DNA of 40,622 nt from an uncultured Verrucomicrobiales bacterium (GCA_937983475.1 CALJZV010000351.1:1-40622), one strand, 5' to 3'; positions 1-40,622 are shown, counted from the first letter of the stretch. A program made the numbers and translations. The notes: generated by a model from the letters alone, not told the origin.

Positions 1-409
1 CCAGTACGTAGCCAAAGCAGGTCCAAACATTGCGGCCTTTGCCGGGGGTTCCCACAGTCAAGTCCGCGTCGTCGAGCTTCTTGTAAAGCCGTGTCATGTT
101 CGGACTGTTGAGCCAGAGCAGCTCAGGTCCCTGGGGCAATTGGGAGAAGATTTTTTTGGCCCGCTTCCATTCACGAGGACTGGCGTGGTCCACGCCGACG
201 ATGATCTGCTTAAGGTAACGCACGCCACGCAATTGGCGGATGATGCCACGCAGGGCCTTGGTGCCCAGTTCGCGGGCATGGCACGGGAGAACCAGCGCTA
301 TGGGTGTCTCCTCGGAGAAATCCATCAGTTCGCTTTCCATTCGCGCCAAATGCATCCGCCCGAGCCGGTGGAGCGTGGCAATGGCTCCTGTTTGAAAGAA
401 ATCCGACAT
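1..409 (-). CDS. Glucosyl-3-phosphoglycerate synthase-like glycosyltransferase, N-terminal ~136 codons (gene continues past the left edge)
   Basis: Absent from the ORF track because there is no stop in the window. My reverse-complement translation from the ATG (complement of 407-409) gives MSDFFQTGAIATLHRLGRMHLARMESELMDFSEETPIALVLPCHARELG...VGTPGKGRNVWTCFGYVL. The N-terminal FxQxGxIxTLH block and the GKGxxxW motif resemble GpgS/MpgS-type glycosyltransferases as I recall them. Confidence 0.55.
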   Translation of the reverse strand, partial: MSDFFQTGAIATLHRLGRMHLARMESELMDFSEETPIALVLPCHARELGTKALRGIIRQLRGVRYLKQIIVGVDHASPREWKRAKKIFSQLPQGPELLWLNSPNMTRLYKKLDDADLTVGTPGKGRNVWTCFGYVL

Positions 410-690
410 GCAAAGAAAATATAAGCGTCGTTGTTCGTTATTAGACAAGTTTCAATTCCAAAAAATTTCCCGCGAGGCGTGTATTTTCCCGCAATGCAAC
501 ACTCGTCGAAAAACAAGGTGGCCATCTGGAGAAACCATCGGCTGTGATGGTGGGTTTTCCGCAGACTTTGGCCGGGTGAATTCGCACTTGTCAGCAAGGT
601 TTCAATCGCATTGAACCCTGGCCCTTCAGCGTTAACTTGGATTGCTCTTGGGTTTCGTAAATTGGCCGGGAAATCCCCACGGGCAATGGA

Positions 691-2802
691 ATGAATTGGC
701 AAGAGAGACAAAGTGAACCGGGGTTTGCCTTGGACACGGTCCGCATAAATATGATGACTTCCGGCAAATTTAAACTACCGGCAACACGAAAACTTCCAAA
801 GAAAACCCCGGCCTTCATACAAGCCATTCAATTATGTTTTATTGCGGGGATTGTGATGATTTCATGCGAATCAACCCACTTAATGGCTGCGGAGTTTTAT
901 GTTTCTCCTGCGGGATCCCCCACCGGCAACGGCAGCTTGAGGCGTCCATGGGACCTGGAAACTGCCTTGGATCATCCCCCTGTGCTCATGCCCGGTGATG
1001 TGATCTGGTTGCGCGGAGGTGTCTATCGTAAAAATGGGCAGGTCACCAAATTTGAGAGCGACTTGCAGGGTGCCCCGGGGCAACCGATTACGGTGCGTCA
1101 ATATCCAGGCGAACGGGCCACGATTGATGGCAACATTATGCAAATCAATGGCGGCTGGGTGAACTACTGGGGATTCGAAATCATGAACTCGCACTCCAAC
1201 CGTCTGACTGGCGAAAGCGGCCCTTTTCCGACCGCGTTTTGGTCAATCCAAAACGGCAAAACCAATGACCTTGCCGTCAGCGGATTTGACCTGCGGGCGC
1301 CCAACGTCAAACTCATCAACCTGGTCATCCATGACAGCATTGGCGGAGGCATCGGCATCAGCGCCCTGGCCGAAAACCCGGAAATTTATGGGACAATTTC
1401 CTATTACAACGGGTGGCAGGGATGTGATCGGGGGCACGGGCATGGAATATATATTCAGAATGCGGACCCGAGTTCGGCGCGAATTGAGGACAATATTTTC
1501 TACGGCAACTACGCACTTGGCATACAGGCAACGGCAAACGAATTCCTGGTGGACAATCTTCATCTGGAGGGAAACGTGATGTTCTTGAATGGGATTCTGG
1601 CGCGCGGACATCAGGGCAACCTGCTGATTGGCCCAGCCACCGGTCAGGCCAGGAATGCGTTGTTGAAGCAAAACATCGTCTTTGACACCGAGGGCAGTGA
1701 TTCGGATTCGGTGATTGGATATATCGGCGGGACGACGGATGCCCGGCTCATTGAAAACTATTTTCAAACCAGCGTCTTTTTTTCCCAAAACAACGAGAAC
1801 CTGTTTCTTGCCAGCAACGTCTTTCTCAGTGGCACCCTCTTCCTGGACCGAAATGAGTATCCTGACAACCTCTACCTGACCAATGCGCCACAAACCAATC
1901 ACGTCATCATCCGAACAAACAAATACGAACCGGGGCGCGCGCACATCATAGTATTCAACTGGGAAAACTCAGCGGCTATTTCTATAGACCCAGGCGAATT
2001 CCTGCCGCCGGGGGAGCGCTTTGAAATTCGGTCTGCGCAGAATTATTTCGGGGGCCCCGTTTTGAGGGGGACTTACAACGGCGCTCCCATTCTGGTGCCA
2101 TTGAAAGGCCATCCCGTCAGCAAGCCCGTTGGCACCAATGCCCCAATTTCCGCAGCCCCTCAATTCCACGTGTTTGTGCTCCTCCCGAGCGTTGCTGCTC
2201 CCAATCCGGCTCCCAATACCCCGCCTGCTCTTTCGGCGATCGAAGACCAGGTTGTGGACGAAAATACCACGACGCCGCCCATCGGACTGACCGTCTCCGA
2301 CGCGGAAACACCTCCAGAACATCTGGTGCTGTCGGTATATTCCTTCGACCCTCAGCTCATTCCGCACAAAAATATATCCTTCACCGGCACCGGATCTTCT
2401 CGCTCGCTCTCGATACACCCCGCCACCAACCAGACCGGCACCACTCAGATCATCCTCTTTGTAAGCGACGGTTTGTTGTCCGCCGGTGCGGAATTCACAC
2501 TCACGGTAAATCCCTCTCCCGCCGGAAACCCATCCCCCGAAGAGCCGCCTCCGGCGCAAATGACACCCACCAACCAGTTTTCAATAACGCTCACCATCTT
2601 CAATCAGCAAACCGCTGTCCTGGTGGTGCGGGGCGATCCCGGAGCCGTTTATGATGTCCACGCCTCGCCGGACCTTTTGGATTGGGACGCCATCGGCACC
2701 ATCGTGGCTGCCTGCGACGGGGTGGGCCGATTTACGGACCCCGAGCCCGTTGTTCATGAGTCGAGGTGTTACCGGCTGGTCATTGCCGCGCCTCCACCAT
2801 GA
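691..2802 (+). CDS. Secreted right-handed parallel beta-helix protein with C-terminal Ig/cadherin-like domain
   Basis: 703-aa ORF. Hydrophobic signal/anchor segment AFIQAIQLCFIAGIVMISC. Motif AAEFYVSPAGSPTGNGSLRRPWDLETAL...GDVIWLRGGVYR is typical of DUF1565/pectate-lyase-fold proteins, followed by repeated beta-helix turns (NLVIHDSIGGGIGIS, NIFYGNYALGIQA, LEGNVMF). The C-terminal block DQVVDENTTTPPIGLTVSDAETPPEHLVLSV...FTLTVNP is Ig/cadherin-like. The true start may be ATG 691 or the MMTSGKF start near 751. Confidence 0.75.
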   Translation: MNWQERQSEPGFALDTVRINMMTSGKFKLPATRKLPKKTPAFIQAIQLCFIAGIVMISCESTHLMAAEFYVSPAGSPTGNGSLRRPWDLETALDHPPVLMPGDVIWLRGGVYRKNGQVTKFESDLQGAPGQPITVRQYPGERATIDGNIMQINGGWVNYWGFEIMNSHSNRLTGESGPFPTAFWSIQNGKTNDLAVSGFDLRAPNVKLINLVIHDSIGGGIGISALAENPEIYGTISYYNGWQGCDRGHGHGIYIQNADPSSARIEDNIFYGNYALGIQATANEFLVDNLHLEGNVMFLNGILARGHQGNLLIGPATGQARNALLKQNIVFDTEGSDSDSVIGYIGGTTDARLIENYFQTSVFFSQNNENLFLASNVFLSGTLFLDRNEYPDNLYLTNAPQTNHVIIRTNKYEPGRAHIIVFNWENSAAISIDPGEFLPPGERFEIRSAQNYFGGPVLRGTYNGAPILVPLKGHPVSKPVGTNAPISAAPQFHVFVLLPSVAAPNPAPNTPPALSAIEDQVVDENTTTPPIGLTVSDAETPPEHLVLSVYSFDPQLIPHKNISFTGTGSSRSLSIHPATNQTGTTQIILFVSDGLLSAGAEFTLTVNPSPAGNPSPEEPPPAQMTPTNQFSITLTIFNQQTAVLVVRGDPGAVYDVHASPDLLDWDAIGTIVAACDGVGRFTDPEPVVHESRCYRLVIAAPPP

Positions 2803-2904
2803 ATACCATTGGTGTAATAAACGATCCCCCTGGCTTCGATTCCAACTCCCCCTTGGTAAGCTTTGACATTAAGGCATGAAACTGGCATTCAAGCTACCAG
2901 ACCA

Positions 2905-5900
2905 ATGCCTTTGGATCCCTCACAAGAAGATTTCAAATACTGGGCATTCATCAGCTACAGCCATTCCGATGACAATTGGGCGGAATGGCTGCACAAGGGC
3001 TTGGAAACGTATAAGATTCCCAAACGCCTTATCGGCAAGCCCAGTCGCGAAGGTATTGTTCCCCGCCGCGTCTTTCCTGTCTTTCGAGACCGAGACGAGC
3101 TACCCGGTTCGGCCAACTTGGGTGACAACATCGAGTCAGCCCTCCGCCTGTCGCGCTATCTCATCGTCATCTGCTCACCCCGCGCGGTCCATTCCAAGTG
3201 GGTGGACAAGGAAATCCGCATGTTCAAATCCTGGGGGCGTGAAGACCGCGTCCTGTGTTTGGTCGTGGATGGCGAGCCCAACGCCAGTTCCTTTCCTCAA
3301 CTGGGCCAGCAGGAGTGCTTTCCCGAAGCCATTCGTTATTGGGTGGACCACGAGCAGCGCATCACCGAAATCCCCACCGAACCCATCGCCGCCGACGCGC
3401 GCAAGGGCAAGGACGGCAAGCGCAATGCCCTTTTGAAACTGCTGGCCGGAATCATTGGCGTGGACTTTGACGCGCTGAGGCAGCGAGACCATGAGCGCGA
3501 GGAACGCCAGCTAAAAATCGTTTTGGCCACCGCCTTCATTCTGCTGTTCATCTTTTCAGTGCTGGGCGTGGGCTTTTACTTTCAGCGAAATGAAGCCATC
3601 CGCTCCAGAAATGTTGCAGAAATCGAGCGTGTCCGCGCTGAACAGGCCCGCGCTCGAGCGGATTTGGAACGGGCCGCGGCCGAAGAAGCCAGGGACCTCG
3701 AGGCCCGCGCCAAGGAAGAGGAGCGCGCCGCCCGCGAACAAGCCGAAGCCGCTGCGGCGGCGGAACGTGAAGCCAAAGTGGTCGCTGAGCAGGCCCGGAA
3801 AAAGGAAGAACTGGCCCGAGTTCAGGCCGAGCAGGCCCGGCGCGGAGAGGAGCAGGCCCGGTTAGCGGCGGAAGAGGCCCGCATTGCAGCTGAAAAGGCC
3901 GAACTGGAAATGCGCCGCACGCTCTCAGTTTCAGATCTCACCTCCGCCGGCAGGCTCATTGACGAGAATAACGAAGCCATCGCCATGGCCTATTTGTCGC
4001 GAGCCTTGCGCTACGATCCCGGCAACCCCGCCGTAGTCAGCCGCGCCGTCTCGCTTCTGTCGCAACGAAACTGGCCGCTCCCCGCCATGGAGCCCATTCG
4101 CCACGAATCCGAAGTAAGCTTGGCGCTGTACAGTCCGGATGGACGATGGCTGGCAACTGTCGCTGGCTCAACGGTGAGAATCTTGGATTCCGGAAACGGT
4201 AATTTGGCGTGTTCTCCGATGGTTCATGGTCAAAAAATCAATTCCGCAACATTCAGCCCGGATGGAAAACTGTTGCTGACTGCTTCGGACGACGGCACCG
4301 CACAATTGTGGAACATTCCCACAGGCACCCGGAACGGTGCCCCCATTACCCACAAAGACCGGATACTTTACGCCGTCTTCAGCAGGGATGGCCATTGGAT
4401 TGGCACCGCTTCCCAGGACAAGTCCGCCCGCGTCTGGGACGCTGCAACCGGAAGTCCTGTGACGCCGCCATTGCAACACGACGGTCCTGTCCGCGTGATT
4501 CTTTTCAACCCTGTCGGAAAATCCGTTCTGACCACATCAGTCAACACGGCACGAATCTGGGACGTCACAGCGGACCATTCTGTTGGAATGGCCATGGCAC
4601 AGGATGGTGGCGTTTATTCTGCCGATTACAGCCCGGACGGGCGCTATGTGGCGACCGGCTCCGGCGACCGCACCGCCCGCCTTTGGAATGCGATCACCGG
4701 GGAATTGGTTGCCGAGCCGCTCAAGCACGACAATTGGGTTTTCATGGTCAAGTTCAGCCCGGATGGCCGCCATTTATTGACTGCTTCAAGCGATACCAAA
4801 GCTCGAATCTGGGATGTTTCAAGTCGCCAACAGGTGGGTGCTTCCATGAAGCACGAGGGCGGCGTCAACACCGCTGTCTTCAGCCCAAATGCCCGGTGGA
4901 TTGTCACATCTTCCGCCGATGGCACCGCCCGGGTTTGGGATGCTTTTAGCGGCGAAATGATCGCCGCACCGACGCGGCCCAACGCGCCGGGGCGGCAGGC
5001 GCACTTCAGTCCCGATGGGCGCCGGGTGACCACCGCATCTGCTGACGGGACAGCGCGCATCTGGAGCATTGTGAACAGCAAACCGGGCGTCCTGGCCCTT
5101 GAGCATGACCAACCGCTTAACGGCGTTTCCTTCACCCCGGATGGCCGCCATTTGATTTCCTTCTCCGCCGACCGAACCGCCAAAGTCTGGGATGTGGCAA
5201 CCGGCAGAAAAGCCATTGAACCGCTTCGCCATAAAAAATCCATCGGCGCAATCGCCATCAGCCCGGCTGGCCGGTTTTTGGCGACCGGCTCGGATGATTT
5301 CACCGCACAGGTTTGGGAGTTGTCCACGGGCATGCCCGCGTTCTCTCCACCCCTGGAGCATCAAGGCGTCGTGACAAGCGTCCAATTCAGCCCGGATGGC
5401 CGCAGGCTTCTCACAGCGTCCGACGACCGCCGTATCCGCCTTTGGGATCTTTCAACAGGATCAATGAGCATCGAACCCCTCAGACACGAGGGCGAAATCA
5501 AAGCCGCGCAGTTCAACGCCGACGGGCAATTTATTGTCACTGCCTGCTCAGACAGAAAGGGCCGAATCTGGTCTGCCAACACCGGCAAGTTGCTGGCCTC
5601 TGTTTCACATGGAGCTGAGGTGCGCAGCGTGGCGATAAGCCCCGATGGGCGTTGGCTGGCGACCGGCTCGGAGGACAGGACGGCGCGTATATGGGATGCT
5701 GCTTCCGGCAGGCCGATCACCGATCCCCTGCCCCACGATGGCCCTGTGAACAGCGTGGTGTTCTCTCCGAAATCAACGTGGCAGGACAACAAGTGGATCC
5801 TCACCGCGTCGGACAAAATCCTTCGCCTGTGGGAAGCCCCCTCCGGCAAAGCGGTCACCGAACCGATGAAGCACAACGAAACCATTCGCTCCGTCCAATT

Positions 5901-7071
5901 CAGCCCGAACGGCGAATTCCTCCTTTCCGCCGCTGGCAAATCCGTCCAGGTCTGGGACCGAAGCGGAAAGCCGGTGGCAGAGCCGCTGATTCACGACGGT
6001 TCCGTCAAGCAAGCCGTATTCAGTCCCGATGGCACTTCCATCGCCACGGCGGCCAGCGACCAAAAGGCGCGTGTCTGGTTCTTCTCGCCGCGCGGCACCG
6101 CCCCGGACTGGCTCGTCCAATTGACCACCGGCATTGCACGTTACAAGTTGGATGATTTTGGCGCCGCTGAATATATTCACGATACCTGGTCTCAATTGGA
6201 AACCTTGAAAGCCTCGTTCAACGTGCCGTCACCCGGCGACCAATACACGCAATGGGGCCGCTGGCTCCTCACCGACCGCCTCGCCAGAAATCTTACGCCG
6301 TTCAACGCCATTCCCGTGTCTGACTACATTGATCAACAAGTTGCGGAAGGATCGCCTACCAGCCTCAAAGTTGCCCTTGATCTTCAGCCGGATCACGCCT
6401 TGGCCCTGGCGAAAACCGCCCGCCTTTCGCTTACCACGGAAGAAGCCGAATACCTCTCCATACTGGCCGAGCGTTACGCCCCAACGAACCCCGATGTGTT
6501 GTGGTTGCGTGCCCTCACGCTCCAACGCTTCAATCGACTGGCTGAGTCCTGGTCTGTCATGGAACGGGCCATTCAATTCGACCCAAGGGCCGGCGTCACT
6601 TTTGGCCCCACCGGCTTCACAATGCATCAATCAAAAGACAATGGCGCGGTGGTGCGCGGCTGGATCCCCTTGGGATGGATCCCGCATAATTCCACCCCCC
6701 TCCTCGATGCCCATTTTTCCAAAGTGGAGGAAGTGCCCCAACCGGGCTTGACGGCCATCGAATTGCGGTTGGATGGGCCAAACAAGGGACAGACAGAGCT
6801 GCGCGGTCCCAGGGTCATCTGCCAGCGCTACAACAAATGTGTCATCGAAGGTTGGGTCCGCAGCCCGATCAAGTCCGACCTGGGGGTGACGATTGCTCAA
6901 TTCGTGGATCCCGCCCAGAAATATCGCGAACAACTGGTTCGCACGACGCCTGAATGGAAACGCTTTCGCATTCAATATACACCCACCCAAAACATCGCCT
7001 CCGAGGTGAGATTGTTTGCCAACACCGGTGCGCATCTTCAAGTCGCCAGTGTGACCGTCCGCGTGGAATGA
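2905..7071 (+). CDS. TIR domain / single TM helix / coiled coil / 16x WD40 repeat / C-terminal TPR-like and beta-rich domain protein
   Basis: The track ORF 2863..7071 starts at TTG. The first in-frame ATG is at 2905 (MPLDPSQEDFKYWAFISYSHSDD). See the domain sub-features below. The ORF is unbroken, with strong protein repeat periodicity. Confidence 0.9.
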   Translation: MPLDPSQEDFKYWAFISYSHSDDNWAEWLHKGLETYKIPKRLIGKPSREGIVPRRVFPVFRDRDELPGSANLGDNIESALRLSRYLIVICSPRAVHSKWVDKEIRMFKSWGREDRVLCLVVDGEPNASSFPQLGQQECFPEAIRYWVDHEQRITEIPTEPIAADARKGKDGKRNALLKLLAGIIGVDFDALRQRDHEREERQLKIVLATAFILLFIFSVLGVGFYFQRNEAIRSRNVAEIERVRAEQARARADLERAAAEEARDLEARAKEEERAAREQAEAAAAAEREAKVVAEQARKKEELARVQAEQARRGEEQARLAAEEARIAAEKAELEMRRTLSVSDLTSAGRLIDENNEAIAMAYLSRALRYDPGNPAVVSRAVSLLSQRNWPLPAMEPIRHESEVSLALYSPDGRWLATVAGSTVRILDSGNGNLACSPMVHGQKINSATFSPDGKLLLTASDDGTAQLWNIPTGTRNGAPITHKDRILYAVFSRDGHWIGTASQDKSARVWDAATGSPVTPPLQHDGPVRVILFNPVGKSVLTTSVNTARIWDVTADHSVGMAMAQDGGVYSADYSPDGRYVATGSGDRTARLWNAITGELVAEPLKHDNWVFMVKFSPDGRHLLTASSDTKARIWDVSSRQQVGASMKHEGGVNTAVFSPNARWIVTSSADGTARVWDAFSGEMIAAPTRPNAPGRQAHFSPDGRRVTTASADGTARIWSIVNSKPGVLALEHDQPLNGVSFTPDGRHLISFSADRTAKVWDVATGRKAIEPLRHKKSIGAIAISPAGRFLATGSDDFTAQVWELSTGMPAFSPPLEHQGVVTSVQFSPDGRRLLTASDDRRIRLWDLSTGSMSIEPLRHEGEIKAAQFNADGQFIVTACSDRKGRIWSANTGKLLASVSHGAEVRSVAISPDGRWLATGSEDRTARIWDAASGRPITDPLPHDGPVNSVVFSPKSTWQDNKWILTASDKILRLWEAPSGKAVTEPMKHNETIRSVQFSPNGEFLLSAAGKSVQVWDRSGKPVAEPLIHDGSVKQAVFSPDGTSIATAASDQKARVWFFSPRGTAPDWLVQLTTGIARYKLDDFGAAEYIHDTWSQLETLKASFNVPSPGDQYTQWGRWLLTDRLARNLTPFNAIPVSDYIDQQVAEGSPTSLKVALDLQPDHALALAKTARLSLTTEEAEYLSILAERYAPTNPDVLWLRALTLQRFNRLAESWSVMERAIQFDPRAGVTFGPTGFTMHQSKDNGAVVRGWIPLGWIPHNSTPLLDAHFSKVEEVPQPGLTAIELRLDGPNKGQTELRGPRVICQRYNKCVIEGWVRSPIKSDLGVTIAQFVDPAQKYREQLVRTTPEWKRFRIQYTPTQNIASEVRLFANTGAHLQVASVTVRVE
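2935..3279 (+). other. TIR (TIR_2-like) domain of the 2905..7071 protein
   Basis: KYWAFISYSHSDDNWAEWLHKGLE...VFPVFRDRDELPGSANLGDNIESALRLSRYLIVICSPRAVHSKWVDKEIRMF...VLCLVVDGEP. The SxWxxxE(I/L) alpha-C motif is present, with the candidate catalytic Glu codon GAA at 3211-3213. Confidence 0.8.
3514..3582 (+). other. Predicted transmembrane helix of the TIR-WD40 protein
   Basis: KIVLATAFILLFIFSVLGVGFYF is a 23-residue hydrophobic stretch flanked by charged residues (RQRDHEREERQL upstream, QRNEAIRSRN downstream). Confidence 0.7.
3598..3912 (+). other. Ala/Glu/Arg-rich coiled-coil segment (repeated AEQAR-like motifs)
   Basis: ERVRAEQARARADLERAAAEEARDLEARAKEEERAAREQAEAAAAAEREAKVVAEQARKKEELARVQAEQARRGEEQARLAAEEARIAAEKAELE. 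The DNA shows recurring gagcaggcccgg. Confidence 0.7.
4096..6085 (+). repeat. Array of 16 WD40 repeats (protein-level repeat, diverged at DNA level)
   Basis: I counted 16 units of about 40-42 aa. Each has the pattern H.. V....FSPDG..L.T.S.D.TARIWD, for example FSPDGKLLLTASDDGTAQLWN, YSPDGRYVATGSGDRTARLWN, ISPDGRWLATGSEDRTARIWD. Confidence 0.9.
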
Positions 7072-7102
7072 TCTCCTGAGAGCCTGTCTGAAAATCTCCA
7101 CT

Positions 7103-7125
7103 GGCTTTGCCAAAGCCTTTTTGCC
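7103..7125 (+). terminator. Weak candidate intrinsic terminator after the TIR-WD40 gene
   Basis: ggcttt-gcc-aaagcc (6-bp stem) followed by ttttt, about 30 nt after the stop at 7071. The stem is short. Confidence 0.3.
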
Positions 7126-7236
7126 TATTCTCCCCGCTCTGTTGGCGCCGGTTCGGGGTCAACTTTGGCTCCCCAAAGCTGCATTCACTCCCGGACGCGC
7201 CACATTGACTTTTGGCTAATTATAAAACCTGAACAC

Positions 7237-10200
7237 ATGACCAGCGCCGAAATCCGACAATCGTTCCTCGACTTCTTCAAGTCGAAGCAGCACACCATCG
7301 TGCCGTCTTCGAGCCTCATGCCCGATTCGCCGAATCTGCTGTTCACCAACGCCGGCATGAACCAGTTCGTGCCGATCTTTCTCGGCCAGACCAAATGCCC
7401 CTACACGCCCGGGCGCGCCGCCGACACGCAGAAGTGCATCCGCGCCGGTGGCAAGCACAATGACCTCGACGACGTCGGCCTCGACACCTACCACCACACG
7501 TTCTTCGAGATGCTCGGCAACTGGTCCTTCGGCGATTACTTCAAAAAGGAAGCCATCGACTGGGCGTGGGAACTGGTCGTGGAGAAATGGAAATTCCCGC
7601 CGCAGCGTCTCTATGCCACTGTTTACAACCCGGACAAATCGAAGAACGACCCGAGCGAGTTCGACCAAGAGGCGTGGAACTTTTGGGCCGAGAAATTCCG
7701 CTCCGTCGGGCTCGATCCCGTCGTTCACATCGTCAACGGCAACAAGAAGGACAACTTCTGGATGATGGGCGAGACCGGCCCGTGCGGTCCATGCTCCGAA
7801 CTCCACGTGGACCTCACCCCCCGCCGGCACACCCAGGGGCCGCCCGGCCACCAGGGCCGCGGCGCGGGCAACGAGATTTGGAACCTCGTCTTCATCCAGT
7901 TCAACGCAAACCCCGACGGCTCGTTCTCGCCCCTGCCCGCCAAGCATGTGGACACCGGCATGGGCTTCGAGCGCGTCACCAGCATCATCCAGGGCACCAA
8001 AAACCTGACCGACTTTCAGAACGCGAAGATTTCCAACTACGAGACCGACATCTTCCGCCCAATCTTCGACGCCATCGAGAAACTCAGCGGCAAGAAATAC
8101 GGCAGCACGCTACCGCAAGTTTCGGGGAGCGCGACCGTCCCGGTCGCACCCGTCGGCGTCTCGCCAGCGGAACTCAACGAAAAGGGAGCGCGGGCGTCCT
8201 CGCCCGCCCCCGTTGGCGTCCCGCCAACGGAACCTTCCGCGCAGGGAGCAAAATATTACAAGCGACGCCTTCCGCATTTCGAGCGGCCTTGGGCCAAATA
8301 CATGATCAGTTTCTCAACCCATGACAGACGGCAACTTTCGCCTGAGGCGCGCGACATAGTCCTCAAGAGCCTTTTATTTGGCCACAACCAACGCCGTTAT
8401 CAGCTATATGCGGCTTGCGTGATGCCCGATCACGTTCATTTCCTTTTTGAGCCGCAGGTCAAGGAGCAGGACAAGGACGGCAAGCCGGTCTTTTGGCCGC
8501 TTCCCGAACTGCTCCACTCCATCAAGTCGTTCACGGCGCATGAGATTAACAAGCTGGAGAAAACGACCGGTCAGATTTGGGAAAATGAGTCATTTGACCG
8601 GATGCTTCGCGGTGACGCTGACCTTGAGGAAAAGTTTCATTACATCTGCCGCAACCCGTGGGATTCCGGCGTCGTTCCTCAAACCGAGAATTACCCGTGG
8701 TTGTGGACGCCCGATGCTGCTGCTGCGCGGGACGCGCAGCTGGGCGACCGGGACGGTCGCGCTCCCCAAAACAACGCTCCAGTTTCGCATGAGCAAATCC
8801 AGCTCGACGTCGCGTTCCGCGTCATTGCCGACCATATCCGCACGCTTTCGTTTGCCATTGCCGACGGCATCCAACCCGGCAACACCGACCGCAACTACGT
8901 CCTGCGTCGCATTCTGCGGCGCGCGGTGCGCTATGGCCGCACGCTCGGGTTCCACGAACCGTTCTTCTACAAGCTCGTGGACGTGCTCGCCGACACGATG
9001 GGCGATGTCTTCCCCGAAATCCGCGCCAAGAAGAAGCATGTGCAGGAGGTGATCCGCGTGGAGGAGGAGGCGTTTAACAAGACGTTGGATAAAGGCATTG
9101 CATTGCTGAATGAGGCCATGGAATTCGCAGTCACAGCCTCCATGTATAGGCGGGACGTCGGTTACGCCACCGGAGGTGGATCTATTTCAGATTTCGAAAA
9201 GGAAGGTGATGACGTTGATGTATTCGTAATGCTTGAACTTCCTGGCAGAGGCATTGTTAAAGCTATTTCGGGAGACCTCGCCTTCAAGCTCTACGACACT
9301 TACGGCTTCCCTCTCGACCTCACCGAATTGATGGCGCGGGAGCGCGGCCTGACGGTGGATAAGGAAGGTTTCGAAAAGCTGATGGAGGAGCAGCGTGCCC
9401 GCGCCCGCGCCGCGCAGAAAAAGGAAGTCATTTCGCTCTCACAAATCGAGACCACAACGCCCACCAGGTTTGTCGGCTTCGACACGCTGGAAACCGATGC
9501 CAAGGTGCTCGAAGTCGTGTCGCTCAAGGCCAAAAACGCTGTCATTCTCGACACCAGCGCCTGCTACGCTGAAATGGGCGGCCAGGTCGGCGACACCGGC
9601 GAACTGGAACACGGCAGCCAGCTCTGGCGCGTGGTCAACACCCAAAAAAGCGGCAACACCTGGCTCCACTTTATTGAAGGCGGCGATGCCCCTGCCGTCG
9701 GCATGACTGTGACACTTGCGGTGGGCAAGCCGCGCCGCCAGGCGATTCAGCGCCATCACACGGTGACACATTTGCTGCACTGGGCGTTGCACGAGGTCGT
9801 CAGCAAGGAAGCCTCGCAGAAAGGTTCCTTCGTCGGCCCGGACAAATTGACCTTTGACTTCAACAGCGCCCCGCTCACGCCACAGCAGGTGGCTGAGATC
9901 GAAAAGCTCGTCAATGAGCGGATTCTCGAGAACGCACCAGTGTCGTGGACGGAGGTCAAATACGCGCACATCAAGGAGCGCAAGGACATCATGCAGTTCT
10001 TTGGCGAGAAATACGGCGAATGGGTCCGTGTCGTCCAGATCGGTGGCAAGCCGACCGGCCTGGACGGCTATTCCATGGAACTGTGCGGCGGCACCCACGT
10101 GCGCAACACCGGCGAAATCGGCCTGTTCCGCATTACCGGTGAAAGCGCCATCGCCGCCGGCGTGCGCCGCATCGAAGCGGTCGCGGGGCTGGTTGCTTAT

Positions 10201-10713
10201 GACAAAATAAAAGAGAACGCTCAGCTCATCGAAGCCGTGGCCGGGAAAGTCAATTCCCCTGTCGGCGAACTGGAAAAGAAAATTGAGGCGCTGCTGGCGC
10301 AGCAAAAGGAACTGGAAAAAGCATTGCGCGCGGCCAATCAACGCCAGGCCGCCGGACGTGCAAAGGAATTAATCGGCGCCGCCAAAACAATCAGCGCCAC
10401 ACCAGCCATTATCGAAAACCTCGGTGACGCCGACGGCGACACGCTTCAAGCCATTGCCGATGCGCTGAAGACGCAGTTCAAGGGCGTGATCGTGTTGGGC
10501 GGCGCGACTGGCGGCGCGGTGGCGCTGATTGCGGCGGTTTCGCCCGAATTCACGGCCAAAATCCAGGCCGGCAAACTCATCCAGCAGATCGCGCCAATCG
10601 TGGGCGGCAAGGGTGGCGGCAAGCCGGACAATGCGCGCGGCGGCGGAAAAGACGCCTCCAAATTGAACGAAGCGCTGGCCAAGGCGTCTGAAATACTGTG
10701 CGGCCTCACTTGA
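7237..10713 (+). CDS. alaS: Alanine--tRNA ligase (AlaRS) carrying two in-frame insertions
   Basis: Conserved AlaRS blocks seen: MTSAEIRQSFLDFFKSKQH, FTNAGMNQF, HHTFFEMLGNWSFGDYFK, GPCGPCSELH, DTGMGFERV, RVIADHIRTLSFAIADG, NYVLRRILRRAVRYG, FKLYDTYGFPLDLTE, editing-domain HTVTHLLHWALH and CGGTHV, and C-terminal GGKGGGKPDNARGGG. The track ORF begins at 7165, but the canonical N-terminus starts at ATG 7237. The product is 1158 aa, against 876 aa for E. coli AlaRS. Confidence 0.95.
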   Translation: MTSAEIRQSFLDFFKSKQHTIVPSSSLMPDSPNLLFTNAGMNQFVPIFLGQTKCPYTPGRAADTQKCIRAGGKHNDLDDVGLDTYHHTFFEMLGNWSFGDYFKKEAIDWAWELVVEKWKFPPQRLYATVYNPDKSKNDPSEFDQEAWNFWAEKFRSVGLDPVVHIVNGNKKDNFWMMGETGPCGPCSELHVDLTPRRHTQGPPGHQGRGAGNEIWNLVFIQFNANPDGSFSPLPAKHVDTGMGFERVTSIIQGTKNLTDFQNAKISNYETDIFRPIFDAIEKLSGKKYGSTLPQVSGSATVPVAPVGVSPAELNEKGARASSPAPVGVPPTEPSAQGAKYYKRRLPHFERPWAKYMISFSTHDRRQLSPEARDIVLKSLLFGHNQRRYQLYAACVMPDHVHFLFEPQVKEQDKDGKPVFWPLPELLHSIKSFTAHEINKLEKTTGQIWENESFDRMLRGDADLEEKFHYICRNPWDSGVVPQTENYPWLWTPDAAAARDAQLGDRDGRAPQNNAPVSHEQIQLDVAFRVIADHIRTLSFAIADGIQPGNTDRNYVLRRILRRAVRYGRTLGFHEPFFYKLVDVLADTMGDVFPEIRAKKKHVQEVIRVEEEAFNKTLDKGIALLNEAMEFAVTASMYRRDVGYATGGGSISDFEKEGDDVDVFVMLELPGRGIVKAISGDLAFKLYDTYGFPLDLTELMARERGLTVDKEGFEKLMEEQRARARAAQKKEVISLSQIETTTPTRFVGFDTLETDAKVLEVVSLKAKNAVILDTSACYAEMGGQVGDTGELEHGSQLWRVVNTQKSGNTWLHFIEGGDAPAVGMTVTLAVGKPRRQAIQRHHTVTHLLHWALHEVVSKEASQKGSFVGPDKLTFDFNSAPLTPQQVAEIEKLVNERILENAPVSWTEVKYAHIKERKDIMQFFGEKYGEWVRVVQIGGKPTGLDGYSMELCGGTHVRNTGEIGLFRITGESAIAAGVRRIEAVAGLVAYDKIKENAQLIEAVAGKVNSPVGELEKKIEALLAQQKELEKALRAANQRQAAGRAKELIGAAKTISATPAIIENLGDADGDTLQAIADALKTQFKGVIVLGGATGGAVALIAAVSPEFTAKIQAGKLIQQIAPIVGGKGGGKPDNARGGGKDASKLNEALAKASEILCGLT
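8124..8233 (+). repeat. Two tandem ~50-nt REP-like units, each with two hairpins (left flank of the RAYT module)
   Basis: Unit A (8124-8173) is ggggagcgcgaccgtcccggtcgcacccgtcggcgtctcgccagcggaac. Unit B (8183-8233) is agggagcgcgggcgtcctcgcccgcccccgttggcgtcccgccaacggaac. Hairpins: 8131-8147 (7 bp, loop tcc), 8150-8170 (imperfect, loop tct), 8190-8207 (7 bp, loop tcct) and 8210-8230 (9 bp, loop tcc). Confidence 0.8.
8722..8767 (-). repeat. Inverted copy of the REP-like two-hairpin unit (right flank of the RAYT module)
   Basis: Hairpins gctgcgcg-gga-cgcgcagc (8722-8740) and gcgaccg-gga-cggtcgc (8744-8760), then gctcccc. The reverse complement begins with the same 24 nt as unit A. Confidence 0.8.
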
Positions 10714-10746
10714 ACTTTCAGGCCGCTGAACTAAAATCTGAACCCT

Positions 10747-11013
10747 ATGAAGAAACTGATCGTCTGTATCGCCCTCGTCGCCGGCCTGATGACCCCAGCC
10801 ATCACCGAAGCCTGCGACAAGCACAAGAAGAAAGCCGCCAAAGCCAAAGCCAAGGCTGAATGCCCTGTTTCGGGCAAAAAGGCCAGTTGTGACAAGGACA
10901 AGGCCGCCGGCTGCGAAAAAGCCAAGTCCGCTTGCCAAAAGGAAACCGCGTGCAGCAAAACGCCCTCACGCCAATCCGCGGCGGCCAAGGGTTCTGAAGC
11001 CCTGAGAAATTAA
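10747..11013 (+). CDS. Small secreted Lys/Ala/Cys-rich protein (unknown function)
   Basis: 88-aa ORF starting 34 nt after alaS. Signal-peptide-like N-terminus MKKLIVCIALVAGLMTPAITEA. The mature part is CDKHKKKAAKAKAKAECPVSGKKASCDKDKAAGCEKAKSACQKETACSK, with 7 Cys. A strong terminator follows. I recognise no family. Confidence 0.55.
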   Translation: MKKLIVCIALVAGLMTPAITEACDKHKKKAAKAKAKAECPVSGKKASCDKDKAAGCEKAKSACQKETACSKTPSRQSAAAKGSEALRN

Positions 11014-11044
11014 TTTCGACTCACCGGCAGCTTAAGCTTCGCAA

Positions 11045-11080
11045 ATCCCCGTTCTCTCCGGACGGGGATTTTTATTTTTT
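11045..11080 (+). terminator. Rho-independent terminator (between convergent genes)
   Basis: atccccgt (11045-11052) pairs with acggggat (11062-11069), an 8-bp stem with a 9-nt loop, running directly into tttttatttttt. The T-run overlaps the stop codon of the minus-strand EEP gene. Confidence 0.7.
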
Positions 11081-11980
11081 CGACAATCGCGGCCAAAACT
11101 CCACTTCGCCAATCACAGGATTGTGGTCCGAAGCCAGCGAGGCATCCCGGATCACTCTCGCGCTCCGAACTTTGAATTCCTCGGTGACATAGATGTAGTC
11201 AATGGCGACTCGTGGAGCCGTTCCCGCTGGATAACTTTTGCGATCTTCATGCGGCACGCCTGCGGCCGTCAGCACATCGGTATATTTTTCCGAAAGGCGA
11301 ACCATCGCTGGTTCCTCGGGTTCGGCGTTGAAATCGCCCATGAGAATCTTCGGCCCTTCAATGCGATCCATCACGGCGATGATTTGATCAATCTGCTGCT
11401 CGCGCTGGTCGGGCGTCAAACCCAGGTGCGTGACGAATAAATGAACCGGATTTCCCGCGATGGTCACTTCGGCGTGCATCAGAATCCGCTGTTCGCTGTA
11501 GTAGTCAGGGTACTTGGGATGCGACTGCCGATAATCAGGCTTAAACAACAGGAACCGCTCAGAATACCGTATTGGGAATCGGCTCAGCAGCGCTACGCCG
11601 TAATCACCATTGGTCCCGGGCGTCTCCCGAATGGTAAATGCAGGCTGAAAAGCCCCCTGCAAATTTAACCGGTTCGCCAGCCAGGCGGCTTGGTCGGCCA
11701 GGGATGTGCGTTGCCGGAACCGGTCCACTTCCTGCAAACCGATCAGGTCGCACGACTCCGCAGCCATCAACTGCGCCACCGCTTCCAGAGTGATTTGTTG
11801 GGGGCTGTTGCGCAAATCGCCCCCCCCGGCGCCGATGCGGATATTGTAACTCATCAGCCTGAGTCGAACGGGTTCCTGGCGACTGGTTTTCATGGTGCCT
11901 GCCGATGGGCTGCCGCAACCTGATAACAGCCCTGCCATCAGCAAAATAAAACCACGCCGCAGCCATAGTGTTATTTGCAT
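11072..11980 (-). CDS. Endonuclease/exonuclease/phosphatase (EEP) family lipoprotein
   Basis: Motifs LRLMSYNIRIG, DLIGLQEVD, FVTHLGL, MGDFNAEP and ASDHNPV. I chose ATG at 11980 (MQITLWLRRGFILLMAGLLSGCGS, lipobox LSGC) over the longer track start at 12136, which would overlap the divergent gene. Confidence 0.85.
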   Translation of the reverse strand: MQITLWLRRGFILLMAGLLSGCGSPSAGTMKTSRQEPVRLRLMSYNIRIGAGGGDLRNSPQQITLEAVAQLMAAESCDLIGLQEVDRFRQRTSLADQAAWLANRLNLQGAFQPAFTIRETPGTNGDYGVALLSRFPIRYSERFLLFKPDYRQSHPKYPDYYSEQRILMHAEVTIAGNPVHLFVTHLGLTPDQREQQIDQIIAVMDRIEGPKILMGDFNAEPEEPAMVRLSEKYTDVLTAAGVPHEDRKSYPAGTAPRVAIDYIYVTEEFKVRSARVIRDASLASDHNPVIGEVEFWPRLSKK

Positions 11981-12089
11981 GGGCGCGAGTGTGCCCTGAG
12001 AAGCAACAAAGCCAATTATTTTTTGCCGCAACCTTTGATCGGCAATACCGGTTGCGGAATGTCCCATAATTGCCCAGCATGAAACAACA

Positions 12090-12707
12090 ATGAACCAGTC
12101 CGCCAGCATCCCGTCTTCGCAATTTGAACAGGCCATCGGCAGGTTCGATGCCGAGAACGCCCAGGACCCTAACCAGGAGCTTGTTGAAGGGGTGCCTCGG
12201 CCCCGTGAGCTGGTCTATGCACAGCGGCTTTATGACTGGGTGCGCAAACTGTGCCCTGATGCCTCCGAAGCCCTTCTGCTGGCCGCCCGCTGCCAGCACA
12301 TTTGCCGGTGGATGATTCCCCGCAAACGCTATGATATGAACCGCGCGGGCTACCTGCGATGGCGCAATGACTTAAAAAAATTCCATGCGGAAAAGTCCGG
12401 GGAAATCCTTCGGCAGACAGGCTATTTAGAGGAAATGATAAGCAAGGTGCAGGACCTGAATCTAAAAAAAAACTTCCCCCACGATCCTGAAAGCCGGGTT
12501 CTGGAGGATGCCCTTTGCCTTGTCTTTCTGGAGCACCAGTTCGCGGAGTTGGCCTCACGGGCCTCTGACGAAACCATGATCAACGCCCTGAGAAAATCAT
12601 GGCAGAAAATGTCCCCGGATGGCCGCCGGGAGGCACTAAAACTCTCCTTCGGCCCCCGCGAGCAACAGTTGCTTAGGCAGGCGCTTCAAGAGGACAATCC
12701 AGCCTGA
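12090..12707 (+). CDS. DUF4202 family protein
   Basis: FEQAIGRFDAENAQDPN...PRELVYAQRLYDWVRKLCPDASEALLLAARCQHICRWMIPRKRYDMNRAGYLRWRNDLKKFHAEKSGEIL...LEDALCLVFLEHQF matches the DUF4202 pattern as I remember it. Confidence 0.7.
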   Translation: MNQSASIPSSQFEQAIGRFDAENAQDPNQELVEGVPRPRELVYAQRLYDWVRKLCPDASEALLLAARCQHICRWMIPRKRYDMNRAGYLRWRNDLKKFHAEKSGEILRQTGYLEEMISKVQDLNLKKNFPHDPESRVLEDALCLVFLEHQFAELASRASDETMINALRKSWQKMSPDGRREALKLSFGPREQQLLRQALQEDNPA

Positions 12708-12821
12708 TTGTTCATCCCTTTCCAGTTGGCATTCAAGTAGCTTTCAGAACCGCTTGGTTCCTGACCTTGTCAGGGCACTCGGTGGTCCGGCATTCCGGCT
12801 TCCGATCAATCAAGGAGAGAA

Positions 12822-13793
12822 TTGACCCAACTGAAAATGGACTTATTGCCTGCGTTCCCGACTGCGCAAGACAGCAACGATCTGCTGTCCAATCTCGTGA
12901 TCCCCGCCCCTTCGGCGGATCCTTGGATGCTTTACCATGAGGGCTTCTACTATTTCTGTGAAAGCCGGAACAATTCCACACTCCACGTCCGCAAGACCCG
13001 GAACCTCCTGGATATCGGCAGGGACCCGGGCGTGTGTGTCTGGACGCCTCCCCGCCGCGGCCCCTACAGCAAGAACGTCTGGGCACCGGAGCTGCATTTC
13101 ATCGCGGGAAAATGGTTTATTTATTTCGCCGCTGACAATGGGAAAAACGAAAACCACCGCATGTGGGTTCTCGAATCGGAAACCGCCGACCCACAAGGAA
13201 AATATATTCTTCGCGGCCAGTTGGAAACGGGAGGTTGGGCCATTGACGGCACCCCTCTGATCGCGGAGGACGGAGGCCTTTACTTCGTCTGGTCCGGTTG
13301 GCCGGGCAAGAAAGATGGCCAGCAAAATCTCTATATCGCCCCCATGAGCGATCCTTGCTCCGTCTCCGCAGAAAGGGTTCTGATTTCCGAGCCCACCGAG
13401 GAATGGGAGCGTTATGAAATGCCGATCAATGAGGGGCCGCAAACCCTTCGCAAGGACGGGCGCATCTTCATTGTTTATTCCGCCAGCGCAAGCTGGACGC
13501 TCCATTACTGCCTGGGAATGCTGGAACTGACCGGCACAAACCTGTTAAGCCGCGATTCCTGGAAAAAAACCGGACCGGTCTTTGAGAAAAATGAACACGC
13601 CTGGGGCGTCGGCCACTGTTCCTTCGTGAAGTCGCCGTGCCAGAGCGAGGACTGGATTTTATTTCATGCGAAAACCAGCAAGAGCAACGGCTGGCTCGAT
13701 CGCCGCGTTCAGGCGCAGCGGTTCAACTGGCACCCCGATGGCCGCCCTGATTTCGGCGCCCCAAGGCCGGCCCCTTCCCTGCAAGCCGCCTGA
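12822..13793 (+). CDS. Glycoside hydrolase family 43-like protein
   Basis: The three GH43 catalytic-region motifs are present: ADPWMLYHEGFYYF (Asp), VWAPELHFIAGKWFIYFAAD, and INEGPQ (Glu). LYIAPMSDP and IFIVYSAS are also seen. The start is either TTG 12822 (AGGAGA 3-4 nt upstream) or ATG 12837. No obvious signal peptide. Confidence 0.8.
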   Translation: MTQLKMDLLPAFPTAQDSNDLLSNLVIPAPSADPWMLYHEGFYYFCESRNNSTLHVRKTRNLLDIGRDPGVCVWTPPRRGPYSKNVWAPELHFIAGKWFIYFAADNGKNENHRMWVLESETADPQGKYILRGQLETGGWAIDGTPLIAEDGGLYFVWSGWPGKKDGQQNLYIAPMSDPCSVSAERVLISEPTEEWERYEMPINEGPQTLRKDGRIFIVYSASASWTLHYCLGMLELTGTNLLSRDSWKKTGPVFEKNEHAWGVGHCSFVKSPCQSEDWILFHAKTSKSNGWLDRRVQAQRFNWHPDGRPDFGAPRPAPSLQAA

Positions 13794-13817
13794 GATCCAA
13801 GAGGCTTCGTCCCCGGG

Positions 13818-14666
13818 CTATAATTCCTCTCCACCGGCAATATTTTCCCGGTAGCAACCCAGCAACTGCCGGGTGACAGGCGACGTGTTCAACGGCGCGC
13901 CGTCCAGCTCTACTGCCTCGATGATTTCAAGGGTGCTGGCAGTGAGAAACACGCCTGTAGCCCGAAAAAGCGCCTCCGGCTGCGCGTTTTTCTCGGCATG
14001 AGGGAGATTATATTTTTTGCAAAGTTCCAAAACGATTTCACGGGTAATGCCCGGAAGAATGCCCGCAGTTTCCGGCGGCGTGCAGACGGTGTCGCCTTCA
14101 ATCCAAAAGAGATTGCAACTGGCTGTTTCAGCGACGTGCCCCTGAGAGTTAAGCAACAAGGCCTCGTCCGCCCCCGCCGCCTCGGCCTCATCTCGCGCCA
14201 GAATCTGAACCAGCTTGTTCGCGGTTTTGTGCGCTGCCAACGGATTGTCACAGGGCAACCGATGCGATGCGGTCCGAAGTCCCCAGCGCAACGGATTGTC
14301 CGGATCCAACCCGGGTGCCGGATGGACCGTCATGACCAATGCAGGAGCATCGGCGCCACGCGTGGAGTAACCCCGCGCTCCCCTGCCCCTTGATAAATGA
14401 ATCCGCAGCACCGCGTCCAGCATGCCGTTTCTGGCAATCAATTCCTCAGCAACACAACGCGCTTTTATTTCATTATAAGGCAGAGCGATTTTTAAAAACG
14501 CCGCTCCTTGCTCCAGTCGCTGCCAGTGGCGCCGCCACGTGAACAGTTTTCCGCCGTAAACCCGGAGGGTTTCAAACAAGCCGTCGCCATACAAAAAACC
14601 CCGGTCCAGCACCGAAACCATGGCCTGTTCCTGCGGAATAAATTGTCCGTTGATGAACGCGATCAT
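13818..14666 (-). CDS. pabC: Aminodeoxychorismate lyase (class IV aminotransferase fold)
   Basis: Class IV fold N-terminus INGQFIPQEQAMVSVLDRGFLYGDGLFETLRVYGG. It is translationally coupled to the upstream pabB-like gene by an ATGA overlap at 14663-14666. A branched-chain or D-amino-acid aminotransferase cannot be excluded by eye. Confidence 0.7.
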   Translation of the reverse strand: MIAFINGQFIPQEQAMVSVLDRGFLYGDGLFETLRVYGGKLFTWRRHWQRLEQGAAFLKIALPYNEIKARCVAEELIARNGMLDAVLRIHLSRGRGARGYSTRGADAPALVMTVHPAPGLDPDNPLRWGLRTASHRLPCDNPLAAHKTANKLVQILARDEAEAAGADEALLLNSQGHVAETASCNLFWIEGDTVCTPPETAGILPGITREIVLELCKKYNLPHAEKNAQPEALFRATGVFLTASTLEIIEAVELDGAPLNTSPVTRQLLGCYRENIAGGEEL

Positions 14667-16120
14667 GAGGAAATTGAATTCGAGGACAACGAGCGATCCG
14701 CCGCAAAAGACAAAGACGCGTCGTCAGTCAAGTTCAGCGCGGAAAAGAATCCGCGAGCCTTGGCGAGGGTCTCATCATATTCGGCTTGCGGGTCCGAGTC
14801 GGCCACAATTCCCGCGCCCGCATGAAAATAAACCGCGCTGTCCTTGAGAATGGCCGTGCGGATGGCGATGTTCACCTGGCTTTCGCGGTTGAACCCCAGG
14901 TAACCAATCGACCCCGTGTAGGGGCCTCGCGTCACCGGCTCCAGTTCGTCAATGATCTCCATCGCGCGAATCTTGGGCGCGCCAGTGATGCTGCCGCCGG
15001 GAAAACAGGAGGCAAACGCATCGAAATGCGACACGCCGGTTCGCAGTTGCCCTTCGACGGTGGACACCAGATGTTGAACCTGGGGATAACGCTCCAGGCG
15101 CACCAGATCGGGCACCTTCACCGAACCATATTCACAGACTCGCCCGAGGTCGTTCCGCAGAAGGTCGGTGATCATCACCAGCTCGGCCATTTCCTTGGCG
15201 CTGGTCTGAAGCTCGTAGGTCAACTGCGCGTCGCGGTCCGGGTCAGAGGATCGGGGGCGCGTTCCCTTGATCGGCCGCGTCTGGACATGGTTGCCGCTGA
15301 TGCGAAGGAACAGTTCCGGCGAGGAGGAAACCACCTGAAAATCGCCGCAATCCACAAAAGCCGAATACGGCGCGGGCGACACCGCTGTAAGCCGCTGAAA
15401 AAAATCCCAGCCCGACAATGGACACGCGGCGGCAAACCGTTGCGACAGGTTGACCTGGTAAATGTCTCCCGAGCGAATGTAACGCTGGGCGGTTTTCACC
15501 GCGTCCTGGAATTGCTTTTGGGAAAATGTGGAGGTCACCGAGCCACAGTTTGCAGAAACGATCGACGGCGCAGAATCGGCTGACTTTTCAAGGAGGCTTT
15601 CCCAGAATTCAAGCCGCCTTTGAGCGTCGTCCGCATCCCGCGACCCATCCGCCTGAAGGCCGGTGGAGACGATCCAGATTTTGCTCAAGCGATGATCGAA
15701 GACCACAAGGCTGCCGTAAAAGCCGACGTGGCAATCGGGCAACTCCAGGTCGTTGACCGCCCTGCGCGACAATCGCGGCTCAACAAAATTTTTTAAATCA
15801 TAACCCCAGCAGCCAAAGCAGCCGCCCAGGGGGAACGGCAGGTCAATTTCCTCAAGCATCTCATATCGCGCCATCAGGCTGTTGAGAATCTGCCAAGGAT
15901 TGCCGAATTGAATAGGTCCGGCGGTTTCGGACACAAGCTCGCAGCGGGAACCAAACGACCGGAACGTCAGGAATGGCCGCGCGGCCACAAAGGAATATCG
16001 AGCACGGGACGATTCAAAAAGCGCGCTGCGCAGCAATACCACGCCGCGTTCACCCTCGAGCGCGGAAACGAGCGATTCAGGAGAAACAAAGGATGAAAAT
16101 TCGGCAACGAGAGGGCGCAT
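14663..16120 (-). CDS. pabB: Aminodeoxychorismate synthase component I (chorismate-binding enzyme family)
   Basis: YQVNLSQRF, ELFLR, RPIKGTRPR, ITDLLRNDLGRV, FPGGSITGAPKIRAMEIIDELEP, RGPYTGSIGYLG and GAGIVADSDP. I chose ATG 16120 (MRPLVAEF), which avoids overlap with the upstream gene ending at 16128. The pabB call over trpE rests on linkage to the pabC-like gene. Confidence 0.8.
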   Translation of the reverse strand: MRPLVAEFSSFVSPESLVSALEGERGVVLLRSALFESSRARYSFVAARPFLTFRSFGSRCELVSETAGPIQFGNPWQILNSLMARYEMLEEIDLPFPLGGCFGCWGYDLKNFVEPRLSRRAVNDLELPDCHVGFYGSLVVFDHRLSKIWIVSTGLQADGSRDADDAQRRLEFWESLLEKSADSAPSIVSANCGSVTSTFSQKQFQDAVKTAQRYIRSGDIYQVNLSQRFAAACPLSGWDFFQRLTAVSPAPYSAFVDCGDFQVVSSSPELFLRISGNHVQTRPIKGTRPRSSDPDRDAQLTYELQTSAKEMAELVMITDLLRNDLGRVCEYGSVKVPDLVRLERYPQVQHLVSTVEGQLRTGVSHFDAFASCFPGGSITGAPKIRAMEIIDELEPVTRGPYTGSIGYLGFNRESQVNIAIRTAILKDSAVYFHAGAGIVADSDPQAEYDETLAKARGFFSALNLTDDASLSFAADRSLSSNSISS

Positions 16121-16127
16121 GCGGTTG

Positions 16128-17390
16128 TCACAGAACCAGAAGTTTGGACAGCCCCCGGTCACGCTTCAACGGGCTGATCAGCGCCATGTTCAAGCGATCA
16201 GGCCGGAAAAAATCCCGCGCAGCGGCGCGGATTTCGCCCGCTGTGACGGCGGACAACCGCCGCTTGATTTCAGCGGGTGAGTATATTTTTCCATAACCCA
16301 GGAGATTTTCGCCAATCCACATCATCTGCGGCTCGCTGCTTTCCAAACTCATGTCGAGCTGGCCAATGACATAATCGCGTGCCCGGCGCAGCTCGCTCCG
16401 GTTGATGGCTCTATCCACCAGGTCGCGCAACTCGCGCATCACCAGGTTGAGCACCTTCTCGAGCCGGTCGGTGTCCAGGCCGGCGGAGATCACCAAATCG
16501 CCGGTGTCTTCAAAAAAACTGGGCGTGCTGTAAATCGAATAAGCGAGGCCATGCTCCTCGCGCACTGTCTGGAAGAGGCGCGAACTCATGTTTTCACCCA
16601 GCACCGTGTTCAACAACCGCAGGGCATTACGACGCGGATCATGGCGCGAGCAGGTGCGGATGCCCAACGCCAATTGGGTTTGCTCGGCGCGCTTGGTGTA
16701 CAGTTTCACCCGCGGCCCCGACTGGCCGGGAACGACCGGAGGGCACTTAGGCCTATCCCCCCTTCGAAGGCGCCGCACGTGCCGGGAAACCGCGCGAACC
16801 ACGGTCCGGTGCTTCAGTTTTCCGGCGGCAGCAACCAAAGTGCTTGAGGCGTTGTAGTTGCGCCTCAAGTACCCTAACAGATGCTCCCGAGAAATGGCGT
16901 CCAGCGTCTCCTCAGAACCAGTGATGCAACGGCCCAAAGGCTGATCCGGCCAGAGTGTCTCGTTCAGCAGTTCCTGCACATACATCGGGGGTTGGTCTCG
17001 ATACATGGCCAACTCCTCCTTGATAACGTGGCGTTCCTTTACAATTTCCTGCGGATCAAATGTGGAATTGAGGAACATATCGGCAAGCACATCGAGCAGT
17101 TCCTCAAAGCAGTCATGCCTCGCCTTGGAGTAAAAGCAGGTGTTCTCCTCGGAGGTCCAGGCGTTGAGATATCCGCCAATGCCTTCGATGGCCTGGGAAA
17201 TTTGCCGGGCATTCCGTCGGCGCGTTCCCTTGAAAAGCATGTGCTCGATGAAGTGCGACACGCCGTTGATTTCCGCCGGTTCATACCGGCTGCCCACACC
17301 GACCCAAATGCCGACACTCACACTCGCCATTTGGGGCATTTCGGCCGTGGCGATCGTCAGTCCGTTATCAAGTCGGGTTACTTTGTACAT
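16128..17390 (-). CDS. M16 family zinc metallopeptidase (insulinase/pitrilysin-like)
   Basis: The N-terminus LDNGLTIATAEMPQMASVSVGIWVGVGSRYE with the inverted zinc motif HFIEHMLFKGT (HxxEH). 420 aa, typical M16B size. Confidence 0.9.
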   Translation of the reverse strand: MYKVTRLDNGLTIATAEMPQMASVSVGIWVGVGSRYEPAEINGVSHFIEHMLFKGTRRRNARQISQAIEGIGGYLNAWTSEENTCFYSKARHDCFEELLDVLADMFLNSTFDPQEIVKERHVIKEELAMYRDQPPMYVQELLNETLWPDQPLGRCITGSEETLDAISREHLLGYLRRNYNASSTLVAAAGKLKHRTVVRAVSRHVRRLRRGDRPKCPPVVPGQSGPRVKLYTKRAEQTQLALGIRTCSRHDPRRNALRLLNTVLGENMSSRLFQTVREEHGLAYSIYSTPSFFEDTGDLVISAGLDTDRLEKVLNLVMRELRDLVDRAINRSELRRARDYVIGQLDMSLESSEPQMMWIGENLLGYGKIYSPAEIKRRLSAVTAGEIRAAARDFFRPDRLNMALISPLKRDRGLSKLLVL

Positions 17391-17482
17391 TGCTCTGCTC
17401 CACCAATGCCATGAAATGGCCGCAAATCAACCATCCGTGCCTGGCCAGAATTTAATTTTTGCAAGACTTTGCAATACAACAC

Positions 17483-18211
17483 CTAAGCAAGCGTCCTCGG
17501 GAAGGCATCCGGCGGGCCGACGCGCCGTTTGTAGTCCAGAATAACCTCAATGGCCTGCTGTGGGTCGTCTGTAAGCGTCACCAACTCCAAATCCCCCGGG
17601 CTGATGTAGCCCCCGGTTTCGAGGGTTTTTGCCCAATCCAAAAGACCGTTCCAATATTTGCTTCCAAATAAAATCAGCGGAAACCGCGGGATGCGATGGG
17701 TTTGCACCAGGGTCAGCACTTCAAAAAACTCGTCCAGTGTGCCAAAGCCGCCCGGCATGTAAATAAACCCCATGCTGTATTTGACGAAACAAACCTTGCG
17801 ACAGAAGAAATAATGAAAATCGATGGGGATGTTGGCGTATTTGTTCCCCTTCTGCTCAAAGGGCAGTTCGATGTTGAGCCCGACCGACTTCCCCTTGGCC
17901 TCGGCAGCGCCCCGATTGGCCGCCTCCATGATGCCTGGCCCGCCCCCTGTGATCACCGCAAGCCCATGCTTGGCAAGGCCTTTGGCGATTGCTGTGGCTG
18001 TTTGATAATTGGGATCCGAAGGCGCGGTGCGGGCCGACCCGAAAATCGTCACGGCCGGCCCCACATGGGACATGGTTTCAAAGGAATCCACAAATTCGGC
18101 CATGATGCGGAAAATCCGCCATGGATCCTCTTTTGTGAAACCAATGGATTGGTTGTTCATGCGTTTCAGGGTAAGAAAAGACATTGGCGGTGTCACTGTG
18201 GAAGATTTCAA
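17483..18211 (-). CDS. LOG family (TIGR00730) nucleotide phosphoribohydrolase
   Basis: WRIFRIMAEFVDSFE, VTIFGSAR, VITGGGPGIMEAANRGA and the hallmark PGGFGTLDEFFE. The start is uncertain: in-frame Met codons at 18211, 18184 and 18160. Confidence 0.85.
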   Translation of the reverse strand: MKSSTVTPPMSFLTLKRMNNQSIGFTKEDPWRIFRIMAEFVDSFETMSHVGPAVTIFGSARTAPSDPNYQTATAIAKGLAKHGLAVITGGGPGIMEAANRGAAEAKGKSVGLNIELPFEQKGNKYANIPIDFHYFFCRKVCFVKYSMGFIYMPGGFGTLDEFFEVLTLVQTHRIPRFPLILFGSKYWNGLLDWAKTLETGGYISPGDLELVTLTDDPQQAIEVILDYKRRVGPPDAFPRTLA

Positions 18212-18283
18212 CCAACCCTTGGCAAAAAGTATTTCGCGCCAGCCATGTCCCTCCTAGACTCCCAGCCAAAACGAAAAGCCTGA

Positions 18284-19465
18284 ATGAAGCGCCAATTACA
18301 TTTTCCCATCAGGTGGGCGGCAGCGGGGCTTGTTGCCTGTCTGTTTTCCGGCATTTTTTCAGGCTGCTCCCGATCCAGTGCCCCTCTTGAATCCATCTCC
18401 TCGCCAAGAGGAACAAATTGGATTACCTCCCTTCCCTTCACTATTGACGAACCGGGCGACTTTGCCCTGGCATCCGACCTTACCGGCACACCGCACGCCA
18501 GCGGCATCATCATTGCCGCCAGCAACGTGAATCTGGACTTGAACGGCAAAACTCTGTCCGGCGCGCCCCGTTCCACTGCCGGCATTATGACGCGAGGATC
18601 CTTGACGAACATCACCGTGCGAAATGGCCGCATTGAAAACTGGGGACATGCCGCTGTTGAGGCTTCGTTTGTGAGTTCCAGCGAATTTTCGGGGCTGACA
18701 ATTCTATCCAACGCACTGGGACTATCGGTCAACGTGAGCAACCGCATCTCCCAATGTGTCTCAGCCTACAACGGTGGCATAGGCATCAGCGCCCTACAGG
18801 GATCCGTAGTCACGGAATGCGAATCCATTGGCAACCGGGCCGAGGGAATGACGGTGGGCTACGGCAGTGTTGTGGCCAATTGCCTCCTGTCCAGCAACCT
18901 GTTCAACGGGCTCTTCGCCACACATTTTGGTACCGTTTCCAACACCATCGCCGTTCATAACGGCTTCTCGGGCATAGTGGCGGGGAACAGTTCAAGCGTT
19001 ACGGATTGTGTAGCATCGCACAATGGCCGCGACGGCATTGAGGCCGGCAATGGCTGCACCGTTTCCAACAGCCACGCGCACTCCAATCTCGTCCACGGCG
19101 TCTCAGTCTTTGGACACAGCACGGTTCAAAACTGTCAAGTGACGGGCAATAAACGGGACGGCATTCGCACCGGATTCAACGGGCGAATTCTTCACAACCA
19201 TTGCATGGGCAACGGCTCCTCTGGCGCGGACACCGCCAACATTCATCTGGTGCTCCAGCGAAACCGGGTCGAAGGAAATCAAATCGAAATCAACGGCGAA
19301 ATCGGCATCCGAGCCAGTCATCCTCAAAACCAAATCATCCAGAACGTCGTCCGACGCGGCGAAAGAGGCGGCACAGCCTTTGAATGCAGCCCGCAGACCC
19401 TGGATTCCGTCCTTAATCGGCCGCCTGCGCCCGGCGATCCACACACGGCCAATTACGAATTCTGA
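18284..19465 (+). CDS. Parallel beta-helix repeat lipoprotein
   Basis: Lipoprotein signal LVACLFSGIFSGCSRS. Many PbH1-like turns follow (ASHNGRDGIEAGNGCTVSNSHAHSNLVHGVSVFGHSTVQNCQVTGNKRDGIRTG). Confidence 0.75.
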   Translation: MKRQLHFPIRWAAAGLVACLFSGIFSGCSRSSAPLESISSPRGTNWITSLPFTIDEPGDFALASDLTGTPHASGIIIAASNVNLDLNGKTLSGAPRSTAGIMTRGSLTNITVRNGRIENWGHAAVEASFVSSSEFSGLTILSNALGLSVNVSNRISQCVSAYNGGIGISALQGSVVTECESIGNRAEGMTVGYGSVVANCLLSSNLFNGLFATHFGTVSNTIAVHNGFSGIVAGNSSSVTDCVASHNGRDGIEAGNGCTVSNSHAHSNLVHGVSVFGHSTVQNCQVTGNKRDGIRTGFNGRILHNHCMGNGSSGADTANIHLVLQRNRVEGNQIEINGEIGIRASHPQNQIIQNVVRRGERGGTAFECSPQTLDSVLNRPPAPGDPHTANYEF

Positions 19466-19479
19466 TCGGTTTACGTTAT

Positions 19480-20454
19480 TCAGGACTGCGGTTGCTTTTT
19501 TCGCCATTCCACCCTGGGCGGCTCCGGGAGTCCCTGCGCGCGCAACGCCGTGCGGAAATGCATTTTTGCCACTCGCTCCAAACCACTTGCCCCATGTTTG
19601 GCAACAATCTCCTTGGCCGCCGCGTCCACGGCTGAGGAGGCGCCCTTGGGAAGCTTCATGCGGAACTGTTTCTCCAGCGCCGCCAATCGTGTCACGAACT
19701 CACTGCGGGCAAGAATGGACGCCGCGGCCACAGCCAGGTCCTCCTCGGCCTTGTGGCGTTGCACCAACTCAATGCCGCGTCCCAGGGCCATGATGGCCTT
19801 GGCCACGGTGTTTTTGTCGGCGGCAAACTGGTCGCTGATCGCCCGGACCGGCGGCGGGTTCATCCGGTGCAACTGGCCCATCAGGTTCTCAATGACCCGC
19901 GCATGGCCCCATGCCAAAAGGCGATTGACGCTTTTTATTTTTCCATAAAGGCGGTTGTAGGCTTCGTTGCCTATCGGCACGACACTGGTCACGCATCCGG
20001 GAGTGGTGCGGATTACCTCGGCCAGGTCGGCGATTTTTTTGTCGCTGGAAATGTTCTTGGAATCGCGGATGCCGGCGGTTTTCCAGGCCGCAATGACCTC
20101 CGCGTTGACATAGACCCCCGCCACGCAAAGCGGACCAAAAAAATCGCCCTTGCCGCTTTCATCCACGCCGATGCGCGGCAACAGCAACTCGGGATTCAAG
20201 ACCTCCTCGTAGCCCATCTTCGCCTCCTGGAGAATCTGGGGCTCCAGAACAAACTCGACGAATTCCTGTGTGCCCTTGCCCTGGACCACCAGTTTGCCGC
20301 TGTCGTAGAAAACCACGTTCACCTTGTCCTTGGCACCGGCGAATTGCGCGTAGGGCACTTCGCGGAACTCAAACCGGTTCTCATCGAGCCAGGATTTCAG
20401 CGCGGCGGCCTGCGCCTCATTTAATTTGCAGGAAAATGACGAGAGTGGTTTCAC
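19480..20454 (-). CDS. rnhC: Ribonuclease HIII
   Basis: N-terminal TBP-like domain (VNVVFYDSGKLVVQGKG) followed by IGVDESGKGDFFGPLCVAGVYV and an RNase HII/HIII core (DSK, LAWGHARV). Confidence 0.85.
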   Translation of the reverse strand: MKPLSSFSCKLNEAQAAALKSWLDENRFEFREVPYAQFAGAKDKVNVVFYDSGKLVVQGKGTQEFVEFVLEPQILQEAKMGYEEVLNPELLLPRIGVDESGKGDFFGPLCVAGVYVNAEVIAAWKTAGIRDSKNISSDKKIADLAEVIRTTPGCVTSVVPIGNEAYNRLYGKIKSVNRLLAWGHARVIENLMGQLHRMNPPPVRAISDQFAADKNTVAKAIMALGRGIELVQRHKAEEDLAVAAASILARSEFVTRLAALEKQFRMKLPKGASSAVDAAAKEIVAKHGASGLERVAKMHFRTALRAQGLPEPPRVEWRKKQPQS

Positions 20455-20517
20455 AGATTGAGTTCAGCGTAGGCCGTTGTCATAGTCTGCGCAATGTCAC
20501 AAAACCATTGACGCCCG

Positions 20518-21672
20518 ATGCCAAAAGCCCGCAACCAATCACCATCCGCAAGCCGTAAGCGCCGGAATCATCGCGCCAGTCAGGACACTTTGGACCTCGT
20601 CTTGGCGCTGTTGAATTGGTTCGCCCAAAACGCCCGTGACCTGCCGTGGCGCAAAACACAAGACCCTTACAGCATCTGGGTTTCGGAAATCATGCTTCAG
20701 CAAACGCAGGTCAAAACCGTGATTCCTTACTGGGAACGCTGGATGCGGGAACTGCCCAGCATTCAATCTCTCGCGGAGGCGCCATTGGAAAAAATTCACA
20801 AACTCTGGGAGGGACTTGGTTATTACAGCCGCGTCCGCAATCTTCAAAAAGGAGCGCAGGAGGTTGTGAGAAAATATAACGGGATTTTCCCCGCGGCATA
20901 CGAGGACGTCCTGGAACTGCCTGGCATCGGCCGTTACACCGCAGGCGCGATTTGCAGCATCGCCTTCAATCAATCCACGGCCATTCTCGACGGCAATGTC
21001 ATTCGCGTGCTGACCCGTGCGTTTGGCATCGGTGAAAACCCAGAGGAAAAACAAACCAACGAACGCCTGTGGAATCTCGCTGGGGAACTGGTTGGACTCG
21101 CTGGCAGGGCTGGCCTGAAAAATGACCTCGCAAGGCATTGCTGTAGTCATTTCAACCAGTCGTTGATGGAACTGGGCGCGCTGGTCTGCACCCCGCGAAA
21201 TCCGGGTTGCGACCGTTGCCCCATCAGCGCCCTTTGCGTTGCGCGATCCGAAAACCGAGTTGAACTGTTGCCCCGCTTGGAAAAAAGAGCGCCCGCCACA
21301 GTGAAGCGGATGGCGGCCTTTATCGTTCGGCGGGAACAACGGTATTTGGTCTGCCAGCGGCCCGGCGGCGGCGTCAATGCGCACTTGTGGGAATTCCCGA
21401 GCATCGAACTGTCTTCAGCAACAGCCCGGCAAACATGGGCGAGTCCTTTCATTTTGCCCAAGGATGCGGTGCCCTTTGCGACCATCAAGCACTCGATTAC
21501 GCGTTACCGGATCACGCTGGAGGCGTTTCATGCCCGGTTGAATGTCGCCGGAGCGGTAAGCATCCATGGAACCTGGCTGACGATGGCCGGTTTGACTCGC
21601 CTGCCCTTTTCCTCCGCTCACAAAAAAATTCTTTTGCGACTCCAGCAGGATGACGGGCTCGGTCAAGGGTAG
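20518..21672 (+). CDS. mutY: A/G-specific adenine DNA glycosylase
   Basis: DLPWRKTQDPYSIWVSEIMLQQTQVKTVIPYWERWM, GLGYYSRVRNL, HhH motif LPGIGRYTAGAI, DGNVIRVL, the 4Fe-4S Cys cluster CTPRNPGCDRCPISALC, and a C-terminal NUDIX-like domain. Confidence 0.9.
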   Translation: MPKARNQSPSASRKRRNHRASQDTLDLVLALLNWFAQNARDLPWRKTQDPYSIWVSEIMLQQTQVKTVIPYWERWMRELPSIQSLAEAPLEKIHKLWEGLGYYSRVRNLQKGAQEVVRKYNGIFPAAYEDVLELPGIGRYTAGAICSIAFNQSTAILDGNVIRVLTRAFGIGENPEEKQTNERLWNLAGELVGLAGRAGLKNDLARHCCSHFNQSLMELGALVCTPRNPGCDRCPISALCVARSENRVELLPRLEKRAPATVKRMAAFIVRREQRYLVCQRPGGGVNAHLWEFPSIELSSATARQTWASPFILPKDAVPFATIKHSITRYRITLEAFHARLNVAGAVSIHGTWLTMAGLTRLPFSSAHKKILLRLQQDDGLGQG

Positions 21673-23066
21673 CTGAACGGCGGCACTTGTTCAGGAGGCA
21701 GGCGTTGCACGGCAGGTTCCGGTTGCTCCAATTCTGAAAAATGCCGTTCAAGAATCGAGACAAACTGTTTGTGAAGATACTCCACTTCCTGTCGGTCCTG
21801 CTCCAGCCTCAGACCGCGCTCGCTTTCCTGCCAAATCATGGATGCATGATGCACCAGCGCGGCCGCATCATCGTGGCGGCGCAAGCATTGGGCGACGCTG
21901 TAAAGCGATTCAAACAGGGCTCGCACCACGCCCAGATTGGAGCACGCATACATCCGTATGTTGGTAAAGGCTGCCTCGGCCATTTCCTCGAAAGTCACCG
22001 GTTCGGCTACAACCCGCAATTGTCCCTCATCATCGTAACGCAGGGCTGAAGGAATTTGACGTTCGGCCAGGTCGCATAGTCCCGCTCCAATCCTCCGAAT
22101 GGCGCTGATGGCCGTAAATGGGTCATTGATGCCGGGAGAAAGCGCCTTCAATGTTATTTCAACAAGTTGGTTCAGGGGAAACATCGCGTCCTGTTCAGTG
22201 GTCCGGACATTGCCGATGATAAAGGCGCTTTCACTCAACTCCTCAGCAAACGACTCATCCACCGATTCAGCCGGCCAGCACTTGGCCAGCTCAAACCCCT
22301 GCACCACAAAGTCACCGGGACGGCAGCATACCTGGATCAAAATGCCATGTTCGATCGCGCTGGAAATGATGCCATCGGAATCAATTGCCTGAACAAAGCC
22401 TGTCTCCCTGGCAAGGATCAACAAGGGTTCGTTGGCGCACATGGCCGGCAATGTGATTTCCTCGGGAACCCCGCCTTCACCTGAACCTACCTTTTCAGGA
22501 AACAGCCGCTCAATTGCATGGTCCAGATCCTTCCCCACATCGGAGATCAGGTTGGAAACCAAGAGGGATTCGGAAACATGGTGGAAAAAATAGATCAACA
22601 CCCCCAGGCTCAGTAGCCCAAGCACAAGTCCAAAGGTCAGCGAGAAATGGGGAATAAACGGGTCCGATGTGATCTCTCCTCGAATTGTCCGAAGAACCAG
22701 CAAACAATACACGAACGTCGCCACGAAAGTGCCCAGCACAAATTGATTGCCGGTGTCCCGCATGAAATTCCGCAGCAAGCGCGGACCGTATTGTCCAGCG
22801 GCCAAGGAAAGCGCGACAATGGTGATGGAGAATACCACGCCCGCCACCGTAATCATGGAGCCCGCGACGGTGCTCAAGAGCAAACGGGCTCCGGCGGGTT
22901 GGTTAAGCTGAATTACCCCCACAAAGGGAATCCCCCTGTTGTAAAAATAATTATCCAGGGCAACCAACGCAAACGAAAGCCCCACCGCCCCCAAGGTGAG
23001 CGATGCCGGAAGAAACCAAAAAGTGGACCGAAGCTTTTCCCAAATGTTCAACAGTCGCGTTTTCAT
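21663..23066 (-). CDS. DUF2254 family membrane protein
   Basis: The N-terminus MKTRLLNIWEKLRSTFWFLPASLTLGAVGLSF plus four further hydrophobic helices and a large soluble C-terminal domain, consistent with DUF2254 as I recall it. I chose ATG 23066. It overlaps the convergent mutY stop by 10 nt. Confidence 0.65.
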   Translation of the reverse strand: MKTRLLNIWEKLRSTFWFLPASLTLGAVGLSFALVALDNYFYNRGIPFVGVIQLNQPAGARLLLSTVAGSMITVAGVVFSITIVALSLAAGQYGPRLLRNFMRDTGNQFVLGTFVATFVYCLLVLRTIRGEITSDPFIPHFSLTFGLVLGLLSLGVLIYFFHHVSESLLVSNLISDVGKDLDHAIERLFPEKVGSGEGGVPEEITLPAMCANEPLLILARETGFVQAIDSDGIISSAIEHGILIQVCCRPGDFVVQGFELAKCWPAESVDESFAEELSESAFIIGNVRTTEQDAMFPLNQLVEITLKALSPGINDPFTAISAIRRIGAGLCDLAERQIPSALRYDDEGQLRVVAEPVTFEEMAEAAFTNIRMYACSNLGVVRALFESLYSVAQCLRRHDDAAALVHHASMIWQESERGLRLEQDRQEVEYLHKQFVSILERHFSELEQPEPAVQRLPPEQVPPFSYP

Positions 23067-23269
23067 AGCCGATCCATGCAAAGCGAAACCGGGTTCGCCA
23101 ACCAACGCTGATCGTTGCCTTAACCAACGTGCCTGATCTGGAAAAAATCAACCTGTTGGTCTTAAAGGTTTCTCCCTGATGCCTCGGGATTTCAGGAGAA
23201 TCTTGCGACGAGGAAATATTTCGGATTTGCAATCCAACAAATCCGGCCAATATTCACTGCCCATAAAAT

Positions 23270-25099
23270 ATGGCGGACGCAAAACAGCACCAATACGACG
23301 AAAGCAAGATCAAAACCCTCTCCAGCCTGGAGCACATCCGGCTGCGCACCGGCATGTATATCGGGCGCATTGGGGACGGCTCTCACTATGATGACGGCTG
23401 TTACATTTTGCTGAAAGAAGTCATCGATAATGCCATTGACGAATTCATCATGGGCCACGGCAAGGAGGTGCAGATCACCGTGGACGGCAGCACCGTTTCC
23501 GTGCGCGATTTCGGGCGAGGCATCCCTCTGGGCAAAGTCGTGGACTGCGTCTCCAAGATCAACACCGGCGCCAAGTACAATGACGATGTGTTTCAATTTT
23601 CTGTCGGCCTCAATGGCGTCGGCACCAAGGCGGTCAACGCCTTGTCCAAGGAATTTGTGGTGCGCAGCCATCGCGAGGGCGAGTTTGTGGAGGCTGGCTT
23701 CCGGCAAGGCAGGCTCAAGAAGGAAAACACAGGCAAAACCAGCGAGCCCAACGGCACCTTCATCCGGTTTGAACCCGATCCGGAGATTTTCAAGAAATCC
23801 GAATTCCGCTCTGAATTCATCGAGCGGAGGCTCCGCCATTACAGCTACCTTAACACCGGGCTGAAACTGGTGTTCAATGGAAAGGTGTTTCAATCACGCC
23901 GGGGGCTAATGGACCTGGTCCTCGAAGATCTCGAGTCCGACCAGAGCGAGCCTATTTACGCGCCGCTGCATTATTCCAGCAAGACGCTGGAGTTTTGCTT
24001 CACCCATACCAACAGCCGCTACGGCGAGACGTTTTATTCCTTCGTCAACGGCCAGTTCACTTCAGACGGCGGCACGCATTTAAGCGCCTTCCGGGAAGGA
24101 TTGCTCAAGGCGGTCAACGAGTACGCCAAGGGGCGCTTCGACGGCGATGACGTCCGTGAATGCATGGTGGGCGCGGTGGCCATCCGCCTCAAGGACCCGA
24201 TGTTCGAGTCGCAGACCAAGAACAAGCTGGGCAACACCGAAATTCGCACTGAACTGGTCAACACCGTCCGCGAGGAGCTGCTTCATTTTTTCAATCGCAA
24301 CAAGGATATCGCCGAGAAAATCATCGCGAAGGTCCAGGACACCCAGCAGCTTCGCAAGGAGTTGCAGGAGGTCAAAAAACTCGCCCGCGAGCGCGCCAAG
24401 GCCGTCACGTTGCGCGTGCCGCAGCTCAAGGACTGCAAGAACCATTTTGACCGCAAGCGGGACAAGGGCCATGGCACCATGGTGTTCATCTGCGAAGGCC
24501 AGTCTGCCGCGGGCTCCATCACCAGTTGCCGCGACGTGAATAACCAGGCCGTGTTCGTCCTGAAGGGCAAGCCGCTCAATGTCTGGGACCTCAAGCGCGA
24601 TGTCGTTTACAAGAACGACGAGATGTACAACCTCATGCGCAGCCTGGACATCGAGGACAACATCGAAGGATTGCGCTACGAGAAGGTCATTCTCGCCACC
24701 GACGCCGATGTGGACGGACTGCACATCCGCAATCTGCTGATCACTTACTTTTACCGGTTCTTCGAGCAGCTCGTCCACGACGGGCACCTCTATGTGCTGG
24801 AAACCCCCTTGTTCCGTGTCCGCAACAAACAGGAGACCATCTACTGTTACTCGGAGGCCGAGCGGGACGCGGCTTCGGCTAAATTGGGCGGAAAGCCGGA
24901 GATCACGCGCTTCAAGGGGTTGGGCGAAATTTCACCGGGCGAATTCAAGCAGTTCATCGGCAAGCAAATGCGCCTGAGCCAGGTGGAATACGCGCCCAAG
25001 CATGACGCGCACAACATTCTGGGATTTTACATGGGCAAGAACACGCCCGACCGCAAGGAGTACATCATGGGCAACCTGGTGGTGCCGGTGGAGGACTAA
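23270..25099 (+). CDS. parE: Type IIA topoisomerase subunit B (topoisomerase IV ParE-like, 609 aa)
   Basis: YDESKIKTLSSLEHIRLRTGMYIG, GHKL ATPase motifs (EVIDNAIDE, DFGRGIP, GLNGVGTKAVNA), Toprim motifs (FICEGQSAAGS, ILATDADVDGLHI) and KGLGE. The short length, lacking the GyrB insertion, favours ParE. Confidence 0.85.
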   Translation: MADAKQHQYDESKIKTLSSLEHIRLRTGMYIGRIGDGSHYDDGCYILLKEVIDNAIDEFIMGHGKEVQITVDGSTVSVRDFGRGIPLGKVVDCVSKINTGAKYNDDVFQFSVGLNGVGTKAVNALSKEFVVRSHREGEFVEAGFRQGRLKKENTGKTSEPNGTFIRFEPDPEIFKKSEFRSEFIERRLRHYSYLNTGLKLVFNGKVFQSRRGLMDLVLEDLESDQSEPIYAPLHYSSKTLEFCFTHTNSRYGETFYSFVNGQFTSDGGTHLSAFREGLLKAVNEYAKGRFDGDDVRECMVGAVAIRLKDPMFESQTKNKLGNTEIRTELVNTVREELLHFFNRNKDIAEKIIAKVQDTQQLRKELQEVKKLARERAKAVTLRVPQLKDCKNHFDRKRDKGHGTMVFICEGQSAAGSITSCRDVNNQAVFVLKGKPLNVWDLKRDVVYKNDEMYNLMRSLDIEDNIEGLRYEKVILATDADVDGLHIRNLLITYFYRFFEQLVHDGHLYVLETPLFRVRNKQETIYCYSEAERDAASAKLGGKPEITRFKGLGEISPGEFKQFIGKQMRLSQVEYAPKHDAHNILGFYMGKNTPDRKEYIMGNLVVPVED

Positions 25100-25106
25100 T
25101 CCCCGG

Positions 25107-26366
25107 TCAAGGCACTTCCAGGTTTTCCCCTTTTCTTCCGGCGACCACATTCGCCACCGTGGCCTTAGGCGGGTCCCGGAAGAAAATCACAAATACCACC
25201 AGCACCGCCACCGCGCCAATTGCCGGCGCCAGCCAGATGTTTTTCCAGTTGTGAACCACCGGGCCCGCGGCATCCGCCAGTTTGTTTATCGCGAGAACCT
25301 TCCCGGCAAGCATCGTGCCGACAAACGCGCCCACGCCCCACAGGATGAAGGCAATAAAACCCTGGCAGGCGCCGCGAATGCGCTCATTGGCCTCGTCATC
25401 CACATACAGTTGCCCGGCAATGAATAAAAAGTCGTAGCAAACGCCATGCAGCAGGATGGCGGCAAAAATCATCAGCGTCCCAACGCCCGCCGCATCCACG
25501 CTCCCGGCCAAAAGGAAATACCGCGCCGCCCAGGCCAGGATTCCGATCATCAAGGTCTTTTTGTATCCCAGGCTCTTGAGCATCAACGGCAGCAGGAAAA
25601 GGAAAACCACGTCGGACACCTGGGCCAGTGTCATTTTTCCGGCAAGCCCGGTCCATTGCAGCTCTGTGAGATAAATGGACATCATGACGAAATAAAAATA
25701 GAGCGGGATGCAGATGAGAAACATGCAGGCCACGAAGATGGCGAACGAGGGTTTCTTCAATAGCGCCAATGCATCCAGACCCAATATTTCGCCAATGGCG
25801 ATGTTCCCTCCCACTTTCTTCGGCGGCGTGTGCGGCAGGGCCAGCGAAAACACGCCCAGCAGAATGGAGGCGCCTCCCGCAAGGTAGTATTGAATCGGTG
25901 ACTGCTCGCCCTTGAGCAAACTCAATGTGACGCCGCCGGCGATCCATCCGATGGCGGAGAAGATTTTGATTCTCGGAAAATCGGTCTTGGCGTCTCGCAG
26001 ATGATGCAGGGAGAGCGAATTGCCCAAAGCCAGCGTCGGCGCGTACAGGGCGCAGTAGAGAATCAGCGTCGGGTAGAACGTCTTGAACACGGTCAGTTGC
26101 GGCAAAATGCAAAGCACCAGTCCTCCAAGAATGCCAAGGACCGCCAGCAGCTTCTCGGAGGCAAAGTAACGGTCGGCCACCAGGCCGACAAAGAACGGCG
26201 AAATCATCGCGCCGATGGCGAACGCGCCGTAGGCTGCGCCAATTTCCTCGCCGCCAAATTTGAGGGTGTTGAACAGATAGGTTCCCAGGCTCACGTACCA
26301 TGCGCCCCAGATGAAGTACTGGAGGAACATGAAAAAGGAGAGTTTGGCTTTGAGTTGCATTTGCAT
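25107..26366 (-). CDS. MFS transporter, nucleoside:H+ symporter (NHS, NupG-like) family
   Basis: The N-terminus KAKLSFFMFLQYFIWGAWYVSLGTYLF resembles the NupG/XapB/YegT N-terminus. About 12 hydrophobic segments. 419 aa. Confidence 0.75.
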   Translation of the reverse strand: MQMQLKAKLSFFMFLQYFIWGAWYVSLGTYLFNTLKFGGEEIGAAYGAFAIGAMISPFFVGLVADRYFASEKLLAVLGILGGLVLCILPQLTVFKTFYPTLILYCALYAPTLALGNSLSLHHLRDAKTDFPRIKIFSAIGWIAGGVTLSLLKGEQSPIQYYLAGGASILLGVFSLALPHTPPKKVGGNIAIGEILGLDALALLKKPSFAIFVACMFLICIPLYFYFVMMSIYLTELQWTGLAGKMTLAQVSDVVFLFLLPLMLKSLGYKKTLMIGILAWAARYFLLAGSVDAAGVGTLMIFAAILLHGVCYDFLFIAGQLYVDDEANERIRGACQGFIAFILWGVGAFVGTMLAGKVLAINKLADAAGPVVHNWKNIWLAPAIGAVAVLVVFVIFFRDPPKATVANVVAGRKGENLEVP

Positions 26367-26472
26367 GATGAATGCCCGCGAACCTACGGAAAGTTTTCCC
26401 TGTCGAGAAGGATAAAAAACATCCGCAGAAACTTTCCGGGAGCATCCAGGGGCGTTTCCCGTCTAATGGGTT

Positions 26473-28797
26473 ATGAAACGGATACTTTTGATGTTGGCCC
26501 TGGCGTTTAATTTCACCATCGGTTCCCCTGCCCCGCTGCGAGCGCAAATCTTCATTCCCGATCACAACATCTGGCCGCCGCCGCTGCCGCGACCCATTCC
26601 CCGCCCAACGCCCGTTCCCCCGCCGCGACACTGGACGCCGCTGGAGATTCGTTCCAGCCAGTTGAACGTGGAGGTCACCGACCAAATCGCCGTCACCACC
26701 ACGGAGCAGGAGTTCTACAATCCCAATGCGCAGCGTCTGGAGGGCAGTTTTCTCTTCCCGCTGCCAAAGGACGCCCACATCAGCCAGTTCACTCTGGAAA
26801 TTGACGGCAAACCGGTCGAGGCCGAACTGCTCCATGCCAAAAAGGCCCGCCAAATCTACGAGGACATCGTGCGGCGCGTGAAGGACCCTGCCCTGCTGGA
26901 ATATGGCGAGCGTGGCCTTTACAAGGTGCGCGTTTTTCCCATCGAGGCCCACGCCAGTCGCCGCGTGAAACTGACCTACTCGCAGGTGCTCAAGGCCGAT
27001 TCGGGCATAGTCGCGTGCGTGGTCCCCCTGAACCTTCAGAAGTTTTCCGCGCAGCCTTTGGGCAAATTAAAACTGAACATCGCCCTGAAAACCTCGCGCC
27101 CGATCAAGACCCTGTTTTCTCCAAGCCATGAAGTCGCCATCACCCGGGACGGCACCCATCGCGCCACAATTTCCTACGAGGCAAATGACATTCTGCCCGA
27201 TCGCGACTTTCAGTTGCTCTTCAGCCAGGAGAGCGGCGAACTGGGGTTCAGCCTGCTGACGCATCGCGCTTCGGGAGAGGATGGATATTTCCTCTTGTTC
27301 GCCACGCCCGCAACCGAACTCAACCCGCGGGACGTGCTGGCCAAGGATGTCGTGTTCGTGATGGACACCTCCGGATCGATGTCGGGCAAAAAAATCGAGC
27401 AGGCCAAAAAGGCGCTCCAGTTCTGCGTGGAAAACCTCAATGAAACCGATCGTTTCGAGATCATCCGGTTTGCCACCGACATCGAACCACTCTTCCAAAA
27501 CCTGGCCATCGCATCCGCCGCCCACCGGCAACAGGCCGAGGCGTTCATCGGCAATCTCAAGGCGCTGGGGGGCACGGCCATCAATGACGCACTGCAACGG
27601 GCGCTGGCGCTGCGGCCCGCTGATTCCAAGCGGCCGTTCTTCGTTATTTTCCTCACGGATGGATTGCCGACCGTCGGGCCGACCGATGAGAAAACCATCC
27701 TGGCCAATGTTCGCGGCGACCGGAACGCCAACACGCGGGTCTTTTGCTTTGGCGTGGGAACCGACGTCAATGCGCACCTGCTGGACAAGATTGCCGAGGA
27801 AACCCGCGCCATCAGCCAGTATGTGTTGCCCGAGGAAGACCTTGAACTGAAACTCTCGAGTTTCTTCAGCAAAATCAAGGAGCCGGTGCTGGCTGCGCCA
27901 AAGCTTCATTTTCCTCAAGGCGTTCGGGCCTCCAAATTTCATCCCTCGCCGCTGCCGGATTTGTTCAAGGGAGAGCAACTCTTGGTGGCCGGGCGCTACA
28001 CCGGCAAGGGAGACGGCAAGCTGGTCCTGGAGGGCGCCATCAACGGCAGGAGCAAGACCTTTTCATTTGACGCAAACTTCCCAAACGCCGATGCCCAGAA
28101 CGACTTCATCCCACGGCTCTGGGCCACCCGCCGTGTCGGGTTTCTCCTGGATGAAATGCGGCTGCACGGCGAAAGCGCCGAGCTGCGCGATGAGGTCACC
28201 GAACTGGCGCGCAAATATGGCATCGTGACACCCTACACCGCCTATTTGATCCTTGAGGACGAGCAGCGCCGCAATCTGCCAACGGCTTACCGGACGCTGC
28301 AACCGATCGAGGAGCAGGCCGCGTTGCGCTGGGAAGCCAAGGTAGTTTACGAGTCGCTGGCTCAGGATAAAAGCGGCGACACAGGCATTGCCGCCGCCCG
28401 CCAGGGACAGGCCCTGAAATCGGCCACCGCGCCGCAGTCCTCCATCCGGCGCAGCGCCGACGAAGTGGCCCGCGGTTTTATTTCGCCAAAACCCGCTACT
28501 CCGGGCGCGAAAAATAAATTCCAGTTGCACGGCGCGTTCACGGAGTTCAATGAAAAACTGGAGCAGTCCGCGCAGCAGATGCTGTTTGTCGCCGGGAAAA
28601 ACTTCATTCAAAGCGGAACACAATGGATCGACGTGGAGGCTCAAAAGATGGCGGAAGCCAAACCGATCCGCATCCAGTTCAATTCACGCGAGTATTTTGC
28701 CTTCGCGGCAAAGCATCCCTCAGCCGCGCCCTGGCTGGCTTTGGGCCAGAACCTCCAGTTCGTCCACGATGGCAGATTGTATGAAATCTACGAGTGA
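26473..28797 (+). CDS. Secreted VIT domain + von Willebrand factor A domain protein
   Basis: Signal peptide MKRILLMLALAFNFTIGSPAPLRAQ. VIT-like block VEVTDQIAVTTTEQEFYNPNAQRLEGSFLFPLPKDAHISQFTLEIDGKPVEAEL. vWA MIDAS motif VVFVMDTSGSMSG, plus GGTAINDAL and IFLTDGLPTVG. Confidence 0.9.
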   Translation: MKRILLMLALAFNFTIGSPAPLRAQIFIPDHNIWPPPLPRPIPRPTPVPPPRHWTPLEIRSSQLNVEVTDQIAVTTTEQEFYNPNAQRLEGSFLFPLPKDAHISQFTLEIDGKPVEAELLHAKKARQIYEDIVRRVKDPALLEYGERGLYKVRVFPIEAHASRRVKLTYSQVLKADSGIVACVVPLNLQKFSAQPLGKLKLNIALKTSRPIKTLFSPSHEVAITRDGTHRATISYEANDILPDRDFQLLFSQESGELGFSLLTHRASGEDGYFLLFATPATELNPRDVLAKDVVFVMDTSGSMSGKKIEQAKKALQFCVENLNETDRFEIIRFATDIEPLFQNLAIASAAHRQQAEAFIGNLKALGGTAINDALQRALALRPADSKRPFFVIFLTDGLPTVGPTDEKTILANVRGDRNANTRVFCFGVGTDVNAHLLDKIAEETRAISQYVLPEEDLELKLSSFFSKIKEPVLAAPKLHFPQGVRASKFHPSPLPDLFKGEQLLVAGRYTGKGDGKLVLEGAINGRSKTFSFDANFPNADAQNDFIPRLWATRRVGFLLDEMRLHGESAELRDEVTELARKYGIVTPYTAYLILEDEQRRNLPTAYRTLQPIEEQAALRWEAKVVYESLAQDKSGDTGIAAARQGQALKSATAPQSSIRRSADEVARGFISPKPATPGAKNKFQLHGAFTEFNEKLEQSAQQMLFVAGKNFIQSGTQWIDVEAQKMAEAKPIRIQFNSREYFAFAAKHPSAAPWLALGQNLQFVHDGRLYEIYE

Positions 28798-29115
28798 GAC
28801 AGAAAAGAGACACTCATCAGCGTGCAATTCAAAGTGAGGTGGAGACAAACAGGGATTGGAGCGCGGATGTGTCGCAGACCAGCCGCAGCAATGTTCGGTC
28901 TCCTTTCGATCCCATATATCATTCGCCTGACAGTTTATCAAAAGTTGCTGCGCCTGGGTCTTCACCACAGGCGCGCTCCTGTAATTACAATGATTGTTCG
29001 GGGCGATTCCCAAGCCATCTGCCACTGTTTTCGAAGGCGCGAACCTTACCAAGTTGCCACAGCGCTGGACTGCAATCCCGCCTCCGCCCGCTCCGATCAA
29101 AGTTAGCCTTGGAGG

Positions 29116-29658
29116 TTAGGCTACTCGGTGTGTCCTCTCATAAATCTCTCCGAACGTGATGTCCTCGCGCCACGATGCGGCAAAATCAATATCGTATCGC
29201 TTTCGCAGCGACTCGCAAAATGTCTCCAACTCCATGCCATCAAAAGCACTCCCGGGCGGATAGACTGCGTAATACACATCCATGACTCTGTCCTCAGGTC
29301 GAAAACAACATCGCCGCGCTCGTCGAAAACCAAATGCATCGATGAACAGGTCGAGAAACTCACGAATCTGCGCCTTTGACGCGTCTGGAAACCGGCGACG
29401 CCAACGAACGCCAGCGCAAGCGCGCTCCCAATACGAGCGCAATGCCTTCCGCGTCTGAATCTCCATCAACACGCCGCCAACAACCGCCACGACCGAAAAA
29501 AGCACAATCGGTATCCACTTCGCGTCGAAGTCCAAATGCCAGTAAGCAACTAACTCACCCGCGAGAATCAATCCCGCTATAAGCAAACCCACGAGTATTC
29601 GAATCGCTGACATGCGTAAAGTAGCCGAACGATCACCGCTCTGGTTAGGCATCAACAT
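29116..29658 (-). CDS. Hypothetical two-TM membrane protein with a C-terminal cytoplasmic domain (unknown family)
   Basis: I chose the start MLMPNQ (ATG 29658 or 29652), which overlaps the stop of the upstream ORF (29645). TM segments are IRILVGLLIAGLILAGELVAYW and WIPIVLFSVVAVVGGVLMEI. About 51% GC by hand count over 29121-29240. Confidence 0.5.
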   Translation of the reverse strand: MLMPNQSGDRSATLRMSAIRILVGLLIAGLILAGELVAYWHLDFDAKWIPIVLFSVVAVVGGVLMEIQTRKALRSYWERACAGVRWRRRFPDASKAQIREFLDLFIDAFGFRRARRCCFRPEDRVMDVYYAVYPPGSAFDGMELETFCESLRKRYDIDFAASWREDITFGEIYERTHRVA

Positions 29659-29944
29659 TCTCGTCTCCCTTCTCCAATGTCTGCACAAACTCGGGCTCAT
29701 CAACAGACTCAACGTCGACAATGCGAATCTCAACTCGGTCTCCGAGCGATAAAAGCAAGCTCGGCCACATCCCAACCTGAACTTGGTCCGAGGTAATGCC
29801 AGACGTGGCTAACGTGATGGTAGCGTCCTCGGGCTCTGGCAATGGCAACCGGATGAGGCCAACCAATGCATTGAGGGATGAATACTCCTCGCCGCCTATG
29901 GTCAGTTGCTTCTCCCCGTTCACGAAAATCTCGAATGCAATCAT
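29645..29944 (-). CDS. Hypothetical small protein (~99 aa; track ORF extends to 30016), unknown family
   Basis: MIAFEIFVNGEKQLTIGGEEYSSLNALVGLIRLPLPEPEDATITLATSGITSDQVQVGMWPSLLLSLGDRVEIRIVDVESVDEPEF... with an acidic tail. Its stop overlaps the start of the downstream ORF (atgttgatgcctaa). I recognise no motif. Confidence 0.45.
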   Translation of the reverse strand: MIAFEIFVNGEKQLTIGGEEYSSLNALVGLIRLPLPEPEDATITLATSGITSDQVQVGMWPSLLLSLGDRVEIRIVDVESVDEPEFVQTLEKGDENVDA

Positions 29945-30096
29945 GTCGCGGTAATGCCTAATAATTATATTGATCCGCAAAGGCGGCGGTTTCGCAGCCT
30001 GATTCCAGAATTTCAATGCTGGCTTCGGGTTTCATTTTATCAAAACGTAGTTCAACGCTCCCTCCGTTGCCAGTCTCGATCAGGGAGCAAACCCGT

Positions 30097-31374
30097 TCAA
30101 AATGCCTTCCCGCAGGAGACGCGGTACCGAGCCTCTGACTTTCGGTCCCCAGACTTCCCCAACTCGATGACGGCCAAAGCGTTCATCGCCGCCTTGGGAA
30201 TCATGGAGCTGACTTCCACATATTCCTGCTCCTTGGTGCCGTCGGGGCTCTGCTCCGAGCAATGGGCGTTGTCGCCGTTGGGCCCCAGTCCGTCCAGGGT
30301 GGGAACTTTATGGCAAATAAAATTGCCGTCGCTGATGCCGCCCCGCTCCTCCCGCACGGCAGCCAGGCCCATGGCGCGGCTTGCAGCGCTCCAAAGCTGA
30401 AACAGCCGCTCGGTCTTTTCATTTTTCGGCCAGGGCGGACTTTCCTGGGTGATTTCAATTTTTATGCGGCAGGGATGCTCGTCGTCGGCGCTTTTGACCG
30501 AGGAGAGGCTGTTCAACGCCATCAATGCCCGGACGCCTTCCCGGTAGGTGTTCATGTCAAAGGTGCGCATTTCCCCTTCGGCCACCGCCTCGTGCGGCAC
30601 CCGGTTGAGCCCGGCGCCGCCGGAAATGATGCCGACATTGTAGGTCAGTTGCTTTGAGTAGTCGGTCAGCGCAGCGATGCGCTGAACGGCATCGGCCAGC
30701 TGCACGACGGCGTTGGCGCCCCGCTCGTGATGGGAACCGGCATGCGCCCCGCGTCCTTCCGCAGTCACCCGGAACACGGCCCGCCCTTTTCGCGCCGTCA
30801 CGAACGCGTAGGTGTCACCGTTTCGAGCGCCGGCCTCGAACACCAGCGCCCCCAGACAATTCTCCCCCAGACGGTCCAGGCACAGTTTGCCAAAGTCATG
30901 GGACATGACTTCCTCGGAGGAGTTGAGCAGGACCACCCAGTTCATTTCCTCAAAAATTTCCGGCGCGAACTTCATGATGCCCAAAAGCGTCATGTGCAGC
31001 ACGACCGTGCCGCCCTTGATGTCCACGGTTCCGGGCCCGTAAATTCGGTCCCCGGCAGGCCGCCAGGAAAAGTGGTTCCGCTGCTCCTCCTCGGCGGGAT
31101 AAACCGTGTCCAGGTGCGAAATCAGCCCGATGGTCTTGCTGGTCCGCCCCTTTTTGGTCAGCACCAGGTGCTCCCCGAAATCCGGGCGAACGGAGGCCAC
31201 AAATTCGGCCTTGAACCCGAGTTGTTCAAATTCGGCCGCGGTGACCTGGCCCTGCTCGTTGACGCCGGGTTTGTTGGTTGTAAAGCTGTTGATTGCCACC
31301 AGCTTTTTCAGCAACTCCAGTTCGCCTGGAAGCTGCTGTTCTAAGTAGGCCTTTAATTCGTCGTGAAGTTTCAT
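30097..31374 (-). CDS. M20 family metallopeptidase (carboxypeptidase G2-like)
   Basis: LLKKLVAINSFT, metal-binding GLISHLDTVYP, YGPGTVDIKGG, LLNSSEE and a dimerisation-domain insert. 425 aa. Confidence 0.85.
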   Translation of the reverse strand: MKLHDELKAYLEQQLPGELELLKKLVAINSFTTNKPGVNEQGQVTAAEFEQLGFKAEFVASVRPDFGEHLVLTKKGRTSKTIGLISHLDTVYPAEEEQRNHFSWRPAGDRIYGPGTVDIKGGTVVLHMTLLGIMKFAPEIFEEMNWVVLLNSSEEVMSHDFGKLCLDRLGENCLGALVFEAGARNGDTYAFVTARKGRAVFRVTAEGRGAHAGSHHERGANAVVQLADAVQRIAALTDYSKQLTYNVGIISGGAGLNRVPHEAVAEGEMRTFDMNTYREGVRALMALNSLSSVKSADDEHPCRIKIEITQESPPWPKNEKTERLFQLWSAASRAMGLAAVREERGGISDGNFICHKVPTLDGLGPNGDNAHCSEQSPDGTKEQEYVEVSSMIPKAAMNALAVIELGKSGDRKSEARYRVSCGKAF

Positions 31375-31416
31375 GCGTGGCTGATGTGTGAAGAAAATAA
31401 ACGGGATTGAGAATCC

Positions 31417-32322
31417 TCAGGGACGCGCCTTTTTGAACCGGTAAAATACCCGGCTTACTTGGGCACTGGCGTGGCGGGCGTAAAACTTGATCGGCCCAAC
31501 CCAGGGAATGATGGCGGTTTTCCTGCCCTGATTTTTGATGTCCTTCAGGCAACGGCGCAACAGCACGGCACCCACGCCCTTGCCGCGCGCGGCGACAGTC
31601 GTGCCCATCGGGCCAAACCAGCCGGTTCCGACATTATTGCCGTCATAGCCGGCAAACCCGATGAAGTTGCCCTCCAAGAGAGCCACATGCAGACTGATCG
31701 GGGAATTGGAAAACGTGCGTCCGGCCTCGCCATGCCATGCGGCCCAATTTTCAGTCGTCAAAAACTCCATCAATGCATTTTGGTCTTTGGCCTCGGCGCG
31801 GCGGATCTCAATTCCCTGCGCCAGCAGCAGCGCTTCCTCCGACTCCGTGGCGAAGGCCTGCCGGGTCAGGTCCACCTCGAGGTTCCAGGTTTCGCTGAAA
31901 CGCTGGTAACCGTGCTTTTCAAAAAAGAGCAACGCGAACGTGTAGCGCGGGTCGAGTCCGGGCGTCAGATAATTGGGGCCCGATTCAAACAGGCGGATTT
32001 CCGAGGCGCCCTTCTCAAATAAAGTGGTTTCAATTTGCCGCAACAACGCGCTGCCGATGCCCTTGTTGCGAAACGGCTCATCCACGGCAAGGAGCTTGAT
32101 GTAGCCCGTCGCCGATTGGCCAGTCCGGCGGAGAACGCCCACAATGAAGCCAACAGGGCGGCCGTCCTCCTCCGCAACCCAGGCCAGCTCAGGCGAATAG
32201 TCAGGGTCCAAAAACATTTTTTCCGCCAGAAGCGAGGCCGTCAAAGGATCAAAACGGACATTGCGGTTCCACAATGCCAGCAACGCCTCGCTGTCGTCGG
32301 CTGTAACAGGGCGCAGTTTCAT
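31417..32322 (-). CDS. GNAT family N-acetyltransferase (two tandem GNAT folds)
   Basis: Two acetyl-CoA-binding-like motifs: LAVDEPFRNKGIGSALLRQ and GTTVAARGKGVGAVLLRRCL. The ATGA overlap (32319-32322) couples it to the upstream AmpG-like gene. Confidence 0.8.
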   Translation of the reverse strand: MKLRPVTADDSEALLALWNRNVRFDPLTASLLAEKMFLDPDYSPELAWVAEEDGRPVGFIVGVLRRTGQSATGYIKLLAVDEPFRNKGIGSALLRQIETTLFEKGASEIRLFESGPNYLTPGLDPRYTFALLFFEKHGYQRFSETWNLEVDLTRQAFATESEEALLLAQGIEIRRAEAKDQNALMEFLTTENWAAWHGEAGRTFSNSPISLHVALLEGNFIGFAGYDGNNVGTGWFGPMGTTVAARGKGVGAVLLRRCLKDIKNQGRKTAIIPWVGPIKFYARHASAQVSRVFYRFKKARP

Positions 32323-34253
32323 TTACCCGAGGATTTTTTTCCAAATTCCGGGTCCACCTTCACCAAAAACGCCACGAGAAAACTCGGAATCGTGGCGATG
32401 ATGACCCATACGAAAAAGTTCTTATACCCGATGATATCCTGCAACCAGCCGCTGAACATGCCCGGAATCATCATGCCCAGCGCCATGAAGCCCGTGCAAA
32501 TGGCGTAGTGCGCGGTCTTGTGCTCGCCTTCGGCAAAATAAATCATGTAGAGCAGGAAGGCCGCAAAACCAAAACCGTAACCGAACTGCTCGATGGCCAC
32601 ACAGGTGTTGATGATTACAAAGTCGTCCGGTTGGGCCATGGCCAGATATACATAGACCAAGTTGGGGAGATTGATGGCGCACACCATGGCGGGCAGCCAG
32701 AATTTGAGGCCGTTCCGGGCGGCGGCGAACCCACCGAGAATGCCTCCCAGAGTCAGGGAGAGAACTCCCACTGTTCCATACACAAACCCGACAGCGCCCG
32801 TGGTTAACGCAAGCCCGCCCACTTCACGGGCATCCAGCAAAAATGGCCCGGCCAGCTTGACGAGTTGGGCCTCGGCAAACCGGTAGCACAGGATGAACGC
32901 AATTGCCAAAAGCGCGCCAGGCTTCCGGAAAAAGGAAGCCAAGGTCTCAAAAAACGCGGCCAGCGCATTGGCGGCGCCGCCCCGGGTCGCATGGTCTGAG
33001 GCTGGCTTGGGCAGGGCGAAATAATGGTAAGCGCAAAAGAGGACAAACAATCCGGCAAGGATGAAAAAGGTGATGGACCACGCCAGTGGGATGTTGCCGG
33101 AACGGGCCACATACACCGCCTCCATTTCACCGGTCAATTTCGGGTCCAGTTGCACAACGGCAGCAAATGGCTTGTCCCAGTTTTTTTCATTGAAGACAAA
33201 GCGCTCGCCCTCAAGCAATTTGAGGCTTTTTCCACCCTGCTTGGGCTTGAAGCTGAGGCCGAAATCGGCCTCGCGACCAAAATTAACCACCAGGGACTGT
33301 CCCTGCTCCACCGGCTTGTTCAGGTAGAAATAAACCACGCCGATGTTCCCGGCATGGGCCGAGGGTGTCGCGGTGTCCTTGGGAAACATTTTGCGAAGGC
33401 TGTTGGCCAGCGGTTGGGAAATGTTTTCGCGCCACCATTTGGAGACGTTGCGCTCCCACCAGGAGGGCTTGGTTTCCACCGGCTTTTCAACCGAGTAAAA
33501 GCCGTGTTCCTGATTCCACTTTTTCACCGAGGCCACCAGATCGCCAATCTCAGCCTTGTCCCGAGTGACAGGCTGGATTTCCAAAGTTTTGGGATGAGCC
33601 AGAATTCGCAGATCCCCTTCGCTCCGCTCCAGATTCACACTCGCAGGGTCAATGGAGGTCACTTTTGAGCCGTCTGCCTTGGCGTAAATGGGAATTTCAA
33701 CCGGAGGCAGGCCGGTTTTATCCTCCAGCGTTCCAGCCAGCATGACCAAGAGCCCCTGCCCGGTGATCATCGCGAGGCGGAAAAACGTGCTGCGCACGCC
33801 GACAAACCACGCCTGCAAATGCTTGGAAAGCCCCAGCATGTAGAAGCCGTCCGCGGCGATATCGTGCGTGGCGGAACTGAACGCCAGCAGGTAAAAGAAC
33901 GCCAGGGTATATTTGACGAAGTTCGATGCCGGAATGGTCAACGCCACTCCCGCCAAACCCGCGCCCACGATGAGCTGCATGAACACGATCCAAAACCGCT
34001 TGGTGCGGAAGATTTCCACAAGCGGGCTCCACAGCGGCTTGATGACCCACGGCAAATAAAACCAGCTCGTGTACAGGGCGATCTCGGTGTTGCTCAGGCC
34101 AAGCCTCTTGTAGAGGATGACCGACAGGGTATTGACCGCGACAAACGGAATGCCTTGGGCAAAATACAACGACGGCACCCAAAACCACGGGCTGCGCTGC
34201 GCCTCCGCCGATTTGGCGCCGACGGTTCCGGACTTGGACTCTGCTGTTTCCAT
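32319..34253 (-). CDS. AmpG-like MFS permease with a ~210-aa central insertion
   Basis: SPWFWVPSLYFAQGIPFVAVNTLSVILYKRLGLSNTEIALYTSWFYLPWVIKPLWSPLVE is AmpG-family-like. There are 6 N-terminal and 6-8 C-terminal hydrophobic segments. A hydrophilic block of about aa 177-388 (nt 33090-33725) separates the two halves. Confidence 0.8.
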   Translation of the reverse strand: METAESKSGTVGAKSAEAQRSPWFWVPSLYFAQGIPFVAVNTLSVILYKRLGLSNTEIALYTSWFYLPWVIKPLWSPLVEIFRTKRFWIVFMQLIVGAGLAGVALTIPASNFVKYTLAFFYLLAFSSATHDIAADGFYMLGLSKHLQAWFVGVRSTFFRLAMITGQGLLVMLAGTLEDKTGLPPVEIPIYAKADGSKVTSIDPASVNLERSEGDLRILAHPKTLEIQPVTRDKAEIGDLVASVKKWNQEHGFYSVEKPVETKPSWWERNVSKWWRENISQPLANSLRKMFPKDTATPSAHAGNIGVVYFYLNKPVEQGQSLVVNFGREADFGLSFKPKQGGKSLKLLEGERFVFNEKNWDKPFAAVVQLDPKLTGEMEAVYVARSGNIPLAWSITFFILAGLFVLFCAYHYFALPKPASDHATRGGAANALAAFFETLASFFRKPGALLAIAFILCYRFAEAQLVKLAGPFLLDAREVGGLALTTGAVGFVYGTVGVLSLTLGGILGGFAAARNGLKFWLPAMVCAINLPNLVYVYLAMAQPDDFVIINTCVAIEQFGYGFGFAAFLLYMIYFAEGEHKTAHYAICTGFMALGMMIPGMFSGWLQDIIGYKNFFVWVIIATIPSFLVAFLVKVDPEFGKKSSGK

Positions 34254-34364
34254 CGGGGGTTAGAATTGCGGCTGACCCACCGGTTGTCACTTCATTTTAT
34301 CCCGCAAAAATGGTTCATTTTGCGGCTTGCCTAAACCACTGGCGATTTGCAGGTTTTTCGCCCG

Positions 34365-35768
34365 ATGAATGTAAACAATGGTTTGCCGTTAATTGCCCCA
34401 AAGATCGTGCCGGTGCTTGACCCGGCGTTCCGGCCCGCGGTGCTGGCCAATCGCGAATTCCGCAGGCAGGCGGAAAACTCGCAACGCGCGGTGCCCGTGA
34501 GGCTCGCCCTCGAGCAGGCCGACGGGTCGGTTTTCCATTATCCCACGGCGGTGTTCGCCACGGACCATCCGCTGGCGGCGGGCAATTTCACCTACGTTGA
34601 GCGCATCGTGAAATTTCTTCTGTGGGCCTGGGGCGGTTACCGCGTTTATGTTCAGGGCCCCAAAACGATTGCCGAACAGTTGCAGCGTCATTTTCGCGAA
34701 ACCCCGACGGGCCGGTTCGACGCCGCCATTATGGGCGACAAAATCTACGAGCGCCCCTTTGAAGTCATTTCCGCCGAATCATTGCCGCCAGCCCGCGCCA
34801 GTTCCGCCCCTTTGGGCCGCCATTTGAATGGGTGCCGGATCGGCTTCGACCTCGGCGGCAGCGACCGCAAGGCGGCGGCGGTCATGGAGGGCAAGGTGGT
34901 TTTCAGCGAGGAAGTGGTCTGGGATCCCTATCACCAGCCCGACCCGCAGTATCATTTCGAGGGAATTATGGACTCGCTCCGCAAGGCCGCCGCTCATCTG
35001 CCACGCGTGGACGCTATCGGAGGCAGCGCTGCGGGCGTGTATGTCAACAACCGGGTCAAGGTTGCCTCGCTGTTTCGGGGCGTGCCGACCGATGCTTTCA
35101 TCAAACGGGTCAAGGATCTGTATTTGGAAATTAAAAAGGTGTGGAACAATGTGCCGCTGGAAATTGTCAATGACGGCGAAGTGACCGCGTTGGCCGGCTC
35201 CATGTCGCTTGGGCAGAACGCGGTGCTGGGTATCGCCATGGGCACCAGCCAGGCCGGCGGCTACGTGACGCCCGAGGGCAATATCACCAGTTGGCTCAAT
35301 GAACTGGCTTTCATGCCGGTGGATTACAATCCCGGCGCGGCGGTGGACGAATGGAGCGGCGATTACGGCTGCGGCGTGCAGTACTTTTCCCAGCAGGCCG
35401 TCGGGAAACTGATCCCCGCGGCGGGCATTCGGGTGGATGCCACCCTGTCGCTTCCGGAAAAATTAAAAGAGGTGCAGCGCCTGATGGCCGCCGGCGACGA
35501 AAGAGCAAAGAAAATTTACCAGACCATCGGCATCTACCTGGGGTACGGCGTGGCGCATTACGCGGATTTTTACGATTTAAAAAATGTGCTCATTTTGGGG
35601 CGGGTCACCAGCGGCCAAGGGGGCGATGTGATTCTGGACGGCGCCCGGGATGTGCTGCGAGTGGAATTCCCAGAACTGTCCCAGCGCATCGTCTTTCACG
35701 TGCCCAACGAGCATGACAAGCGGCACGGGCAGGCCGTCGCGGCGGCAAGTTTGCCCAGGCTTGCCTAA
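34365..35768 (+). CDS. ROK/ASKHA-fold sugar kinase-like protein
   Basis: Phosphate-1-like motif RIGFDLGGSDRKAAAV, IGGSAAGVYVNN, NDGEVTALAG and LGIAMGTSQAGGYV. I chose ATG 34365 (MNVNNGLP) because the track start at 34347 is TTG. The substrate is unknown. Confidence 0.65.
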   Translation: MNVNNGLPLIAPKIVPVLDPAFRPAVLANREFRRQAENSQRAVPVRLALEQADGSVFHYPTAVFATDHPLAAGNFTYVERIVKFLLWAWGGYRVYVQGPKTIAEQLQRHFRETPTGRFDAAIMGDKIYERPFEVISAESLPPARASSAPLGRHLNGCRIGFDLGGSDRKAAAVMEGKVVFSEEVVWDPYHQPDPQYHFEGIMDSLRKAAAHLPRVDAIGGSAAGVYVNNRVKVASLFRGVPTDAFIKRVKDLYLEIKKVWNNVPLEIVNDGEVTALAGSMSLGQNAVLGIAMGTSQAGGYVTPEGNITSWLNELAFMPVDYNPGAAVDEWSGDYGCGVQYFSQQAVGKLIPAAGIRVDATLSLPEKLKEVQRLMAAGDERAKKIYQTIGIYLGYGVAHYADFYDLKNVLILGRVTSGQGGDVILDGARDVLRVEFPELSQRIVFHVPNEHDKRHGQAVAAASLPRLA

Positions 35769-38700
35769 AGTCTGGAAACAGGATCCCCGTTGACCGGCGC
35801 GGCATTGCGTCGCTGTTTCACAGGCAGCGTCACGATGAATGTGGCACCTTCCCCTGGCGCGCTTTTGGCCGTGATGTGCCCGCTGTGGTATTCGGCTATT
35901 TTTCGCGTAATGGCCAGCCCCATGCCTGTGCCTTCATATTCTGACCGGCCATGCAGCCTTTGGAACAATTGAAAAATCCGGTCCACGTATTTGTCCTCGA
36001 ACCCGATCCCGTTATCGCTAACCGTCAGGCGCACCATGTCCACCGGTTCATTTGTTGATGAGCATTGTACACGGAAGGGTTCGGCATGGATTTTCACGAC
36101 GGGTTTGACATCGGGCTTCCGGAATTTCAAGGCATTGCCGACGAGGTTTTGCATCAATTGCCGCATGTGCAGCGGCTCGGCATCAATGGTGGGCAGGTTG
36201 CCGACCTCGACCACCCCGCCGACCTGCTCGATTCGCCCCTCCAGATCGGACAAAACCTCCTCCGTCACTTTACCGAGGCTGACCGGAACGAAGGGCTGGG
36301 ACTTGGTGGTGACACGGGAATAACTAAGCAGATCGTTGATCAGCGATTGCATGCGCACCACCGCCTTGAGCATGCGATCCAGATAATCCTTTCCATCGGC
36401 GCTGAGGCTGTCGTTGCATTTCAGTTTGAGCCGCTCGCCAAACACGCTGACTTTTCTCAACGGCTCCTGAAGGTCGTGCGACGCCACAGAGGCGAAATTT
36501 TCCAGTTCGCGGTTGCTCCGTTCCAGCCTTCCGGCCAAATCCCGGAGCCGCTCCTCGGCGGCTTTGCGCTCGGCCACTTCGGACTTCAATTCCTTGGTTC
36601 GCTCGTCCACCAATGCGACCAGTTCCATTTCCTTAAGTTTCAGATGGCGCATCCTCAGGTGATAGGCTCCCGAGCCGAGGGCGGTTGTGCCGAGAATGCA
36701 CAGAAAATAAAACCACGCCGTCTGGTAAAAATGCGGGGCCAATGAAAATGCCAGCGTGGCCCCGTCATCATTCCAAATGCCGTTGTTGTTGCACGCAATC
36801 ACGCGAAACCGGTAATTGCCAGGCTGGAGGTTGCTGTAGAAGGCCGTCCGGCGTGCTTCGGCATCCACCCAGTCCCGGTCCACGCCCTCCAGCTTGTATT
36901 TGAAGCGGACCTTCTGGGGGGCTCGAAAACTTAAGGCGGTGTAATGGAACTCGACGTCACGCATGCCCGCGTCCAACTGGAGATTTCCCGCAGGTGAAAA
37001 GGTTTTCCGGTTGGCTGTCACTCGCTCGATATAGACCTGCGGCGGCGTCTCGTTGATGGTCATTTTGGAATTGGGATTCACCACGGACAGCCCTTTTGCC
37101 GTGGCAAACCACAATCGCCCGTCAGATCCTTTCCATGCAGAGGGCTTGGCTACGTTGTTACAATCGATGCTGACCATGCCGTCATATTTTCCGTAGGATG
37201 TGTAGGAAATCCGCTTGATCTTGCCTGACAGGAAGTCATTGAAATCTTTTTTCGGCACACGGGAGATTCCAACACGACAACTCATCCAAAAATTTCCCGC
37301 CTCGTCCTCAAGCAACTCGAACACATCATCGCTGAACATGCCCTGCTGTGTCGTGAAGGAAACAAAGCGCCCATCCTTGAACCGGTTCAGGCCGCCGCCA
37401 ACGGTGCCAACCCAAACAGTCCCGTCCTGCTCCTGGTACAGCGAAGCAATATTGACACTAGAAAGTCCTTCGTTTGTGCCAAAATTGGTAAACTTTTTGT
37501 CCTTCCAAAGGGACAGGCCCTCGGTGGTTCCCACCCAAACACCTCCTGTCCGGTCTTCCATCAGGACTTTGACCGTGTCGCCTGCAATCCCGTTTTCGGT
37601 GGTGTAGGTAAACAATTTACGGTTGCGGAAGACCGCAAGGCCCAGATGCGAACCCGCCCAAAGATTATGATCGCTGTCCTCCAAAATCACCCTGACCGTT
37701 ACTGCGGAAAAGCCCATGTTTTGGCCAAAGCGGTGGAACTGTTCTCCGTCAAACTGATAAAAGCCAGCGCCATAATCCGTCCCAACCCAAAATGTTCCAT
37801 CCCGTCCCCTGTGAATTCCCAAAACCAACTCCGAGGGCAGATTTTCCTTGGCGCCATAGGCCGTGAATTTCCCGTCATCAAATTTATTGAGGCCGCCCCC
37901 CCACGTTCCAATCCAAACCGCGCCGTCGCCGTCCTCAAACACCCACACGACATTGTTATGGGCGAGCCCATGCGTTTTGGTGTAAGTGGTAAATGCGCGA
38001 ACACTCAGCCGGTTCAAACCGTCCTTGGCGCCAACCCAGATATTGTGCTCGTGATCCTCAATGATGGCGTTGACCAAGTCGAAGGATAGGCCGTCGCGGT
38101 TACGCTCTATGACAAACTTGCCGCCAGTCATCCGCGTCAGGCCCCCATACGAACCGATCCATAAATTGCCTTCGCTGTCTTCAAAAAGGGTCGTGACAAT
38201 GTTGTCGGCAAGTCCGTCCTTTTTGGTGAACAACTTCTGGTCGCTCCCGCGCCAAAGCCCCTGATTGCCTCCGAACCAAACCTCCCCGTTTTGTGCTACA
38301 TAAACGGTCCTGTATCCGGATTTAATATTTTCAAAGTTGAACTTGCCCTGATGAACACTCGTGAGGTGCTTGCTGGAGGCAATCAAAATCCTCCCGTCCG
38401 CATCCTCGGTAATGGCGCGCACGGCGTGGCTCTCGCAATCGTTCAATTCCTCGACGATGGAGAACTTTCCATCCAGGTAACGCGTCAACGCAAACGGAGT
38501 CCCTTCGCCGCGGCTGCCAATCCACAGCGTGCCGTCTCGCCCTTCATAAAGGCATCGAATGATGTTTCCGGCCAACCCGTCCGCGTCGGTATACCGGGTA
38601 AAGGCGCCTTCCTTGTAACGAAGAAGCCCTCCGCCCTCGGTGCCGATCCAAAGGCTGCCGTCGCGGGTTTCACGCAGGGTGCCGATATTGGCGACCTTCA

Positions 38701-38956
38701 ACTCAGGGGTGTTCTGGGAATTAAAGACCGTGAAGCGAACGCCATCGAAGCGAGCCAATCCATTTTGAGTGCCCACCCAAAGATATCCGTCCGTCGTCTG
38801 CCAAAGGGCTTGCACGGAATTTTGGGGAAGGCCGTCCTCGAATTGCCACCCATGGTGCAAATAGGCGGAGACCTCGCCGTCGGTTGGATTGCGTTGCCCC
38901 TGAACCGGAAGCGCAACAGCCCACCAGAAAAGGACACTCAACGCCCATCTGGCCAT
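35765..38956 (-). CDS. Sensor histidine kinase with periplasmic two-component-regulator propeller repeats and a Y_Y_Y domain
   Basis: Signal peptide MARWALSVLFWWAVALPVQG (ATG 38956). Many Reg_prop repeats (DG.LW(I/V)GT..GL). Y_Y_Y block VEFHYTALSFRAPQKVRFKYKLEGVDRDWVDA...YSNLQPGNYRFRV. TM helix WFYFLCILGTTALGSGAY, a coiled coil, the HisKA H-box FASVASHDLQEPLR, and HATPase N/G boxes (LVGNALKF, DNGIGF, GTGMGLAI). No receiver domain. Confidence 0.9.
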   Translation of the reverse strand: MARWALSVLFWWAVALPVQGQRNPTDGEVSAYLHHGWQFEDGLPQNSVQALWQTTDGYLWVGTQNGLARFDGVRFTVFNSQNTPELKVANIGTLRETRDGSLWIGTEGGGLLRYKEGAFTRYTDADGLAGNIIRCLYEGRDGTLWIGSRGEGTPFALTRYLDGKFSIVEELNDCESHAVRAITEDADGRILIASSKHLTSVHQGKFNFENIKSGYRTVYVAQNGEVWFGGNQGLWRGSDQKLFTKKDGLADNIVTTLFEDSEGNLWIGSYGGLTRMTGGKFVIERNRDGLSFDLVNAIIEDHEHNIWVGAKDGLNRLSVRAFTTYTKTHGLAHNNVVWVFEDGDGAVWIGTWGGGLNKFDDGKFTAYGAKENLPSELVLGIHRGRDGTFWVGTDYGAGFYQFDGEQFHRFGQNMGFSAVTVRVILEDSDHNLWAGSHLGLAVFRNRKLFTYTTENGIAGDTVKVLMEDRTGGVWVGTTEGLSLWKDKKFTNFGTNEGLSSVNIASLYQEQDGTVWVGTVGGGLNRFKDGRFVSFTTQQGMFSDDVFELLEDEAGNFWMSCRVGISRVPKKDFNDFLSGKIKRISYTSYGKYDGMVSIDCNNVAKPSAWKGSDGRLWFATAKGLSVVNPNSKMTINETPPQVYIERVTANRKTFSPAGNLQLDAGMRDVEFHYTALSFRAPQKVRFKYKLEGVDRDWVDAEARRTAFYSNLQPGNYRFRVIACNNNGIWNDDGATLAFSLAPHFYQTAWFYFLCILGTTALGSGAYHLRMRHLKLKEMELVALVDERTKELKSEVAERKAAEERLRDLAGRLERSNRELENFASVASHDLQEPLRKVSVFGERLKLKCNDSLSADGKDYLDRMLKAVVRMQSLINDLLSYSRVTTKSQPFVPVSLGKVTEEVLSDLEGRIEQVGGVVEVGNLPTIDAEPLHMRQLMQNLVGNALKFRKPDVKPVVKIHAEPFRVQCSSTNEPVDMVRLTVSDNGIGFEDKYVDRIFQLFQRLHGRSEYEGTGMGLAITRKIAEYHSGHITAKSAPGEGATFIVTLPVKQRRNAAPVNGDPVSRL

Positions 38957-39154
38957 TTTTAGGACAGGCCCTGAGGCAAAAAGAGTATGGAGTTGACCTT
39001 TGCAACGCCAATGGCAGCCTGCGCTCTTGAAGCAGGCTCCTCCGCCAAAACCACTTGATATTCGGGTGTTTTCCACTGCCTGAAAGTCGGTTCACCCTCA
39101 ACAAGCACCTGATGGGCCAACTTTTCAGGAATTAAGCCCCTTCCGCGCAACCCG

Positions 39155-40432
39155 CTAAAGGCGTGTCAACCAATGAACCAGCGGCGCGACGGCAAACAAC
39201 CCGGCAAAGGTGCCGACCACATTGCCGACAATGGCCATGAGCAAACCAACAACTGCCAGACTGGGTTGGTGCGCCGCGGCGACGACCGGGGCTGACACCG
39301 CTCCGCCCACGTTGGCCTGGCTGGCGGTGACGGCGAAAAACAGCGGCGTCCGGGAGAATTTGACCACAACCAACAACACCGCTCCATGAACGAGCATCCA
39401 GACGATGCCCATGATCAAATATGCCGGAAAGGTGCGAATGACGTTCAAGTTCCCCTCCGCGCCAATGCGGGCCAGAACCAGGAACAACAGCGCGTATCCC
39501 ACCTTGGACGCGCCGTAGCTTTCGAGACGTGAAACCGGCGTGAACGAGCAGCCCAACCCAACCAGCGTCACCAGCACTATCATGATGCTGTATGCGCCGA
39601 ATATGCTGCGCCAAAGTGGACTTTCAATTCCCGCCGTGATGATTTTTTGCAGTTCCGCTCCGAAGAATTTGCAGGCCAACGCCGTGACCAGCGCCAGCGC
39701 AATCATGTAAAGGAACTTAGCCGTTGCGATGGGACGCGATTGGCCTTCGGACACAGCGGCGATGCGCTGGTTGACTTCCTCAATGCGGCGGGTGTCCGCC
39801 TTGAGCCAGCGGTTGATTTTCACCTGGTGCCCCGCGAGCGCAACCAGCAGCGCCATCCACGGATAAGCCACGCACACGTCCACAGCGATCATGGCCGAAT
39901 AGATCTGGCGCTCGACATCGGTTTTGGTTTCGCCCGTGAGGCTTTCCCAGACTGCGGCCATGTTGGCGCTGCCGCCGGTCCAACTGCCGCTCAACGCCGC
40001 GACGCCCTTCCACAGCGATTCCAGGTGCTCGGCGGGCAACGTGCCGGACTTAAACAACGGCAAGATAGCCAGCACGCCCGCAACCGACCCAAGAATCACC
40101 GCCCCGGTCGCTGCCAGCATGATCATCAAAGTGCGACGCCCCAATTTCAGCAGTTCCGGCAGGCTGACCGAGATAAACAACAGAAACAAACTGGTCGGCA
40201 GGAAATAATCCCGAATGACGGTGAACGTGGGCGACTTTTCGGGAAAAAACCCGAAGGTGGCCAGGAGCATGGGAATAAAGTAAAACCAGAAAACCGATGG
40301 CAGAATATTGAAGACTTTCGCCAGGGCGCGGGTTTCTGACAGGCGGTAAATCCCAGCCACAATCGCGCACAAAGCAATGAACAGCGCGATTGGTTCCGCC
40401 TCAAAATAAGCACGTACGGATGCAGGTGTCAT
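39155..40432 (-). CDS. Polytopic membrane protein, DUF819 (YjcL-like) family
   Basis: 425-aa ORF that is almost entirely hydrophobic helices. Its size and two-halves architecture fit DUF819 as I remember it. The family assignment is tentative. Confidence 0.6.
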   Translation of the reverse strand: MTPASVRAYFEAEPIALFIALCAIVAGIYRLSETRALAKVFNILPSVFWFYFIPMLLATFGFFPEKSPTFTVIRDYFLPTSLFLLFISVSLPELLKLGRRTLMIMLAATGAVILGSVAGVLAILPLFKSGTLPAEHLESLWKGVAALSGSWTGGSANMAAVWESLTGETKTDVERQIYSAMIAVDVCVAYPWMALLVALAGHQVKINRWLKADTRRIEEVNQRIAAVSEGQSRPIATAKFLYMIALALVTALACKFFGAELQKIITAGIESPLWRSIFGAYSIMIVLVTLVGLGCSFTPVSRLESYGASKVGYALLFLVLARIGAEGNLNVIRTFPAYLIMGIVWMLVHGAVLLVVVKFSRTPLFFAVTASQANVGGAVSAPVVAAAHQPSLAVVGLLMAIVGNVVGTFAGLFAVAPLVHWLTRL

Positions 40433-40503
40433 GGGCGCTCAAGAGTGCCATCCGCAACGACGGTGGCAATCATTTCCGCCTTAACCACCCGCACTCGATC
40501 CAC

Positions 40504-40622
40504 CTACGCTGCGGGAACCCCAAACCGGTAATGCGCTTCGACGCTGTCCACATCCAAACATTTGCAGACGTGATCCGCCGCCACCATGCCACAGGCGCTG
40601 CGAATTCCCTGGTCCACGCCAT
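40504..40622 (-). CDS. C-terminal fragment of an unidentified protein (gene enters from the right edge)
   Basis: My reverse-complement translation gives ...GVDQGIRSACGMVAADHVCKCLDVDSVEAHYRFGVPAA* with the stop at the complement of 40504-40506. The composition looks protein-like, but the fragment is too short to assign. Confidence 0.35.
   Translation of the reverse strand, partial: GVDQGIRSACGMVAADHVCKCLDVDSVEAHYRFGVPAA

Follow-up and report, generated by a model that had tools for sequence, protein, structure and literature searches.

A RAYT-type transposase encoded in frame within alanyl-tRNA synthetase of Verrucomicrobiota, probably as a mobile passenger of an inter-domain loop

The stretch of DNA analysed here, hereafter the window, is a single metagenomic contig of 40,622 nt from an uncultured Verrucomicrobiales bacterium (GCA_937983475.1 CALJZV010000351.1:1-40622). 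An initial annotation had described its alaS gene as an unbroken frame of 1158 codons in which about 215 extra codons lie between conserved blocks of alanyl-tRNA synthetase (AlaRS), and the frame is indeed open throughout, insert included, before it ends at a stop codon. The encoded protein scores 831.8 bits against the TIGR00344 alaS profile (cut-off 457) and contains the Pfam domains tRNA-synt_2c, tRNA_SAD, and DHHA1, corresponding to a full-length AlaRS equivalog in which the aminoacylation, editing (motifs HTVTHLLH and CGGTH), and C-Ala domains are all present. A compensated frameshift was considered as a reading of an odd patch in the N domain of alaS and was rejected. The locus comprises the following features, in which RAYT denotes a REP-associated tyrosine transposase and TIR a terminal inverted repeat:

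7237 to 10713, plus strand: alaS coding sequence, 1158 codons and a stop codon in a single frame.
7237 to 8118, plus strand: AlaRS aminoacylation domain (tRNA-synt_2c, residues 5-289), ending in GKKYGSTLPQ, the left host flank of insertion site A.
8119 to 8247, plus strand: left REP array, translated as the linker VSGSATVPVAPVGVSPAELNEKGARASSPAPVGVPPTEPSAQG, with hairpins, a DNA fold z of -3.2, and low pS.
8124 to 8147, plus strand: left TIR, consisting of GGGGAGC and hairpin 1 (GCGACCG-TCC-CGGTCGC), a perfect inverted repeat with 8744-8767.
8248 to 8715, plus strand: RAYT domain, AKYYKRRLPHFE to WLWTPD, assigned by NF047646 and by fold match.
8716 to 8772, plus strand: right REP array in inverted orientation, with hairpins and a DNA fold z of -3.8, its translation ending in AAAARDAQLGDRDGRAPQ.
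8773 to 10713, plus strand: remainder of AlaRS, assigned by profiles (tRNA-recognition helical domain, editing domain with HTVTHLLH and CGGTH, C-Ala/DHHA1).
9124 to 9252, plus strand: site B, a second insertion hot spot, here a 43-codon extra segment (FAVTASMYRRDVGY to LELPGRG) with a GC content of 49% and no RAYT.

The AlaRS block FRPIFDAIEKLSGKKYGSTLPQ runs up to 8118, and the block that begins with HEQIQLDVAFRVIADH starts at 8788. When aligned with E. coli AlaRS (3hxu), the site A junction maps to the loop AVAKVTGA/TDLSNK/SLRVIADH, which joins the aminoacylation and tRNA-recognition domains. The spacing from FRPIF to RVIADH is 256 residues in the window AlaRS, compared with 39 in RAYT-free relatives. 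Alignment to orthologous alaS, which had been proposed as a means of defining the empty site, places the insert at 8119-8769 by comparison with an empty allele (L123), a length of 651 nt (217 codons, with an uncertainty of one codon), in good agreement with the original estimate.

The insert had been read as a Y1 transposase on the same strand and in the same frame as alaS, and the motifs named in that reading are where they were said to be: RRLPHFE at 8263-8283, KYMISF, PDHVHFLF with its H-V-H at 8431-8439 (HUH residues H399-V-H401 in the numbering of the window protein), ESFDRMLR at 8587-8610, and FHYICRNP, whose catalytic tyrosine (Y469) is encoded at 8641-8643. A profile search with the insert alone, also suggested earlier for PF01797, yielded matches to NCBIfam NF047646 (REP_Tyr_transpos; E 1e-22, 80.6 bits against a cut-off of 80, positions 4-145 of 146) and to Pfam Y1_Tnp (PF01797; 25.5 bits against a cut-off of 23); these margins are small, and the whole-protein scores of 76.5 and 21.3, respectively, are slightly under the cut-offs. 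For an AF2 model of the domain (pLDDT 80.6, pTM 0.76), the best PDB match identified by Foldseek is 4er8_A (E 8.8e-7, TM 0.63), the E. coli RAYT (YafM, TnpA-REP) in complex with REP, and the next-best fold matches are TnpA of IS200, IS608, and ISDra2. A search of PDB sequences with the RAYT domain returned no match. The HUH and Tyr residues are invariant across 34 aligned sequences and at least 98% conserved across 128 domains; the domain ends approximately 20 residues past the Tyr helix, and Pfam detects no HTH. With both motifs intact, the proposal that an essential aminoacyl-tRNA synthetase gene contains a complete, predicted active HUH nuclease as an internal domain is supported.

The RAYT appears to depend entirely on its host gene for expression. 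It had been pointed out that the module contains no ATG before RRLPHFE, the first occurring at KYMISF, and no stop codon; both statements are correct, and GTG and TTG are likewise missing in frame from 8119 to the Met of KYMISF. A promoter scan revealed no promoter-like site inside alaS, the insert contains no second ORF, and the RAYT is single copy within the window. With no promoter-like site, start, or stop belonging to the RAYT itself, its codons are readable solely within the alaS frame. The reported difference in base composition is also borne out, with GC contents of 52.8% over 8281-8460 (previously ~53%) and 65.0% over 9301-9360 (previously ~65%); by part, the values are 53% for the RAYT core, 59-60% for the alaS flanks, and 73% for the hairpin linkers.

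Codon-by-codon comparison of the window with two RAYT-bearing relatives indicates that both protein components are under purifying selection, with pN/pS values of 0.13-0.33 for AlaRS codons (0.13-0.20 for the N domain) and 0.07-0.11 for the RAYT core. By this measure, purifying selection is stronger on the RAYT codons than on those of AlaRS. Among the explanations first offered for the locus, a tolerated surface-loop fusion is the best fit to such strong in-frame selection on a domain that has neither its own start nor its own stop.

The RAYT is bracketed by two arrays of hairpins. The left array contains four (8131-8147, an imperfect one at 8151-8169, 8190-8207, and 8210-8230) and is organised as a 45-nt direct repeat with 60-nt spacing, its size differing by 30- or 60-nt units between relatives. 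The right array contains two (8722-8740 and 8744-8760), with the right TIR at 8744-8767. The perfect 24-nt inverted repeat formed by 8124-8147 and 8744-8767 is present as claimed and has no other occurrence in the window (shuffles expect 0); it extends to 46 nt at 83% complementarity (8119-8164 and 8727-8772). Each arm of this repeat is itself a hairpin, and the six flank hairpins are members of a dispersed REP family, neither of which had been recognised in the initial annotation. In the codon comparison with the two RAYT-bearing relatives, pS is 0.05-0.18 in the left linker and 0.00-0.08 in the right linker, versus 0.5-0.76 elsewhere (0.5-0.7 in neighbouring codons), and linker pN/pS is 0.4-3.3 or undefined, a combination that points to constraint at the DNA level. 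Thus, as judged from these substitution patterns, the flanking hairpins are conserved as DNA and not as peptide.

The left TIR sequence also borders the RAYT in two relatives (L001 and L122), and it forms the constant portion of a REP present at 119 or more loci of other genomes. The 20-mer AGCGCGACCGTCCCGGTCGC has at least 119 matching stretches, mostly from Verrucomicrobiota, Limisphaerales or Pedosphaera MAGs, with several contigs represented per MAG and some of the MAGs carrying a RAYT in alaS. An arrangement of TGGGGAGC followed by hairpins 1 and 2 is common to 130 REP copies whose flanks are unrelated, and pairing in hairpin 2 reaches 96%, compared with 58.5% when columns are shuffled, compensatory pair types being numerous. 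A second hairpin family, which borders site-B RAYTs, is also dispersed, 52 of its 80 copies being distant from both alaS and any RAYT. In the 40.6 kb of the window, the REP of the RAYT flanks has no copy outside those flanks, and its dispersal is seen in related genomes. The REP is open in all six frames. A search of the whole window against Rfam matched no family, whether intron, ribozyme, or other known RNA.

Among the matches listed, 123 AlaRS from other Verrucomicrobiota assemblies carry a RAYT at site A, site B, or both, and the contigs that bear them include some of 1-2.6 Mb. This recurrence is relevant to whether the arrangement is an artefact, either a chimeric assembly formed via repeats or a dead alaS with a backup copy elsewhere. 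REP-like repeats can mislead assemblers, and the window is one metagenomic contig; against such an origin stand the same architecture in those other assemblies, the long contigs among them, as well as the intact alaS frame, the purifying selection on AlaRS codons, and a TIGR00344 score of 832 bits against 457. An artefact or pseudogene is therefore extremely improbable and, on these sequence data, effectively refuted, and the earlier option of an inactivated alaS is contradicted by the same observations.

The RAYT is nevertheless distributed unevenly. The best 120 matches to the full protein all contain one (69 at site A, 44 at site B, and 7 at both), versus 17 of the best 120 matches to the insert-less core; the other 103, whose core identity is as high or higher, are RAYT-free. 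The 226 AlaRS examined contain 131 RAYT domains, all complete and all inside the AlaRS protein, and the site B loop holds a full RAYT cassette in 54 relatives. In-frame RAYTs with inverted-repeat flanks also occur in recG (70-nt inverted repeat, 93%) and valS (27-nt inverted repeat, 96%), and at the protein level in priA, purH, carB, aroK, thiE, ham1, a ThrRS-like protein, a glycyl-radical enzyme, and DNA methylases. As with inteins, the occupation of conserved housekeeping genes is in frame and sporadic, and the same sites are used. Across hundreds of related Verrucomicrobia, and in further housekeeping genes as well, the arrangement comes and goes. This wide but patchy spread, the existence of two sites, the genome-wide REP flanks, and the cassettes in other housekeeping genes were not seen by the initial annotation.

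If the RAYT had instead been recruited by the host for a new AlaRS function, such as DNA binding or cleavage tied to translation status, or autoregulation, and were kept for the benefit of the cell, its strong purifying selection relative to AlaRS, its invariant catalytic residues, and its persistence across Verrucomicrobiota orders (Limisphaerales and Terrimicrobiaceae) would be readily understood, and RAYTs in general are seen as domesticated, single-copy, and vertically inherited (PMC5581495). Such exaptation is unlikely in view of the 103 closest AlaRS that do without the domain, the switching of its position between two loops, and the replacement of one RAYT family by another at a single site. 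The same cassette with its inverted repeats is moreover found in the unrelated proteins RecG, PriA, ValRS, PurH, and CarB, and a protein-level role would leave the DNA-level conservation of the hairpins unexplained.

The case for mobility rests on two pairs of relatives. In the first (P0007 and P0101), the AlaRS cores differ by 4.9% and the site-B inserts are identical, and at site A the two have cassettes with unlike TIRs and RAYTs of separate families (45% apart). In the second, the site-A cassette of one AlaRS (P0028) is 93% identical to the site-B cassette of another (P0006), REP peptides being shared. The presence of different RAYT and REP families at one site in near-identical hosts, together with one family at either site, implies that the cassette moves as a unit. 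On a neighbour-joining tree, the minimum number of changes is at least 23 for site A and at least 36 for site B, as raw counts among members only 16-26% apart. Two alleles that are 95% identical (L128 and L129) differ by a single in-frame 684-nt block, filled versus empty at site B, with no clean TIR-to-TIR junction and no target duplication; a clean boundary is lacking because the loop itself has diverged.

These pairs also bear on a more static history, in which one or a few ancient alaS insertions were inherited vertically with many losses, such that the RAYT still serves the dispersed REPs and the cassette no longer moves. Synonymous sites of the RAYT are saturated like those of alaS (pS 0.63-0.71), and RAYTs are classically single-copy and vertical (PMC5581495; bioRxiv 10.1101/2021.07.10.451892). 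Furthermore, no step in nucleotide identity occurs at the cassette borders when the window is compared with L122, L001, or L123, the RAYT and the N-terminal part of alaS both being ~76-92% identical, so there is no sign of recent transfer into the window lineage; for the same reason, the low protein-level distance of RAYT relative to core in these pairs was rejected as evidence of transfer. An immobile relic is nonetheless improbable, given the unrelated site-A cassettes of near-identical hosts that share a site-B insert and the near-identity of the P0028 and P0006 cassettes. In addition, two RAYT clusters are each found at both sites, RAYT distances show no correlation with core distances (Spearman 0.06), and the same two loops of divergent AlaRS hold RAYTs that are themselves divergent (43-57% identity).

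A further possibility, raised by the initial annotation, is that functional AlaRS requires removal of the insert, either through precise single-strand DNA excision in a fraction of the population or, at the RNA level, through bypass or processing that uses the 24-bp terminal stem. The perfect terminal repeat and the precise excision for which IS200/IS605-type Y1 enzymes are known would suit such a mechanism, as would the all-or-none presence of the cassette: a sensitive search of the 103 RAYT-free AlaRS for decayed remnants gave only noise (E >1), and empty alleles keep the native loop. However, all 131 RAYT domains are complete within AlaRS and that of the window has no start or stop, so the RAYT must be translated through from alaS, and selection acts on its codons in the alaS frame. 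The window contains no Rfam family, Pfam finds no intein or Hint family, the REP-encoded cassette junctions are variable (Q/VSGSAT, T/ALGSTG, P/SGSASA), and we know of no precedent for a translational bypass of 650 nt. Obligatory self-removal is thus neither needed nor supported and is highly unlikely, although DNA-level excision is plausible as a route of cassette loss.

We therefore consider that the insert is probably a mobile REPtron, that is, a RAYT-type HUH/Y1 single-strand DNA nuclease-ligase gene between cognate REP hairpins, which is carried as a translated in-frame passenger in a permissive inter-domain loop of alaS and occupies an intein-like niche without splicing. The cell would make an AlaRS-RAYT chimera of ~127 kDa that presumably still charges tRNA-Ala, with the RAYT tethered by REP-encoded linkers of ~55 and ~25 residues, which a full-length model predicts at low confidence. 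This AlphaFold model (pLDDT 61, pTM 0.40) is too poor to position the domain relative to the active site or tRNA, and the view that the RAYT may project harmlessly from AlaRS is based on loop mapping instead. By analogy with E. coli TnpA-REP, the RAYT may bind REP hairpins on single-stranded DNA and cut or join them, and such processing is predicted to maintain or spread the dispersed REPs and to move the TIR-RAYT-TIR cassette. An in-frame seat in an essential, constitutively expressed gene would provide both expression and protection from deletion, the latter because only precise in-frame loss is viable. Reuse of the same loops might reflect a target preference or the fact that insertions survive only where AlaRS remains functional.

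More tentatively, RAYT cassettes could represent a hitherto unrecognised class of selfish elements in the PVC superphylum, which lie in frame, do not splice, time and again colonise particular permissive loops of essential genes (alaS, valS, recG, priA, purH, carB, and others), and are expressed only as host chimeras, with the AlaRS-RAYT of Limisphaerales maintaining the dispersed REPs of the genome. Such elements would parallel the intein lifestyle at the DNA level, with an HUH single-strand nuclease as their basis; we regard this generalisation as a reasonable possibility and hold it with less conviction than the reading of the locus itself. Full-text literature searches found no paper on a RAYT or Y1 transposase inside an aminoacyl-tRNA synthetase or any other host ORF, in agreement with the statement in the initial annotation that no such arrangement was known.

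RAYTs are the textbook example of domesticated, stably inherited, stand-alone transposases, and inteins that of selfish in-frame occupants of essential genes. The alaS locus unites the two ideas, as a transposase that lacks its own expression signals is encoded as a domain of an aminoacyl-tRNA synthetase, is gained and lost as a unit, and reuses the same loops. We know of no RAYT for which transposition of a REP has been demonstrated in vivo. If active, the chimera would offer a natural, testable system for RAYT action on REPs, would demonstrate a way for mobile DNA to persist in the absence of horizontal spread, and would reveal loops of AlaRS, ValRS, RecG, and PriA that tolerate large domains and could be used by protein engineers. 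The locus also carries a warning for annotation, since pipelines label AlaRS-RAYT proteins "alanine--tRNA ligase-related" and surveys of Y1 transposases have dropped "unexpectedly long proteins" as fusions or errors (PMC6006769).

Several known systems share features with the insert. IS200/IS605 elements and IStrons belong to the same Y1 HUH superfamily and have hairpin ends, with precise excision likewise a plausible route of loss. Unlike them, the alaS insert is not multi-copy, carries neither tnpB nor a group I intron, and is read through, disrupting nothing; its ends are inverted repeats in place of distinct left and right subterminal hairpins, and its tyrosine motif is Y-x3-N (HYICRNP), whereas that of TnpA-IS200 is Y-x3-Q (PMC6006769). 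Identification as an IS200/IS605 insertion sequence was rejected on the basis of the single copy in the window, the inverted ends, and the Y-x3-N motif. TIRYTs and TIRtrons (Di Nocera 2013, PMC3733652; subclass 2.1, Quentin 2018, PMC6006769) also combine a Y1 transposase with long terminal inverted repeats, and the published TIRYT motif GGGG[AT][CG]A[CG] agrees at 7 of 8 positions with the start of the TIR described here, GGGGAGCG. Most TIRYTs (subclass 2.1), however, have a C-terminal HTH and no REP nearby, and the alaS insert does not fit this definition: it lacks an HTH, its TIR consists of two REP hairpins of which copies are dispersed, and it lies in frame inside a host gene.

Rickettsia palindromic elements in protein-coding genes were reportedly described by Ogata in 2000. 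These elements, and REPs in ORFs (PMC3733652), are palindromic repeats that lie in frame in coding genes, including those for tRNA synthetases, and are translated as extra peptide; both kinds are non-autonomous repeats only, whereas the alaS insert includes an autonomous enzyme gene. Inteins resemble the insert in their in-frame residence in conserved housekeeping genes (aminoacyl-tRNA synthetases, helicases, glycyl-radical enzymes, methylases), their lack of expression signals, their sporadic presence in close relatives, the reuse of sites by divergent elements, and the viability of only precise deletion. An intein was rejected as the identity of the insert, which lacks a Hint domain, conserved Cys/Ser/Thr or His-Asn residues at its junctions, and any sign of protein splicing. 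RAYT cassettes moreover occupy variable surface or inter-domain loops where inteins occupy active-site motifs, and encode a single-stranded DNA HUH nuclease where inteins encode a LAGLIDADG or HNH homing endonuclease.

REPtrons and RAYTs (TnpA-REP, YafM 4ER8), which are reportedly also treated by Nunvar (2010) and Ton-Hoang (2012), share with the alaS insert an HUH/Y1 fold with HUH and Tyr motifs, inverted REP hairpins that bracket the gene, and a protein under purifying selection; the flanking REP of REPtrons is dispersed in the genome, and that of the alaS insert is dispersed in related genomes. Known RAYTs (Bertels & Rainey 2011, PMC3116915; Messing 2012, PMC3479197) stand alone as genes that have a start and a stop, whereas the alaS RAYT has neither and is an internal domain of AlaRS. 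The REP itself consists of GGGGAGC and two hairpins, in contrast to the GTAG-tagged REP of known REPtrons. Finally, whereas classical RAYTs are stable and vertically inherited, the alaS RAYT is patchy among close relatives and switches between two loops.

The alaS reading frame of the window stays open for all 1158 of its codons (7237-10713, + strand), and its product was identified as alanyl-tRNA synthetase (AlaRS) by TIGR00344 (832 bits, cut-off 457) and by the Pfam domains tRNA-synt_2c, tRNA_SAD and DHHA1. The stretch of this protein from the FRPIF motif to the RVIADH motif contains 256 residues, versus 39 in insert-free relatives. The initial annotation had attributed the additional codons to a Y1 transposase of the REP-associated type (RAYT), an assignment borne out by a profile search (NF047646, E 1e-22, covering model positions 4-145 of 146) and by a Pfam Y1_Tnp match of 25.5 bits. 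Likewise, the catalytic motifs and a perfect inverted repeat, which was found once in the window, occupy the positions originally proposed:

8119-8769, + strand: insert of 217 extra codons, flanked by ...GKKYGSTLPQ (to 8118) and NNAPVSHEQIQLDVAFRVIADH
8119-8247, + strand: left flank, four hairpins by DNA folding
8124-8147 and 8744-8767: perfect 24-nt inverted repeat
8431-8439: HUH motif
8641-8643: catalytic Tyr codon
8716-8772, + strand: right flank, two hairpins by DNA folding, in the orientation opposite to the left

When an AlphaFold model of the RAYT domain (pLDDT 80.6) was matched to PDB folds, a complex of the E. coli RAYT with a REP hairpin came first (4er8_A, TM 0.63), ahead of the IS200, IS608 and ISDra2 transposases. 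In line with the original claim of no ATG before the RRLPHFE block and no stop codon, the domain has neither start nor stop of its own: the left linker is free of in-frame ATG, GTG and TTG, and the insert is free of stop codons. A promoter scan found no promoter-like sites inside alaS, and no Rfam family was matched across the whole window. The in-frame RAYT inside alaS, rightly read at the outset, is a real feature, and a much broader one than it first seemed.

Two further segments of the window stand out. The gene directly upstream of alaS (2863-7071, + strand) specifies a product of 1402 residues in which 11 Pfam WD40 stretches make up a long beta-propeller array. To the eye, the N-terminus of this protein resembles a TIR domain (FISYSHSDD...) and leads into a coiled stretch rich in Ala, Glu and Arg; a role in signalling or defence is possible. 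Within the AlaRS catalytic domain, 7826-7876 encodes a 17-residue patch, RRHTQGPPGHQGRGAGN, in place of the clade-conserved xGDTKGSLVNKGDARCI. This patch has the same length as the consensus, carries many G/C-ward substitutions, and is loosely similar to the E. coli loop GGPPGSPEEDGDRY; a compensated frameshift was rejected because no alternative frame restores the consensus.

Each arm of the 24-nt inverted repeat itself folds as a hairpin, GCGACCG-TCC-CGGTCGC, and five of the six perfect hairpins of this kind in the 40.6-kb window lie in the RAYT flanks, where 0.17 would be expected. The left flank is made up of 45-nt units that recur in frame every 60 nt. With one genome per species scanned, the REP 20-mer AGCGCGACCGTCCCGGTCGC turned up in at least 119 stretches; among the matches listed, nearly all come from MAGs of Verrucomicrobiota, Limisphaerales or Pedosphaera, and a single MAG often contributes several contigs. 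When 130 REP copies were aligned in register, they proved to have in common TGGGGAGC, a first hairpin, 3 nt and a second hairpin, all in unrelated surroundings. The second hairpin has a conserved apex (CGTCYCG) on a 10-bp stem whose sequence varies through compensatory changes, with pairing in 96% of cells versus 58.5% (maximum 62%) in column shuffles. Because this two-hairpin structure of the dispersed REP is present on both sides of the window RAYT, the insert is a REPtron, in which inverted copies of a REP dispersed in related genomes surround the RAYT.

The REP is free of stop codons in all six frames. Short open stretches house many of the dispersed copies; others lie within long ORFs, where they are read in the frame of landing as GSATVPVA, ERDRPGR, ARPSRS, DRDGRAP, TGTVAL or RPGRSRS. 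Another hairpin, GTTTCCCGCG-N4-CGCGGGAAAC, preceded by GGGGAGC and a hairpin, flanks many RAYT cassettes at a second AlaRS loop (site B) and is dispersed too: among 80 copies in metagenome contigs, 52 are close neither to alaS nor to a RAYT. The sole other perfect GGA-loop hairpin in the window (30893-30911, AAGTCATG-GGA-CATGACTT) is AT-rich and without the GGGGAGC tag, and is therefore probably unrelated to the REP family.

A minority of the exact 20-mer matches (L003-L121) fall in MAGs labelled Actinomycetota, Bifidobacteriaceae, Nioella, Limnocylindria, Saccharimonadales, Deltaproteobacteria or Acidobacteriota (for example, contigs L005, L015/L029, L021, L044, L048, L062, L074, L075 and L079), and L055, labelled Methylomirabilota, codes for a Verrucomicrobia-like AlaRS C-terminus. 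These off-group matches suggest mis-binned contigs or chance GC-rich matches. Solo REPs of the same family also occur in frame at a third AlaRS point, directly after NTWLHFIE, where they are read as GARPSRSQFGASR... (L001, L122, L039, L053, L073 and L105 among them). This arrangement was seen in 21 of 123 RAYT-bearing AlaRS versus 0 of 103 RAYT-free ones, in counts that ignore kinship. A further solo copy lies in the C-Ala domain of L055, and the window is empty at the third point (9655-9681, NTWLHFIEG).

Codons of the window were compared with those of two relatives, L122 and L001, that carry a RAYT in the same AlaRS loop (site A). The RAYT core exhibits pN/pS values of 0.07-0.11 at a pS of 0.63-0.71, and AlaRS itself has higher ratios, at 0.13-0.20 for the aminoacylation domain and 0.23-0.33 for the remainder. 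In the hairpin linkers, synonymous differences are nearly gone and amino-acid changes are relatively common (pS 0.00-0.18, pN/pS 0.4-3.3). The low pN/pS of the core, together with the low pS of the linkers, indicates at the level of sequence comparison that the RAYT is kept as a protein and the hairpins are kept as DNA. The HUH and Tyr residues are invariant in 34 aligned sequences and at least 98% conserved in 128 domains. This conservation and the contrasting selection on RAYT and linkers rule out a decaying insertion; codon selection and the retained HUH and Tyr residues also dispose of the earlier suggestion that this alaS might be inactivated.

The best 120 database matches to the whole protein are all from Verrucomicrobiota, are 1084-1408 residues long, and had in several cases already been named by JGI's pipeline. 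Every one of them contains a complete RAYT domain, at site A in 69, at site B (the AlaRS loop between EEEAFNKTLDxGI..F and AFxLYDTYGFP) in 44 and at both in 7. Near-complete MAGs with such a fusion include MFD05942.bin.1.375, MFD05580.bin.1.99 and MFD04780.bin.1.113. A second search used as query the AlaRS core, from which both inserts had been removed; among its best 120 matches (74-84% identical), the RAYT is absent from 103. Explaining where the RAYT occurs on a neighbor-joining tree of the core takes no fewer than 23 changes at site A and 36 at site B. None of the 103 RAYT-free AlaRS contains a partial RAYT, and all 131 RAYT hits span at least 156 of 168 positions. Both loops are generally permissive: in RAYT-free relatives they contain either tandem peptide repeats or a stretch of ~110 residues unrelated to the RAYT.

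Unrelated occupants of these loops in other lineages include the site-A tandem repeats of proteins P0030, P0338, P0362, P0374 and P0337 (e.g. repeated VNPESLG, or LEQLRTDLESLRAGSE-like units) and the helical module of about 110 residues at site B in P0004, P0035 and P0007/P0101. At site B of the window (9124-9252) there is a 43-codon extra segment, FAVTASMYRRDVGYATGGGSISDFEKEGDDVDVFVMLELPGRG, of unusually low GC (49%), which contains no RAYT and no REP hairpins and has no counterpart in L122 or in L123, an empty allele.

Several comparisons point to a cassette in which RAYT and flanking repeats move together. The distance between RAYTs does not correlate with that between AlaRS cores (Spearman 0.06), and the RAYTs form two clusters, each of which is present at both sites. 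Proteins P0007 and P0101 have cores 4.9% apart and share one and the same insert at site B, which is not a RAYT; their site-A cassettes are 45% apart with unrelated inverted-repeat peptides. The site-A cassette of P0028 and the site-B cassette of P0006 are 93% identical, REP-encoded linkers included. In the closest filled/empty pair, P0043/P0302, the proteins are 1.7% apart and the DNA is 95% identical, with one in-frame 684-nt block differing, the ends of which consist of TTGGGGAGC and a hairpin in inverted orientation. More distant AlaRS, one of them from Terrimicrobiaceae, carry RAYTs 43-57% identical to that of the window in the same two loops. There is no sign of recent arrival of the cassette in the window lineage, since the window matches L122 and L001 about equally well inside and outside the cassette borders.

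The association extends beyond alaS. When the 168-residue RAYT served as query in an exhaustive search without profiles, 5684 relatives were returned, and many of the closest are long proteins in which the RAYT is centrally placed (P0128, P0134, P0140, P0149, P0176, P0221, P0226, P0247 and P0200/P0230/P0269). The hosts are as follows:

RecG: several proteins, sharing a recurrent insertion point ahead of the IVIGTHAL motif
PriA and ValRS: protein-level match
ThrRS-like protein, PurH, CarB, shikimate kinase, ThiE and Ham1: protein-level match
Glycyl-radical enzyme and N6/N4 DNA methylases: protein-level match
recG cassette, contig L124, 4064-4752: bracketed by a 70-nt inverted repeat (93%)
valS cassette, contig L125, 1162-1707, from a Phycisphaeraceae (Planctomycetota) MAG: 27-nt inverted repeat (96%)

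Both hosts checked at the DNA level, recG and valS, thus have long inverted repeats, and that of valS again includes GGGG and a hairpin with a TCT loop. Organisms with internal RAYTs include Verrucomicrobiota as well as the Phycisphaeraceae MAG; the PriA-RAYT fusion was found in 48 contigs. Two short RAYT ORFs that seem to stand alone (L126, 434-1117; L127, 3001-3711, the latter with an Amuc_1100-like pilus gene on one side and the following gene on the other) abut same-strand neighbors with overlaps of 0-4 nt and so ride on a host transcription unit, which suggests operon-nested, translationally coupled copies.

These findings are most likely explained by a REPtron that lives in frame within its host gene, much as inteins do. 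The ribosome would read through the insert in alaS to yield an AlaRS-RAYT chimera of about 127 kDa. By alignment with E. coli AlaRS, site A corresponds to a short loop (TDLSNK, between AVAKVTGA and SLRVIADH) that separates the aminoacylation fold from the helical tRNA-recognition domain, and site B corresponds to GD between LDEELAKLS and TLDGETAF. A full-length model of poor overall quality has the RAYT folded confidently (pLDDT 80-92) between low-confidence stretches (291-349 and 492-515), as expected for a domain that would sit on flexible tethers. If it acts as E. coli TnpA-REP does (PMC3479197), the RAYT domain would recognize REP hairpins in single-stranded DNA and break or join the strand beside them, an activity that could maintain the dispersed REPs and, from time to time, act on the cassette as a whole. 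An essential, constantly expressed host gene would provide expression for the element, and imprecise deletion of the cassette from such a gene would be lethal. That insertions recur in these loops could stem from a preference for the target or just from survivorship.

Full-text literature searching, of incomplete coverage, returned no published description of an in-frame RAYT in a host gene. In-frame REP or RPE insertions are already known (PMC3733652); unlike the window insert, these are non-autonomous repeats. TIRYTs (Di Nocera et al.) share the GGGG-type terminal repeat, but they possess an HTH domain of their own that is absent from the window element, whose REP is dispersed in related genomes. 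Whereas inteins have a Hint domain and splicing junctions, neither of which occurs here, the window element resembles them in niche and distribution. In both its enzyme and its flanks the element is a RAYT/REPtron, and it departs from that class in one defining respect, as it is not a stand-alone gene.
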